Shown: piece by piece, positions 1 to 64,000 of the stretch
Layout of the letters: each line of letters begins with the position of its first letter
Numbering within the stretch: the first letter of the stretch is position 1
NCBI GenBank assembly: GCA_033723415.1
Contig: JAWVXD010000002.1
Location: forward strand, 128,001 to 192,000
Length of the DNA: 64,000 bases
Origin: Sulfurospirillaceae bacterium
GTDB lineage: Bacteria > Campylobacterota > Campylobacteria > Campylobacterales > Sulfurospirillaceae
Reading direction: 5' to 3'
Made by a program: the position numbers and the translations under genes
The notes under the pieces: model-generated
What the model was told of the DNA's origin: nothing
Database searches by the model: none
The model's input: only the letters and a program-made list of their open reading frames with translations

Positions 1-731
1 AGCTTTGCTATTTCCGCATTATTATATTCTTTTGGGATTATAAAATTTTTATCTTCAAGTAATTTATCCATGGCTTCAAGTTTATATAGTAACAGATCAC
101 TTTTGAATATGCTGTTTGGATATTTGTTAAGAGTGCGATCGACATCTCTTATGGTGTCCTCATACTCTTTTTTGTTATACTCTTTTTGAATCTCCAAATA
201 ATAATTTATATCCTCGCTTGCTGCATATGATATAGGCGCTCCGTTTAAATCAACTGAACCTATATATGGCATTTTGTATTTTGTATAAGTGATTGGGAAG
301 TTTATACCTTCAGTATGTTCATTTTTGCCAAATGGCGGTTTTGTATATAATAATACCGCCCAATGTTTTGCTTTTTGTTTTTGATCTGACTTATTAACAT
401 TTTCTGTTTCATACAAAGGTTTTTGCAAAGAGATAAGTCTAGACGATACTTTAGGATCTATCTTAATATAGAATTTATCTTTCTTCTCAATAAAATCTAT
501 ATCCGCCAACTTTAGCTTTTTTCTTTTTATTTTACTACCTATAGTCTTATTAAACATGCAAATATAGTCTTTTTTATCAAGAGGCAAAGGTATAGTCTTA
601 CACTCTATTGGCTCGTCGTCAATAATATGCAGAATCGCATACGCAGAACCATTCTCTTTTGCACTATTTAAAAAGATATTTAAAGCAAAAATTTGAATGC
701 TTGTAAAAAGTATAAGAAGTATAAATTTCAT
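1..731 (-). CDS. pflA: Paralysed flagella protein A (flagellar motor scaffold, TPR-containing), 5' part; runs off the window edge
   Basis: Not in the ORF track. Read by eye from ATG at 731: MKFILLILFTSIQIFALNIFLNSAKENGSAYAILHI...PYIGSVDLNGAPI..., a signal peptide plus PflA-like N-terminus. pflA lies just downstream of nuoN in Campylobacter. Confidence 0.75.
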   Translation of the reverse strand, partial: MKFILLILFTSIQIFALNIFLNSAKENGSAYAILHIIDDEPIECKTIPLPLDKKDYICMFNKTIGSKIKRKKLKLADIDFIEKKDKFYIKIDPKVSSRLISLQKPLYETENVNKSDQKQKAKHWAVLLYTKPPFGKNEHTEGINFPITYTKYKMPYIGSVDLNGAPISYAASEDINYYLEIQKEYNKKEYEDTIRDVDRTLNKYPNSIFKSDLLLYKLEAMDKLLEDKNFIIPKEYNNAEIAK

Positions 732-764
732 AGTATTATTATAACATATAATCTAATCAATATA

Positions 765-1400
765 TTATTCAAACATGAGCCAGACACCAACACCTGCCAT
801 AAGTAAGCCTGCGATTTTATTTAAGAGTTTTACATTGTCTCTTTTTTGCAAAAATCTTTTCAGACTATTTCCTCCACTGGCATATATGACCAGACAGGTA
901 AACTCTAAAAATAAGATTATGAATAATAAAACCGAAATTTGAGGTATCAGAGGTTGATCTTGTTGTATAAAAGGAGGAAGTAAAGAGATAAAAAATGCCC
1001 ATCCTTTTGGATTTGCTATGGCTGTAATAAAACCTTGAAATGCCAAATCTTTATTTGATATATTTGTAAACCTTGAAGTACCACATTCAGAAAGTGCCAA
1101 CTTGCCCTTGCTTCTAAGCATCATGACACCTAGATAGATCAAATAAGCCCCTCCTATATATTTTAGTACTACAAATACTTCAGGATATTGCAGCATGACA
1201 GCAGATACCCCGATAACAGAAGATAAAGCAACGATTCCGACACCTATAAGTTCTCCAGCCATCATAGAGAATGTTCTTTTTATACCGATACTCATACCCA
1301 AACTCATAGCAAGTGTCATACACATACCAGGGGTCAATGAAACTAGAAAAAATGTAGGCACAAAAACAGCCAAAACAGAAAAACTCAAAGTAGTCGTCAA
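765..1400 (-). CDS. LysE/RhtB family amino acid exporter
   Basis: TPG motif near N-terminus, LKYIGGAYLIYLG, ANPK motif, about 6 TM segments. Confidence 0.9.
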   Translation of the reverse strand: MTTTLSFSVLAVFVPTFFLVSLTPGMCMTLAMSLGMSIGIKRTFSMMAGELIGVGIVALSSVIGVSAVMLQYPEVFVVLKYIGGAYLIYLGVMMLRSKGKLALSECGTSRFTNISNKDLAFQGFITAIANPKGWAFFISLLPPFIQQDQPLIPQISVLLFIILFLEFTCLVIYASGGNSLKRFLQKRDNVKLLNKIAGLLMAGVGVWLMFE

Positions 1401-1423
1401 TTTATTATCTTTTTTATAATCTA

Positions 1424-2464
1424 CTAGTGAGTACTAGCTGCTGTGATATCATGTATGAGTTTATCAACTCTTTTTTGAGTAGAACTCCAGGAAAATACAA
1501 ATCTATTTGAAACTCCGATAAAACTGTAAAACAACCAGCCTTTTTTTCGTAATTCCACTTCAATTTCCGGCTTCATTTTCAAGAAAACTTCATTTGCATC
1601 ACACGGGAACATCAAGCTGACTCCGTGTATATTTTCTACTTTGCTAACAAAATATTTTGCCATATCATTTGCATGTTTTGCATTTTTCAACCAAACATCA
1701 TGTTCTAGTAAACCAAGCCATTGTGATGATATAAATCTCATCTTGGAAGCTAGCTGTCCTGCTTGTTTAACTCTATATTCAAAATCCTCAGCAAGCTCTT
1801 TTTTGAAAAATACAACTGCTTCTCCAAATGCCATACCGTTTTTTGTGCCGCCAAAGCTCAGAACATCAACGCCTGCCTTCCAAGTAACTTCGCTTGGTTT
1901 ACAACCTAAAGATACTATGGCATTGGCAAATCTAGCCCCATCCATATGAATTTTCAAATCATATTTATTCGCTATCTTCTTTATGGCTTTTATCTCATCT
2001 ATTGTATAAACTGATCCTACTTCATTTGATTGAGTTATGCTTATCACTTTTGGTTTAGGGTAGTGTATATCTTCACGTCTGGTAATGAGTTCCTCAATAG
2101 CAGCCGGAATAAGTTTGCCGTTTTCGCCTTTTGCCAATAATAGTTTTGAACCGTTTGATGCAAAAGCCGGAGCCCCACATTCATCTGTTTCGATATGTGC
2201 CAGCTCATGACAGATCACACTATGATAAGATTGGCTCATAGCCGCTAAAGAAAGAGAATTTGCAGCAGTGCCGTTAAAAACAAAGAAAACTTCACAATCG
2301 CACTCAAAGATCTCTCTTATCTTATCTGTTGCCATCTTTGTGTAAACATCTTCTCCATACGCTTTCATTGAACCTTCATTTGCTTTTTTCATATACTGTA
2401 GAACTTCCGGAGCTATTCCCGAGTAATTGTCGCTTGCGTATTGTTCTTCATTTTTAATTTTCAA
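1424..2464 (-). CDS. ltaE: Low-specificity L-threonine aldolase (PLP-dependent)
   Basis: ASDNY, FNGTAAN, HMDGARFANA, SFGGTKNG (PLP lysine). Confidence 0.88.
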   Translation of the reverse strand: MKIKNEEQYASDNYSGIAPEVLQYMKKANEGSMKAYGEDVYTKMATDKIREIFECDCEVFFVFNGTAANSLSLAAMSQSYHSVICHELAHIETDECGAPAFASNGSKLLLAKGENGKLIPAAIEELITRREDIHYPKPKVISITQSNEVGSVYTIDEIKAIKKIANKYDLKIHMDGARFANAIVSLGCKPSEVTWKAGVDVLSFGGTKNGMAFGEAVVFFKKELAEDFEYRVKQAGQLASKMRFISSQWLGLLEHDVWLKNAKHANDMAKYFVSKVENIHGVSLMFPCDANEVFLKMKPEIEVELRKKGWLFYSFIGVSNRFVFSWSSTQKRVDKLIHDITAASTH

Positions 2465-2498
2465 TTTATTGCCTTGTAAAAAATAAAATTACTTATTG

Positions 2499-2525
2499 TA
2501 GAGGCAAAAAAACTTCTTGCCTCTA
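2499..2525. terminator. Stem-loop just downstream of nuoN
   Basis: TAGAGGCAA...TTGCCTCTA 9-bp inverted repeat; weak U-tract on the minus strand. Confidence 0.55.
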
Positions 2526-2534
2526 TTTTATTAA

Positions 2535-4022
2535 TTAGATAAAACTTGCACCGATCAAATCTGTTATCAGTCTTAAGATAGGCTCTACAAAGATAGATGC
2601 AGTAATTGTAAAAATAATCGTTATACCTACTATCAGTTTCAAAGGAGTAGTAGTATTTGCTACATAGATATTGCCATCTTCCGTTATAGGATCTTTTAGG
2701 AACATATATACCATCAATTTCATATAGTAGTAAACTGCAATAGCACTATTTATAACCATAATCACTGCTAATAAAGAGTGCCCGCTGTTGACTACCGTAC
2801 TTAAGATATATAATTTTCCCCAAAATACCGAGAAAGGAGGCATCCCTGCCAGCGTAAACATAAAAAGGCCAAAAATCGTAGCCATCATTGGAGATACTTT
2901 GACCATACCGGAAAACTTCACAAACGGGTGCTGATATCTAGTGTCCCACAGGTTTCTTTTATGTCTTGCTATCCAAAGCATTGTAAATGCTCCCATATTG
3001 GTAAACATAAACAGTATCCAATATAAAAAGATTGCAGAATACGCTTGCGTATTTCCTACCATGATAGCAGTAAGCACAAATCCTGCATGAGCGATCGAAC
3101 TAAATGCCAACATCCTTTTGACGTCTTCTTGTACGAGTGCCGTTATATTAGCAAGTGTCATCGTTATAACAGCAACCAGTATCAAGATATTTTCAACCCA
3201 GACTATATGATGGGATAAAAATATATCAAAGAATCTAACTGCAACCACGAGACCTGCCATCTTTGGAACAACTGACATGTATCCGGCAAGCGGTGCCGAG
3301 CTTCCCTCATAAACATCAGGAAGCCAGGTATGAACAGGTACTATGGAGAGTTTGAATCCCAAAGCTATTAGCATAAAAGCTACACCTGCAAGTATTGCCA
3401 TACCAGGGGCAAAGGAATTTGCTGCCAAAGATTTAGATATGATTGAAAGTTCAATACTTCCCGTTAGGGTATAAAATATCAAAGAGGACATAGCAAAAAA
3501 GCTTGCAGCCAATGCTCCCATCGTGAAATATTTTATAGCTGCTTCAAATGCTTTGTCTCTATTGTGCATAGCAATCAGAGTATACAGAGAAAGACTGGCA
3601 GTTTCTAAACCCAAAAATATAAGTATCAGGTTGTCACTAGCTACCATAAATTGAAAACCTACTATAACAAATAAAAACAGAGCATAGTATTCGGCTTTTT
3701 TAAATTCTTTAAAAGGTTTATTACTCAATGCAGTAAGAATAAAAAGTGCTGAAGTAATCAATATTATCCCTTGTGCAAGTATCGAAATACCATCAACCAA
3801 CATTACATTGAAAAATCCTCTGTGAGGTCCGTGTATACTTAGAAGAGCGGTAAAATCTAAGAATATAAACAATAATGAATAAGCTACATAAAAACTCTTT
3901 GTCAAATTTTTTGCAAAAATATCTATACAAATAATACTAAGAGCACCGAAAGCTAAAATAGCCATAGGAGTCAGTAAATCTATATTTAAACTAGACAGAC
4001 TAATTGAGATAGGTTCTAACAT
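2535..4022 (-). CDS. nuoN: NADH:quinone oxidoreductase subunit N
   Basis: Antiporter-like membrane subunit; EAAIKYF, PVHTWLPDVYEG, KRMLAFSSIAHAG; operon position. Confidence 0.96.
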   Translation of the reverse strand: MLEPISISLSSLNIDLLTPMAILAFGALSIICIDIFAKNLTKSFYVAYSLLFIFLDFTALLSIHGPHRGFFNVMLVDGISILAQGIILITSALFILTALSNKPFKEFKKAEYYALFLFVIVGFQFMVASDNLILIFLGLETASLSLYTLIAMHNRDKAFEAAIKYFTMGALAASFFAMSSLIFYTLTGSIELSIISKSLAANSFAPGMAILAGVAFMLIALGFKLSIVPVHTWLPDVYEGSSAPLAGYMSVVPKMAGLVVAVRFFDIFLSHHIVWVENILILVAVITMTLANITALVQEDVKRMLAFSSIAHAGFVLTAIMVGNTQAYSAIFLYWILFMFTNMGAFTMLWIARHKRNLWDTRYQHPFVKFSGMVKVSPMMATIFGLFMFTLAGMPPFSVFWGKLYILSTVVNSGHSLLAVIMVINSAIAVYYYMKLMVYMFLKDPITEDGNIYVANTTTPLKLIVGITIIFTITASIFVEPILRLITDLIGASFI

Positions 4023-5548
4023 TATTTTGTCCCTCCCACGCTATTTACTTTTATCAGAAACTCTTTGGTCTCAGGCAGTAGAGCCTTATGTTCCATCAAA
4101 ATAATCATCTTTTTTACACTCATATCAATCGTACTTAATATAGGTTTAGGATAAACACCCAATATAACAACTAACGCTACAAGAGGTATTAGTGCCGCAT
4201 ATTCTCTCTTATTTAAATCTTTTAAGCTTTTATTTTCTTCATTTGTGACTTCACCAAAAAATGATTTCTTAAAAAGAACAAGCATATAAACGGCTCCCAA
4301 AATAATACCACTTCCTGCAAACATCGTCATGATCCAATTGACTTTATAAAAACCAAGTAGTGATAAAAACTCACCTACAAAGCCTATGGTCAACGGTAAT
4401 CCGACTGCAGCAAATAATATGATTCCAAATACCGTAGCATATCTAGGCATTACGGTGGCTAATCCGCCAAATTCACTCATTAGTTTTGTATGTCTTCTAT
4501 CGTATATAACTCCGACTAACATGAACAGCGCACCGCTGACAATACCATGACTTAACATCAAAAATATTGCACCTGTGATTCCCTCAGCATTGAGTGCGAA
4601 AGTTCCCAGTATGATAATCCCCATATGAGATATAGAACTGTAAGCGATAACTTGCTTCATGTCCTCTTGCGCATATGCGACCATCGCTGCATAGATAACC
4701 ATTATTATGGCTATTATTGCAATCGGATATAAAAAATATAATGATGCATCCGGGAAAAGAGGCAATGAAAATCTAATAAACGCATATGTTCCCATCTTAA
4801 GCATAACCGCTGCCAATAGAACTGAACCTATAGTAGGCGCTTGTCCATGAGCATATGGAAGCCAAGTATGAAACGGAAACATTGGAACCTTGACGGCAAA
4901 CGCCAAGAAAAATGCACCAAATAACCATAATTGTGTCGTAAATGGCAAAACTAGCAAATGCCAATCTGCAATAGCAAAACTCCATGTTCCGGTAGCCAGA
5001 AAGTATTGATATCCCAAATACAAAATACCTACTAGCATCAAAGCAGATCCTGCAAATGTATACAAGAAAAACTTAATCGCGGCATATATCCTTTGTCCGC
5101 TTCCCCAAGCACCTATGATGTAAAGCATAGGTATGAGTGAAAGCTCCCAAAAGATATAAAAAAGTATCATATCTAAGCTGAGAAAGACTCCAACCAAAGT
5201 CATTTCTAAGAACAAAACGGTAACGACAAGGTTTTTGATATCTTTTTCTATACTGAGTCCTACAAGTGCAACAAGTGTCATAAACGTACTCAGCACTACT
5301 AAGAAAAGAGAAATTCCGTCAACTCCCATATAATAATTGATACCAAATTGTGATATCAAAGGAAAATATTCTACAAATTGATACCCTGCATTGCCTGAAT
5401 CAAAGCCAACCCAAAGTGCGATAGACAATAAAAATTCTACGATAGCAACGGCTATACCGTAAACTTTGACACTGTCTTTATTTACGAAGAATCCGAATAA
5501 ACCGGCGACTAAAGGGAAAAATACGATTAGTGATAATATGTGTTCCAT
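4022..5548 (-). CDS. nuoM: Complex I subunit M
   Basis: FYIFWE, VKVPMFPFHTWLPYAH, IAYSSISHMG. Confidence 0.96.
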   Translation of the reverse strand: MEHILSLIVFFPLVAGLFGFFVNKDSVKVYGIAVAIVEFLLSIALWVGFDSGNAGYQFVEYFPLISQFGINYYMGVDGISLFLVVLSTFMTLVALVGLSIEKDIKNLVVTVLFLEMTLVGVFLSLDMILFYIFWELSLIPMLYIIGAWGSGQRIYAAIKFFLYTFAGSALMLVGILYLGYQYFLATGTWSFAIADWHLLVLPFTTQLWLFGAFFLAFAVKVPMFPFHTWLPYAHGQAPTIGSVLLAAVMLKMGTYAFIRFSLPLFPDASLYFLYPIAIIAIIMVIYAAMVAYAQEDMKQVIAYSSISHMGIIILGTFALNAEGITGAIFLMLSHGIVSGALFMLVGVIYDRRHTKLMSEFGGLATVMPRYATVFGIILFAAVGLPLTIGFVGEFLSLLGFYKVNWIMTMFAGSGIILGAVYMLVLFKKSFFGEVTNEENKSLKDLNKREYAALIPLVALVVILGVYPKPILSTIDMSVKKMIILMEHKALLPETKEFLIKVNSVGGTK

Positions 5549-5559
5549 TTCTATCCCCC

Positions 5560-7419
5560 CTACATCATCGGTCTATAAAATATTGCTAACGCTAACAATG
5601 TAACAATGCCCACTGCCATCCACCTAAGCATATCGGATAGATTTCCGCTCTGCATCTTTCTACTTTTCTGCCCCATAAAATAGAGCGTTCTTGCTATTAG
5701 ATCTACTGTAAAGTCTATAATTCTTACATCTATTTGCTTCCATGCAAATTTAGATAATGAATAATATGGTTTCAAGATTGCAACCTCATAAAATTTAGGT
5801 ATATAATATTGATTACTAAGCAGTTTGTACAGAGGTAATGTTTCTACCTGCTTACTAAAACCGCCTGTTCTATATTTGTAAATCGCATATAAAACTCCTC
5901 CTATCGCCATAGTTGAAGTTGCGACTATCAAAGCCCATTCTGTTCCGTGTGCTATATGCAATTCATATTTTGATAAAACCTTTGTAGTAAACTCTTCAAA
6001 TGGTTTTTCAAAAAATCCTGCTATTACCGATAAAATCCCTAGAGGTAAAAGTGCCCAGAGAACAAAAGGATATGTTTCGTGCGGATGAAAACCTAATTTC
6101 TTATGTACTTTCTCTCCAAAAAATACAAGCATGATCAATCTAAAGCTATAAAATGCCGTCATACCGGCACCGATAAATAAAGCAACCCATAAATAATAAG
6201 CATGCTCGTTAAATGCAGCTGCCAAGATCATGTCTTTACTAAAGAATCCGGCAAACGGATAAATACCACAAAGAGCGACAGAAGCAACACTCATCAAAAT
6301 AGCCGTATATTTCATGCTAGAAAACAAACCACCCATCTTTTTGATGTCAAGTTCGTCATCCATAGCGTGCATAACATTTCCTGCACCCAAGAATAGAAGA
6401 GATTTAAAAAATGCATGTGTCATAAGATGGAACAATGCGATCCAATAAGCACCAAGTCCCGCTGCAACAAACATATAACCAAGTTGTGATAATGTCGAAT
6501 AAGCGATGATCCGCTTAAGATCACGATTGACTAATGCCATTGAAGCTGCAAATACCGCAACAAATGCTCCAAGACTTGCGATCACATAGCCAACATTTGG
6601 AACCAAAGCAAACAGCGTACTTGCTCTAACAATCAAATAAACCCCTGCAGTTACCATCGTAGCTGCATGTATCAATGCAGAAACCGGAGTCGGACCTTCC
6701 ATAGCATCTGCCAGCCAAGTATGAAATGGAAACTGTGCAGATTTTCCCATAGCACCGACAAACAATAACAGAGCTATTGTAGTAACAACGCTTGGATTTA
6801 TATGTGCAACTCCTGAGAATACAACGCTATAACTAAATGATCCGAATTGCCAATATATTAAAAATAATCCCATAAGCATACCAAGATCTGCAACGCGGTT
6901 CATGATAAATGCTTCATTCGCTGCCCAAGAAGCACTATGTTTCTTATACCAAAATCCAATCAGCATCCAAGAACAGAGACCAACGCCTTCCCAACCTATA
7001 AAAAGTCCTACAAAATTGTCGCTCATTACCAAGATCAACATAGAAAAGACAAAGGCTGAAATATATGTAAAAAATCTATTGTATCCCACGTCATGTGCCA
7101 TATAACCCATAGAATAAATATTGACAACGGTAGAAACAAGAGTGACGGTCACCATCATGACCACAGAGACATTATCAACTGTAAATCCAAAAGGAAGTTC
7201 CAAATTCCCTGCACTTATCCACTCCATCATCTTAACGTGTAAAAAAAGTCCTTCATGTACTGCTACTAAAAGCGTAAGAGAAGATACAAAAGATATCAGA
7301 AGAAGAGCTGAAGTCATAATCCCCGTAGCGACATTTTTTTTCTGTGCCGTAAACAAAGCACTAAACAGTGATCCGGCAAGAGGTGCAAAAAGTGCTACAA
7401 ATAAATATTTTTCCATCAT
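5560..7419 (-). CDS. nuoL: Complex I subunit L
   Basis: GWEGVGLCS, GKSAQFPFHTWLADAMEGPTPVSALIHAATMV. Confidence 0.97.
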   Translation of the reverse strand: MMEKYLFVALFAPLAGSLFSALFTAQKKNVATGIMTSALLLISFVSSLTLLVAVHEGLFLHVKMMEWISAGNLELPFGFTVDNVSVVMMVTVTLVSTVVNIYSMGYMAHDVGYNRFFTYISAFVFSMLILVMSDNFVGLFIGWEGVGLCSWMLIGFWYKKHSASWAANEAFIMNRVADLGMLMGLFLIYWQFGSFSYSVVFSGVAHINPSVVTTIALLLFVGAMGKSAQFPFHTWLADAMEGPTPVSALIHAATMVTAGVYLIVRASTLFALVPNVGYVIASLGAFVAVFAASMALVNRDLKRIIAYSTLSQLGYMFVAAGLGAYWIALFHLMTHAFFKSLLFLGAGNVMHAMDDELDIKKMGGLFSSMKYTAILMSVASVALCGIYPFAGFFSKDMILAAAFNEHAYYLWVALFIGAGMTAFYSFRLIMLVFFGEKVHKKLGFHPHETYPFVLWALLPLGILSVIAGFFEKPFEEFTTKVLSKYELHIAHGTEWALIVATSTMAIGGVLYAIYKYRTGGFSKQVETLPLYKLLSNQYYIPKFYEVAILKPYYSLSKFAWKQIDVRIIDFTVDLIARTLYFMGQKSRKMQSGNLSDMLRWMAVGIVTLLALAIFYRPMM

Positions 7420-7721
7420 TACCCCTTCATCATCTGCAAGCTGTCAAGATCAATAGTACCGTTTCTTTTATACCACAGCACCAGCAATCCAAGACCTACA
7501 GCTACTTCACTTGCGGCTATTGCTATGATAAAAAATGCATAAACTTGTCCACTTAGATCTCCATAATATCTAGAAACTGCAGCAAAGCCTACATTTACGG
7601 CATTTAGCATGATTTCTGTAGAAAAAAACAACATAAGCAAATTCTTTCTTCGTAAGATTCCTACTACTCCCAATGAAAATAAGATTCCACTCAGTACTAA
7701 GTAATGTGTCAGTGTTATCAT
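7419..7721 (-). CDS. nuoK: Complex I subunit K
   Basis: 100 aa, 3 TM, EIMLNA, AASEVAVGLG. Confidence 0.96.
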   Translation of the reverse strand: MITLTHYLVLSGILFSLGVVGILRRKNLLMLFFSTEIMLNAVNVGFAAVSRYYGDLSGQVYAFFIIAIAASEVAVGLGLLVLWYKRNGTIDLDSLQMMKG

Positions 7722-8260
7722 TTTTCGCCCCTTGCTACTTCTATATGCGTTGGTGTTTCATCCATTTTTACTTTTACCAACACTATTCCTGCTATCATCG
7801 CTGCCAACAGCATAATAGCCGCTAATTCAAATGGAACAAGATATTTTGTAAAAAGGATCAAACCTATCATTTGTATATTGCTTACTCCTTCAATAGAAGG
7901 GTAAATTGCTTTGATTTTTAAAGAGTAAATAGGTGCTAGAAAAACAAAAATAGTAAAAATAGACGAAAGTATTGAGAGTGTATAGATTGTCTTTTTATAC
8001 CTTATATTTTCTTTTACGTCTCTTGTTGTATCAAAGAACATCATACCAAATGCGTATACTGCCATGATCGCACCCGTATAAACTACGATTTGAACAACTC
8101 CTAAAAACTCTGCATTTAACAAGAAGAAAAAACCCGATATAAATATCATCCCTCCGGCCAATGCACTCAAGGCATATAAAGCATTTTTGCTAAATACAAC
8201 TATGCCAAACATCCCTATAACTATAATCGAAAACGTATAAAACGCTATTGCTTCAAACAT
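7718..8260 (-). CDS. nuoJ: Complex I subunit J
   Basis: AEFLGVVQIVVYTGAI, PFELAAIMLL. Confidence 0.95.
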   Translation of the reverse strand: MFEAIAFYTFSIIVIGMFGIVVFSKNALYALSALAGGMIFISGFFFLLNAEFLGVVQIVVYTGAIMAVYAFGMMFFDTTRDVKENIRYKKTIYTLSILSSIFTIFVFLAPIYSLKIKAIYPSIEGVSNIQMIGLILFTKYLVPFELAAIMLLAAMIAGIVLVKVKMDETPTHIEVARGEK

Positions 8261-8267
8261 ATCTACC

Positions 8268-8882
8268 TCAATACGCTAATGGAGTTTTTTTAACAAATTC
8301 ATCAGCATTTTTACTTAATGCACCAAATCCCGGGAACTCTTTTTGTTGTTTAGCTTTAAAACTGTCAAGCGGCGTTAACATATCTTCTTTCAATCCAAAA
8401 CTTGCACGCTGTTCACTTGCATATTCGTATTCCGCGCCATGTACGATAGCAAGTTCCGGACAAACTTCAGCACAATAACCGCAAAATATGCATCTACCAA
8501 AATTAATACTGTACTGCGTGACTGATTTTCTGCTTTTCTTATCGACATGAGTGTCCATCCTGATACAATTTGATATACAGATCTTCTCACACAAACCACA
8601 ACCGATACAGCGTTCACTTTCACTTTCAAATAATCTCAAAAGCTTGTGAACAGCCCTGTATCTTGGACTCATTTCAAGTTTCTCCATAGGATACTGTACT
8701 GTATGAATATTGAATTTAAACATTTCTCTAAGTACTATCCAAAGTCCTACAAAAAGCTCACCCTTAACTGCTCTGTTTACTACTCGCTGAAATCTTTCCC
8801 AGCCGTTTGCAGGTTTCGGTTCACCTTCAAAATATATATATCCAGGAGTTGCATTTCTATTTTTAAATCCTCTTAATTCCAT
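8268..8882 (-). CDS. nuoI: Complex I subunit I (2x[4Fe-4S])
   Basis: [11 protein letters not shown] and [12 protein letters not shown]. Confidence 0.96.
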
Positions 8883-8891
8883 TTTTTACCC

Positions 8892-9884
8892 CTAAACCAA
8901 AAATATGCCGGTAATCAGTATGTTTAAAAGTGCTAACGGCATCAAGACTTTCCAACATACCCACATAAGTTGGTCAGGTCTAATATGAGGCCAAGCTGCT
9001 CTTACCCATAAAAATAAAAATATCCAAAATGAAACTTTTATAAGCATCATCAAAGCCCCCGGTATAATCCAAAGAGGATTATACCCTCCCATAAAGATTA
9101 TACTCACCAATGCAGATATCGTGATCATATTTGCATATTCACCGATAAAAAACAGTCCCCATCTCATACCTGAGTATTCTGTCGCATAACCGGATACGAT
9201 CTCTGCTTCAAACTCTACAAGGTCAAAAGGAGTTCTATTTGTTTCGGCAAAACCGGCAATTGCAAATAAAATAAACGCTAATGGCTGTTTCCAAACAAGC
9301 CAATGCGAGATCCCGCCAATTTGATAATCATTCATATCTATCAACGAGAGTGATCCGATCATCATGATAGGAGCCAATATGGAGAGTCCGCTTACCACTT
9401 CAAAACTAAGAAGCTGGATAACTGCTCTGGCACCACCCAACAGAGACCATTTATTTGCACTACTAAGCCCTGCTAGCAGTGGTCCGTACATGCCCACAGA
9501 TGCTGCTCCCATTATAAATAGTAATCCGACATTTATATCTGACACTATAGGATGCACCGCGTATCCGAAAACTGTGAATTGTGGGAAATACGGTACAGCA
9601 GCTATAGCTACAAATGCTGAAACAACTCCTACAAGAGGTGCTAATATAAATATAGGCTTTACAGCATTTTGAGGGATGATATCCTCTTTTGTAAATAGCT
9701 TAATCCCATCAGCTGCTAATTGTAGCAAACCAAAAGGTCCGACATGCATAGGTCCAAGACGACGTTGCATAAAAGCCAAAACTTTTCTCTCTATAAATGT
9801 GGCAAATGCCCCCATGCCGGCAACAACCGCCAAAGCAATTACCGCCTTTACTATCGTTTCAATTATCAAGGCTGTTTCAATCAT
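8892..9884 (-). CDS. nuoH: Complex I subunit H
   Basis: ERKVLAFMQRRLGP, AETNRTPFDL, EYSGMRW. Confidence 0.97.
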   Translation of the reverse strand: MIETALIIETIVKAVIALAVVAGMGAFATFIERKVLAFMQRRLGPMHVGPFGLLQLAADGIKLFTKEDIIPQNAVKPIFILAPLVGVVSAFVAIAAVPYFPQFTVFGYAVHPIVSDINVGLLFIMGAASVGMYGPLLAGLSSANKWSLLGGARAVIQLLSFEVVSGLSILAPIMMIGSLSLIDMNDYQIGGISHWLVWKQPLAFILFAIAGFAETNRTPFDLVEFEAEIVSGYATEYSGMRWGLFFIGEYANMITISALVSIIFMGGYNPLWIIPGALMMLIKVSFWIFLFLWVRAAWPHIRPDQLMWVCWKVLMPLALLNILITGIFLV

Positions 9885-12355
9885 TTTTCCGCACCTTTTA
9901 TAGTTACTTTTGAAAACCTATAGCCGTCTGTAAAAAACGGCATAACATCCAACTTTGTATCAAACGTAGGAAGATAAGGAATTTGTCCTTTTATCTGATG
10001 ATCCAGCTTCGTAGCAATGATCAGCTTTGCATCTCCGTTTGTTATCAACACAGGAGAACCGGCTTTGAGATCATGTTTTTCCAAGAAATCACTTGATACA
10101 TAAAGTGCACCTGCTTCATTTAGCTGATGAGCTTTATTTGTAAATGCACTAAACTGCATAACAGGATTTGCAAGATAGACAACCGTGCTATCTTCAAAGT
10201 CGATATCTTCTATCTTTTCTACATCATCACTCACCGCGCCAAGCTCTTTGTCATCTAGTAAGTACCCACGGTTTTCTAAGCCTGAATTTTCAAACTCATT
10301 TGGTAAAGAATCAAACTCTTCACTTTTATATAATTCTATAGAACTTAACTCTTTTGTATAATCAATCGTATTTTTGGCTTTTAATCCAAGAGCATTTGCA
10401 AGATCATTTAGACAATAACCTGCAAAAGGCACTGCTACATTTGTAGGGACAACTCTTTTATTCATAGAAGTAAATGTTCCCTCTTGCTGATTGAGGGCCG
10501 GCATATCCAGATCTGCTTTACCTAAAGCACTTAGCGTAAAATCAGCTTTTACATTGTATCCCAGTACTTTACTGCCTTCAGCCTCATCTAAATCACAAAT
10601 TAATGAAACACCCAAAGTATTTGTTTTTGACGGTATGATTAAAACATCAAAAGACGTATGTCTTTGAATTAGTCCTAATAGTTTTGATAGATTTGCTGCT
10701 CTTTTATGATTATATAAATCTTCTCCTGCTACAAGCGTAAAAGTATCTTTTTTATCTAGCATCTTCTCTAAAGTAGCGCTAAATTCTTCTTCGATGCCGA
10801 TGTTGTCAAAAAGTCTGTTGTAAACAACTTCGATCTCTTTTTCGACATTTTTGTTCACTTTTTTTACAACTTCTTTTTCTTCTCCGCTTTCTTCGTCTTT
10901 GACGATCTCTTTTACTTCTTCCTTAACTACTTCTGTAATAGTCTTTTTCTTTTTCTCATGAAAGCTCTCTAGATAATCTACCAAATCTTTTGATAATTCG
11001 TCTTTATTAGCAAATAGGTCCAAGACAAGATATAAGATGCTTTCTTCAACACCTACTTTATGGGCTACACTTGCAAAGTTTTTAGAGTAACCTTCAACTA
11101 CGCTGTCTGAAACAGGATGAAAATAAATTCCTGCCCCTTTATTCATGGTGACAGCATTATTGATCGCATATCCGACATTTGGATTATCTGTTTTAAATGC
11201 TGATCCGACACTTATTACAAAATTGCTGGCTCTTATCTTATTTAGATCAGCCGAATACAATGATTTTCCGCTGGTTGATCTAAACCCTTCCAAGAATTTT
11301 TTGTATGAAAAAGCGTCATGATTTACAAGTTTGTAACCAAATTTTTCTTTTAATCTTTGCAAGATAAGTGCTTCTTCATTGGTTATAAAGCTATCAAATT
11401 TGATAGTATCGGCACTCTCTTTCAAAAATTCGATCGCTTTTTTAAAAGCTTTTTCATCTTTTGCTTTTACTTCATTTTGAAAGTCGTATCCATACCTAAT
11501 CCCACCGTGAAGCGGAGCAAAGTTAAAATCACTGCTTACTCTGTATATCTTAGGATTTGGATTTTTTATATCAGTATGTTTTACGTCATAATAAATTAGT
11601 GAACAATCACTACTATGAGGATTTGAAGCAGGTATCTTTTTAAGCTCCCAAGCATTTGAAGTGTATTGGAAATCACTGCCTACAAGTGCTCCGACAGGAC
11701 AAACGGCAGTACATTCACCGCAATTTGTACAATCTAAACTGTCTGCATCGCTTGCTATACCTATCAAAGATTTTTGAAGCTTGTTCCACATCGCATATGT
11801 ATCTTTTGGTGCTTTATCTTTCCACTCTTTATCAAGTGCGTCTCCGCCTCTAGGAACGGTTTTGAGCGCCGCATCTCCGATCATATCCTTACATACAGTA
11901 ACACATCTCTCACAAACAATACATAAAGAAGAATCATAATGTATGAAACCCCAATCATGCGTCGGTCGGTGAGTATCGGCGATAGCAAAATCTTGTGTGT
12001 CGATGCCCATCTCAAGTGTATAGTTTTGAAGTTCACACTCTCCACTCTGATCACAAACTCCACACTCCAGCGGATGATTCAGATCATAGACCTTCATGAT
12101 GGCTTTTCGTTCAATCTCTATTTCTTCATTTTGAGTGATGACATCCATGCCATCCTTTGCTTTTGCATTGCACGAATATGCTCTTTTGCCATCTATCTCA
12201 ACCAAACACAACCTACAAGCTAATGTTGGAGAGCAGTTCGTTAAATAACACATAGCAGGTATGAAGATGTTATTTCTTCTAGCTATCTGAAGTATATATT
12301 CTCCCTCACTAGCTTCACATTTGATTCCATCAATAGTTACTGTAATATCACTCAT
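9881..12355 (-). CDS. nuoG: Complex I subunit G (epsilon type)
   Basis: CY...ACRLC, HPLECGVCDQSGEC, CIVCERCVTVC, CTNCGECTAVCP Fe-S motifs followed by a molybdopterin-enzyme-like fold. Confidence 0.95.
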   Translation of the reverse strand: MSDITVTIDGIKCEASEGEYILQIARRNNIFIPAMCYLTNCSPTLACRLCLVEIDGKRAYSCNAKAKDGMDVITQNEEIEIERKAIMKVYDLNHPLECGVCDQSGECELQNYTLEMGIDTQDFAIADTHRPTHDWGFIHYDSSLCIVCERCVTVCKDMIGDAALKTVPRGGDALDKEWKDKAPKDTYAMWNKLQKSLIGIASDADSLDCTNCGECTAVCPVGALVGSDFQYTSNAWELKKIPASNPHSSDCSLIYYDVKHTDIKNPNPKIYRVSSDFNFAPLHGGIRYGYDFQNEVKAKDEKAFKKAIEFLKESADTIKFDSFITNEEALILQRLKEKFGYKLVNHDAFSYKKFLEGFRSTSGKSLYSADLNKIRASNFVISVGSAFKTDNPNVGYAINNAVTMNKGAGIYFHPVSDSVVEGYSKNFASVAHKVGVEESILYLVLDLFANKDELSKDLVDYLESFHEKKKKTITEVVKEEVKEIVKDEESGEEKEVVKKVNKNVEKEIEVVYNRLFDNIGIEEEFSATLEKMLDKKDTFTLVAGEDLYNHKRAANLSKLLGLIQRHTSFDVLIIPSKTNTLGVSLICDLDEAEGSKVLGYNVKADFTLSALGKADLDMPALNQQEGTFTSMNKRVVPTNVAVPFAGYCLNDLANALGLKAKNTIDYTKELSSIELYKSEEFDSLPNEFENSGLENRGYLLDDKELGAVSDDVEKIEDIDFEDSTVVYLANPVMQFSAFTNKAHQLNEAGALYVSSDFLEKHDLKAGSPVLITNGDAKLIIATKLDHQIKGQIPYLPTFDTKLDVMPFFTDGYRFSKVTIKGAEK

Positions 12356-13164
12356 TAATTTTCTCGCTTAATAATTTTTGCTATTTTATAGTAATACGAT
12401 CCATCGCCATCAGCATTTGGCATTAATGCGACAGTGCCTTTAAGTTCATTATCCAACAAAAATTTTCTTGGATATTCCCCGGATTCTGTTATCACGAACA
12501 CTTCTTGATTATCTCCTATTTTGGCAGCTGTCATAAATTGACTTGAACCAAAGAGATATTCTTGTTCTTCGGCATCCAAACTAGGACAGGCATATACCAC
12601 ACACCCATCAAAACTGTGCAACTCTCCTATATCTTCTATCTCAAAATCATCACTTGCGCTTAACTGTATGCTCTCAGGTTTTGTGTAAATTTTAAACTTG
12701 CCGAACTTAACAAGCAAACTGATCAGTTTTGCTATGTTTTTATTTTTAGGGTGATTAAAAAGATCAGCTCCCACGATCATGATAGGGTTTTTAGTATTTT
12801 CGTATAAACTAAACATCTCTTCAATCTCTTCTTCTCCGACATTGCATTCAGCGCTTAGATACCCTTCATCTAAATTATCAAAAAAATCTTTTGTCTTGGC
12901 ATCTATTCCTTTGTTTGAAAGAAACTCTTTTGCCAAGATCGCCAACACGCCCTCTTCGCTGCCAGCTTCATATCTACTTTGAATTGTAGCGATTCCGGAC
13001 ATATTTACATCTTCTATAACATTTAGGTAAACTACATTTTTTTTATCTTTCAATAAAGAAAGCAATTCAACGTCTCTTGATGGCAATAATCCAATAACAA
13101 GAAAAAAATCACCATCTAGCTTGTCTGTAAAACTATCTTTATCTTTGATCTTCAAAAATGACAT
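12355..13164 (-). CDS. Campylobacterota complex I subunit replacing NuoF (NuoY/Cj1574c-like)
   Basis: Position between the NuoX-like gene and nuoG; YEAGSEEGVLA and YLSAECNVGEEE motifs; no FMN/NADH or Fe-S motifs. ATG at 13164 has a GAGGG SD; the ORF track extends to TTG at 13179. Confidence 0.8.
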   Translation of the reverse strand: MSFLKIKDKDSFTDKLDGDFFLVIGLLPSRDVELLSLLKDKKNVVYLNVIEDVNMSGIATIQSRYEAGSEEGVLAILAKEFLSNKGIDAKTKDFFDNLDEGYLSAECNVGEEEIEEMFSLYENTKNPIMIVGADLFNHPKNKNIAKLISLLVKFGKFKIYTKPESIQLSASDDFEIEDIGELHSFDGCVVYACPSLDAEEQEYLFGSSQFMTAAKIGDNQEVFVITESGEYPRKFLLDNELKGTVALMPNADGDGSYYYKIAKIIKREN

Positions 13165-13168
13165 AAAG

Positions 13169-13414
13169 TTATCCCTCAATCTTTGCCCCTGTATTCTTTT
13201 TAACGACTATAGTCCAATCAGCTTCATTGAATTTCAATGAATTCATAAGCTCATGACCTGCCTCTTTGATAACGTCCGCACTTTTTTGTATAGGCGAAAA
13301 ATCTCCAATTTCAAACATAAAGATCGAAACTTCGCCGTCTTTTGTCTCATCAACTATCTCAAGCATGCGATCATAGAACTTATCGCCCAAATGTCTCAAA
13401 TCATATCTTTGCAT
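13169..13414 (-). CDS. Campylobacterota complex I subunit replacing NuoE (NuoX/Cj1575c-like)
   Basis: 81 aa, MQRYDLRH...IFMFEIGDFS...MNSLKFN; directly after nuoD; no cysteines. Confidence 0.85.
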   Translation of the reverse strand: MQRYDLRHLGDKFYDRMLEIVDETKDGEVSIFMFEIGDFSPIQKSADVIKEAGHELMNSLKFNEADWTIVVKKNTGAKIEG

Positions 13415-13423
13415 CTACACTCC

Positions 13424-14650
13424 CTATCTGTCTATTTCGCCAAAGACGATATTTGAGTTACCGATGATAGTAACAACATCAGCCAAATAATGTCCCGGAA
13501 GCAATTCTTGTAAAATACTAGTATGCCAGAAACTTGGAGCTCTAAGTTTTAATCTATAAGGATAGGCTCCTCCTTGCGAATTTATATAAAAGCCCAATTC
13601 TCCTTTTGGAGATTCTGTTGGAACATATACTTCTCCGACAGGTGGTCTCATACCCTGTGTTACAAGAACAAAATGTTGCATCAAAGAGTAGTTTTGAGTC
13701 ATAATTTGCTCTTTTGGAGCAGATATGTATGCCGGAGCGTGTGCCATGATCTCAGGCTCACTTTTATAATACATCGGTATCAATTGTCTTATAATATGTG
13801 CACTTTGACGCATCTCTTCCATATGAAGTTTATACCTTCCGTAACTGTCAAATGTCATACTAACCGGCACATCAAACTCTACTTCATCATATAATTCATA
13901 AGGTTCTTCTTTTCTTATATCCCAAGCTATCCCGCTTCCTCGTAACATCGGTCCGCTGCATCCCCAGCTTTGTGCCATCTCAGGTGAGATAACGCCGATA
14001 TCTTCTAATCTCATTTTCCAAATACGGTTTTGGTCCAACAATCCCTCATAATCAGCTAGATTTGCTGGCAATTTGTCTATAAAATTACTTAATCCTGTTA
14101 TCCAATTATCAGGGAGATCAAGCGGCACGCCACCGATCCTGACTGAAGAGTGAGTCAATCTTGCACCACAGTATGCTTCGATCAGATCCATTGCATACTC
14201 TCTCTCACGAAATGCATACAAAAATATCGTCATAGCACCGACATCTAGGGCATGAGTTGCCAACCAGAATAGGTGTGATGTGATACGGTTTAGTTCCAAA
14301 AGCATCATTCTGATGACTTTAGCACGTCTTGGGACTTCAAGCCCGATGAGTGTTTCAACGGCAAGTGCAAATCCGTAATTATTTGAAGTCGCAGCGATAT
14401 AATCCATACGATCCGTTGTCGGCAAAAATTCATTGTAGATCATGTTTTCTGCCATTTTTTCCATACCGCGATGTAGATATCCGACATCAGGAACCGCTTT
14501 TGTGACCATTTCACCGTCTAACTCCAAGATAAGACGTAACTGTCCGTGTGAACTTGGATGCTGAGGACCAAAGTTAACGATCATATGATTGTCGTCCCGC
14601 TCAAAGACTAGATTTTCAAAAAATGGTTGTAGTCTATTTACTTTTTGCAT
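13424..14650 (-). CDS. nuoD: Complex I subunit D
   Basis: [25 protein letters not shown]-terminal GEIDR. Confidence 0.97.
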
Positions 14651-14652
14651 AT

Positions 14653-15450
14653 CTATGGTCTCTCTTTTAAAGTTTTACTTGTATCTTTGCTCATTTTTTT
14701 AACCAAGAAAACACCACCCTCTTCTTGATAATCTGTTTTAACTATCTCTTGTGAAGGTTCAGCCCCAAATTCAACCTCATGATGAATTCTTGAGAAGTTA
14801 TATGTGTCACTCTCATCGATTCTGGCGCTGTCTCGATTTTCCGGTCCTATAATATCTCGATACTCTTTTCCGAAAATTTTATCTATCTCATACCAACTGG
14901 CTTCTTCATCTCCGTGAAGAGGATAAGTTTTACGAAGAGGATGTCCAAACCAATCATCAGGCATCAAGATTCTTTTCATATAATGATGTCCCGTGATAAT
15001 AACACCGAACATATCATACATCTCTCGCTCCGCCCAATCAGCACTTTTATATACGTTGGAAACGGTTCGGATCTCTCGTTTTTCCTTTATAAAAAACTTG
15101 ACTCTCATTCTTTTTCGTTTTGAGGTTGAGAGCATTTGGTAAAAAATTTCAAACTCTCCACTTTTTGCCAACCAATCTATAGCACTCAGTTCACTTAAAA
15201 AGTTATATTCCAGACTGTGTTTTAGAAAAGTCAAAACCTCGACATTATCACTTGCATTGATGTAAACTACAAGTTGACCTCTTTGAATATAAGCTTCTTT
15301 TATTTCAAAGATTTTTTTGAGTTCCATGACATCATTTGCGAATACTTCATCTGTTGAAACATCCAATTTCGGAACTTGAGGAGCTACCCAAAAGCGATCG
15401 GTGTAGTAAGGTTTTGGCTGTACGTCTTTTTTGTCTTGATATGGTCTCAT
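14653..15450 (-). CDS. nuoC: Complex I subunit C
   Basis: [23 protein letters not shown]. Confidence 0.96.
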
Positions 15451-15571
15451 TATACGCTCTCCTTTTTATTGAGCAGAGCCCAACAAAAATTCCTCTCACT
15501 GAAGCTACAGCTTTGCTGAGAGAAACTGCCTATTGTTTTAGAAAATTTTATATGTAGGCGTTTCATTATAC
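15447..15571. repeat. Short structured intergenic insertion between nuoB and nuoC, flanked by a 9-bp direct repeat; contains a 38-codon ORF (15450-15566, minus strand)
   Basis: TCATTATAC at 15447-15455 and 15563-15571; internal inverted repeats (CTCTCA..AAGCT/AGCTT..TGAGAG; GCCTA..TAGGC). Confidence 0.6.
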
Positions 15572-16075
15572 CAACCTCTTAGGTTTTAATTTTCTTGAAG
15601 CTCTCTCTTTCCTGATCTTCTTTTGTAAAATCATCAACGCATATTGCAGTGTTTCAGGGCGAGGAGCACAGCCAGGTAGATAAATATCTACTGGTATGAT
15701 ACGATCCGCTCCCTGAACTGTTGCATATGTATTAAACATACCGCCAGTATTTGCGCAACTTCCCATGCTGATGACCCACTTTGGTTCTGTCATCTGATCA
15801 TACAATCTTCTCATGAAGGGTGCATGCTTTTTTGTTAGAGTCCCTGCGATGATCAAAACATCGGACTGTCTTGGACTTGCTCTAAAAATAGTTCCAAATC
15901 TATCGAAGTCATATCTACTAGCACCTGTTGCCATCATTTCAATAGCGCAACATGCCAATCCATAAGTCATAGGCCAAAGAGAATTACTTCTTCCCCATTG
16001 GACTAATTTATCAACTGTAGTAAGAGCTATAGGAAGTCCGGCTTCTTGTAAGTAATTTATTTTATGCTGTGCCAT
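15566..16075 (-). CDS. nuoB: Complex I subunit B (cluster N2)
   Basis: [25 protein letters not shown]. Confidence 0.97.
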
Positions 16076-16455
16076 TCAAGCGCTCCTTTTTTCCAAGCAT
16101 ACACAAAGCCAATCGTTAGCAACAAAATGAAAAGTATCATCTCTACAAATCCGAACCAACCAAGAACTTTGAAATCAATAGCCCATGGAAACATAAAAAT
16201 GATCTCCACATCGAAAAGAACAAACAAAATAGCAAAGAGATAAAACTGTGCAGAGATTTTGTTGGGTTGCTTTGTGACTTCAGGCCCGCATTCGTAGATA
16301 GTTAATTTTAACTTTTCTGTATCCAGCCTTGCCATCTTTCTACTCACTGCTCTTGCTAATACAGTAATTCCGTAAAAAACAACTGTTGCAAACACAAGTA
16401 GGAAAAAGGCACCAAAATAAGGGTGAGTGAAATCCATATGCGACAATGGTGTCAT
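16057..16455 (-). CDS. nuoA: Complex I subunit A
   Basis: [24 protein letters not shown]. Confidence 0.96.
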
Positions 16456-16549
16456 GGAATATCCTTCTTTCTATAAAATTTAAATTTACATTTCGTCAAT
16501 GATATAAAAAACTTCTTTTAAACTTCCTTAGAGAAATTTTACATCATAT

Positions 16550-18283
16550 TTATTTCATAAACCCCATCGTCTTAGCCTCGCCGAAAGCGCCTTTTGTCTC
16601 TCTTTCAATGCTATTAATAAAATCTTCTATACTGAAGATGGGTTCATCTTTTATGGCAACACTTAGGGCAGTATTTTTCAACACTACCTTAATTTGTCCA
16701 CCGGTGAGTGGATAAGTTGCGAGTTTTTCTATAGTGAAATCTGCGCTGTAAAGGGCATTTTCCGGTAACATTTTCCTCCAAAGCTCAAGTCTTTGTTTTA
16801 GATTTGGTTTTGCAAATTCGATCTTATAATCAAACCGTCTTGAGAAAGCAGGATCTATGGTTTCTAGTAGATTTGTAGTAGCTATCAGTATACCCTCAAA
16901 TTTCTCTATTTGTTCCAAAAAAATATTTTGCATTTGATTATGCATCTTGTCTGCACTTGAGTTTGAGCCCACTCCTCGGGAGCTCAAGAACTGATCAGCT
17001 TCATTGAGTAACAAAAGTGGTTCACTTTTAGTTTTTTGGCAGAGGTCTTTATAAGTGTCAAAAATATTTCTGACATTTTTCTCACTCTCCCCTATGTATT
17101 TTGAAAGTATTTTAGAACAATCGAAGCTAAGTACTCTTTTCTTCATCGTCTTTGCTAACGACAGAGCCGTCATAGTTTTACCGGTTCCAGGAGGTCCATA
17201 AAAGATCACTCTGGCGTCTATTCCGCTTCTTCTCTCTTTAATTCCCCATTCACGGAGCAATCTTAATACCTTTGTATCTATCTGCTTTAGCAAATGATCC
17301 AATACTTCTCTTGTCTTTGGATGCAGGACAACGTCATTCATATTTGTTCTTGGATCTATTAGTTCAAATAACTCCTGCTCTTCTATCAACATATCCAATT
17401 TGATCTTTTTATTTTTCTTTTCTTTGTTTGGATGCATGATCTTTTGCAAAATATCTTCACTAATAAAAAAACTTCTTGAGACTCCTCCAAAATTATTGAG
17501 CATTTCATCATAATCTATCAGTAATGATTCGATCAATTTAGAGCCATCTTCCAATAGTGAACGGTTTTTTATCTTCTCATAATCATCAAAACTGATAAGA
17601 TTGATCAAATTATTCATATCTCTCAAACTCTCGAATTCACCGGAATATTCTTCTTTTAAAAGTGCTAAAAATATCAACTGTTCTTTTGGATTTAAGTCAT
17701 GTTCTTTAAAAATAGAATCTACGACTATATTGTCCTTTGTTGCTGTGATACGCTCATCAATCCTATTTTCTAATTCTTGCAGCCTGTTTTTGATCCTGCC
17801 TATACTTGGAGAATGCCCGGCTACGCTTTGTTTCAAGTGAGCCAATTTTTGGTATAGATCTATTCTTGAGAATTGATCTTTTAAATATTCCAAATGGTCT
17901 GCATAAGCAGTGATCTCAGGAAGCGTAAGCTCTAAAGTACCCTCTTCTAATATTTTAAGAAAAGCCGAACTGAGTGATACTGAGCTATTTAAGAGTTCAA
18001 GATTCGTTATCTCAGAAGCATTCACGTGCAAAAAGTTTTCTTGCGCTATCCAGCCTTGTTCCATCAAACTCTTTACTAAAGGCAGGCAGTCTAGATATTT
18101 TTGGTATTCGTTGGAGAAGACATCTTTAAGAATCTCCAAAACCATCACTTCTGAAGAACCGTTTATGTAGTTTTTAGCCAAATATTTGAGTATTAAAGCC
18201 TCTTCGATAGAGCACTTTAAGTACCCAAATATTTTACTGTCCTGTATGTTTTTATTTTCAAGAAAATCAATTAAATATTGCAA
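16550..18283 (-). CDS. AAA+ ATPase of a type conserved in Campylobacterota
   Basis: Walker A GPPGTGKT, SKYIGESEKN, variant Walker B LLLNEAD, second region of homology IDPAFSRRFD. Confidence 0.88.
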   Translation of the reverse strand: MQYLIDFLENKNIQDSKIFGYLKCSIEEALILKYLAKNYINGSSEVMVLEILKDVFSNEYQKYLDCLPLVKSLMEQGWIAQENFLHVNASEITNLELLNSSVSLSSAFLKILEEGTLELTLPEITAYADHLEYLKDQFSRIDLYQKLAHLKQSVAGHSPSIGRIKNRLQELENRIDERITATKDNIVVDSIFKEHDLNPKEQLIFLALLKEEYSGEFESLRDMNNLINLISFDDYEKIKNRSLLEDGSKLIESLLIDYDEMLNNFGGVSRSFFISEDILQKIMHPNKEKKNKKIKLDMLIEEQELFELIDPRTNMNDVVLHPKTREVLDHLLKQIDTKVLRLLREWGIKERRSGIDARVIFYGPPGTGKTMTALSLAKTMKKRVLSFDCSKILSKYIGESEKNVRNIFDTYKDLCQKTKSEPLLLLNEADQFLSSRGVGSNSSADKMHNQMQNIFLEQIEKFEGILIATTNLLETIDPAFSRRFDYKIEFAKPNLKQRLELWRKMLPENALYSADFTIEKLATYPLTGGQIKVVLKNTALSVAIKDEPIFSIEDFINSIERETKGAFGEAKTMGFMK

Positions 18284-18318
18284 AACTTACCTCTATTTTT
18301 TTATTTATGGTAGTTTTT

Positions 18319-19878
18319 CTATTTTGCAAAATCACCTTTTAAAATCTGCTCTTTCAAAACTCTTTTTAGGACTTTCCCTGTCGCATTTTTAGGCAATTCT
18401 TCTACCATATAGATGCTTTTTGGCACTTTAAAATTCGCCAAATGCAACTTTAGATATCTTTTTATATCCATTTCACCTAAAATTGTATCTTCTTTTGGTT
18501 GAATAAAAGCTATAACCTCTTCATCGTTATCCTTGTTCTTCAGACCGACTACTGCAGCAGAATCTACTCCCTCATACTTTAATATTAATTCTTCTATTTC
18601 TCTAGGGTAAATATTTATCCCCTTTGATATGATCAAATCTTTTTTTCGATCGACTATAAAGATATAGCCGTCTTCATCCATTTTCCCCAAATCTCCTGTT
18701 CTGAGCCAGCCGTTCATGATCGTCTCATCGGTTGCATCTGGACGGTTTAGATAACCTTGCATGACGTTATCGCCTTTGACGATAATCTCTCCTATATCTC
18801 CCAGTGGGAGCTCTACCATTTCATCATTTACGATCTTCACGCTATATCCAGGAAGTGCTGCTCCGACAGAGAGTGGCTTTTGTTTTTGCAAAGTGTTTGC
18901 TGCTACCACAGGCGAACATTCACTAAGTCCATATCCCTCTATAAGCGTTGATTTTTTAAATCTCTTCTTAAATGCCGTCAATGCCGCTTCGCTTAGAGGA
19001 GCGCCGCCTGATATAAAAAGTCTCACTTTGTGAAAATACATAAAATACCAAGGTATTTTAGCTTTTAAAAGTGATGTATAAAGAGTAGGCACACCCAAAA
19101 ATACGGTTACTCTTTTTAATAATACTTGTTTTAGCACATTTGCAAAAGGAAATATTGATCTAACGACAACGATAGATGAGCCGGTAAAAAGCGGCAATAA
19201 TACTGAAGTAGAGAGGGTAAAAGAGTGAAACATAGGTAGAAACACTATAAATCTATCTGTAGTACGCACACCAAATACTTCATTTGCCCCAACTGAGTTT
19301 GAGAGAATATTTCTAAAACTCAGCATTGCCCCTTTTGGCTTGCCTGTTGTTCCTGAAGTATATATGATACAAGCTAAATCATCCAAACCAGGATGCTCTT
19401 GAATCTCTTCATCGTTATCAAGAGTAGCTTCCATTTCTGCAAAGCTATAGTTTTTATCATCTAGTTTGTCATATTTTTCAGTCCATACTATTTTCTCTAT
19501 ATTGGTTGTATTTATGAGATTTTTTGTTTCTTTTGCGTAGGCGGTACCGCTTATAAGTAGTTTAGCCTCACAATCATTTACTATATATTCTAATTCTTCT
19601 CTTTTTAAGAAGGTATTGATCGGTACAGCGACTGCACCGATCTTTGTTATCGCAAACAATGAGACTATAAACTCTATAGAGTTGCCGACTATCATGGCAA
19701 CTCTATCTTCTTTTTTTATACCGCTGAACTCTAAAAATCTGGCAAATGTATCAATATCCTGCTTTAATCTTAAATTCGATATTTTTTTATCTTCTAAAAA
19801 TATCGCGATTTTGTTTGGAGCAAGTTTTGCATTATTTTGAATAATCTCATAAAAATTTTGATACTTATACTCTAACAT
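18319..19878 (-). CDS. fadD: Long-chain fatty acid--CoA ligase
   Basis: YTSGTTGKPKG, GYGLSE, GWLRTGDLG, PKNATGKV; next to FadL. Confidence 0.88.
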   Translation of the reverse strand: MLEYKYQNFYEIIQNNAKLAPNKIAIFLEDKKISNLRLKQDIDTFARFLEFSGIKKEDRVAMIVGNSIEFIVSLFAITKIGAVAVPINTFLKREELEYIVNDCEAKLLISGTAYAKETKNLINTTNIEKIVWTEKYDKLDDKNYSFAEMEATLDNDEEIQEHPGLDDLACIIYTSGTTGKPKGAMLSFRNILSNSVGANEVFGVRTTDRFIVFLPMFHSFTLSTSVLLPLFTGSSIVVVRSIFPFANVLKQVLLKRVTVFLGVPTLYTSLLKAKIPWYFMYFHKVRLFISGGAPLSEAALTAFKKRFKKSTLIEGYGLSECSPVVAANTLQKQKPLSVGAALPGYSVKIVNDEMVELPLGDIGEIIVKGDNVMQGYLNRPDATDETIMNGWLRTGDLGKMDEDGYIFIVDRKKDLIISKGINIYPREIEELILKYEGVDSAAVVGLKNKDNDEEVIAFIQPKEDTILGEMDIKRYLKLHLANFKVPKSIYMVEELPKNATGKVLKRVLKEQILKGDFAK

Positions 19879-19879
19879 T

Positions 19880-21142
19880 CTAGAACCTGTATTTGATCGA
19901 AGCTCTTACTAAATGTGCCGAAGCATCTTTAAATGTACCATGCACTTTTGCGTTAGTTACCGTTCTTGTTTTTTTAGAATCATACAGATAAGCCAAGCCA
20001 AAACTTGTTGCTTTGCTAACTTTGTATTCAAAACCGAGTGAGTAAAGTTTAGCATCAGAATCCGGCAATTCAAATCCTAATGTGTTACTTGGTACCGGGC
20101 TTTTATCTATAGCAAATCCGGCCATAAGTTTTAATTTGTCGCTGTACTGGTGAGTAATACCTATTCTATAAGTATCTGAGTCTTTCCAATTTTTTGGAAT
20201 TGCAGCATCGAAGGCACTAGGTAAAATAGAACCTGGTAGCGTACCTGAATAATTAAAATCTAGATTTTTGTAGCTTGACCAATATACTCTTTCGTAAACC
20301 AATTCTACAGTAGTTTTATCGAATGAATAAGCCGCTGCCAAATCAAGAGTTGCCGGCAAAGGAATAGCTACTGATGCTGAACCATCATATGAACCCAAAT
20401 TAGTTCCAGCACCGACACCAGCAGCGATGAAACTATTTAATTTTGCAGTTCCCGTCACTGTCAAATTAACTTTTGAGCGATAAGTTGCAGAAAGTGTCAT
20501 ATCGTTGGTAGGCTTATAACTCAGTGCTAAATTATAGCCATAATCTATTGAATTTCCTGTCATGTCTCTACTTGCATCTATATATGATGGTGCCGCTGTT
20601 ACAGCCACTATTCCATCACTCTTAACAATTCCTTGCGTATAAACACCTCTAACTCCAAAACCGATAGCAAATTTATCATTAACTTTATAACTTGCAGTCG
20701 GATTTAATTCCATTATCTTTAATGTAAATTCTTGTGCAAAAGTTTTTGGATATGCGTCATCCCATCTTTTTGAAAGTCCGCCCGGTGCTACAAAAGATAA
20801 ACCAAATCTCCAGTTTTTGACTTCAGGTGACATATAATGGAAAGTAGGAACATAAAAATTTTCAACTTTTGAACTTCCACTGTACGTAGGAGATACACTG
20901 TCGGTATAGTTAATACTAGGCAACTTGATATAAGTCAATCCCAACTCCAACTCTGCACCTGATTGACTAAACGCCATATTTGCAGGATTATAATAACTTG
21001 CATCTGCCCCGTTTGCATTTGCCACATAAGCAGCGCTTAGTGCTACTGAGTTTAAAGACTGCTCCGGTATTTTATATCCGGCACCAAATAACGTTGCTGC
21101 GCTGAGACCCAGCAATGCTGTTACTTTTACATATTTTTTCAT
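19880..21142 (-). CDS. fadL: OmpP1/FadL family outer-membrane long-chain fatty acid transporter
   Basis: Signal peptide, GYKIPEQS, YYNPANM hatch motif, beta-strand pattern, C-terminal Phe. Confidence 0.88.
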   Translation of the reverse strand: MKKYVKVTALLGLSAATLFGAGYKIPEQSLNSVALSAAYVANANGADASYYNPANMAFSQSGAELELGLTYIKLPSINYTDSVSPTYSGSSKVENFYVPTFHYMSPEVKNWRFGLSFVAPGGLSKRWDDAYPKTFAQEFTLKIMELNPTASYKVNDKFAIGFGVRGVYTQGIVKSDGIVAVTAAPSYIDASRDMTGNSIDYGYNLALSYKPTNDMTLSATYRSKVNLTVTGTAKLNSFIAAGVGAGTNLGSYDGSASVAIPLPATLDLAAAYSFDKTTVELVYERVYWSSYKNLDFNYSGTLPGSILPSAFDAAIPKNWKDSDTYRIGITHQYSDKLKLMAGFAIDKSPVPSNTLGFELPDSDAKLYSLGFEYKVSKATSFGLAYLYDSKKTRTVTNAKVHGTFKDASAHLVRASIKYRF

Positions 21143-21152
21143 TTTTATCCTT

Positions 21153-21998
21153 TTAGTTTTTAATAAGAGAATATAAGAGATTTATCTCTTCTGCCCATAT
21201 GCTCTCATCAATAGTTTCAAGTACCATAGGTATATCATTAATTCTATCATCGTTCATGATAAGCCTAAAGGCTTCCAGGCCGATTTTACCCTTACCTAAA
21301 GAATCATGCCTGTCAACGCGACTACCCAAGTCAGGTTTTGAATCATTGAGATGCATACCTTTTAGATACTTAAATCCGATTATTGTATCAAATTTTTTCA
21401 TAGTTTGTTCATAGGTTTCTTGTGTTCTTATATCATAACCTGCCGTGAAAACATGGCACGTATCAATGCAAACACCGACTCTATCTTTATCTATGCAATT
21501 ATCTACCAAATATCCAAGATGTTCCAATTTGTAACCTAGATTGCTTCCTTGCCCTGCAGTATTTTCTATCACAAGTTGGACATTTTTAGTTCTTCTCAAT
21601 GCCTCGTTCATGGACTGGCTTATCAATTCTAAACAATTTTCTTCGCTAATTTTTTTTAGGTGACTACCTGGGTGAAAGTTCAATTTGTCCAAGCCCAACT
21701 GATCACATCTGTGCAACTCATCTATAAAAGCTTCAAGTGATTTCTCTCTTTGTTCTTTCTCAGGATGCCCTAAATTTATAAGATAACTATCATGAGGCAG
21801 AACATGACGAGGTAATATCTCAGAAATCTCTAGCTCTTTTTTAAATTTTGATATAACTTCCTCATCTAAGGGCTTAGCTACCCACTGTCTTTGGTTTTTT
21901 GTAAAAAGTGCGAAAGCTTTTGCACCTATTTGTTTTGCATTAATAGGAGCATTAAACACTCCTCCGCTCGCACTGACATGTGCGCCTATATACTTCAT
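21153..21998 (-). CDS. nfo: Endonuclease IV
   Basis: [34 protein letters not shown]. Confidence 0.96.
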
Positions 21999-22475
21999 CT
22001 AAATCCTTTCTAACTTGATCAATACTTTGTTTTGTCTATCTTTGAAGTAAATATTTCCATCTTCAATCTTATACAAAATATCATAATTTTTAGATTTTAT
22101 CCTCTGTTCAAAGCCGTCTTTTATGTATTTAATATTTTTTCCGTTATATATCTGATTTTTATTTAAAATATCATCCATTATATTTTTATAATACGGATAT
22201 CCAAATAATTTTGTATTAAAATCTTCTCTAGTAGTACATCTGCCGTTTAGACATGCTTTGTTCGATAATTTCAAATTTAAAACCAGACTACCGGCTGAAA
22301 ATATCTGTAGATTCTTGTATCTGCTGGATTTTTTTAAAAATCCAGCATCTGCTATACCTATATTTTGAGTTTTTACTACTATCTTATAAGGGTATGATAA
22401 AATAGCATCTTGTTTTATTGCACATCCTGAAAAAAACAATAATACAGATAAAAAGATAATTATATGTTTACGCAT
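21999..22475 (-). CDS. Putative lipoprotein of unknown function
   Basis: Lipobox FSGC after a hydrophobic leader; tightly packed in the operon. Confidence 0.75.
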   Translation of the reverse strand: MRKHIIIFLSVLLFFSGCAIKQDAILSYPYKIVVKTQNIGIADAGFLKKSSRYKNLQIFSAGSLVLNLKLSNKACLNGRCTTREDFNTKLFGYPYYKNIMDDILNKNQIYNGKNIKYIKDGFEQRIKSKNYDILYKIEDGNIYFKDRQNKVLIKLERI

Positions 22476-23367
22476 CTAAATCTCTTTTTTTATTTCTAAC
22501 ATAAGTCCCGAGTTCTGCGCTAAGCATTCCGAATATTATCAAAAAAGCACCTATGGATTGCTGTAATGAAAACACTTCATTTGCAAAAAAGTATCCAAAA
22601 AAACCTGCACTCACAGGCTCTAGAGTAAATATGATCGCAGTTTTTGCAGGAGTCGTGTATCTTTGCATTGCCGTTTGTACACCGAATGCAAAAACCGTAG
22701 CAAATACGACAGTTATGATTATGGCATTTAAAAATACGCCATCAAAGGCACTTGGCATGATCGTTTTATCAAATATCACGGCAGCTAACAAAGATAAGAC
22801 AGCAACGGTAAATAGCTCTATCGTAACGAGCAGAAGAACATTGTATTTTTTTGAGTACTTATCCGTAAATACTATATGTGAAGCAAACATAAACGCACAT
22901 ACCAAAGAGTAGAATTCTCCCTTGCCAAAGCCAATAGCACTATGTAATGTTAAGAAATATAATCCAAAAGCCGCACAAACTGCTCCAAATATTGAGTAAG
23001 GTGAAGCTGTTTTTTTGAAGATCATGAAAAGTAACAGCGGCACTATGATAACATTGAGTCCTGTGACAAAAGCTACCGTAGATGAATACGTAAATAAAAG
23101 TCCAAATGTTTGAAAAGCAAAGCCTAGAAACATAAAAATTCCCAACAATATTCCGGCTTTTAAAATTTGTCTATCTATTAATATAAGTTTTTTGTATGAA
23201 ATCAAAGACATCAGTATTGCGGCAAACAGGAATCTCCAAAAAAGAAACACATATACCGGCGTTTCTCTAATAGCATCTTGAACTATAAAAAAAGTACTTC
23301 CCCAAGCCAATGCTACCAAAAGAAGTAAAAAATCAGCACCATACTCTCGTATTCTTGACATGATCAT
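22468..23367 (-). CDS. DMT/EamA family transporter
   Basis: WGSTF, two EamA repeats, LEPV motif, about 10 TM. Confidence 0.9.
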   Translation of the reverse strand: MIMSRIREYGADFLLLLVALAWGSTFFIVQDAIRETPVYVFLFWRFLFAAILMSLISYKKLILIDRQILKAGILLGIFMFLGFAFQTFGLLFTYSSTVAFVTGLNVIIVPLLLFMIFKKTASPYSIFGAVCAAFGLYFLTLHSAIGFGKGEFYSLVCAFMFASHIVFTDKYSKKYNVLLLVTIELFTVAVLSLLAAVIFDKTIMPSAFDGVFLNAIIITVVFATVFAFGVQTAMQRYTTPAKTAIIFTLEPVSAGFFGYFFANEVFSLQQSIGAFLIIFGMLSAELGTYVRNKKRDLDA

Positions 23368-23554
23368 AATCTAAACCTTTTTGTGAAAGTGTAATAATAT
23401 CAAAAATTACTCAAATTTATTTACTAAAAACCAAAAGATTAATAAATAGGCAATTTATTACATTTATTTATCTTATTTTTAGATATTATTGCTAGAATAA
23501 CTTTTTACAAAGTTTCATTTAAACTTAAAAAAGTTCTACAGCAGAAAGGTGTGA

Positions 23555-24292
23555 ATGGATAATATAGTCAGCATGAAGAATATAGATAAATATTTTGGAG
23601 ATTTTCATGCACTCAAAAACATAAATTTTGAAGTAAAGCAGGGTGAGATAGTTGTTATATGCGGTCCCAGCGGGAGCGGAAAATCAACTTTGATAAGATG
23701 TATCAACAGACTTGAGGATATAGACAGCGGAGAGTTAATAGTTGATGGCATGGACGCATACAGTAAAAAGACAAGATTAAATGAGCTTCGTGCTGAAACA
23801 GGTATGGTTTTTCAGCATTTTAATCTTTTCCCACATTTAACTATACTAGAAAATATTACTATAGCGCAAGAAAAAGTTAAAAAGATTTCAAAACATGATG
23901 CAAAAGAAAACGCATTACTACTTTTAGAAAAAGTCGGTTTAGTTCACAAAGCCGAAGGATATCCGAATGAATTAAGCGGCGGACAAAAACAACGTGTTGC
24001 TATAGCTAGGACTTTAGCTATGAAACCAAAAGTCTTATTATTTGACGAACCGACAAGTGCACTTGACCCAGAGATGATCGGTGGGGTTTTAGATGTAATG
24101 AGACAACTAGCTCATGAGAACTATACTATTGTCTGTGTTACCCATGAAATGGGATTTGCAAAAGAAGTTTGCAACAGAGTAGTCTTCATGGATGAAGGTG
24201 AGATCATAGAAGAAGGAACACCTAAAGAGTTTTTTGCTCACCCAAAAACTGACAGAGCTAAGAAGTTTTTACAAGAAATATTGACACATTAA
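23555..24292 (+). CDS. Polar amino acid ABC transporter ATP-binding protein (GlnQ family)
   Basis: [28 protein letters not shown]. Confidence 0.94.
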
Positions 24293-24318
24293 ATTTTAAA
24301 AAATCTTAAGGAGTATAA

Positions 24319-25119
24319 ATGAAGAAAATAATGGCGGCATTGTTGCTAATGCTTGGACTACACTTGATGGCTGATGATATCGGCTTGTGGCAAAAATCTA
24401 CTTTAAATTCTATCTTACAAAAAGGTGAACTAAGAGTTGGATTAGAAGCTGGTTACATGCCTTTTGAGATGAAAGACAAAAAAGGTGAAATCATAGGTTT
24501 CGATGTTGATTTGGCAAAAGCTATGGCAAAAGCTATGGGCGTCAAATTGGTACTTGTTCCAACAGCTTGGGATGGTATAATCGCTGGTTTATTGGCTGGC
24601 AAGTATGACATCATCATGTCTGGTATGACTATCACGCAAGAGAGAAATTTAAAAGTTAACTTTGCTAACCCATATATTAGTGTCGGTCAAACAATCTTAG
24701 CTAAGAAAAAATTTGCAGGTAAAACCTGGAGAGATTTAGATAAGCCTCAATACACAATTGTAACAAAACTAGGTGTTACAGGTGAAATCGCAACAAGAAA
24801 AATGTTTAAACACGCAAAAATCAGAACTTTCGATACAGAAACTGATGCCGTTCAAGAAGTCATGAATGGAAGAGCTGATGGTTTTGTTTACGACAAACCT
24901 TATAATGCAATATTCTATGCAGCAAAAGGTAAAGGCAAACTAGCTTTCCTAAGCCAAGACCTGACATATGAACCACTAGGTTGGGCTGTTAAAAAAGGTG
25001 ACCCAGATTTTCTAAATTGGTTAGATAACTTCCTAAACCAAGTAAAACATGATGGAATTTACAAAAAAATCTATGACAGATGGTTTAAAAGTACCATATG
25101 GCAAAAAAAGGTAATGTAA
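24319..25119 (+). CDS. Polar amino acid ABC transporter substrate-binding protein (family 3)
   Basis: Signal peptide, YMPFE, GFDVDLA, SGMTITQER. Confidence 0.92.
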   Translation: MKKIMAALLLMLGLHLMADDIGLWQKSTLNSILQKGELRVGLEAGYMPFEMKDKKGEIIGFDVDLAKAMAKAMGVKLVLVPTAWDGIIAGLLAGKYDIIMSGMTITQERNLKVNFANPYISVGQTILAKKKFAGKTWRDLDKPQYTIVTKLGVTGEIATRKMFKHAKIRTFDTETDAVQEVMNGRADGFVYDKPYNAIFYAAKGKGKLAFLSQDLTYEPLGWAVKKGDPDFLNWLDNFLNQVKHDGIYKKIYDRWFKSTIWQKKVM

Positions 25120-26085
25120 TTGTCTAAAAAACATAAATCATTATTAGAAAATAAAATCTTCGGCCACTTTGTGGCCGTAGCTTTTTTTATACTGATGGGG
25201 TATTCACTGTTTCTTGCAGCTTCCCATATGAACTACATTTGGAAATGGAACAGCGTTCCTAAATATTTTGCTTACCAAAAAGAGATTACTCTTAAAGCCC
25301 CGATAGACGGAGCTATTAAAGTATCCGGCAATCAGATAACCGTACGTGGACAAAGTGATTCCCAAGTTGTTAAAATTCCTGATCAGTATAAAATCGTTGT
25401 AAGTAGCGGAGATGATGTGTACCAGGGAGATAACCTGGCATCATATAAAGAATGGGAAAGAGGACCATTAATCAACGGTCTTATCGTAACATTAAAAATA
25501 TCTGCATTAGCCGCAGTCATAGCGTTTCTTCTCGCTTCCGTTTTGGCGTTTATGAGAATTTCAAATTTTCACTTTTTGCAAGATATAGCAACATTTTACA
25601 TAGCTGTTATCAGAGGGACTCCTCTTTTAGTACAGATATTTATCTTTTACTTTATAATTGCGACTATATTTAGTTTAGAGAGGTTTATGGCCGGTGCTAT
25701 TTCTTTAGGACTTTTTTATGCTGCATATATTGCAGAAGTTTTAAGAGGTGCAATACAATCAGTAGATAGAGGTCAGTACGAAGCTGCCAAATCTTTGGGT
25801 ATGAATTATGCACAAACTATGAAAAGTATCATCATGCCTCAAGCACTAAAGCGAGCTCTTCCTACTCTTGTTGGTGAGATCATTGCAATGGTAAAAGACT
25901 CTTCTTTGGTATCTGTTATATCAATTACGGATCTAACAAAAGTCGGTAGAGAAATTGTTGCAAATACATTTTCTCCGTTTGAAACTTGGCTGATAGTTGC
26001 AGCAATGTATTTTGCCGTGACATTTATATTATCTATACTTGGAAGAAAGTTAGAAAACAGAATGAAAAAACAAGGCGGAATGTAA
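25120..26085 (+). CDS. Polar amino acid ABC permease with an extra periplasmic beta-rich insert
   Basis: IRGTPLLVQ, AYIAEVLRG, EAA motif GQYEAAKSLG, KDSSL. Confidence 0.92.
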   Translation: MSKKHKSLLENKIFGHFVAVAFFILMGYSLFLAASHMNYIWKWNSVPKYFAYQKEITLKAPIDGAIKVSGNQITVRGQSDSQVVKIPDQYKIVVSSGDDVYQGDNLASYKEWERGPLINGLIVTLKISALAAVIAFLLASVLAFMRISNFHFLQDIATFYIAVIRGTPLLVQIFIFYFIIATIFSLERFMAGAISLGLFYAAYIAEVLRGAIQSVDRGQYEAAKSLGMNYAQTMKSIIMPQALKRALPTLVGEIIAMVKDSSLVSVISITDLTKVGREIVANTFSPFETWLIVAAMYFAVTFILSILGRKLENRMKKQGGM

Positions 26086-26107
26086 GATCATCTTACACTT
26101 TCGCCTT
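26072..26107. terminator. Probable bidirectional terminator hairpin between convergent genes
   Basis: AAGGCGGAATGTAAGAT-C-ATCTTACACTTTCGCCTT imperfect inverted repeat overlapping the permease stop. Confidence 0.6.
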
Positions 26108-26108
26108 T

Positions 26109-26864
26109 CTACCTTTTTAGGTTCTTAGTTAACTCCCTTTTTGCATCGGCATATCCTAATTCAAATAACTCATCAAAATGTTTAAAAGAAAATAAACTGT
26201 ATTTTGGCAATTTATCAGATGTTATATAAACATCACAGGCACTTTCATTTTCCAAACTATTTCCGTACATACTTATTAAAAGTGCTCTTTTGATATTTCC
26301 GACTATAGTTTCATTGGTGTTTTTTTGAAAAATAGGATGTAAATTTACTCCCACCATCGGACAAAAATACTGCTTCAAAGGCTGAATAGGCATATGATTT
26401 TTTGTTCCGCCGTCTATTAGTTTATACTCCAAATAATCAACTGCAGGGAAAAGTGGAATCAGAGCAGATGATGCTTGACATATTGTTTTAATATCACCTT
26501 CATCAAAATAGTGGTTCTTCCCGCTTTTCATATCTACCGCCGTAATATAAAGAGGTATTTTCAGATCTTCAATATTTTTACTTTTAACTAATTTGTCTAG
26601 TAATTTATGTTTTAGATCTATCTTAAAAAGTGACTTTCTAAAATAATTAAATGAAAATAGACTTCTAAATTCTTTTGATTTAATAATTTCAAGTTGCTCT
26701 CTTGGAGTCACCCCGCTTAAATAACTGGCGGCAATAATCGAACCGATCGATGTTGCGCATATTGCTTCTATATAAATCTTCTTTTTATCAATATATTCTA
26801 ATACTCCAAGATGGTATGCCCCTCTTGCAGCACCGCCTGAAAGAGCAAGTGTTATATTTGTCAT
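26109..26864 (-). CDS. Patatin-like phospholipase
   Basis: LSGGAARG oxyanion loop, ATSIG nucleophile elbow, DGG. Confidence 0.88.
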   Translation of the reverse strand: MTNITLALSGGAARGAYHLGVLEYIDKKKIYIEAICATSIGSIIAASYLSGVTPREQLEIIKSKEFRSLFSFNYFRKSLFKIDLKHKLLDKLVKSKNIEDLKIPLYITAVDMKSGKNHYFDEGDIKTICQASSALIPLFPAVDYLEYKLIDGGTKNHMPIQPLKQYFCPMVGVNLHPIFQKNTNETIVGNIKRALLISMYGNSLENESACDVYITSDKLPKYSLFSFKHFDELFELGYADAKRELTKNLKR

Positions 26865-27598
26865 CTATTCAGCCAACTTATGATTTCAAAGCTTCCGTCA
26901 TAATTTTCAACCAATGCAGTACATGACTCAACCCAGTCACCGCAATTTAAATACTCAATTTCATCTATAGTTTTGAGCTCAGCCTTGTGAATGTGCCCAC
27001 AAATCACGCCATGATAATTTTGTCTTTTGGCATGCATTGACAATACTTCCTCAAAATTCGTTATAAAACTGACTGAACTTTTCACATTATCTTTTACATA
27101 TTTTGATAAAGACCAATGCCTTTCAATATGAAGTCTCCTTCTTGCAATGTTTAGAAGATGATTTATATAAAGTACAAAATCATATCCAATGTCTCCAAGG
27201 ATCGCCAGCCATTTTTTTGTCATAGTAATACTGTCAAAGAAATCTCCGTGCGTGATTAGGTATCTCTTGCCATTTATAGCTTCATATTCCATTTCATTTT
27301 TTATCTCCAAATTGTCACCGACAAAAAAAGGTGCGAAAGGTCTCAAGAATTCATCATGATTACCTGTAATATAGTGTACTTTTGTACCTTTTCTAGCTTT
27401 TCTTATAACTTTCTGTATAACATCAGAATGAGCTTGTGCCCATTTGAATTTTCTTTTGATCGCCCAGCCGTCTATAATATCCCCGACAAATATCAAAGAT
27501 TCTGATTCATTTTCTCTCAAAAAATCTAAGAAAAGTTCAGCTTGTGCAAATCTAGTGCCTAAGTGCATATCCGATATAAATATAGTTTTGTATTTCAT
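26861..27598 (-). CDS. Metallophosphoesterase, PlcP (phospholipase C)/LpxH-like family
   Basis: ISDMHLG, VGDIIDGW, GNHDE, HGD, CGHIH, NCGDWVESCTA; overall pattern resembles PlcP. Confidence 0.82.
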   Translation of the reverse strand: MKYKTIFISDMHLGTRFAQAELFLDFLRENESESLIFVGDIIDGWAIKRKFKWAQAHSDVIQKVIRKARKGTKVHYITGNHDEFLRPFAPFFVGDNLEIKNEMEYEAINGKRYLITHGDFFDSITMTKKWLAILGDIGYDFVLYINHLLNIARRRLHIERHWSLSKYVKDNVKSSVSFITNFEEVLSMHAKRQNYHGVICGHIHKAELKTIDEIEYLNCGDWVESCTALVENYDGSFEIISWLNR

Positions 27599-27605
27599 GT
27601 CAAGA

Positions 27606-27637
27606 AGTCTACAGTTATTTGGTTACAAAAAAGAAAC
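27606..27637 (-). promoter_or_regulatory. Putative Pho-box-like direct repeat plus -10 for the phosphoesterase gene
   Basis: Minus strand GTTTC-N6-GTAAC-N10-TAGACT-N7-ATG. Confidence 0.45.
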
Positions 27638-27681
27638 AAAAATACAAATGATTTATATGAAAGTTATTGTATAATTTCACT

Positions 27682-29061
27682 ATGAGTGCAAAAATATTTA
27701 TAGTTGATACTAACATAATCCTTCAAGGTCTTCACAATATAACTAATTTGTCTGAAAGCGGTAAAAATATTATCGTAATAGCAGAAACAGTTTTGATCGA
27801 AGTTGAAAATAAAAAGAAACTACTTGATGATGTAGGCTACAATGCAAGAGAATTTGCAAGATTCTTAGCAAATGCCGAAGTTAAGAAAATAGAGCAAAAT
27901 AATGGCTTTAAAGTAGTTAGAATGTCAAATGACGACATCATTATAGACATCATTTCCAAAGATCATTACGAAACACAAATCTCAAACAGTAATATGGCAG
28001 AAAGCAATGATAAAAGGATCATCGAAGTAGCTGAACTTGCCAAACATTACTACAAAAATCACAAAGTGACATTCTTGTCTATAGATGTCTATGCTAGGAT
28101 ATTTGCCCTTTTAAAAGAAGTATCTACAGAAACTCTGAGAGAAGACAGAGCAGAAGTACCAAAGATAGAATTATTTAAAAAAATCCAAGTCGATCAAGAA
28201 ACATTGGATCGATTAAATGACAGAGATATAGAACTTATAGACAGTGAATATCAAAGCTGCAATAAAAGTTACGAATTCTCAACAATAGAAGGCAAGAAAG
28301 AGTATGGGATTATACACAACAAAAGAATTTTATTACATACAAAAAATGATTTTACAGGTTTCAAAGTCAAGCCTGTAAATATAAATCAAAAACTACTTAT
28401 GAAAGCAATAACGAGCAATCTTTATGATCTTATAGTCGTTGATGCAAAAGCAGGAAGCGGGAAAACTCTTTTATCTGTATACGGTGCTATGAAACTTATA
28501 TCCCAAGGATTATATGACAAGATCGTTTATACAAGAAATTCTATTGAAAGTTTGGATAAAGGTGCTGATATAGGATATCTTTCAGGAAATGAAGAAAAAT
28601 TTCGTGTTTATAACATGGCTCTTTATGATACCTTGGAATTTATCGCAAAATTTATGTTAAAAAAACAAGATGCCACAGAAAATGTAGATATCATTAAAAC
28701 AAAAGTCGAAGAATTAATGATTAAATACCGTATAGAAAAGCTCTGGCCCGGCGAAGCTAGAGGAAGAACGCTAAGCAATGCTATCGTGATCTTAGATGAG
28801 TGGCAAAACAGCTCTCAAAGTACGACTCAACTAATATTATCAAGACTAGATAACAGCTGTATGGCGATTGTAATAGGCTCAAATAGACAAATAGATAACT
28901 TATATCTTAATAAATATAACAATGGATTGACAAGTCTTATAAAGCAAACTCAGCATCCAACAAAAGAACTTAGTATATTTGCGATAGATCTACAAACTGC
29001 CGTTCGTGGAAAATTTGCAGAATTTAGCGAAAGAATATATGAGAATAAAGCAAGAAACTAA
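27682..29061 (+). CDS. PIN-PhoH protein (PhoH2/YlaK family, RNase plus ATPase)
   Basis: PIN motif IVDTN..., ND.RII; Walker A AKAGSGKT; RGRTL, LDEWQN, QID. ATG at 27682 is the likely start (ORF track uses TTG at 27667). Confidence 0.88.
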   Translation: MSAKIFIVDTNIILQGLHNITNLSESGKNIIVIAETVLIEVENKKKLLDDVGYNAREFARFLANAEVKKIEQNNGFKVVRMSNDDIIIDIISKDHYETQISNSNMAESNDKRIIEVAELAKHYYKNHKVTFLSIDVYARIFALLKEVSTETLREDRAEVPKIELFKKIQVDQETLDRLNDRDIELIDSEYQSCNKSYEFSTIEGKKEYGIIHNKRILLHTKNDFTGFKVKPVNINQKLLMKAITSNLYDLIVVDAKAGSGKTLLSVYGAMKLISQGLYDKIVYTRNSIESLDKGADIGYLSGNEEKFRVYNMALYDTLEFIAKFMLKKQDATENVDIIKTKVEELMIKYRIEKLWPGEARGRTLSNAIVILDEWQNSSQSTTQLILSRLDNSCMAIVIGSNRQIDNLYLNKYNNGLTSLIKQTQHPTKELSIFAIDLQTAVRGKFAEFSERIYENKARN

Positions 29062-30182
29062 ACTTTATAGTTTTGTAACTCCAATTTTAACTCTTCAATT
29101 ATACTCTTCTGTCTTTTCTTGATATAATCTAATATACGAGTCAAATTTTCTTGATCGGGAAAAATCTTTAAGCAATACCTATATGAGTTATCATATTCGA
29201 TTATATTGACTATTTCACCTTTTGTTTCCAGCTTACAAACTTTGCACTTTTTATTTGGTTCATCAAGCAATAATGAGACAAAAACCTGAGCTCCTACATA
29301 AAATCCTGTATTCTCGTTACTTATAAAACCCAGACCGTTTTGAGACAAATCATATAAATTACCTCTCACCTGCTCGCTTTCACTGCCATGTAAAGATACT
29401 TGAGCTAGCATATCAGGATAAATTCTCATAAATTCTCGATTGACAGCAGGCATATTTAGAAGATACACAAAATTAGTAAGAGTCACTGTATGATCATAAA
29501 AATTGATATATTCTACATCGGCCTTGACATGCCTTGGTAAATACTCATTTTGTATAATATGAGCAGCCCCTTTTAATTTCATAGCTATTTCTTGAAATTC
29601 GTTTGTAACTTTGAAAACCACCCTGTTGTCGCCGATATCTATAATCTTTCCTTCATGACTAATAGGCATACCCTGATAAAGATTCATAAACGTAACAGTT
29701 TTCTTTTCATCTCTCATATGACTTAATATCTCAACTATATTATTTTTGGTGATGATTATATTATCATGAGAAAAATTTACTTTAGAATTTACAGTAAAGG
29801 TTCTTTCTCTTATCGCTTTTTCAAATAGATATGAAAACTTGCTGAGGTGGTGTATACACATAGATAAATATTCAAAATTATTTTTTGGATTTTCACGTAA
29901 GAAGATAGAGTAGTGTTCCAATACATACAGTAAACTTTTATTTAACAAAAAGTTTGGTAAATGGCATTGTCCTGTTGCATTTAAAAATATTTCAAGACTT
30001 TCATCTCTGATTTGAATGTCTTCTTTAATCATGTTTGCCAAGATATCCATTCCTAAAACTTCACACTTCTCAGCCGTAATTGCATAATAATACATTTCAC
30101 ACTGAGATCTTAAAAATTTTAGAAACTCTTTTTCAAAATTATTTACAAATACCTTGAAGCTGTATACGAAAGAATTTGTCAT
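29058..30182 (-). CDS. PilZ-domain protein (putative c-di-GMP receptor)
   Basis: RxxxR (REFMR) and DxSxxG (DLSQNG) in the C-terminal domain. Confidence 0.78.
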   Translation of the reverse strand: MTNSFVYSFKVFVNNFEKEFLKFLRSQCEMYYYAITAEKCEVLGMDILANMIKEDIQIRDESLEIFLNATGQCHLPNFLLNKSLLYVLEHYSIFLRENPKNNFEYLSMCIHHLSKFSYLFEKAIRERTFTVNSKVNFSHDNIIITKNNIVEILSHMRDEKKTVTFMNLYQGMPISHEGKIIDIGDNRVVFKVTNEFQEIAMKLKGAAHIIQNEYLPRHVKADVEYINFYDHTVTLTNFVYLLNMPAVNREFMRIYPDMLAQVSLHGSESEQVRGNLYDLSQNGLGFISNENTGFYVGAQVFVSLLLDEPNKKCKVCKLETKGEIVNIIEYDNSYRYCLKIFPDQENLTRILDYIKKRQKSIIEELKLELQNYKV

Positions 30183-30216
30183 TTATATACTCACTATATT
30201 GTTTTTATAGACTTAG

Positions 30217-31083
30217 CTAACATATTTTTACTATCTTATCTAAATCTAAATTAATTTTTGTACCTTTTCCTAGCTTTGATTCAATTTTAATGAGAATTTT
30301 ATTTTCATCACAAAAAGCTTTTACAATGCTAAGCCCTATACCGAAACCATCTTTTTTATTTTTACCTTGATAATACCTATCAAATATCATAAACAATTCA
30401 GACTCACTCATACCAATTCCACTGTCTTCAATTATCAAATTATTATCTTTTGTATAAATTGATATATCATTATCGTCTCTATTATATTTCAATGAATTTA
30501 GTATAATATTCCCAATTACCTTAGAAAACCATCTTTTATCGGTAAAAAGTTGTAAATTATTTATATCTTGATTGATACGAACATTTGGATATAGTATTTC
30601 ATATTTTTCAATCTCTTCTTTTAATAGTTTATCTAAAAAAAATGTCTCTCTAACTTCGTTTTTAGTCTCTTTTTTTATGTAATAATCTATATCCTCATAA
30701 AGCTTATATAATTCATCGCAAGCAAGATTTACTCTCTCTAGTTTTTTGAGATTTTTCTCATTCTGCTCTTGCATTTTTAACATTTGTGTATTAGCCTTTA
30801 TGACAGATAACGGAATATTTAATTCATGCAAAGTATCTTTAAGAAGAAGTTTTAAAAGATTATTCGTCTTAAAAAATTTCGATAACAAAAAAATTGATAA
30901 ATAATAACTAAATGCCATTATAACCAAACAATAGACAATAATTATAGCAACTTTAAACTTTGCAAAAATATCAAGCTTTGCAAGAAACCATAAACCAAAA
31001 GAGAGCAAAAGAGTAAATAAAAATATCAAAAAAGTATTGAGAAATAAAAGTTTTTTATCTCTATTTTTCAAATCTGTACCCAA
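30217..31083 (-). CDS. Sensor histidine kinase with two TM helices and a very short periplasmic loop
   Basis: H-box DTLHELNIP, N-box NSLKY, DSGIG, GFGIGL. Confidence 0.92.
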   Translation of the reverse strand: MGTDLKNRDKKLLFLNTFLIFLFTLLLSFGLWFLAKLDIFAKFKVAIIIVYCLVIMAFSYYLSIFLLSKFFKTNNLLKLLLKDTLHELNIPLSVIKANTQMLKMQEQNEKNLKKLERVNLACDELYKLYEDIDYYIKKETKNEVRETFFLDKLLKEEIEKYEILYPNVRINQDINNLQLFTDKRWFSKVIGNIILNSLKYNRDDNDISIYTKDNNLIIEDSGIGMSESELFMIFDRYYQGKNKKDGFGIGLSIVKAFCDENKILIKIESKLGKGTKINLDLDKIVKIC

Positions 31084-31720
31084 TTCCTCTTATATTTGAT
31101 ATGGAATCTTTCCCGAATATTTTTTTGAGATTAGTCACATAGACACGTATTGAGCCTATATTTGCTTCTTCGTTTTTCCAAAGCGTATCTATTATCATCT
31201 CAGTCGTAACAACTTTGCCTCTGTCTTCTGCTAATAAGCACAGAAGCTGAAAATCTTTGAGATTTATATCCAGTTCAATACCGTTTTTGAACACTCTTTT
31301 TCTATCAAGATCAATTGTGAAATTTTTGTCTATGGTCAAAAGTTTTCTTTTTTTGTGCATCCTCTCTAAAATCGCCTTTACCCGTAAAAGAAGTTCATCC
31401 AAATCAAAAGGCTTCTTGATATAATCATCTCCGCCAAGATTGAAACCTTTTGATAAACTCTCTTTATCGGTAAGTGAGGTCAAAAAGATTGCAGGAGTAG
31501 TATTTCCTGAATCTCTTAAGCTTTTTAAGAACTCAAATCCATTTATATCGGGGACTTTGACATCCAGTAAAAACAGATCAAAACTTTCATTATAAGAGAC
31601 ATTCAATGCATCTAAACCTTTTGGTACTGCTGTAACGATATAGCCGTTCTCGCTTAAGAACTCTTCTATAGTTTCTAAAAGCAAAAGATTGTCTTCCAAT
31701 ACTAAAATTTTATAAGACAC
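31061..31720 (-). CDS. OmpR-family response regulator
   Basis: LED, LLDV, KPF, IRGIGY winged-helix end. Confidence 0.93.
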
Positions 31721-32717
31721 TTTTTATACTCCATAAAATCTTTAAACCTGCGAACATAGGAACTACATTTTCATAAGACTCAGGAACAAGAAATGGTTTT
31801 TTTTCTAATACAACTTCTTTTTCTATAGGCTCGTAATTATAGATATTTTTTGCATTATCGCTAATAAAGGGCTGCAAATTTTCTAAGACCCCGTGCTTTT
31901 CAAAAAGCTCGGCTAAAGCTTGCAATGCAATAGGAGCTGTAAATATACCGGCAGCACAGCCGCAACTCTCTTTCTTGCTTATCGGATGAGGAGCTGAATC
32001 ACTTCCAAACATTACTTTTGGATGAGCGCTTAATGCTACTCTTAAAAGAGCTTCTCTGTCTTCAGGTGTTTTTGCTATCGGTTTACAAAAAAGATGAGGT
32101 TTTAACATCCCTCCTGCCAAATCATCAAGAGTGATCAAAAGATGATGCAGCGTGATCGTAGCATATAAATTTTCATATTTATCAAGAAGCTCAACACTAT
32201 GTTTTGTCGTTATATGCTCCATGATGATCTTGAGTTTAGGGAAATTCTTGGCAAATTGTTCATAAATCGTACCAAATTCTTTTTCTCTGTCCATCACAAA
32301 ACCATTTGTCTCCCCGTGTACTAAAAGCGGTATTTCTAACTCACTCATAGCTTCGAAAGTCTCTCTTAGTGATTCTATATCCAGGTTGGCCACTCCTGAT
32401 TCAGAATTTGTTGTTATCCCGGAGGGATATAATTTTATACCTTTGATATGTTCTTTAGCAACTTGCAAAAATTGAAAATCATAACTGTCTTTAAAAAATA
32501 GTGTCATCAAAGGCTCAAACTTCTCATCTCCTACTGCTTTTTGAATATTTTTTTTGTATTCCAGCAAAGCTTCTATAGAAGTTATAGGAGGTACTAGATT
32601 TGGCATCACTATAGCGGCTGCAAAGCTTTGTGCACTGAGCGGAGCCACCACGTTTAGCATATCCTTATCTCTTAAGTGAAGATGCATATCTAGAGGAGAT
32701 TTTAATACAAGAGTCAT
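31710..32717 (-). CDS. pyrC: Dihydroorotase (homodimeric type)
   Basis: [30 protein letters not shown]. Confidence 0.95.
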
Positions 32718-32899
32718 TATGATTATCCTTAAAGTGATTTTATATTATACCAAATCACAAAAGCAATCCGTATAATTTTTCTATATTTAGTAGAAATTAA
32801 TATCTATTTAGTTAAAATCCGGCAAATTCTTAAATTACTCTATGCTTATAAACTCAAGTAATAAATTCTTTTTACAATCAATACATAGGAAAAATATAA

Positions 32900-34381
32900 A
32901 TGTTTACTCTAAAAAATTATGATACTTCCAATACTAAAAATGACCTATTGTCAGGGGCAGTCGTAGCAGTAGCTCTCATCCCCGAAGCGATAGCTTTCTC
33001 TTTGGTAGCCAACTTTAACCCTTTGGTCGGTTTGTATACTGCGTTTATTTTGGGCTTGATCACTGCGATCATCGGAGGAAAACCGGGAATGATTAGTGGA
33101 GCAACCGGTTCTATGGTCGTTGTATTGGCATCTTTGGCACAAAGTCATGGCTTGCAATACGTGCTTTGGGCCACGATCTTAACAGGACTCATACAAATCG
33201 CCATAGGTGTTGCAAAGCTTGGAAAACTTATCAGATTTGTACCTCAACCTGCTATATTCGGTTTTGTAAATGGACTTGCAGTTGTTATTGCCATGAGCCA
33301 GTTGAAACTTCTTGGTAATGCTCATTACAGTATGTATATCATTATAGTAACAACGATGCTTATCATGTACTTTCTTCCAAAATATACAAAATCAGTACCA
33401 TCGGGACTTGTTGCTATTGTAGTTTTGACTCTTGTTGCTTACTTTTCCGGAATTGACACAAAAACGGTTGCAGATCTTGGAAATATAAGTGGAGGCTTGC
33501 CTAAATTTTCTATCCCTAATGCCCCGCTTAATCTCCATACTCTCATCACGATTTTGCCTTATTCTCTTATCTTAGCTTTGGTAGGCTTGATAGAATCGCT
33601 CTTGACACTATCTGTACTGGATGAGATGAGTGAAAAACGAGGAAGCGGGAATAAAGAGTGTATCGCACAAGGTATCGGCAATACGACTTGCGGTTTTTTC
33701 GGTGGCATGGCAGGATGTGCTATGATAGGGCAATCTATCATCAACTTTACATCAGGCGGTCTCACAAGACTCTCAAGTGCTACGGCAGCTATTTTACTCA
33801 TCACTTTTGTTGTACAGCTCTCTCACGTCATAGGTGTTATACCCATAGCTGTCTTAGTCGGGATCATGTTTATGGTCTCTATAGAGACTTTTGAGTGGGC
33901 AAGCGTTGCCAGACTTCGAAAAATGCATAAATCAGATGCATTTATTCTCATAACCGTCACGATAATCACTATCTTTGCAGATCTTGCAGTTGCAGTCATC
34001 TCAGGCGTGATCATCTCTGCCCTCGTCTTTGCATACCAGCAAGCCAAACTTACAAAAAAAACTAAAATAGAAGAAGACGGGACCAAAGTATATGAATTAA
34101 ACGGTCCGCTCTTTTTTGGCTCGGCAACTCAGTTTACAAACGATATCTTTGATCTAAAAGATGATCCTCAAAATGTTGTGATCGACTTCACCAATACCAG
34201 AGTTATGGATTCAAGCGGTGTAGAAGCGATAGATAAAGTGACAAAAAAATATACCGAACTTGGCAAAAGCCTAAAACTGCGACATTTAAGCGATGACTGC
34301 ATAGAAGCTTTGCAAAATGCAGGTAGATTTTGTATGCATGAGGTCGATAACCCGACCTATAAAGTTGCTAGAGATTACTAG
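32900..34381 (+). CDS. SulP/SLC26 inorganic anion transporter with STAS domain
   Basis: ALIPEAIAF, PGMISGATG, GCAMIGQS, GPLFFGS, DSSGVEAI. Confidence 0.92.
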   Translation: MFTLKNYDTSNTKNDLLSGAVVAVALIPEAIAFSLVANFNPLVGLYTAFILGLITAIIGGKPGMISGATGSMVVVLASLAQSHGLQYVLWATILTGLIQIAIGVAKLGKLIRFVPQPAIFGFVNGLAVVIAMSQLKLLGNAHYSMYIIIVTTMLIMYFLPKYTKSVPSGLVAIVVLTLVAYFSGIDTKTVADLGNISGGLPKFSIPNAPLNLHTLITILPYSLILALVGLIESLLTLSVLDEMSEKRGSGNKECIAQGIGNTTCGFFGGMAGCAMIGQSIINFTSGGLTRLSSATAAILLITFVVQLSHVIGVIPIAVLVGIMFMVSIETFEWASVARLRKMHKSDAFILITVTIITIFADLAVAVISGVIISALVFAYQQAKLTKKTKIEEDGTKVYELNGPLFFGSATQFTNDIFDLKDDPQNVVIDFTNTRVMDSSGVEAIDKVTKKYTELGKSLKLRHLSDDCIEALQNAGRFCMHEVDNPTYKVARDY

Positions 34382-35265
34382 ATCTCTAGCCTGTCTAAAT
34401 TAAACCTATCTTTAAAAGTACATTTTTTACATAACTCTTCGACGGCTTTATGTTTTTTAAAGCCGTCGATTATATTTTTGGCTTTTTGGCTTTCTAATAT
34501 ATCGCTTAAACTTGATGAATGCAAATTTCCCAGGTCCACAACTCCTTCTCCATCTAAACAACAAGGCACTACCGTTCCATCAGCAAGTATTGCCAGTTGG
34601 GAAGAAAGTCCATGACAAAAACCATCCGTACTGTTTGAACTTGATAGATTTGGCCACTCAAAATAGTGATCAAAGTGCACCAAAATCTTTTTTGCCAGCC
34701 TTATTGATCTTGGTGGATTTAAGATCATCTCTTCTTCAAATTTAATTTTAAAAAATGAAGAAAGTTTTTTAAAGATTTGCTGATTATAAGGATTTTCACT
34801 TCTATTTTCATCTAGATTCCATAACCTTAAATTTATAAATACCTCATCGTCGACTCTTTTTTCACAAAGCTTTAACACTTCATCCATATACTCATCAAAT
34901 GTGCATTTCATGTTGTTTTTATTGTAACTGTTTAGAGAGATATTTATCTGTTTTAGGCTTTTATGAAAAATATCTTCGTGTTTGCTCAGATAATTTCCAC
35001 TAGTCGTTATCATAACGTTGAATTTATATTTTTGGGCAATGTCAAGATAAGATTTTAGATTTGAAAGAGCTAAGGGATCACCTAATACATGCAATGCTAT
35101 ATCTTTTGTAAAAGGACTGAGCTCCATCAATATTTTTTCAAAGAAATCCAGCTCCATAACCATCTTGGGCTTTGTTTTTGTCGGACAGAAGCTACATTCC
35201 AAGCCGCAAATATTTGTGATCTCGATATATGCTTTATGGAACCTATGGGCTTTTCTTGGCATCAT
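34378..35265 (-). CDS. Radical SAM protein with SPASM/twitch domain
   Basis: CGLECSFC, LGDPL, C-terminal CHG...PCC...CKKC. Confidence 0.88.
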   Translation of the reverse strand: MMPRKAHRFHKAYIEITNICGLECSFCPTKTKPKMVMELDFFEKILMELSPFTKDIALHVLGDPLALSNLKSYLDIAQKYKFNVMITTSGNYLSKHEDIFHKSLKQINISLNSYNKNNMKCTFDEYMDEVLKLCEKRVDDEVFINLRLWNLDENRSENPYNQQIFKKLSSFFKIKFEEEMILNPPRSIRLAKKILVHFDHYFEWPNLSSSNSTDGFCHGLSSQLAILADGTVVPCCLDGEGVVDLGNLHSSSLSDILESQKAKNIIDGFKKHKAVEELCKKCTFKDRFNLDRLEI

Positions 35266-36317
35266 ATGATCAACTCATTTTGTAACTCTTCAAATTCATT
35301 TTGTGCTGTGTCATTTTCGTGAAAATGCTCCATTCTGTCTTCCGCATTCTCAAGATTGCCAAATTTTGCTATATGAAAGATCGCATCTCCTTCTTGGACA
35401 AGCGGGATCTCTGATTTTCCTATTATAACACCTGCAAATGGAGTTTTTATTGAGAAAGTATTGTCTCCCAAAGGCTCGTCAATATAAGCTATGATCTCAT
35501 TTTTTACGACTATATCCCCTAAAGCTTTTACCGTTCTTAAGATACCACTTTCACTGGATCTCACCCACTGGCTGCTTCTAGATATGATAGGGGCTTTTTT
35601 GATCTTTTTGGTTTTCTTGCTAGATCCTTTTGGAAGCATTCCGTTTTCTCTTAGAACATTGACTATTCCTCTAACTCCTATTCGGATACTTGTCTCATCA
35701 AAGCGTAGTGCTTCTCCTGCTTCATAAAGTAAAATTGGAGTACCGTTCTCTTTGGCAACGGATCTGAGTGAACCTTCTCTTAGTTCTGAGCCCAAGACGA
35801 CAGGCGCTTCAAAAGCAATAGCCAATTTCAAAGTTTGTTCATGATCCAAATTTGTTCTGATCTGAGGAAGATTTGATTTGTGAATGGACGCCGTATGTAG
35901 ATCTATACCAAAATCACACTTACTTGCTATCTCACTATAAAATATATTTGCTACTCTACTAGCCAAAGAGCCTCTCTCGCTTCCGGGGAAACTCCTGTTT
36001 AGATCTCTTCTGTCAGGCAAATATCTAGACAAGGTCATGATCCCGTAAACATTTACGATAGGAACCAAAATGATCGTTCCTCTTAGTTTTTTTAGAATAA
36101 CTAACTTTCTGAACCTTCTAATGATCTCAATACCGTTTAACTCATCTCCATGTATGGCAGCACTGATAAAAATGATAGGACCTGATTTTTTACCTGATAT
36201 CACCCTGATCGGAAGTTTTGTAGGAGTATGATAAAGCTTCGGCAATTCTATATATATGTTTGTATTGCTGCCTTTTTGGATCTCAACTCCGCCGATTGTT
36301 AATTTTTCACTGCCCAT
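35262..36317 (-). CDS. Succinylglutamate desuccinylase/aspartoacylase (M14) family zinc carboxypeptidase
   Basis: HGDELNG, DLNRSFPG, DLHT, YEAGE. Confidence 0.9.
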   Translation of the reverse strand: MGSEKLTIGGVEIQKGSNTNIYIELPKLYHTPTKLPIRVISGKKSGPIIFISAAIHGDELNGIEIIRRFRKLVILKKLRGTIILVPIVNVYGIMTLSRYLPDRRDLNRSFPGSERGSLASRVANIFYSEIASKCDFGIDLHTASIHKSNLPQIRTNLDHEQTLKLAIAFEAPVVLGSELREGSLRSVAKENGTPILLYEAGEALRFDETSIRIGVRGIVNVLRENGMLPKGSSKKTKKIKKAPIISRSSQWVRSSESGILRTVKALGDIVVKNEIIAYIDEPLGDNTFSIKTPFAGVIIGKSEIPLVQEGDAIFHIAKFGNLENAEDRMEHFHENDTAQNEFEELQNELII

Positions 36318-36320
36318 GCT

Positions 36321-37244
36321 CTAGACTCCTATCTTATCCCTTGGTCCTCTTCTTGTCTTGGTCTTTGATTCTTCTATGTGCTTTTCTATGTAATCCATAA
36401 CTTTGCCTGCAACATCAAAGCCCGTAGCACTTTCAATGCCTTCTAATCCCGGAGACGAGTTTACTTCCATCACAAGCGGTCCTCTGGCTGAGGGGATCAT
36501 ATCAACGCCGCAAACTCCAAGTCCCATTGCACGTGCTGCCGAGACTGCCATGGCTTTTTCTTTTCTCCCCAGCTTGTAAGCCGTAGCACTCCCGCCTTGG
36601 TGAAGATTTGATCTAAAATCTCCCTCGGCACCTTGTCTTTTCATAGCCCCGACCACTTCTCCATTTACTATAATGGCTCTTATATCGGCACCTCCGGCTT
36701 CGGCTATAAACTCTTGAACAAGAAGATTGACGTTCATACCGTAAAATGCGTCTAAAACTGACTTAGCGGCTTTTTGAGTCTCGACCAAAACAACACCTAC
36801 ACCCTGTGTTCCCTCTAATATCTTCAAAACTAGAGGAGTTCCACCACTTAGTTTGATGATATCTTTTACGTCTGATTTATTGGAAGCAAAAACGGTTCTT
36901 GGCATATCTACATCATTTTTTGAAAGTATTTGCAAACTTCTCAGTTTATCTCTACTTCTTGCTATTGCTAAATTGCCTGCAACACTAAAAGCACCCATCA
37001 TCTCAAAGTGCCGCACCATAGCTGTTCCAAAAAAAGTTCTACTTGCTCCGATTCTGGGGATGATCGCATCTGGAGTATCTAAAGGTTTTCCATGGTAGTT
37101 GATCTTTAACTCCCCTTTGATTATTTCGATACTACAGGCAAGATAGTCTATGACTCTTATCTCCCAACCTTTTGCCAAGCCTGCTTCCAAGAGCCTTTTA
37201 GTTGAATAAAGATTTTCATTTCTTGACAATATATATACTTTCAT
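36321..37244 (-). CDS. rimK: RimK family ATP-grasp alpha-L-glutamate ligase
   Basis: [52 protein letters not shown]. Confidence 0.93.
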
Positions 37245-37669
37245 TTTTTTCCTTCTTTTTTGGATAAATACTCTCCTGAGACATCAACTAAAAATCTTTT
37301 ATTCAAAAACTTCCTGCCGATCAACATCGGATACTGCATATCTTTTCTATTTGTCAAAGTTACTACTATCTGGTATTTTTTGCCAAAAAACATTGCCGTT
37401 ATCTTGATAGAGGGTCTTAGCTGCACTTCGCCGTTTGAGCTTTTTATCCTCTTCATTTTATATAAGGGAATGATCATTTTTTTGCCATGATAAGAGGGGT
37501 GAACCTTATCTAAAAGTTTAAAATGCACAAGATCATTCTCGTCTACTTCTATGTTATCGCAATGAATAGCACTAGAGTCAGCTCCGGTATCGATCTTGGC
37601 ATCCAAATCATATAATTCTAAATCCAGCAAATCAATAGATTCCAATCTACCTATAATTTTTTTATTTAT
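37241..37669 (-). CDS. RimK-associated retropepsin-like peptidase (RimB/'ATP-dependent Zn protease' family)
   Basis: [22 protein letters not shown]; family-typical KKIIGR extends in frame upstream of the TTG at 37645 to an ATA at 37669 behind AAGGA. Confidence 0.85.
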
Positions 37670-37732
37670 AGAATATCCTTTAAGAAATTTGCATATTATA
37701 TAATTTTTGAAATAAAATTTTACTACTGAATA

Positions 37733-38098
37733 TTATCTTGGTTTGATGTCCTTGCTTTTGCCTCCTTTTAACCTTTCCATCAATGCAAAAAGACCCGGAC
37801 TTAGATATCTGACTTTATATCCTTTTGATGCAAGATAAAATCTTGCCATGTTAGATCGATCAGAGTATTGACAAGCAACTACCAATTCTTTGTCTTTTGG
37901 CAATTCTTCAAGCCGATCAGGCAGCTCATGGGTTGGGATTTGTAAACCAAAATTCATCTGCCATATAGCAATTTCAGGTTTAATCCTAACATCTATCAAT
38001 TCAGCTTTTCCTTCATTGTAAAGTGTTATAAACTCCTCTATATCTACTCTAATATCTTTCATATTTTTGGGCATTACTTCTCTAATGACATTTTCCAT
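37733..38098 (-). CDS. Single-domain rhodanese (sulfurtransferase)
   Basis: LIDVR, LPKDKELVVACQYSDRS active-site Cys loop. Confidence 0.87.
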   Translation of the reverse strand: MENVIREVMPKNMKDIRVDIEEFITLYNEGKAELIDVRIKPEIAIWQMNFGLQIPTHELPDRLEELPKDKELVVACQYSDRSNMARFYLASKGYKVRYLSPGLFALMERLKGGKSKDIKPR

Positions 38099-38112
38099 TC
38101 TATATTTTCCTA

Positions 38113-38301
38113 TTATTTATTTTCTTGTTTTAACTCATCCAATGCTTGCTGCATCACCTCTAATATCTTCTCACTAGCTACTCTATCATCCATCTCCGGA
38201 ACATTCCATCCTTCAAAGGTCATATTCATTTTATAGATTGCTCTGATCTCCATTCTGATCTCACTGCTTAGTGCTTCTACTCCTTTTGCTGTTTCATTCA
38301 T
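38113..38301 (-). CDS. Small acidic helical hypothetical protein in the RND operon
   Basis: 62 aa, AAGGA SD, starts 2 nt after the RND stop. Confidence 0.7.
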   Translation of the reverse strand: MNETAKGVEALSSEIRMEIRAIYKMNMTFEGWNVPEMDDRVASEKILEVMQQALDELKQENK

Positions 38302-38303
38302 CT

Positions 38304-41300
38304 TTATTCCTTTCTGAGTTTATCTCTATCAAAGATATAAGCATACATAGGTACATAAATGAGTGTCAAAAGCGTACCTATCAAAAGACCGCCTATAGCA
38401 ACGTCTGCTAATGGACTGAGTCGCTCTAATCCAACTGCTTGCTCCAATGCTATAGGGATCATCCCTGCTATTGTACCAAATGCTGTCATCATGACAGGGC
38501 GAAACCTTATAGTAACACTGTCAATAGCACTTTGAAATGCACTCTTGCCTAATTTTTTATTTGCCTGATAAAAGTCTATCAGTAATACTGCATTTTTAAT
38601 AATGATTCCAAATAAAAGCAAAATTCCTAACAAACTCGGCATACAACTTGGTTTATCAAATAACAACATCCCCCAAGAAGCTCCTATCAAAGATAGCGGT
38701 AGTACTAAGATCATGATAAATGCCATTCTGACAGATCTGTAAATTGCTATCAAACTCATAGTAAGTATAATTACACCCAGTCCTATAGCTTTTAACATCC
38801 TGCCAAAACTGTCTGATATTTGTGCACTGTCACCTCTTTGTGAAACTATAAAATTATCAGATTTTACGCTTTTTAGAGCATTTATAGTGTCATCGGTAAG
38901 ATGTGTCACAGGTCTTTTTGCTCTATAACCGTTAACATCAAGCGAATAAAGCATATTGTCTCGCTCAATCTTGGCATATGTTAAACTCTTTTTTATGGTT
39001 GCAATTTGAGACAATGGGATCTCTCCAAATTTTGTTGTTATAGGCAATAGTTTTAAGGTTTCAAGATTTTTGGTAAATCTGTCTTTGAGATAAAGCCTCA
39101 CAAATTGTGTATTCATCGACTCTAGATTTGCATTAAGTGAGACTATTTCTCCTTTTATCGGGATCTGCATTGCTATATCAAAAGGGGTTATCCCGTAGCG
39201 TAAAGCTTTATTTCTGTCTACGTCTATTATGTATTCTGTAAAATCCTTACCCCAGCTTGTCGATACTGAAGTCAAACCTCGAACTGTTTTCATCGCCTTT
39301 GCAACTTTTTTAGAATATTCACTCATACCATCAAGAGTAGGTGAACTGATTCTTGAATCAACAGTAGCTTTTATACTGGAAACTGCAGTCGCTCCAAAGT
39401 CAAATACATCATTTCGCTTAAGTCCTTCAAGATGTGACAATTTTTCTCTGATTATATCCTCAAGCTGCCACAGTGTCTTGTGTCTTTTAAATCTGTTCAC
39501 GGCATTGATCGTGATCGTAGCTTCAGTAGGAAGATTGCCGCTGCCTAAGCTTAAAACTCCTGGTTCACTGCCAAATGCTATTGAACTTCTAATTACCCAG
39601 GATTGATCATTTAGCCATTTTAAAAAAGGCTTCAATCTCTTTTCTGCTCCCTCAACAGTTCCATTTGCGCTAAATGCTATCTGAGCTTTTATAATACCCG
39701 TATCCATAGGAGGCATAGCATCTTTACCAATAGTTGGCATAATATTTTTCATACTAAATACGAGAAATGCTACAACACTCATGGTCAAAGCCATTCTTCT
39801 TACTATCTTCCAGCCTCCGCCTCCGTTAGAAAATTTTATGATCCCTTCATAAGGAGCAACCAATCTTCCGATAGTATTTTCATAAAACCACTCAAATGCT
39901 CGTTCTATTTTTGTCTTTGTCACTCCATTTTTGTATAATCTGGCAGATAACAAAGGTATGAAAGTTATAGATAAGAAATAACTAACCAATAAAGCTATGA
40001 TCAAAGTTTCTATCAAAGGTTTAAATATTTTTTGAGGGAACCCGCCGACAAACATCAAAGGGAATAAGATAGCTACAGTTGCAAGAGTTCCTGCAAATAC
40101 CGGACTTAAAACTTCTTTCGTACCATTTTTTATGGCAGTTTGAAGATCTTCTTTTGTTTCGACAAGATGTCGTTCTATATTTTCCAATACCACAACTGCA
40201 TCATCCGTAAGCATTCCAAGCGCTAGGATAATTGCAGTATATATAACTATATTCAGCTCTCCTCCGCCTAACCAAATTATTGCAATAGTCGTAAAGAACA
40301 CCATTGGGATAGACAGCCCTGCCGCAATTATAGCTCTAAAGTTCCCTAAGAACACCATGATCACTATCAAAGTGTAAATCACCGCATCTCTTAGAGCTTC
40401 TAGCATATTTGTATTCGCCTGCTCTATCAAATCTCTTTGAGTATCACTTATCTCAAAATTTATATTTGGATATTTTATTTCTAATTTTTTCATTTCAGCC
40501 CTGGCGGCTTTGCTGACGTCTAAAACACTTCCACCGGGAGATCTTTGAATGGAAAGTGCTATAGAATCTTTTCCATTGCCGATGTAGCCGCTTGTTCTTT
40601 TTTGATGTCCCCATTTTACGGTTGCTATATCTTTTAGCCTTACATTCGGCTTGATTAATAGATTTTGCAAATTTAAAACATTGTCTTTTTCTCCATAAAT
40701 AGTAACCGTATAAAAACTGTTATTTCCTTTTATAAATCCTACCGGAATATCTTTGTTTTGAGCTAAAATAACTTTTGAAATCGTACCAAAATCTACTCCG
40801 TATTTCTTTGCTTTAAATGGATCTATCTCTACGTTTATAGCGCTTTCGTATCCGCCAAATACTTCTACATTGCCGATTGATTTGTTGCTTAGGAGGTGTG
40901 GCTTTATAAAGCTGTCTGCTATCTTCCTTATCTCTCCTAATGATATTGATGAATTTTTTGGACTCAATGCTATAACATCAACCGGAAGCGTAAAATCTCC
41001 TGCAGTATATATGGCAGGATTTAACCCTGTAGGAATGTTCGCTTTTGCGATATTTAGTGCATTGGCTACATCTACCGCTGCAGAATTTAAACTCTTTTTA
41101 TAGTCAAACTCAACACTGACGATTGACATATTTGGTACATTTACACTGCTTATATCACTCACAGAACCTAATCTTGAAAGTTCTTGTTCTATCGGTTTTG
41201 ATACTGTCGAGGCTGCCACTTTTGCAGTTGCTCCAGGTACTCTTGTGACAACCACGACTTTTGGAGGATTAGCGTCTGGAAAAAGATTTTTGGGTAGGGT

Positions 41301-41390
41301 GACTAGTCCGATGATTCCCATAATAAAGAATCCTGCTATCAGGCTGTAAAGAAGATAAGGCCTTTTATAAAAATATTCAAATAACATCAT
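38304..41390 (-). CDS. RND efflux permease (AcrB/CusA superfamily)
   Basis: GMLTDDAVVVLENIERH, GIIIKNAVLL, RFRPVMMT proton-relay motifs. Confidence 0.94.
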   Translation of the reverse strand: MMLFEYFYKRPYLLYSLIAGFFIMGIIGLVTLPKNLFPDANPPKVVVVTRVPGATAKVAASTVSKPIEQELSRLGSVSDISSVNVPNMSIVSVEFDYKKSLNSAAVDVANALNIAKANIPTGLNPAIYTAGDFTLPVDVIALSPKNSSISLGEIRKIADSFIKPHLLSNKSIGNVEVFGGYESAINVEIDPFKAKKYGVDFGTISKVILAQNKDIPVGFIKGNNSFYTVTIYGEKDNVLNLQNLLIKPNVRLKDIATVKWGHQKRTSGYIGNGKDSIALSIQRSPGGSVLDVSKAARAEMKKLEIKYPNINFEISDTQRDLIEQANTNMLEALRDAVIYTLIVIMVFLGNFRAIIAAGLSIPMVFFTTIAIIWLGGGELNIVIYTAIILALGMLTDDAVVVLENIERHLVETKEDLQTAIKNGTKEVLSPVFAGTLATVAILFPLMFVGGFPQKIFKPLIETLIIALLVSYFLSITFIPLLSARLYKNGVTKTKIERAFEWFYENTIGRLVAPYEGIIKFSNGGGGWKIVRRMALTMSVVAFLVFSMKNIMPTIGKDAMPPMDTGIIKAQIAFSANGTVEGAEKRLKPFLKWLNDQSWVIRSSIAFGSEPGVLSLGSGNLPTEATITINAVNRFKRHKTLWQLEDIIREKLSHLEGLKRNDVFDFGATAVSSIKATVDSRISSPTLDGMSEYSKKVAKAMKTVRGLTSVSTSWGKDFTEYIIDVDRNKALRYGITPFDIAMQIPIKGEIVSLNANLESMNTQFVRLYLKDRFTKNLETLKLLPITTKFGEIPLSQIATIKKSLTYAKIERDNMLYSLDVNGYRAKRPVTHLTDDTINALKSVKSDNFIVSQRGDSAQISDSFGRMLKAIGLGVIILTMSLIAIYRSVRMAFIMILVLPLSLIGASWGMLLFDKPSCMPSLLGILLLFGIIIKNAVLLIDFYQANKKLGKSAFQSAIDSVTIRFRPVMMTAFGTIAGMIPIALEQAVGLERLSPLADVAIGGLLIGTLLTLIYVPMYAYIFDRDKLRKE

Positions 41391-41397
41391 CTATCCT

Positions 41398-42483
41398 TTA
41401 TCTTACGGCTTTTACTTTGATTCCACCAAGAAGCCTAAGTAATATATCCTGTTTTGCAACAATTATTTTCTCGTCTTTATTAACACCGTCTACTATGACA
41501 CCCTGTTCACCATTTGCCACAATCTTGATCTTTTTTGCTTTGGCCAAATCATTCTTTAGCACTAAAACATAATTTTTTCCGTTTCTATTTAGTATCGCAT
41601 CATGTGGTAGTTTAAAACCTTTGCCGTCAAAAATCACAACATCAATATTGATAGTTTGTTCACTAGCTAGACTCTCGTCTATGTTTGCCAAATATTCTAA
41701 AAGCCCATTCTTTGTCGTATTTAAAGGACTGAGAGAAAACTTTTTTTTGTTATATATGATCTCTTTTGCATGTATGCTTGCAGGAAGACTGACTAAGAGG
41801 TAACTGTTCGATCTTGCACTTATACTGATGATAGGCTTACCCATCATAGCTACATCTCCAACGTTTACAAGCTTGGTTACAGCACCGTTAATCGGTGACA
41901 ATATCTTAGTGTATGAGCGCATGTTCTCTACTGAAGCTTTATTTGCTGCAAGCTCTTTTATCTTGAATTTCAAAGTATCGATTCCGGATTTTAGCGTTTC
42001 CAAGTTTGTCACTTCTCTCTCAAACTCTTCTTGTGATGCTCCTCTAACGCTTAAAAGCTTTTGAGTTCTTTTATGTGTATTTTCTAAATTTTTTAAAGCT
42101 ATCTCTTTTGATTTTAATTGCGATTTTAGAGAAGATATATTTAGATTTAACGATTCTATTTGGGTTTTTAGCTCTTTATCATCTAATTTTGCGATCAAAT
42201 CACCTTTTTTAACAACTGTTCCGCTTGTAACTATGTATTTAATCCTTGCATTCACTCTAGAGCTTATTTTGACATCATCATTACTTTTTGTCAAAGCCAG
42301 ATAAGGAAGAGTCAAAATTGATTTTTCCTGCACGGGAGATAATGTTTTTACGTGTATTGCATATGTTATAGGTTTAGGAGTTTTAAGCTCTGCTGCTCTT
42401 TTTGCCTTTATTACCTTCATTCCTCCAACAACAATCGTACCTATTACACCTAATACAACTATAAAAGTCAACAACTTCTTCAT
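41398..42483 (-). CDS. RND periplasmic adaptor (membrane fusion protein)
   Basis: N-terminal anchor, lipoyl-like VKKGDLIAKLD, alpha-hairpin, ILSPING. Confidence 0.9.
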   Translation of the reverse strand: MKKLLTFIVVLGVIGTIVVGGMKVIKAKRAAELKTPKPITYAIHVKTLSPVQEKSILTLPYLALTKSNDDVKISSRVNARIKYIVTSGTVVKKGDLIAKLDDKELKTQIESLNLNISSLKSQLKSKEIALKNLENTHKRTQKLLSVRGASQEEFEREVTNLETLKSGIDTLKFKIKELAANKASVENMRSYTKILSPINGAVTKLVNVGDVAMMGKPIISISARSNSYLLVSLPASIHAKEIIYNKKKFSLSPLNTTKNGLLEYLANIDESLASEQTINIDVVIFDGKGFKLPHDAILNRNGKNYVLVLKNDLAKAKKIKIVANGEQGVIVDGVNKDEKIIVAKQDILLRLLGGIKVKAVR

Positions 42484-43763
42484 CTTACAACTCCTCTTAA
42501 ATCATTTCCGTATATCACTGCAAGCTTTGCTATGACTTGCCATTTTTGTGAAACTGTTTCATAATAACTTGATATCGCACTTAAAACTTTATCTTCATAA
42601 ACAAGGTAATCTTCTTCGCTCATTCTTCCCTGACTAAAGGAAAGCTTTGCAAATTTCAAAAGATCTTCTCTTTTTTGTATGTTAAGTTGTTTTAATTTTT
42701 TAGATTTCGACAGTAATATCAACTCTTTTTGTAAAGCCTTGGCTTGAGATTTTAATTCTTGCTCAGTTTTTCTGAGTTTCATTCTATCTCTCATAATCTC
42801 TACTTTTTTTAACTGCATATCAATGTCTTCACCTCTACTGTACAAAGGCATAGAGACTCCCAATCTATAATACCCATATCCTCTGTGCACGCTCTGCCCG
42901 TATAGAACATCATCTTGTGCATAGTTTTCACTCCACATAAGATCAAACGAAACTTTAGGATAGTATCTTTTTGCAAAACTTGCCTCAAAATCACTATTTG
43001 ATGCATTTATAATTTCTTGAAGAGGTTTAAGTGCAAAAATTTCACCTTTTTGGACATCTGTCACCAAGTGCATCTTTGCAGGTTTTTTTATCTCTAATCC
43101 TGTTAAATTTTCTATTGCTGAGACTAATGTTGCTTTTTTTATAAAGAGATTATTTATATTTATGTCCAATTGATTTATTTTTTCATCTATCTTATCAAGT
43201 GAAATTCCGGGCATCCTTCCTGAGTTTACGGAGATCTCTAGATCATCTCTTGTTTTTTGTAAAGATTTTTTTGTTTTTTTCAATGTTAACACTAGATTTT
43301 CCAAATATTCCAATGAAGCGTTTGCCCCCAACACTAAAGCCTCTTGTTGATAAAAATTAAGCTCTTTTTTCAATCTGGCACTTTTTGCAAGATATTTCGC
43401 TTTTTTACTTAAATCACCAAGTTCTTTTACAAAAACGGGAATATGTACTCCAACTCCTATTTGCTCGATTGTATTTGAAAAGGGAAGCGGCTCGTTCTTC
43501 GCTATTAATTTTGCTGCAGCTAGCGGATCTAACGGTCTTAGATTTGTCGCAGAATTATAATGAGTATAATTAGCAAACATGTTTGCCTCAGGATAATACC
43601 CTGCTTTGGTCTTATCTTCTGCAATATTTGCCATTTTTGAACTCAGTTCATCTATCTTTGTTGCAGGTTGTTGTTTTAGAGCTTTGAACAATTCATCCAT
43701 AGTTGTAGCGTTTAAGTTGATAACTACTATAAATGAGATCAATAGCGATAATTTTTTCATCAT
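42480..43763 (-). CDS. TolC family outer-membrane efflux protein
   Basis: Signal peptide, two YYP repeats, coiled coils; operon context. Confidence 0.87.
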   Translation of the reverse strand: MMKKLSLLISFIVVINLNATTMDELFKALKQQPATKIDELSSKMANIAEDKTKAGYYPEANMFANYTHYNSATNLRPLDPLAAAKLIAKNEPLPFSNTIEQIGVGVHIPVFVKELGDLSKKAKYLAKSARLKKELNFYQQEALVLGANASLEYLENLVLTLKKTKKSLQKTRDDLEISVNSGRMPGISLDKIDEKINQLDININNLFIKKATLVSAIENLTGLEIKKPAKMHLVTDVQKGEIFALKPLQEIINASNSDFEASFAKRYYPKVSFDLMWSENYAQDDVLYGQSVHRGYGYYRLGVSMPLYSRGEDIDMQLKKVEIMRDRMKLRKTEQELKSQAKALQKELILLSKSKKLKQLNIQKREDLLKFAKLSFSQGRMSEEDYLVYEDKVLSAISSYYETVSQKWQVIAKLAVIYGNDLRGVVR

Positions 43764-44392
43764 TAGTCCTTCAGCATTTTTGTAATTTTTCTTATTAAGT
43801 AGTCTGATATTTCAGCTATATCACAATTTGCACAAGTATCTATATTATCTATTTCTAGTGCTTTTATTCTCAAAGGTTTTGTCGTTATCACAAGATTGAT
43901 AGTGCCTATGATCATAAAATACAAGACCATAGGTACAATATCATTAAAAGAACCATCTTTTTTTCCTCTATCTAATATATCACTAAAAAGAGCAAATAAT
44001 TTTCTCATCTTATAAAATAAATTTTCTGACATCACTGAACCGCTGTTGCTTAATTCTTTTAGTAAGAGTGCAGGTAAATGTGGATTATTTGAAGCAAAGA
44101 AAGCATATGTTTTTATAAAATTTTTTAACTCCTCCATCGGATTTTTGTAATTTTGATTCTCTTTTTGAACAGTTATATATATTTCATCAATGACTGTTTC
44201 CATAACTGCTTCATATAGACCTTGTTTGTTTTTAAAATAATAAAATATCATTGCTTTGTTGAGACCGCTCATGTTCGCTAGTTCATCCATCGAACTCAGA
44301 TTAAAACCTTTTTTAGAAAAAAGTTTAATTGCGCACTCCAAAATAAGCTTTTTGGAAGCTTCAGAATCTCTTTTTTTAACAGCCTTCTCCAT
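43763..44392 (-). CDS. TetR/AcrR family repressor
   Basis: N-terminal HTH (...GLNKAMIFYYFKNKQGLY); C-terminal CANC. Confidence 0.92.
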   Translation of the reverse strand: MEKAVKKRDSEASKKLILECAIKLFSKKGFNLSSMDELANMSGLNKAMIFYYFKNKQGLYEAVMETVIDEIYITVQKENQNYKNPMEELKNFIKTYAFFASNNPHLPALLLKELSNSGSVMSENLFYKMRKLFALFSDILDRGKKDGSFNDIVPMVLYFMIIGTINLVITTKPLRIKALEIDNIDTCANCDIAEISDYLIRKITKMLKD

Positions 44393-44403
44393 TCCGTTTC
44401 CTT

Positions 44404-44425
44404 ATTAACTAACTAGATAGTTAAT
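44404..44425. promoter_or_regulatory. Putative TetR operator
   Basis: ATTAACTAACTAGATAGTTAAT, 10 of 11 palindromic pairs, between the minus-strand TATAAT (44424-44429) and the tetR start. Confidence 0.7.
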
Positions 44426-44783
44426 TATATATTTACTACTCTTAAAATCAACATAAATGATAAAAAATAAATACAACGAAGAATTAACGAGCCAATAGTA
44501 TTAGTGTAAAAATTTGAAATTCAAGAATAAAAACGCTATCATGATACTATAACAAGTATCTGAGATTATCAATGTTTAGGCACTCGAAAATGCAAGATAA
44601 ATTTAACAATATAAATAAGCTTTCCCATACTACGCATCTGCAAAACATTTAAATATCTCAAGCATATACAATATATAGAAAAAATTTAATTGCTTTAATC
44701 TACTTCTAAATGCAAATAATTCTTATTGACTATTATTTTTTATTTAGATAGAATTTTAGTAGAATTAAAATAAAGGAGTACAG

Positions 44784-45431
44784 ATGAAACAGTACGAAAC
44801 ATACAAATGTAACGTTTGTGGGAATGAAGTAGAAGTTCAAAATGTTGGTGGAGGAACACTTGTTTGTTGCGGTAAAAACATGGAGTGTACTACAAAAGAT
44901 TTGACAGCAGTAAATCTTATGAAAGCATTTGCAGGTGAAAGTCAAGCTAGAAATAAGTATGAATTTTTCGGAGAACTGGCTCGTGAGGCTGGTTGGCATT
45001 CTATAGCTGATCATTTTATGGAAGCAGCTACTAATGAAAAATATCATGCAAAAGCAGAGTATGAGGCTTACAACAAACTAGTTTACGGCATAGAGATGCA
45101 CGAAACGCTCAAGAATCTTGATATGGCGATCGAAGGCGAGCATTATGAGCATACCGAGATGTATCCAAATTTTGCTGCTATTGCCGAAGAAGAAGGACAC
45201 AAAGACATAGCTCGTTTACTAAAAGCCATAGCAAAAGTAGAAATAGAACATGAGAGAGAATATGCTGAACTTAAGAAAGTACTTGAAGAAGAAGGATTTT
45301 TCGACAGTACAGAAGATGAATTTTGGGTTTGCGAAATATGCGGACATGTACACAGAGGCAAGAAAGCTCCTAAAGCATGCCCTCTTTGTAAAGCGCCTCA
45401 GGAATATTTTCAAAGACAGCATTTGTATTAA
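44784..45431 (+). CDS. Desulforubrerythrin (desulforedoxin-rubrerythrin-rubredoxin fusion, Rrc-like)
   Basis: CNVCGN...LVCCG, FAGESQA, EKYH and EIEH diiron motifs, CEICGH...CPLC. Confidence 0.9.
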   Translation: MKQYETYKCNVCGNEVEVQNVGGGTLVCCGKNMECTTKDLTAVNLMKAFAGESQARNKYEFFGELAREAGWHSIADHFMEAATNEKYHAKAEYEAYNKLVYGIEMHETLKNLDMAIEGEHYEHTEMYPNFAAIAEEEGHKDIARLLKAIAKVEIEHEREYAELKKVLEEEGFFDSTEDEFWVCEICGHVHRGKKAPKACPLCKAPQEYFQRQHLY

Positions 45432-45438
45432 CAACTTG

Positions 45439-45464
45439 GTATTTGCTGAGTTTTCGGCAAATAC
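45439..45464 (+). other. Intra-operon stem-loop
   Basis: GTATTTGCTGA-GTTT-TCGGCAAATAC. Confidence 0.5.
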
Positions 45465-45487
45465 TCAACCTTTAAAAGGATGATATC

Positions 45488-46003
45488 ATGGCAAAAAGAG
45501 GAATATCTATACTAAGAGGAATCGAAGCCGAGGAGGTCGTCAAACTTTTAAATAAAGCCTATGCTGACGAATGGCTGGCTTATTACCAATATTTTATTGA
45601 AGCAAAAGTTGTCAAAGGGATCATGAAAGATGCCGCGATCGCTGAGTTGACTCAACACGCAGCTGATGAATTGCGTCATGCGACTATGGTGAGTGATCGC
45701 ATCCTACAACTTGGGGGCACGCCGCTTCTACATCCAAAAGATTGGCTAGCTCAAACAAACTGTGGCTATGATGCCCCGGAAGATGCAAACGTTTTACCTA
45801 TTTTAGAACAAGCTATCAAAGGTGAACAGTGTGCTATTGGCATCTACTCAAAACTTACAGATATAACGCGTGAAAAAGATATAGTCACCTATGATATGGT
45901 ATCTCAAATATTAGCTGACGAAGTGGAACATGAAGAAGATCTTCAAGCTCTTTATGATGATATTCACGAGTTTATAGCTGAAGTTAAAAAAAATATCAAA
46001 TAA
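45488..46003 (+). CDS. Ferritin-like DPSL (Dps-like/bacterioferritin-related) protein
   Basis: LNKAYADEWLAYYQY, DELRHA, EQCAI, DEVEHE; paired cysteines (TNCGY/EQCAI). Confidence 0.85.
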   Translation: MAKRGISILRGIEAEEVVKLLNKAYADEWLAYYQYFIEAKVVKGIMKDAAIAELTQHAADELRHATMVSDRILQLGGTPLLHPKDWLAQTNCGYDAPEDANVLPILEQAIKGEQCAIGIYSKLTDITREKDIVTYDMVSQILADEVEHEEDLQALYDDIHEFIAEVKKNIK

Positions 46004-46007
46004 ATAC

Positions 46008-46038
46008 CAAGGGAGAAGTGAAGACGACTTCTCCTTTG
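46008..46038. terminator. Probable bidirectional terminator
   Basis: GGAGAAGT...ACTTCTCC stem between convergent DPSL and amt. Confidence 0.6.
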
Positions 46039-46046
46039 AAGAATAT

Positions 46047-47219
46047 TTATTTTATAAACTCAGGATATGCTTCAACTCCACACTCTTCCAAATCAAGTCC
46101 CTCATATTCATGTTCCTCATCACTTCTAAGCCCTATTAGCTTTTTGATTATATAAAATACGACAAAAGAAAAAGTAAAAGTAAAAACACCTATTACAACT
46201 ACTCCTTTAAATTGAGTCATAAATGACACATTTGAAAAAATAGAAACTGCCAGTGTTCCCCAGATACCGTTTATAAGATGAACCGAAAGAGCACCTACAG
46301 GGTCATCAATTTTAAGTTTGTCAAACAAAGGAACAGCATATATGACTAATCCTCCGCCAACGGCACCTATAACGATCGGCTCCCAAAGTCCGAAAAGATC
46401 AGCTCCGGCCGTAATCGCTACAAGTCCGCCTAAGGCACCGTTTAGAATCATAGTAATATCTAGTTTTTTATATTGCATATATACTATAATGGTAGCTGTG
46501 ATCGCTCCGGCAAGTCCTGCAGTATTTGTATTGACTATAATTAATCCAACTAAATCGGCAGCAGATTTTGATGATATATGAAATGCACTTCCACCGTTGA
46601 ATCCAAACCAGCCGATCCAAAGAAGAAGTCCACCTAGCGTAACCAATGGAATATTTGATGCAGGAATCGGTTTGATTTTACCATCTGCCGCATACTTGCC
46701 TTTTCTAGGTCCTAAAACTATTATAGCCGCTAGTAGTGCCCATCCTCCGACTGAGTGAATCACACTGCTTCCTGCAAGATCATGCATATCTTTTAAAAAT
46801 CCTCCGCCCCATGTCCATTTTCCGACCATAGGATATATAAATCCGCTCATGATAATCGCAAATGTCATAAATGGGAGTATTCGGATTCGCTCACTAACAC
46901 CGCCACTCATTATGGAAACTGTTTTACTAACAAAAGCCATTTGAAAAAAGAAAAATGCAAAACCGCTATATCCCACTACTTGAACGCCTTTTAGGAAAAA
47001 ACCGCTGCCGTTGAACATGAGATTATATCCCCAGATTAAATATACGAATGAACAAACAGCATATAAAAGAACATTGCCTGTTAGTACGGCCGTTACATTT
47101 TTTGTTCTAACTAATCCAGCCTCTAACATTGAAAAACCCGGAGCCATAAATATAATAAGTACGGCTGAGAAAATTAGAAATAGTGAATCTATAGCATATT
47201 TTAAGTCTACTGTCTCCAT
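46047..47219 (-). CDS. amt: Ammonium transporter
   Basis: DLAGSSVIH, LLWIGWFGFNGGS, DDPVGALSVH (both pore His present). Confidence 0.93.
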   Translation of the reverse strand: METVDLKYAIDSLFLIFSAVLIIFMAPGFSMLEAGLVRTKNVTAVLTGNVLLYAVCSFVYLIWGYNLMFNGSGFFLKGVQVVGYSGFAFFFFQMAFVSKTVSIMSGGVSERIRILPFMTFAIIMSGFIYPMVGKWTWGGGFLKDMHDLAGSSVIHSVGGWALLAAIIVLGPRKGKYAADGKIKPIPASNIPLVTLGGLLLWIGWFGFNGGSAFHISSKSAADLVGLIIVNTNTAGLAGAITATIIVYMQYKKLDITMILNGALGGLVAITAGADLFGLWEPIVIGAVGGGLVIYAVPLFDKLKIDDPVGALSVHLINGIWGTLAVSIFSNVSFMTQFKGVVVIGVFTFTFSFVVFYIIKKLIGLRSDEEHEYEGLDLEECGVEAYPEFIK

Positions 47220-47313
47220 AGGTATACCTTTGCAAAATTTTCTTATATTTTACAATATTTGTATGGATTATTGTGAGTAAAAATTAAGCAGTTTTATTAA
47301 ATATTACTTAAAA

Positions 47314-47343
47314 TGCAGAAATACAGATATCTGTATTTCTGCA
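47314..47343 (-). terminator. Perfect 30-bp palindrome; probable terminator after glnB
   Basis: TGCAGAAATACAGATATCTGTATTTCTGCA followed by TTTT on the minus strand. Confidence 0.7.
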
Positions 47344-47352
47344 AAATTATAT

Positions 47353-47691
<339 letters not shown>

Positions 47692-47798
47692 TCATATACT
47701 CCTTGAGTTTTTTTTATTGTATCTATTTTTTTATAAGTTTACTATCTGTTTTTGAACATTAAATATACAAATTAATAAATTTTAACTTAATTAAAATT

Positions 47799-48470
47799 TT
47801 AATTATTCATTTTAGATATTAATCTCTTGTTTGTAAATTTATACATTTTATTTTTTAACTTTTCCAAAATACCTGCTTTTATCAACTGTTTAAACATTCC
47901 GACAACAGTAGGTTTACTTACGTTTATATTGTCCATGATATCTTGGTAAGAGCCGTTAAATACATGATCTTCATCCAAATTGTTCATAATATATTTTAGT
48001 ATTTCTATTTTTTTACCGCCGACCAATGCAGACAGACTCTCAACTATAGATGAACAATCTTCCAATTCCTTTTTTTGTAAAATCGGTAGAACAATATTGT
48101 ACATAGAAGTAACCAATTCTCGTATATTTATTGGTTTCATGACAAACCCTTCTACTCGAAGTTTCACTGCATCAAGTAAATAATCTGTTTCAGTAAATGC
48201 TGTTGTAATTATGACAGGAGTCATATTTTTATCTTCAAATCTTAACTTTTTTAACATTTCAATGCCGTTTAAATTTGGCATCGTTATATCTGTTATGATC
48301 AAGTCAACATTTCTCTCCGAAAGAATTTTCAAACCTTCTTCTCCATCATTGGCTACTACGACTTCTTTTACAAAATCACCCAAAATCATTTTGGTTTGAT
48401 TTTGAACAGAGATATCGTCTTCTACATAAAGTACCACGCAATCTTTAAGACTATTTAGATCCATAATCAT
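47799..48470 (-). CDS. Response regulator, receiver domain plus atypical winged-helix output
   Basis: VEDD, ITDITMP, TAF, KP; C-terminal SYQDIMDNINVSKPTVVGMFKQLIKAGIL HTH. Confidence 0.88.
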   Translation of the reverse strand: MIMDLNSLKDCVVLYVEDDISVQNQTKMILGDFVKEVVVANDGEEGLKILSERNVDLIITDITMPNLNGIEMLKKLRFEDKNMTPVIITTAFTETDYLLDAVKLRVEGFVMKPINIRELVTSMYNIVLPILQKKELEDCSSIVESLSALVGGKKIEILKYIMNNLDEDHVFNGSYQDIMDNINVSKPTVVGMFKQLIKAGILEKLKNKMYKFTNKRLISKMNN

Positions 48471-50073
48471 TACCTCCCTTTAACGGTAAACTTATTTTTA
48501 TATTTGTACATTTTTCATATTTCCCAAAGCCGGTAAAAGAATGAGAAATATTTTCTGCGACTATCTTGCCATTCATTTGTTTTTCTATAATTTGTTGTGA
48601 CATATAAAGGCCAATTCCTGTTCCTGAAGACTTGTGCTTCGTTGTAAAATAAGGCTCAAAAATTCTATCAAGCACATCTTTTTTGATGCCCCCTCCATTG
48701 TCGATAACGTCAACATAACCATATATATCATCCGTATTTACTACGACTTCTATCAGTTTTTCTTCTAGATCAGACTCTTTTAAAGCATCTTTTGAATTTG
48801 AAAATAGATTTATTATAACTTGGGAGAATTCATTTGGAAATCCCATGATCTCAAAATCGTTTAAAGTTGTCAGAATAATATTTATCTTGTCTCTCTTATA
48901 ATAACCGCCGATAATCTCGATACTCTTCTGAATAGATTTTTCTATGCTAAATAATGTTTTCTGTTTATTTGGATTGAAAAAATTTCTAAAATCATCTATA
49001 GTTTTAGACATATTTTCTGCCAGCATCAAGCCTTCTTTTACTTGGGCATCTATAAACTCTTCAGAAAGTGTACCGTTGAGCATTTTTTTTGTCTGAAAAC
49101 TTTGTATAACTAATCCAAGAGCATTTAGAGGTTGTCTCCATTGATGTGCAATGTTGCCGATCATTTCTCCCATGGCAGCATGTCTGGATTGGCGTATCAT
49201 GATCTCATCTTTTTGGCGAGATGATTCGATGCCCTGATTGATTTTGAGCTCAAGATTACGATTCAATTCTTGTAATTCTTCTGTTTTTTCATCTACCATA
49301 TTTGCTAGATTTTCATGCAATAACCTAATGTTTTGAAGTATAACTATGGCAATGAGTGCTGCTACAAAAATCGTACCAATAGTTCCTGCGACTATCCACT
49401 CAAAAGTCGTCTTATAGACTTGATTTGTCTTTTCTTTGTCTTGTACTGAAGCTTCAAGATTAATATTGATGAGTTGCGTCAAATCAATATTTACAGAATA
49501 CACAGCCGGATATAGCTGACTTTTTAATATTTCATATGCTTGTTTTTTATTGTCGTTCTTAAATAAAATAAACATATCAGTCAAGATACTATCTATATAA
49601 TCGATTTTTTTATCTACTTTTGCTGCTAAAAAGTACTCGTCACTTGTGGTAGCCTGATTATTATTTTTAACTCTGCCTATATAAAAAAAATCTAATAATT
49701 TATCAATAAAACTATCGTTTTTAGTTGTCATGCCAAGCTTATAATCTTTCCAATCTCTTCTGATTAGATCTTGAGCTAGGAAGACAACATCTTCTCCTTG
49801 TTTATAGGCAATCAGATTTCTTTCCATATCCCTCAAAGTATCTAGAATATTTACACTGTATATGTCTTTTAACTTTTCTAAGCTTGCTATCGGAAGCATT
49901 CTTTTTGCATAAATAACATTATAGTTATCCATGATTCTGTTCAAGCTTATGTGCGAAAAGCTCCCTATGAAAAGCATCCCTGCAACCATAACTAAGAACA
50001 ATAAACTAGTCTTTTTTTCTACGGTCATATCATTTATTTTGACGATAAAATCGTACATTGGCTTATTTTTCAT
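48451..50073 (-). CDS. Sensor histidine kinase with periplasmic four-helix-bundle (MCP-type) domain
   Basis: Two TM, IAHQWRQPL H-box, NSKDA, DNGGG, FEPYFTTK, GTGIGL. Confidence 0.92.
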   Translation of the reverse strand: MKNKPMYDFIVKINDMTVEKKTSLLFLVMVAGMLFIGSFSHISLNRIMDNYNVIYAKRMLPIASLEKLKDIYSVNILDTLRDMERNLIAYKQGEDVVFLAQDLIRRDWKDYKLGMTTKNDSFIDKLLDFFYIGRVKNNNQATTSDEYFLAAKVDKKIDYIDSILTDMFILFKNDNKKQAYEILKSQLYPAVYSVNIDLTQLININLEASVQDKEKTNQVYKTTFEWIVAGTIGTIFVAALIAIVILQNIRLLHENLANMVDEKTEELQELNRNLELKINQGIESSRQKDEIMIRQSRHAAMGEMIGNIAHQWRQPLNALGLVIQSFQTKKMLNGTLSEEFIDAQVKEGLMLAENMSKTIDDFRNFFNPNKQKTLFSIEKSIQKSIEIIGGYYKRDKINIILTTLNDFEIMGFPNEFSQVIINLFSNSKDALKESDLEEKLIEVVVNTDDIYGYVDVIDNGGGIKKDVLDRIFEPYFTTKHKSSGTGIGLYMSQQIIEKQMNGKIVAENISHSFTGFGKYEKCTNIKISLPLKGGNDYGSK

Positions 50074-51217
50074 GTATCAACTTAAATTTGCCATCAATAT
50101 ATTGGCTTATCAATACTAACCGTAAACAAGGACATTTGACCGATACCGTACTTGAACAGGTATTATTTTTAATATCTTTTGACAATTTTTCCATTTCTCT
50201 TATAAAATCCGATTTTCTAAAATTTTTTCCTACGGCTTTAAAAACTTCTGCAGTCATCTCAGCAGCAAAATAACCCTCTAGTGAAACATATCCTAACTGT
50301 TTTTCAGGGAAGTACTTAGACATGAGTTCTCTATACTTTTCAACTTCTTTTTCTTTAGATGTCCAAGGAGTAGGAACAACTTGTGAGAAAAATACGTTTT
50401 TAACATTTTTATTAAGAGTCTCAACCAACAATTTTGGACTGATGAAAGAGAGAACGCCAAAATCTATATTTTTGATTATTTTGTCATTTTTTCTCGCTCT
50501 TTTTATAAATTCGGCTACAGGCATCGTAGTTCCAACCAAGATAATCGCCTCAGGTCTAGTTAGACTTATCTCATATAAAGCATTGCCTACAGAGAGTGTG
50601 TTTCTCTTATAACTTCCTTCTCCAATAATTTTCAAATTTCTTTTGTCTAGTGCTTTTCTTATACCTCTAAGACCGCTTCTTCCATAACTATCATTTTGAT
50701 AAAATACAGCTATTCTAGTAAGTTTTTTTTGATCTACAAAAAATTTTACTAAATTTTCTGTTTCTGCTTCATAACCTGCTCTCGCATTTAAGATAAGAGG
50801 ATTGGGAGGTTCTCGTAAAAAATCTGCTCCGGAAAAAGTACCTAAAAGGGGAATATTATTATCAATTGCAATTGGCAGTATTGCTCTTGAAGTCGGAGTT
50901 CCGATGATACCAAAAAAAGCAAAAATTTTATCTTTTTTTATCAAATTTTTGGCATTTTCAATAGCAAGATTCGGCTCGTATCTATCGTCTTTTGCGATAA
51001 TTTTGATAGGTCTTCCGTATATCCCACCTTTGTCATTGATATCATTAAAATATGCCATAGCACCGGTAAGCATATCGTCGCCTAAGTTACTTTTATTTCC
51101 GGAAAACGGTCCGCTCATCCCAAGGCGAATTTCTTTATCGTTGAATTTTCCTTGTGAAAAATAAAAAGATAACAAAATAACAATAAATACAATAATTGCA
51201 GAGACAATTTTATTCAT
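50063..51217 (-). CDS. Type I periplasmic binding protein (LivJ-like), with no adjacent ABC permease
   Basis: GMSGPFSG, GGIYGRPI...DDRYEP, IGTPT, YQNDSYG. Confidence 0.88.
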   Translation of the reverse strand: MNKIVSAIIVFIVILLSFYFSQGKFNDKEIRLGMSGPFSGNKSNLGDDMLTGAMAYFNDINDKGGIYGRPIKIIAKDDRYEPNLAIENAKNLIKKDKIFAFFGIIGTPTSRAILPIAIDNNIPLLGTFSGADFLREPPNPLILNARAGYEAETENLVKFFVDQKKLTRIAVFYQNDSYGRSGLRGIRKALDKRNLKIIGEGSYKRNTLSVGNALYEISLTRPEAIILVGTTMPVAEFIKRARKNDKIIKNIDFGVLSFISPKLLVETLNKNVKNVFFSQVVPTPWTSKEKEVEKYRELMSKYFPEKQLGYVSLEGYFAAEMTAEVFKAVGKNFRKSDFIREMEKLSKDIKNNTCSSTVSVKCPCLRLVLISQYIDGKFKLIHEK

Positions 51218-51298
51218 AATGGATATAATATCATTTAGTTTTTATAAAATAGCTTAAATAAGTAAATAAAACTTAACTAAGGATAATTAAGATAACAA

Positions 51299-51943
51299 AT
51301 GAAGTGCAATATATGTAAAACTCTCACAAAGAAAATAATTGATGACAAAATGAGCAAGCTATACCATCAATGTAGCAATTGTGAGACAATTTGGCTTGAC
51401 AACGGCTTTTTCGTTGATAAAACAAAAGAAAAAATGCAATACGAAAATCACAATAATAGTTTTGAAAGTACAGGTTATGTAAAAATGTTTGAAGATTTTT
51501 TGAATTATTTTTGGCAAGATTTACCAAATAATTATACTGATGCTTTTGATTTTGGCTCAGGTCCGGGTCCGGTTTTAGCTGAAATCTTAAAACAACGAGG
51601 ATTAAATGTTGATTGTTATGATAAATTTTATCAACCATTCAAGATATATGAAAATAAGAAGTACGATCTTATCACCTCAACGGAAGTTTTTGAACATATC
51701 CAAAATCCGCTAGAAACTCTAAAACTATTTAAAGATCATCTAAAACAAGATGGACTCATCTCTATCATGACACTTTTTCACAAAAACGATACTGAAGAAT
51801 TTTTAAATTGGTGGTACAGAAGGGATCCCACACATATCTCTTTTTATACACCTCATTCATTTGAAGTAATGGCTCATATGTGTGGGCTTAAAGTCATAAA
51901 ACACGACAATAAGAGGGTTATAATTCTTACTTCTTTAGAGTAG
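51299..51943 (+). CDS. Class I SAM-dependent methyltransferase with N-terminal Zn-ribbon
   Basis: CNIC...CSNC, FDFGSGPG, TEVFEH, DPTHISFY. Confidence 0.87.
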   Translation: MKCNICKTLTKKIIDDKMSKLYHQCSNCETIWLDNGFFVDKTKEKMQYENHNNSFESTGYVKMFEDFLNYFWQDLPNNYTDAFDFGSGPGPVLAEILKQRGLNVDCYDKFYQPFKIYENKKYDLITSTEVFEHIQNPLETLKLFKDHLKQDGLISIMTLFHKNDTEEFLNWWYRRDPTHISFYTPHSFEVMAHMCGLKVIKHDNKRVIILTSLE

Positions 51944-52229
51944 GAATATACTCGGCTAAAGTTTTAATCTGCGCCTCATTCAGATTGGCTACCTGTCCTT
52001 TCATGATGCCCTTCATAGCACCGCCAAAGGTTCCTTTTTTGTAACCGTTTAGTGCTGCTTCGATCTTCTTAGAGTCCCATTTGTTGATTATCTCAGATTT
52101 ACCTAAAGCCTTTTTCTCGGCATTTAGTCCATGACAAGCAGTACACTTTTTAAACAACATCTCTGCGCTATCTGCAGCCATTGCATTTAATGCAAACACT
52201 GATAATGCGATTAATAATAACTTTTTCAT
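51927..52229 (-). CDS. Periplasmic monoheme cytochrome c553
   Basis: Signal peptide, CTACH, distal MKGIM. Confidence 0.92.
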   Translation of the reverse strand: MKKLLLIALSVFALNAMAADSAEMLFKKCTACHGLNAEKKALGKSEIINKWDSKKIEAALNGYKKGTFGGAMKGIMKGQVANLNEAQIKTLAEYIPTLKK

Positions 52230-52255
52230 TTCAAACTCCTTTTTCTATTTATAAA

Positions 52256-52287
52256 AGTATAAAATAAAAAAGTGAAATGATTGTGGA
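52256..52287 (-). promoter_or_regulatory. DccR-like direct repeat plus -10 upstream of cytochrome c553
   Basis: Minus strand TCCAC-N6-TTCAC-N10-TATACT. Confidence 0.55.
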
Positions 52288-53289
52288 TTATTTTATAAGT
52301 ATGTGAAGATACTCTCTCGTATAAGTTGCTTTATGATTTCTATTTTGAGTTTTATCAGCTTTAAATCTTCGATACTCTGTCGTCAATAAATCATATTTTC
52401 CATATTTTGACATGATTTTTTTGATATCTTCTTTACTCATCAAACCTTCATTATTATAGCTCAAAAAAATATATTTAAATTTTGCATCTTTGATCAAATC
52501 TTCAAAACTTTTATGTACTGCTTTGCTTTTAGAATAATTGGATTTGCTATATTTACGCAATCCGGTTTTTCCTCTGGGAATAAAATCATCATATAAAGCT
52601 ATAGTGTTCAAGATATGATAATTTGCACTGTATTGTCTTTGATTGTAAGGTGGATCAAGGTACAAGATATCTCCTTCAATCTTTTTTATCAACTCATTGC
52701 TGTCTTCATTATAAACTTTGTGAGAATTACCATGTATCTCAAAAAGAGCAGGTTCCAAGATTAATTTTTTTTGTGCAGATTTTTTAAGATGTTTTAAAAA
52801 TGCACTATATACTGAGGCCGTATTTGCAACTTTATCCGCACTTTCTATAAGCGATGCTAGCAAAAAATAATATATATTTTCTGCGATTTTTCCACTATCA
52901 TGCCACTCTCTTATTTTCACTCTGATCGTATCAATCTTTTTGCCGTTTTCATCACTAAAATACTGTCTCTCACTCCCGCTGCCTAAACAATAATTTTGAT
53001 ATATAAATCCATCATTTATTGGTTTTAAAGAGCTTAGTTTATCTATATAAGTTTGTTTGTCATCTATCTCAGAAGAATTCTCTATATAATTTTTATTTAG
53101 AACAAAGCTATAATTTTCCATATCATTACTTATTACCTGTTTCACATCTTTTTTAAAAACTCTTCCAACTATACCTGTACCGGCAAAAATATCACAAAAT
53201 ATTTTGTCAGACAATCCTCCATCAATAACTTTTTCAATCTCTCTTCTTAAAAATTTGGAAAGTTTTACTTTTGAACCTATATAGTTCAC
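52288..53289 (-). CDS. Orphan N6-adenine DNA methyltransferase, M.NlaIII/M.HpyI-like (probable CATG specificity)
   Basis: MNYIGSK, DIFAGTG, ADKVANTASVY, YLDPPY, FLSYNNEGLM. Confidence 0.88.
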   Translation of the reverse strand: MNYIGSKVKLSKFLRREIEKVIDGGLSDKIFCDIFAGTGIVGRVFKKDVKQVISNDMENYSFVLNKNYIENSSEIDDKQTYIDKLSSLKPINDGFIYQNYCLGSGSERQYFSDENGKKIDTIRVKIREWHDSGKIAENIYYFLLASLIESADKVANTASVYSAFLKHLKKSAQKKLILEPALFEIHGNSHKVYNEDSNELIKKIEGDILYLDPPYNQRQYSANYHILNTIALYDDFIPRGKTGLRKYSKSNYSKSKAVHKSFEDLIKDAKFKYIFLSYNNEGLMSKEDIKKIMSKYGKYDLLTTEYRRFKADKTQNRNHKATYTREYLHILIK

Positions 53290-53822
53290 TTTAAGCCCTT
53301 TACCATTAGATTAATATCGCTCCATTCACCAAAACCGCTTTCTGCATTTATATGCCCTGCGTCTTTTAGAACAAGATGCTTAACATCCAATTGTTTAGCT
53401 AAATCATTAGCTTCAGCGTTTGGCATATATGGATCATTTGTCGAAGTGATAAGGATAATCTCCTGTGCGTAGATGTTTTGAGGAGCTGAAACAGGAAAGA
53501 AAGTAGAAACTTCTTCCACTTCTGTCGTCAAACTAGGCGGTGCGACCAAAAAAAGCTTTTTAACAGGTGTGATCTTTTCCTCATTACACAGATGAAACCA
53601 AAGCGTATTGGCCAAAGAGTGGCATACTACAATGTCAGGCTTAAAATCAGACAAAATATCACGGACTTGCTTCATCCAAGTATCTTTTTTTGGATTGTCT
53701 TTGTCTATAAGAAGAGGAAAACTTACTGTTCCATAATCTTTAGCAAGTTCACATGCAAGATAGCTTTGCCAGTGAGGAAAATCACTTCCTCCCCAGCCAT
53801 GAAGTATTAATGTTTTCACCAT
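53286..53822 (-). CDS. RBBP9/YdeN family alpha/beta hydrolase
   Basis: LHGWGGS..HWQ, HSLA, NDPY, AGHIN. Confidence 0.88.
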   Translation of the reverse strand: MVKTLILHGWGGSDFPHWQSYLACELAKDYGTVSFPLLIDKDNPKKDTWMKQVRDILSDFKPDIVVCHSLANTLWFHLCNEEKITPVKKLFLVAPPSLTTEVEEVSTFFPVSAPQNIYAQEIILITSTNDPYMPNAEANDLAKQLDVKHLVLKDAGHINAESGFGEWSDINLMVKGLK

Positions 53823-53832
53823 TTTGTCCTAA

Positions 53833-54162
53833 TTATTTTAATTTTCCGAATACTTTGTATATATCCCAGTACTCATCAATCGCCTCTTTTAGTTTTTTAT
53901 CGCTAAGAGTTGTTTTTTTCTTCACGCCAAATCTATTTAATAATGCGGTATTTAGTATCGAGTTTTCTTTTTTTGGATTTTTAAGATACTCACTAATCGC
54001 ATATTTTGTTTCTATTTCACTGCTATACTTTAAAAGATATCTATAAAAAAATTTATCTATTTTGACAGGCATCGATTTATGGCATTTAACGCAATTGTCT
54101 TCATAAACAGAAGCTTGCAAATTCAACAAAATTACAAAAATTACAAAAACTATCTTCACCAT
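53833..54162 (-). CDS. Small exported c-type cytochrome-like protein
   Basis: Signal peptide, single CVKCH. Confidence 0.72.
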   Translation of the reverse strand: MVKIVFVIFVILLNLQASVYEDNCVKCHKSMPVKIDKFFYRYLLKYSSEIETKYAISEYLKNPKKENSILNTALLNRFGVKKKTTLSDKKLKEAIDEYWDIYKVFGKLK

Positions 54163-55343
54163 GATACCTTTACTTGCGTGTAAATATTTACTTTTGAGTC
54201 GATTTCGATTTGTAGATCGTACTCATCTGCAATTTTACTGACAATACTGAGCCCTATACCAAATCCGCCTACACTCTTATCAGCACGTTCATATCTTTTA
54301 AAAATCTGATCTAGATTTGCTTTTTCTATGCCTCTTCCGCTGTTTTTCATAGAAAAATAGTGTTTTTTTAAGACAATTTCAATCTCACCATTTATTTTAT
54401 TATATTTTATCGCATTTGAAAAAAGATTATCTATCAATTTTGCAATTTTTGTTCTATCGGCATTGAGAAAAACATTATCTTCCAGATCAAGTTTTATTTT
54501 GATCTTTTTAGAGTCTAAAGATAGAGAAAAATACTCTACTCTCTCTAAAAATATCTCTTTCATATCTATAGTTTTGTTTTCTGAAATGATTTTTTTATCT
54601 AACGTGAGAAAAATCAAATCTTGATACAAATTGGATATGGTTTTTGCGGCAATTTGTATTCTATTTAATCTTTTTTGTAATTTTTCATCTATATTCTTAT
54701 TTTCACTTAGTTCAATGTTTGACAATATAGTACTAACTGGAGTATTTAGTTCATGAGTAGTATCTTTTATAAATCTATCCAAAAGCGACAAAGCCTCTTT
54801 CATCGGTTTTAGTATCAGATTCATCAAAAAATATCCCATCAAAAGCATAATAAAAAGTAAAATAAAACCATATTCCAGCAAATTTTTATATACTGTATTT
54901 TTCCATACTCCATCATCATTTACCTCAATAACCACATATTTTGCACCAAGATAATAATACTCCGGTTCTTTGATAAAATGTATCTTGTTCCCGACTAGAT
55001 ATATATCTTTATTTAAATTCACATGATCATTTTGGAGAAGTGAGAATATTTTGTGATAAGTACTGTCATAAATAGCTGATTTAAACCTTGGATCTCTAGG
55101 ATAGATCTTTGTATTATCAAAATTCCTGTGCAATTCTTTCAATTTTTCTATTTGTTCACTTGCTAAGTTGGATAATCCCAATCTTTTATTTTGGAGCATC
55201 AAATCTTCTTGAGTCTTATAATAATAAATTCCTAAAAAAGTCAATAAAAGTATCGTAAAAAATGAGTAAAGGATAAAAAACGAAGCAAGGGTTTTCTTTT
55301 CACTTTGTCGTAAATTTATATCCCAGCTTTTTAACACTGACAA
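54156..55343 (-). CDS. Sensor histidine kinase (DccS/CrdS-like)
   Basis: Two TM, DTTHELNTP, NAIKY, GFGIGL; exact start uncertain. Confidence 0.92.
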   Translation of the reverse strand: MSVLKSWDINLRQSEKKTLASFFILYSFFTILLLTFLGIYYYKTQEDLMLQNKRLGLSNLASEQIEKLKELHRNFDNTKIYPRDPRFKSAIYDSTYHKIFSLLQNDHVNLNKDIYLVGNKIHFIKEPEYYYLGAKYVVIEVNDDGVWKNTVYKNLLEYGFILLFIMLLMGYFLMNLILKPMKEALSLLDRFIKDTTHELNTPVSTILSNIELSENKNIDEKLQKRLNRIQIAAKTISNLYQDLIFLTLDKKIISENKTIDMKEIFLERVEYFSLSLDSKKIKIKLDLEDNVFLNADRTKIAKLIDNLFSNAIKYNKINGEIEIVLKKHYFSMKNSGRGIEKANLDQIFKRYERADKSVGGFGIGLSIVSKIADEYDLQIEIDSKVNIYTQVKVSW

Positions 55344-55974
55344 TTTTATCTTTCCCTATTATTTTGCGTAGATTTTTTATATATGTTCTTAGAGCATCGT
55401 CACTGCTAACCTCATCATAACTCCAAAGTGTATCATATATAACTTCGTGAGTTATTATCTGATCTTGTTTCTGTAAAAAGAGCTTTAAAAGTGCTGCTTC
55501 TTTATTTTGCATCCTAACAACATTACCGCTAACTATAAGCTCATTGGTTAGTGTATCATACAATATTTCGTTATCAATTTCTATTTTTGAATCATTCGAG
55601 TGAAAAAAGCCTCTGTTAAGAAGAGTTTGAATTCGAAAAAGAAGTTCTTTTAATTCAAATGGTTTTCTTATATAATCATCACAGCCACTTATGTAGCCTT
55701 TTTCCACATCTTCTAAAGTATTTAACGAAGTTATAAAAATAGCAGGTATCTTATCATTTGCTTCTCTTGCTTTTTTTAAAACTTCAAAGCCATTGATCCC
55801 TGGAACATTTACATCTAAGAGGTATATATCAAAACTATTTTCGTACATTAGATCTCGTGCCTCATCTCCATCATATGCAGATGTAACAATATAACCTTCT
55901 TCTTCTAAAAATTCAGCAATAGTTTCATTTAAATTTACATCATCTTCAAGTAAAAAAATTTTATTTGGTTTCAT
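55300..55974 (-). CDS. OmpR-family response regulator (DccR/CrdR-like)
   Basis: LEDD, LLDVNVP, KPF, LRTYIKNLRK. Confidence 0.92.
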   Translation of the reverse strand: MKPNKIFLLEDDVNLNETIAEFLEEEGYIVTSAYDGDEARDLMYENSFDIYLLDVNVPGINGFEVLKKAREANDKIPAIFITSLNTLEDVEKGYISGCDDYIRKPFELKELLFRIQTLLNRGFFHSNDSKIEIDNEILYDTLTNELIVSGNVVRMQNKEAALLKLFLQKQDQIITHEVIYDTLWSYDEVSSDDALRTYIKNLRKIIGKDKIVSVKKLGYKFTTK

Positions 55975-56198
55975 TTTTTCATTTTTCTAAGTTTTTCTAT
56001 ATTTTGTTTGTAAATCTTTTTCTCTTTTTCACTCATAGATCTTATTCTTGCATTAATCTCTTTTAAAAATGCTTTTTGATTCTCCGGCGGCACATATCCA
56101 ACCATTGCCATAAGCTCTTCTGTACTCATGACGGTATAATCGACCGCTGCAAAAAGGGTAGAGAACAGTATAAGAAGACTAAATAAAACTTTTTTCAT
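55971..56198 (-). CDS. DUF1104-like small periplasmic protein
   Basis: Signal peptide, DYTVMSTEELMAMVG.VPP. Confidence 0.75.
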   Translation of the reverse strand: MKKVLFSLLILFSTLFAAVDYTVMSTEELMAMVGYVPPENQKAFLKEINARIRSMSEKEKKIYKQNIEKLRKMKK

Positions 56199-56214
56199 TC
56201 GATTCCTTTACAAA

Positions 56215-56246
56215 ATTGTAATAAAAAATAGTGTACTCTTTGTGAT
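56215..56246 (-). promoter_or_regulatory. DccR-like direct repeat plus -10 upstream of the DUF1104-regulator-kinase operon
   Basis: Minus strand ATCAC-N6-TACAC-N10-TACAAT. Confidence 0.55.
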
Positions 56247-56250
56247 GAGC

Positions 56251-56757
56251 TCATTTCTCCTGCATCATGACTTCTAAATACGCACTAATATGACTTATAA
56301 CATAACTCAATACTTTTTGATCTTCTTCAGTAAATCCCGGACTTCCGTCAATCTTATTTAATAATTGTATAACACCTATAATTTTTTTGTCATAGCCAAA
56401 TATAGGCATAGTCATAATGTTCTTTGTATGATATCCGATACTTGTATCTATGATATCATTAAATAGCGGAGAGTTTTTTGCATCGTTTACGATGATCGTT
56501 TTTTGCGTTTTTAAAACTTCACCGACCATTCCTGTATTATCTGGAACTTCTAAAAAACTAATACCATCAAGGCAAATCGACCAAAAACTGCTACTTTGTT
56601 CATCATGCATAAAAACCGTACATCTATCGACATTAAGCATATTTTTGATGGAATCAGACAGTAAACTCATTCTCTTTGAATGGTCATTTTCAGAAACAAG
56701 CTTTTTGTTCAACTCTAGTAATTTATTTAATTTACTTTCACTAATGTCTTTAACCAT
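56251..56757 (-). CDS. Stand-alone GAF domain protein
   Basis: VDRCTVF, GMVGEV, IGVIQLLNK...FTEED (NKFDE-type motif). Confidence 0.87.
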   Translation of the reverse strand: MVKDISESKLNKLLELNKKLVSENDHSKRMSLLSDSIKNMLNVDRCTVFMHDEQSSSFWSICLDGISFLEVPDNTGMVGEVLKTQKTIIVNDAKNSPLFNDIIDTSIGYHTKNIMTMPIFGYDKKIIGVIQLLNKIDGSPGFTEEDQKVLSYVISHISAYLEVMMQEK

Positions 56758-57311
56758 AATATCACATCTTTATTTAATTTTTTTACTATCTTTGTATAGG
56801 CAGATACGGCGCCTTTTGCATCAATAGTATCACATTTTTGTGTATATGAAAAATCTTTTGTGGATATAAGCTTTGAGGTTTTACTATCAACCAAATAAAG
56901 CTGAATATCAAAAGAAACACTTGATATATTTTGTACTGCATTTACTACATTTCCCTCTAAAAGTAAATCAGGTGTTATTCTCGAATACTGAGTAAAAACA
57001 CCTTTGAATAGTCCACTTTTAGAAAGATTATCGGCAACGTTTTGTTCTATCATACTAACAAAATTTTCATTCCATTGTGAATATAAATATGAATTGGTAA
57101 TACTAGTAGGATACTTATACCAAATCCTTCTGCTTTGTAAAAAAGCCGGTGATTTAAATCTGGATATCTTTAAGATATCTTGACCTTTTTGTTGGTTTTG
57201 AACAGTATCACTTGTCGTTATACTATAAGTCGTAATAGGTTGAGACATCTCTTTTAGTGAACATCCACTGATAAAAATTAAAATTAAAACACTTGCTAAG
57301 ACTTTACTCAT
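56727..57311 (-). CDS. ABC auxiliary lipoprotein (PqiC/DUF330-like)
   Basis: Lipobox ISGC from ATG at 57311; follows MlaD. Confidence 0.75.
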   Translation of the reverse strand: MSKVLASVLILIFISGCSLKEMSQPITTYSITTSDTVQNQQKGQDILKISRFKSPAFLQSRRIWYKYPTSITNSYLYSQWNENFVSMIEQNVADNLSKSGLFKGVFTQYSRITPDLLLEGNVVNAVQNISSVSFDIQLYLVDSKTSKLISTKDFSYTQKCDTIDAKGAVSAYTKIVKKLNKDVILWLKTLVKVN

Positions 57312-58311
57312 GACTCTCTCCTGGTCCAGGAATTTTTTTGCCAACTTTATATAAAACATCACTCGGACTTTGTTTAAATTCTTCTATCGCATTATCTAAT
57401 CTCAATGATAATCCTTGAATAGAAAATGCCGTCTCATTCAATATTTGCATATTACGTTCAACTATATCTGCCAAATTGAACTTACCGTCAACCAAATCTT
57501 TTTGAACTTCGACAAAAAAGATCTTTGCCACATCTGAAGCCGCCCCTAGTCTATCACTAGCACGTCCAAGTTTATCAAACGAAGGCACTAATTTATCTTC
57601 AAAATCTTTTGTATGTTTTATAAAATCCTTACTACTCACCGTAAACTCATTGAAATTATTTCTTATCGAGTGAAAATCAACTTCTATGTTTGTCTTTAAT
57701 TCATTTATTTGATCAAACATCTGTGTCAATTTTTGTTTATTTTTATCTAGATATTCGGTTGTATTTGAAAGATTTATTATGATCTTGGAAATATTATCTA
57801 TATTTTGTTGGCTAAGAACCTTGCTTGCTTTTTCTGATATTACATTTAACTTTTGAACCATAGATTCACTACTATCATACAATGTTGCCAAAATTGATTT
57901 TTTCGAAATGATAGTCGGTACTTCACCCTTCTTTTGTAATAATAAAGGTGAAGTTTTGGTACCACCTTCTAATTCTACATGTTTTAATCCCGTAATCCCT
58001 TGCGTATCCAGGATAGAATATGTGTCCTTTTTGATAGGAGTCCCTTGCTTTATCTCTAATAAAATTTCAACTTCTTCGCTGTTATTTTTACTGATAGATA
58101 TACTTTTAACTCGTCCGACTTCAACGCCTCTTAATTTGACAGGAGAATCCAGACTAAGCCCAGAAACAGATTCTGTAAAATAAGTCTTATAATAATCATG
58201 TTCTATAGATTTGCTACCATATTTAGTAATCCAATATAAAAAGAAAAATAGTGCCAATGTAATTATTATAACAAATGCACCAACTACGGTATAGCTAAGC
58301 CTTTTTTCCAT
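57304..58311 (-). CDS. MlaD/MCE family protein
   Basis: SVSGL...SPVKLRGVEVGRV, QGITG, long C-terminal helical region. Confidence 0.9.
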   Translation of the reverse strand: MEKRLSYTVVGAFVIIITLALFFFLYWITKYGSKSIEHDYYKTYFTESVSGLSLDSPVKLRGVEVGRVKSISISKNNSEEVEILLEIKQGTPIKKDTYSILDTQGITGLKHVELEGGTKTSPLLLQKKGEVPTIISKKSILATLYDSSESMVQKLNVISEKASKVLSQQNIDNISKIIINLSNTTEYLDKNKQKLTQMFDQINELKTNIEVDFHSIRNNFNEFTVSSKDFIKHTKDFEDKLVPSFDKLGRASDRLGAASDVAKIFFVEVQKDLVDGKFNLADIVERNMQILNETAFSIQGLSLRLDNAIEEFKQSPSDVLYKVGKKIPGPGESHE

Positions 58312-58326
58312 GATACATTCCTTTCA

Positions 58327-59070
58327 TTATCTCTGTCCCTCTTTTAGAAATTCTCGAATAGCATAATTATCTGAATTTATGGCTTCTTCATAACTTCCCT
58401 CAAAAAGAATCTTTTTATCATATAAAATACAAAAGCGATCAAGGACATGTTCTACTGTATGCAAATCATGAGTGACAACAACGATAGTTAGTTTTAGAAG
58501 CGAGGCTATTTCTCTTATCAGTCTATCAAAATTTTCTGCACCGATTGGATCCAGTCCGCTTGTAGGTTCATCTAAAAAAAGAATTTTGGGATCCATAACA
58601 AGTGCTCTCGCAAATGCCACTCTTTTTTTCATACCCCCGCTTAACTCGCTAGGGAAAAGATAAGTCGCTTCCTCATCCAATCCTGACATCTTAAGCTTAC
58701 TAAGTGCTATCTGTTCTATCACATCTTTTGGCAAATTTGTATGCTCGATCAAAGGTACCGACACATTTTCTATAACATTTAAAGAAGAATACAACGCACC
58801 AAATTGAAAAAGAACTGCCCAATTGTTTCTAAGTTCTTCCATTTGTGCATAGGTTAATTCTCCGATTCTATTCCCAAGTATATCTATACTGCCGCTTGTG
58901 AAATTTTGGAGCATTACCATCTCTCTAAGGAGAGTAGATTTACCGCTGCCGCTGCCTCCTAAAATACCATATATCTCTCCTTCATAGATATTTATAGATA
59001 TTTTATCATGTACAACCTTTTTACCAAAGCTTGTTACTATATCCTTAACTTCTATGATAGATTTTTTCAA
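58327..59070 (-). CDS. MlaF/Mkl-type ABC ATPase
   Basis: GGSGSGKS, FQFGALY, LSGGMKKR, DEPTSGLDP. Confidence 0.92.
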   Translation of the reverse strand: MKKSIIEVKDIVTSFGKKVVHDKISINIYEGEIYGILGGSGSGKSTLLREMVMLQNFTSGSIDILGNRIGELTYAQMEELRNNWAVLFQFGALYSSLNVIENVSVPLIEHTNLPKDVIEQIALSKLKMSGLDEEATYLFPSELSGGMKKRVAFARALVMDPKILFLDEPTSGLDPIGAENFDRLIREIASLLKLTIVVVTHDLHTVEHVLDRFCILYDKKILFEGSYEEAINSDNYAIREFLKEGQR

Positions 59071-60194
59071 ATTCCAACCTTTGTTAAAACGACTGATATA
59101 AGAGCATTACACGCAATTACCCAAAATATAGCGTTTACTACGCTTATGGTAGTATATTGTCCTATGCTTTCGGTGCTACCTGATACTTGAAAACCCCTAA
59201 AACATCCTATAAGAGCTATCAATAACCCAAAAAATGGAGCTTTAAAGAGTCCTATAAGTATATGTTTGACTTCTATGGCATCTCTAAGCCTGATTACAAA
59301 TTCCAGATAAGAAATACCAAGTTGATATTTTGCAACGATCATGCCTCCAAAAACACCTATAATATCAGCAAAAAATACGATCAAAGGCATAGCTATAAGA
59401 AGAGCAAACATACGCGGCAATACCAAAAATAAGATTGGATCAAAACCCATAGTTTTCATAGCATCTATTTCTTGGGTTATTTTCATAGTTCCTATTTCAG
59501 CCGTATATGATGAAGCACTTCTTCCCGCTATAACGATAGCGGCAATTAAAGGTGCAAGTTCACGAAACATAGAAACACTGACGAGTTCTACTATAAAAAT
59601 ATTAGCTCCAAACTTTGCTAACTGTTCAGCTCCTTGATATGCTATGACCAATCCAACTAAAAAAGATGTCAAAGCGACAATCGGCAGTGCTTGTGCTCCT
59701 GATTTTTCTATATGTACAGCCGTTGCTTTATATCTAAATTTCCAAGGTCTTGTTAAAACTCTTCCAAATTCTATGGTACTTTGACCCAAGAAAGTTGAAA
59801 ACAGCATAAAAGATTCAAACAGATCCACAAAAAGTTTTCCCATCTTTTGAACTGAAGAAACTATAAAATTGTGTTTTTTTATAGGTATTTTGGATTTTTG
59901 TCTTAAGTTTTTTCTTGCGAAAAGCATAATACTTTTAAATTCAGGGTTCATTCCTACCATAACAAAAGGTATTTTGGCTTCAGAAAAATCGGCACTCAGA
60001 TCTGATAGAAGTATTGCTCCTGCAAAGTCAAGAGCATCGAGTTCTGTGCAATCAATAGTGACAATAGCAAATTTGCCATGTTTGACTTTCTTTACATTTG
60101 AGTACAGTTTTTTGATGTTAAACCTGTCAAATGCACCGGAAATCTTAATATTGCATTGTTTACTATCTTGTTGTATGATATCAAAACTACTCAT
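59067..60194 (-). CDS. MlaE permease with N-terminal STAS domain
   Basis: LDFAGA (STAS), [20 protein letters not shown]. Confidence 0.92.
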
Positions 60195-60259
60195 GTATAT
60201 ATTGTAATAGTATTTATTATAATTTCGCCTTAAATGGCACTCTAAACAAAGGAAAACAG

Positions 60260-60856
60260 ATGAAAAAGATAATACTTATATTTTTTGTTTTCATAAGCAT
60301 GGTGGCATATGCAAAAGGAGATAAGATGGAAAACTCACAAACCATCATACTAGGCGGCGGATGCTTCTGGTGCATGGAAGCTGTTTTTGAAGATGTAAAA
60401 GGTGTCACAAAAGTTGAAAGCGGTTATGCAGGCGGTGATGTCAAAAACCCTACTTACGAGCAAGTTTGCACAGGGACTACAGGTCATGCAGAAGTGGTAA
60501 AGATCACATTTGACGATAAAATAGTAGATTTGAAAAAACTTTTAAATATCTTTTTTGCAGTCCATGACCCCACTACCTTAAACAGGCAAGGCAATGATGT
60601 AGGAAGCCAGTACAGATCCGTAATATTTTACTTCAACGATAAACAAAAAGAGATAGCCGAAGAAGTGATAAGATCAGAATCTGATAAATTCAACAAACCT
60701 ATAGTAACAGAAGTTTTAAAAGCACCGATTTTCTACAAAGCAGAAGAGTATCATCAAGACTATTTCAAGAAAAATCCAAACCAAGGATACTGTATCTATG
60801 TTGTTCGTCCAAAAGTGGATAAATTTATCGAAAAATTTCCAAACTTAAAAAAATAA
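60260..60856 (+). CDS. msrA: Peptide-methionine (S)-S-oxide reductase, with signal peptide
   Basis: [28 protein letters not shown]. Confidence 0.95.
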
Positions 60857-60859
60857 AGA

Positions 60860-62146
60860 CTATATCTCATCAGCTGTTTTCACAGAATCGATGCCGTATT
60901 TGTCTCTTAGAGTCTGGATGCAAGAGCCGAGTTTATGTTGTTTTGCATCCTGCTCATAACTCAAGATGTCATAAGATTTGTGCTTATACTCCATAAAATT
61001 TGACACACTGATACCTAGATATGTTATAGCCTGAGTTTTATGGATGTCGATCTTGGAAAACATCTCGATCATCAGTGATTTAAAGAACCTTTCGCTGAAA
61101 AGCCTTTCTATGGTTATGTTGTATTTCTCTCTAAATCCTATCTCGTATTTAATCTTCAAAAAATATGTCGTAGGATTTAGACCTAGTTTCATGATCGTAT
61201 AAGTTAGATTTCGAGCTAGAATCACCATCCTGCGTTGTACTTCATCCCGCTCGTATATAGGATCAAAAGTCCTGCTTATTCCGACTGATTTTCTAGAGTG
61301 AATCTCTCTCACTTCTTCATCATCTACTCCCATGATTCTATTATATAACTGAATACCGGGTTTTTTCCAAGAATAAAAAAGGCTTTTTGCACTCTTAATA
61401 TCACCTAATTTTTCGATACCTCTATCATTGAGTCGTTTTTTATATCCTCTTGCTAATCCGGGGAATCTATCAATCTCCATATTTTCTATAAATCTGTCCC
61501 AATCTTCAGGTTTAACTTGACGCACACCAAAAGGTTTTGCACTCTGCGTCACTAGTTTTGCAGCCCATTTTGAATTTGCAATACCAAAAGAGATAGGCAG
61601 TCCAAATTTCTCAAATATCTCATTTTTGAGATCATCGCAAAATGAAAATACATCTTCTTCTTTTATCCATCCACTTAAATCTCCAAAAAATTCATCAATA
61701 CTGTATTGTTCTAACAAAGGTATTTTTGTTTTTAAAAAGTTAGCTAACCTATGTGAGGCTTCATGATATAAAAGATGATTTGGTGATAAAACAATAAGTT
61801 TGGGACAAAGCTGTAAAGCCTCGTTGATGGTCATTCCTGTTTTGATCTTATACTTTCTTGCCTCATAAGAAGCTGTTGTGATTATACCCCTTATTTTTGC
61901 TACTCCATCAAACTTATCTACAAAGAAGTTATTGAAATCATTATTTATAATTTTTTTTTCTGAGTAAAAAACATTTGGTACAAAAGCACCGCTATTTTGA
62001 TTATATAATTTTCTTTTACTGTATCCTTTTTCAAATATGCGAGTATCGCTTCTTCCTCCAACGGCTATAGGCTTGCCTAATAAAGTTGGATCTTGTACTC
62101 TTTCACATGAAGCAAAAAAACAATCTAAGTCCATATGTATCTTCAT
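60860..62146 (-). CDS. dinB: Y-family DNA polymerase IV
   Basis: HMDLDCFFAS, ASYEAR, YSIDE, AKL...AKPFG, RKSVG. Confidence 0.92.
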   Translation of the reverse strand: MKIHMDLDCFFASCERVQDPTLLGKPIAVGGRSDTRIFEKGYSKRKLYNQNSGAFVPNVFYSEKKIINNDFNNFFVDKFDGVAKIRGIITTASYEARKYKIKTGMTINEALQLCPKLIVLSPNHLLYHEASHRLANFLKTKIPLLEQYSIDEFFGDLSGWIKEEDVFSFCDDLKNEIFEKFGLPISFGIANSKWAAKLVTQSAKPFGVRQVKPEDWDRFIENMEIDRFPGLARGYKKRLNDRGIEKLGDIKSAKSLFYSWKKPGIQLYNRIMGVDDEEVREIHSRKSVGISRTFDPIYERDEVQRRMVILARNLTYTIMKLGLNPTTYFLKIKYEIGFREKYNITIERLFSERFFKSLMIEMFSKIDIHKTQAITYLGISVSNFMEYKHKSYDILSYEQDAKQHKLGSCIQTLRDKYGIDSVKTADEI

Positions 62147-62221
62147 ACAATCTCCAAATCAATAGCTTTAAATTATCTCTAGTAACAATATTGTAATTAT
62201 CCAAATATTTGATATAATAAG

Positions 62222-62253
62222 CAAATTAATTGATAAATATATCAACTAATTTG
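62222..62253. promoter_or_regulatory. Putative operator of the S24 repressor
   Basis: CAAATTAATTGATAAATATATCAACTAATTTG, 14 of 16 palindromic pairs, between TATAAT (62213-62218) and the GGAGG SD. Confidence 0.62.
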
Positions 62254-62262
62254 GAGGAAACT

Positions 62263-62925
62263 ATGGATTTTACCAAGATAGCAGAAAAAATAAGAACTTA
62301 CCTACAACAAAAATTTAACACTAAGATATATGATTCAGATATAGCTCAAGCTCTAAATATATCTAAAGAGCACTACAGCAGATCCAAGAAAAGCAACAAC
62401 GTACCTCTAAAATCGATCATAGAATTTTGCGCAAAAGAAAATATAGTGATCAATTATATATTATTTGACCAATCACCGGAATCTTTAATACAAACAACAA
62501 ACAAGCTTATAACTATAAAATACTTCAAACATATAAATACTTCTGCAGGCGGTGGAGCTCTTAACGATAACGAGGATTTTGAATATTTGACCATAGATGA
62601 TGAATTAGTAGCTATGTTAGGCGGGGAAAACAGACTCAAATATATAGAAGCCGTCAACTCTATCGGAGATTCTATGGAACCAATCATCAAGGATAAAGCC
62701 GTACTTTTCATAGACAGGCAAAATACAAATTTACTCAAAGACAAAAAAGAGATATATGTTCTTAACACCCCAGCCGGAATCCTTGTAAAAAGACTCGATA
62801 TAACTGTTTCCGGAAAACTCAAGCTCATATCTGAAAATCCATCTTATGAAACAGAAATCATAGATATAGATGAAGTATCTATCATAGGAAAAGTTATCGG
62901 AGCGATACAAAATTTTGAAAACTAA
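62263..62925 (+). CDS. CI/LexA-like repressor: N-terminal HTH plus S24 autopeptidase
   Basis: DSDIAQALNISKEHYSR HTH, SAG cleavage site, GDSMEP (Ser), VKRL (Lys); ATG at 62263 follows GGAGG. Confidence 0.88.
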   Translation: MDFTKIAEKIRTYLQQKFNTKIYDSDIAQALNISKEHYSRSKKSNNVPLKSIIEFCAKENIVINYILFDQSPESLIQTTNKLITIKYFKHINTSAGGGALNDNEDFEYLTIDDELVAMLGGENRLKYIEAVNSIGDSMEPIIKDKAVLFIDRQNTNLLKDKKEIYVLNTPAGILVKRLDITVSGKLKLISENPSYETEIIDIDEVSIIGKVIGAIQNFEN

Positions 62926-62944
62926 GAAAAATACTTCACTTGTC

Positions 62945-62973
62945 TTGACATTGCTACTAATTAGTAATATAAT
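62945..62973 (+). promoter_or_regulatory. Consensus sigma70 promoter with an operator in the spacer
   Basis: TTGACA-17 bp-TATAAT; spacer contains the palindrome TACTAATTAGTA (62955-62966). Confidence 0.8.
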
Positions 62974-62991
62974 GCTTTTAGGAGTTTTTTT

Positions 62992-63444
62992 ATGAAATTA
63001 AAAAGTACGAAAAGTTATGGAGTTGTTGCAGACAAGTTGATGAGAACTTGGATGCAGATCTTTAGAAGTTACAACAAAATAAGAGCTAAAGAGACAAATT
63101 ATATACAGTCTTTCGGCTTGACCATGAATCAATTTCAGGTTTTAGAAGTACTTTATCACAGGGGCGACCTCAACATTGGCTCCATCACAAAACTCACTAT
63201 GAGTACTCCGGGAAATATTACGGTTGTCGTTAGAAATCTGAAAAGAGATGGTTATATTTCTTCTTATACCGACAGCAAGGATCAGCGAGCATCGATATTG
63301 TCTATCACTCAAAAGGGGAAAGATGTTATCGAAAAGTTGTTTCCGGGTCATGCTAAAAACTTTGAAGAGTACTTTAAAGTTTTGAATGACGATGAATTGG
63401 AAACCTTATTTAGGATATTGAGAAAGCTGCAAAAAGCACAGTAG
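62992..63444 (+). CDS. MarR family repressor (MhqR-like)
   Basis: GLTMNQFQVLEVLYHRG, GNITVVVRNL, DQR, FPGH. Confidence 0.9.
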   Translation: MKLKSTKSYGVVADKLMRTWMQIFRSYNKIRAKETNYIQSFGLTMNQFQVLEVLYHRGDLNIGSITKLTMSTPGNITVVVRNLKRDGYISSYTDSKDQRASILSITQKGKDVIEKLFPGHAKNFEEYFKVLNDDELETLFRILRKLQKAQ

Positions 63445-63459
63445 CTTTTTTTAACTATA

Positions 63460-63477
63460 AATTACTAATTAGTAATT
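63460..63477. promoter_or_regulatory. Second putative MarR operator
   Basis: Perfect 18-bp palindrome AATTACTAATTAGTAATT with the same 12-bp core as 62955-62966. Confidence 0.75.
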
Positions 63478-63494
63478 AAAAGAAAGGATTTATT

Positions 63495-63710
63495 ATGGCA
63501 CAACCGGTCAAAGTTAGTTTAGAAGCAGGCAAGAATTATTACTTCTGTACATGTGGTAAAAGTACTGATGGTGTTTTATGTAGTGGAGCACACAAAGGCT
63601 CAGAATTTACCCCGACTATATTTAGTGTAGAAGAGAGCAAGGACTACCATCTATGCGCATGCAAAAAAAGTGCTAATGTACCTTTTTGCGATGGTTCACA
63701 CAAATCATAG
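63495..63710 (+). CDS. Tandem CDGSH [2Fe-2S] (NEET/MiNT-like) protein
   Basis: CTCGKS...CSGAH and CACKKS..PFCDGSH. Confidence 0.9.
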   Translation: MAQPVKVSLEAGKNYYFCTCGKSTDGVLCSGAHKGSEFTPTIFSVEESKDYHLCACKKSANVPFCDGSHKS

Positions 63711-63733
63711 TAACTTGTGAGATTTGCAAATAA

Positions 63734-64000
63734 ATGTTCCCTTCGCTATTTATATCACACGGTTCTCCGGAACTTGCTATTAAGCAACATAAAGTGGCAG
63801 ATTTTTTAAGAAATCTGCCTACTATGATAGGGAGCAGACCAAAGTATATAATAATCGTATCTGCACACTGGGTGACAAATGGATTAAAGATATTATCCAA
63901 CGACAAGCCTGGTATTATTTATGATTTTTATGGTTTCCCTGAGAGCTTATACAAACTAAAATATCCTGCCAAAAATGATCTACAGATGGTAGAAAAAATA
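63734..64000 (+). CDS. Class III extradiol dioxygenase (LigB/YgiD/DODA type), 5' part; runs off the window edge
   Basis: Read by eye: MFPSLFISHGSP...IVSAHW...IYDFYGFPESLYKLKYPA. Confidence 0.87.
   Translation, partial: MFPSLFISHGSPELAIKQHKVADFLRNLPTMIGSRPKYIIIVSAHWVTNGLKILSNDKPGIIYDFYGFPESLYKLKYPAKNDLQMVEKI

Follow-up and report, generated by a model that had tools for sequence, protein, structure and literature searches.

The closest described systems are known from Francisella, the Bacteroidetes, Lactococcus and Streptococcus, and Acinetobacter, and are compared here as given in the available portions of the papers concerned. In Francisella, a host without LexA, a co-opted phage-type S24 repressor, an FddR paralog found in two species, lies divergent from dinB (Perez-Varela et al., 2026; PMC13148647); it is autoregulated through a palindrome (GTG-N11-CAC), recA lies outside its regulon, plasmid and chromosomal copies both occur, and in the accessible text a minimal cassette and a full regulon are proposed as successive stages. 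The non-canonical LexA of the Bacteroidetes joins a CI-like N-terminal domain to an S24 peptidase and falls into two repressor groups with different motifs and a clade-dependent regulon size (Sanchez-Osuna et al., 2021; PMC8565304), with the Elizabethkingia copy being divergent from an error-prone polymerase and induced by mitomycin C. The same paper describes HdiR-umuC of Lactococcus and Streptococcus, where a phage-derived S24 repressor, cleaved in a RecA-triggered manner, controls itself and a Y-family polymerase. In Acinetobacter, UmuDAb/DdrR comprises a LexA-independent S24 repressor of error-prone polymerases and a divergent small partner gene (PMC11332147; PMC7273328). The Epsilonproteobacteria have been stated, in the part of PMC2390758 available, to lack LexA and SOS-controlled error-prone polymerases, and the S24 genes of Campylobacter fetus are treated as prophage regulators in the accessible text of PMC11424552. 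Names of Campylobacterota genera were not found in the available main text or supplement of PMC8565304, and no description of a repressor-dinB system of the present kind in this phylum was found in the openly accessible literature.

The locus studied here shares with the Francisella unit the LexA-less host, the phage-type S24 repressor, the divergent dinB and the occurrence of copies on plasmid and chromosome and, as predictions, the palindrome-based autoregulation and the exclusion of recA. It is set apart by its operator, as the spacer (62147–62262) contains neither GTG nor CAC, and by its distribution: the repressor is the sole S24 gene of its genome, is fixed in its genus and three further families, and belongs to a different phylum with a sister form whose predicted regulon contains recA. 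The CI-like N-terminal domain and the two motif groups of the Bacteroidetes have counterparts here, as does, by prediction, the clade-dependent regulon size, but the "LexA" of that study is defined by control of the canonical SOS network, and the copy described here is predicted to control no repair gene beyond dinB. HdiR-umuC differs in its Firmicute phage origin, its UmuC-type polymerase and its need for Clp processing, and UmuDAb differs in being derived from UmuD, whereas the Campylobacterales repressor is of CI type. The architecture has experimental precedent in Francisella and the Bacteroidetes, Elizabethkingia included, and the novelty supposed in the original prediction is narrowed to the family and its operator set in this phylum.

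The window, by which is meant the whole stretch of 64,000 nucleotides analysed, was taken from a 2.43-Mb, 100% complete genome (G000) of a LexA-less member of the Campylobacterales. Its genus is referred to as g1 and its family as f1, with further f-numbers denoting the other Campylobacterales families compared. The repressor and polymerase genes are divergent with a spacer of 116 nt, in agreement with the approximately 115 bp first reported (see Table 1). The repressor start was placed at an ATG following a GGAGGA ribosome binding site, a longer 231-aa frame beginning at a TTG inside the operator. Across the whole genome, domain searches found PF00717 once, a Y-family gene once and the LexA DNA-binding domain (PF01726) not at all, and the lexA model TIGR00498 matched 0 of 151 genomes of the order, from which alone the phylum-level search drew; the check for a canonical lexA proposed with the original prediction therefore found none. 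The pair is flanked by a convergent msrA, mlaE-type genes, a marR with its own promoter and a gene for a CDGSH protein. Efflux-type and thiamine-type genes were also noted in the flanks, judging from translations. A PHROG search of 12 flanking ORFs gave no match annotated as structural or integrase, consistent with the cellular flanks originally described, and the pair sits on a 377-kb contig with cellular genes, making the repressor chromosomal in the sense of PMC8565304.

Table 1. Coordinates of features at the repressor-polymerase locus, in positions of the window (O1 and O2 are given without strand)
Feature	Position	Strand	Remark
Y-family DNA polymerase (DinB-like), 428 aa	60860..62146	-	IMS and IMS_C domains
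RecA-NT-like C-terminal motif, residues ~399-422, predicted RecA contact	60881..60952	-	hhalign
Candidate beta-clamp-binding motif YDILSY, residues 392-397	60956..60973	-	QxxLF likeness judged by eye
Ribosome binding site GGAG of dinB	62152..62155	-	
Predicted dinB -10, GATAAT	62196..62201	-	TTATC-like column block in genus alignment
Operator candidate O1, TTGATA-TAAT-AAGCAA	62209..62224	.	position conserved in 11/11 g1 loci
Operator candidate O2, perfect palindrome TTGATA-AATA-TATCAA	62230..62245	.	downstream of repressor -10
Ribosome binding site GGAGGA of repressor gene	62253..62258	+	
CI-type HTH-S24 repressor, 220 aa, sole S24 protein of G000	62263..62925	+	
Predicted recognition helix, residues 35-44, SKEHYSRSKK	62365..62394	+	model helix; role inferred from HTH geometry
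Predicted cleavage bond, Ala95-Gly96	62545..62550	+	invariant in relatives
Catalytic Ser137 (GDSM)	62671..62673	+	invariant in relatives
Catalytic Lys176 (VKRL)	62788..62790	+	invariant in 18-row alignment

The repressor scored 59.6 bits against PF00717 (cut-off 23.3), identifying it as carrying an S24 peptidase domain. The residues S94-A95-G96, S137 and K176 were invariant in an alignment of 18 relatives, as would be expected from the SAG site, GDSM serine and VKRL lysine of the original prediction, and among 115 high-scoring homologs the SAGxG and G[DEN]SM[EY]P motifs were found in all and the lysine expression matched 110. RecA-stimulated self-cleavage of the repressor is predicted from these intact residues. 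An AlphaFold model (mean pLDDT 82.7) contains five N-terminal helices (residues 3–18, 24–30, 35–44, 49–59 and 63–68), no wing and an S24 beta domain; its best fold matches were a lambda-186 hybrid repressor, LexA, 186 and lambda CI, and the phrog_4 match spans residues 5–219, nearly the full length. In the model the fold is that of a CI-type phage repressor, with a multi-helical HTH lacking a wing joined to S24. The designation of the gene as HTH-S24 stands for the S24 domain and for the helical N-terminus of the model; the HTH of the window's repressor itself gave no Pfam match, PF07022 (phage CI HTH) included, and weak PF07022 matches (E at most 0.05) were obtained for 15 of 18 family members. 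Assignment as a canonical LexA was rejected, given the absence of PF01726 from the genome, a TIGR00498 score of 19 against 110.95 bits and the all-helical N-terminus of the model.

Within the spacer, the pattern TTGAT-N6-ATCAA (O2) was present in all 11 g1 loci, with a looser second copy (O1) 21 bp upstream, likewise in 11/11. O1 overlaps the extended −10 of the repressor gene (TGATATAAT, 62210–62218), and its left half is confounded with the extended −10 consensus. The dinB −10 is weak and was assigned by eye, a consensus promoter scan giving no match there; with this −10, the −35 position of dinB would coincide with O1's right half. As a 6-bp palindrome arm arose in 54% of 300 shuffles of this AT-rich spacer, a single palindrome is not beyond chance, and the weight of the motif therefore rests on its conservation. 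The operator-like sites conserved in the 11 loci are predicted to cover both promoters of the pair. An arrangement of three lambda-like 17-bp operators (TATCAA-N5-TTGATA) was rejected because the first pair is not evenly spaced among the genus loci (7 or 8 nt) and because an N3/N4 palindrome fits the family pattern.

It is quite likely, judging from sequence, that the S24 protein is an autoregulated CI-type repressor acting on two palindromes, which would cleave itself on RecA filaments and so switch on the polymerase and its own gene. Bound as a dimer to O2 and to O1, which are separated by two helical turns, the repressor would keep both promoters low; O1 covers the −10 of the repressor gene and the −35 predicted for dinB, and O2 lies just downstream of the former. 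Upon DNA damage, RecA filaments would form and the Ala95-Gly96 bond would be cut, after which dinB and the repressor gene would be transcribed; the polymerase, possibly together with RecA, would copy across lesions, and newly made repressor would reset the switch. The chemistry of self-cleavage is established for LexA and CI, and its application to this repressor would follow by analogy.

The regulon within the genus appears to consist only of the repressor-dinB pair. In G000 no site was found in the promoters of recA, ssb, ruvB, polA, gyrA and uvrA and only a weak one before uvrB, and among relatives the uvrB site was seen in 0/4 and an ilvD site weakly in 1/5, so that neither is conserved. 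The exact g1 pattern was found only at its own promoter in three of five g1 genomes and was missed in the other two, where the O2 spacer includes a G; none of seven g1 genomes had a site before recA. There was no intergenic enrichment in G000 for any spacer length from 0 to 10, and the reversed pattern used as control was lenient here (22 against 2 matches at one mismatch), most one-mismatch sites being intragenic. As promoter scans found no second conserved target in g1, a two-gene switch is proposed for the genus, and the window is therefore taken to represent the minimal form of the system.

The repressor was found in G000 and in 10 of 11 other g1 genomes (one tally gave 10/12 for g1, both misses being fragmented assemblies), matched in 33 of 41 relatives and, by an alignment-based search, in 105 of 151 genomes of the order. 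A high-scoring and mostly single-copy form, nearly universal in many families, occurs in f1, f3, f5, f7, f9, f10, f13, f15, f17 and f18. Only low-scoring copies, grouping with named Campylobacter/Helicobacter prophage repressors, were found in f11 and f24, which are presumed to be host-associated families, and f22 and f23 had no repressor match. Comparison of forms was made on 119 high-scoring copies (at least 235 bits), which include a sister form with a recognition helix reading ATMK or similar (the ATMK form) and a form directly divergent from dinB (the cassette type). The synteny anticipated by the original prediction was borne out, with dinB divergent from the repressor in 11/11 g1 loci amid varying neighbours. 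Of the 37 other copies that are not of the ATMK form, 34 show this arrangement (f3, 10; f13, 8; f17, 9; f21, 1; and, in f1 and f9, six copies that are second or plasmid-like), as against only 9 of 71 ATMK copies. Plasmid annotations for Aliarcobacter cibarius and Sulfurimonas aquatica also include the divergent cassette, near transposases. The operator palindrome changes together with the recognition helix across g1, f13/f17 and the ATMK lineages, reading TTGATA-N4-TATCAA in g1, TTAACA-N3-TGTTAA in f13/f17 (16/17) and ATATTKCA-N3-TGMAATAT in the ATMK form (65/68); in f3 the conserved element is not clearly palindromic.

A box matrix trained only on ATMK repressor promoters was used to look for further targets of that form. 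At a threshold of at least 5 bits, a box preceded 26 of 38 unlinked dinB genes (40 loci minus one from a genome without the regulator and one beside a truncated repressor) while none of 171 neighbouring genes had one; in G000 such a box preceded 32 of 2017 genes. Five complete genomes chosen beforehand contained 28 exact sites against 1 for the reversed pattern, a lenient control; all five had recA among the targets, and exact sites also lay before radA (2), recG, recQ, a TIGR03916 radical SAM gene (2), comM and an integron integrase. Among 64 recA promoters (59 from two 30-genome searches, in which one genome had no match, and those of the five complete genomes), the box was present in 29 of 37 ATMK genomes and in 0 of 27 others (14 other cassette-type, 7 g1 and 6 without a high-scoring repressor). 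It was found in seven of nine ATMK families, with counts of 0/3 in f7, 0/1 in f16 and 3/6 in the ATMK members of f1; a kinship-aware comparison of helix and recA box yielded only three independent pairs, never opposite in direction (sign test p 1, not significant), so that kinship limits the link between helix and box. Exact f13/f17 sites, searched in five genomes, included none at recA. The ATMK form is therefore predicted to control a full SOS regulon of recA, radA, unlinked dinB and others, and in that event would be a "LexA" in the network sense of the available text of PMC8565304. The "two-gene SOS substitute" originally proposed fits g1 and three other families and understates the family as a whole, as in most other families the ATMK box stands before recA, radA and unlinked dinB too.

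It may be asked whether the repressor binds its sites but responds to a signal other than RecA and DNA damage, such as another stress or proteolysis, or whether a Fur- or Crp/Fnr-type regulator reads the palindrome. The S24 protein IrvR has been reported outside the RecA paradigm in the part of PMC7101444 available, and msrA and marR at this locus are neighbours of an oxidative-stress type. FNR and Fur boxes also resemble TTGAT...ATCAA, with other spacer lengths. This explanation is considered unlikely: the box shifts with the S24 recognition helix across lineages, the targets of the ATMK form are recA, radA, recG, recQ and dinB, no spacer length from 0 to 10 is enriched between G000 genes, and neither msrA nor marR is conserved beside the pair, marR occurring there in only one (G012) of 10 other g1 loci.

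The polymerase has the catalytic residues D6 and D151/E152 together with both Y-family domains and is predicted to be active, with an insertion of about 40 residues splitting the IMS match. Its naming as a polymerase IV in the original prediction holds as regards a Y-family gene with catalytic residues, but the protein reached none of the NCBIfam Pol IV cut-offs (best 198.6 against 256 bits), nor that of the UmuC model (73.7 against 431 bits). Close homologs are named "DNA polymerase IV" in public records. It probably belongs, by its taxonomy, to the epsilon-proteobacterial PolIV-like group, a name given to this class with an example from Arcobacter nitrofigilis (Timinskas and Venclovas, 2019; PMC6511836), and no regulator of those polymerases is given in the portion of that text available. 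The RecA-NT motif described there is widespread in the tails of Y-family groups, and an hhalign comparison of 76 polymerase tails with RecA N-termini gave a weak alignment (pairwise E 0.0047, probability 7.5%). The polymerase would probably need RecA as well, through its C-terminal tail, and the candidate clamp-binding motif was compared with the QxxLF consensus of PMC12926913.

Such a tail, as in UmuC, together with UmuD/UmuD' as the best sequence matches of the repressor among solved structures (E ~1e-5) and the UmuD-derived repressor of Acinetobacter, would also suit an S24 protein that is mainly a UmuD-like accessory; after cleavage its C-terminal part would activate the polymerase in the manner of Pol V, with or without a repressor role. 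This is judged improbable in view of the full five-helix N-terminal domain of the model, the PF07022 matches of 15 of 18 family members and the low UmuC score of the polymerase. It should also be noted that in f7 the repressor occurs without the polymerase (repressor in 7/8 genomes, dinB query in 1/8). A self-cleaving repressor of dinB remains the preferred reading.

The history of the family was followed in an unrooted S24 tree of 70 of 132 rows, thinned per family, in which the deep branches lack resolution. The g1 repressors group with f21 (96/90) and the other f1 repressors with f10 and f18 (98/93), and the phage repressors form a separate starred clade with four f9 second copies. A RecA tree (45 rows) keeps f1 together (SH-aLRT 96). 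Topology tests were made on 49 rows, after 21 more had been dropped as long or redundant, with a quick tree lacking a mixture model; a clade of g1 and f1-ATMK repressors was marginally rejected (AU p 0.043) and ATMK monophyly was not (p 0.34), with all divergent-type copies lying on one unstarred side (support 80). A functional prophage repressor was also rejected, given the cellular flanks and the separation from the phage clade, though the tests did not reject a tree with g1 placed in that clade (AU p 0.21). A remnant of a prophage or mobile element, lying by chance beside dinB and without a cellular regulatory role, is highly improbable as an account of the gene and largely refuted by the conservation of the pair in 11/11 g1 loci amid changing neighbours, by flanks without structural or integrase genes and by the separate phage clade, even with the cassette on plasmids near transposases and with the nearest phage relatives being Campylobacter and Helicobacter (pro)phage repressors at 29–37% identity over the full length, the best viral-contig match (18 of 64 parts scanned) reaching only 29% over most of the length. 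The g1 polymerases do not group with other f1 polymerases either, and because both proteins are split from the other f1 copies, replacement by an incoming cassette is favoured over in-place divergence as the route by which g1 would have acquired its repressor.

A wider and more tentative reading, held to be rather less than an even chance, sees in this family the SOS master regulator that the Campylobacterales seemed to lack. It would exist in two states able to replace each other: a mobile cassette of repressor and dinB, and a chromosomal form in charge of a full recA regulon together with a damage-induced amphipathic micropeptide of 21–34 aa. In g1 the full regulator would then have given way to a cassette bearing a different helix and operator, and control over recA would have been lost, a collapse of the SOS regulon through repressor replacement within one family. 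Should the predictions for the ATMK form hold, the order would show minimal cassette and full regulon side by side, with helix and operator changing together, and the origin and collapse of SOS networks would become testable in cultured, non-pathogenic strains. Many relatives would in that case rely on a domesticated phage-type repressor for their damage response, and the statement in the accessible part of PMC2390758 would fit mainly Campylobacter/Helicobacter-type lineages; damage-induced mutagenesis and induction of the integron integrase would also be predicted in these lineages.

The micropeptide of this reading refers to a small, unannotated ORF of 21–44 aa with a ribosome binding site, which is faced by 53 of 68 ATMK loci, compared with 89 of 1655 control genes; a linked dinB in an ATMK genome comes after this ORF. 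A divergent small partner gene is likewise present in UmuDAb/DdrR and there is none at the window locus, G000 giving no significant HMM match to the small ORF (best E 0.049, not a credible ORF). Three of the small ORFs were searched without a Pfam match. SOS micropeptides with a division-inhibitor or toxin role offer an analogy. Outside f5, 46 of 47 of the small ORFs end in a hydrophobic pair (control 5/89), and the differences among ten f1 copies lie mostly at third codon positions (698 against 301 at second positions).

Beyond the polymerase gene, operators of the ATMK form (the sister repressor form named for its recognition helix) were found upstream of several further genes in relatives of the window's genome. 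Among these was an integron integrase; the placement of the ATMK operator ahead of this gene parallels the control of integrons by LexA. Boxes were also located 5' of a Mor-family gene, a KTSC-domain gene, a REP-associated transposase and an ORF6N-domain gene (loci L206, L232, L233 and L238), which suggests that mobile genes have been plugged into the ATMK regulon. An HTH-only repressor paralog, also preceded by an operator, may be what is left of a shortened cassette, or may act as a modulator.

Coordinates of features at ATMK, f5 and window loci
Feature	Location	Strand	Remark
Integron integrase, TIGR02249	L217:336-1349	-	ATMK operator ~160 nt upstream
Gene preceded by ATMK box	L206:1576-1848	+	
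HTH-only repressor paralog, 79 aa	L231:1201-1437	-	f3-like helix; ATMK operator upstream; genome G152
21-34-aa ORF, example	L209:1336-1437	-	
21-34-aa ORF, example	L207:1350-1442	-	
35-44-aa ORF of family f5, example	L219:1324-1428	-	
marR sigma-70 promoter	window 62945-62973		perfect, 12/12 consensus match
Palindrome TACTAATTAGTA	window 62955-62966		within marR promoter
Palindrome TACTAATTAGTA, second copy	window 63463-63474		5' of CDGSH gene

A short unannotated ORF of 21-34 aa lies divergent from the repressor at L209, L207 and 45 further ATMK loci, being amphipathic-looking, ending in LF, IF, IL or VL and kept in six families; it is absent from the window locus. At the same position, f5 loci (L219 and five others) carry a different ORF of 35-44 aa with a TxAELA-like stretch suggestive of a Cro-type helix, and the one such ORF tested gave no Pfam match.

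The arrangement and carriage of the repressor/dinB pair also varied. In family f16 the two genes are head-to-tail on the same strand and operon-like rather than divergent (L143 in G056, L156 in G096). The cassette is carried by plasmids or small contigs at L306, L307, L150 and L151, with transposases nearby on the plasmids of both Aliarcobacter cibarius and Sulfurimonas aquatica, and some of the genomes concerned also have a chromosomal ATMK repressor. Five f11 genomes (G067, G093, G105, G117 and G136), lacking the high-scoring repressor, encode a more distant Y-family polymerase (34-37%), and no box was detected in the one promoter of this gene that was checked.

It was also observed that locus L039, although in a record labelled as an Acidobacteria MAG, is nearly identical to a locus of the window's genus and is probably a mis-binned contig. 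Genome G143 gave two recA matches with equal scores ~111 kb apart (L278, L299), which may reflect either a duplicated gene or an error of assembly.

Although the window's own genome is without an ATMK repressor, a near-perfect ATMK-type box (23.5 bits) was found on its contig C1, ~51 nt before position 236753 (+) and 5' of a 780-aa gene, and is read as chance or a relic. The marR gene beside the S24 gene has its own perfect promoter, and both copies of the palindrome are likely MarR boxes, which would make the operon independent of the S24 gene.
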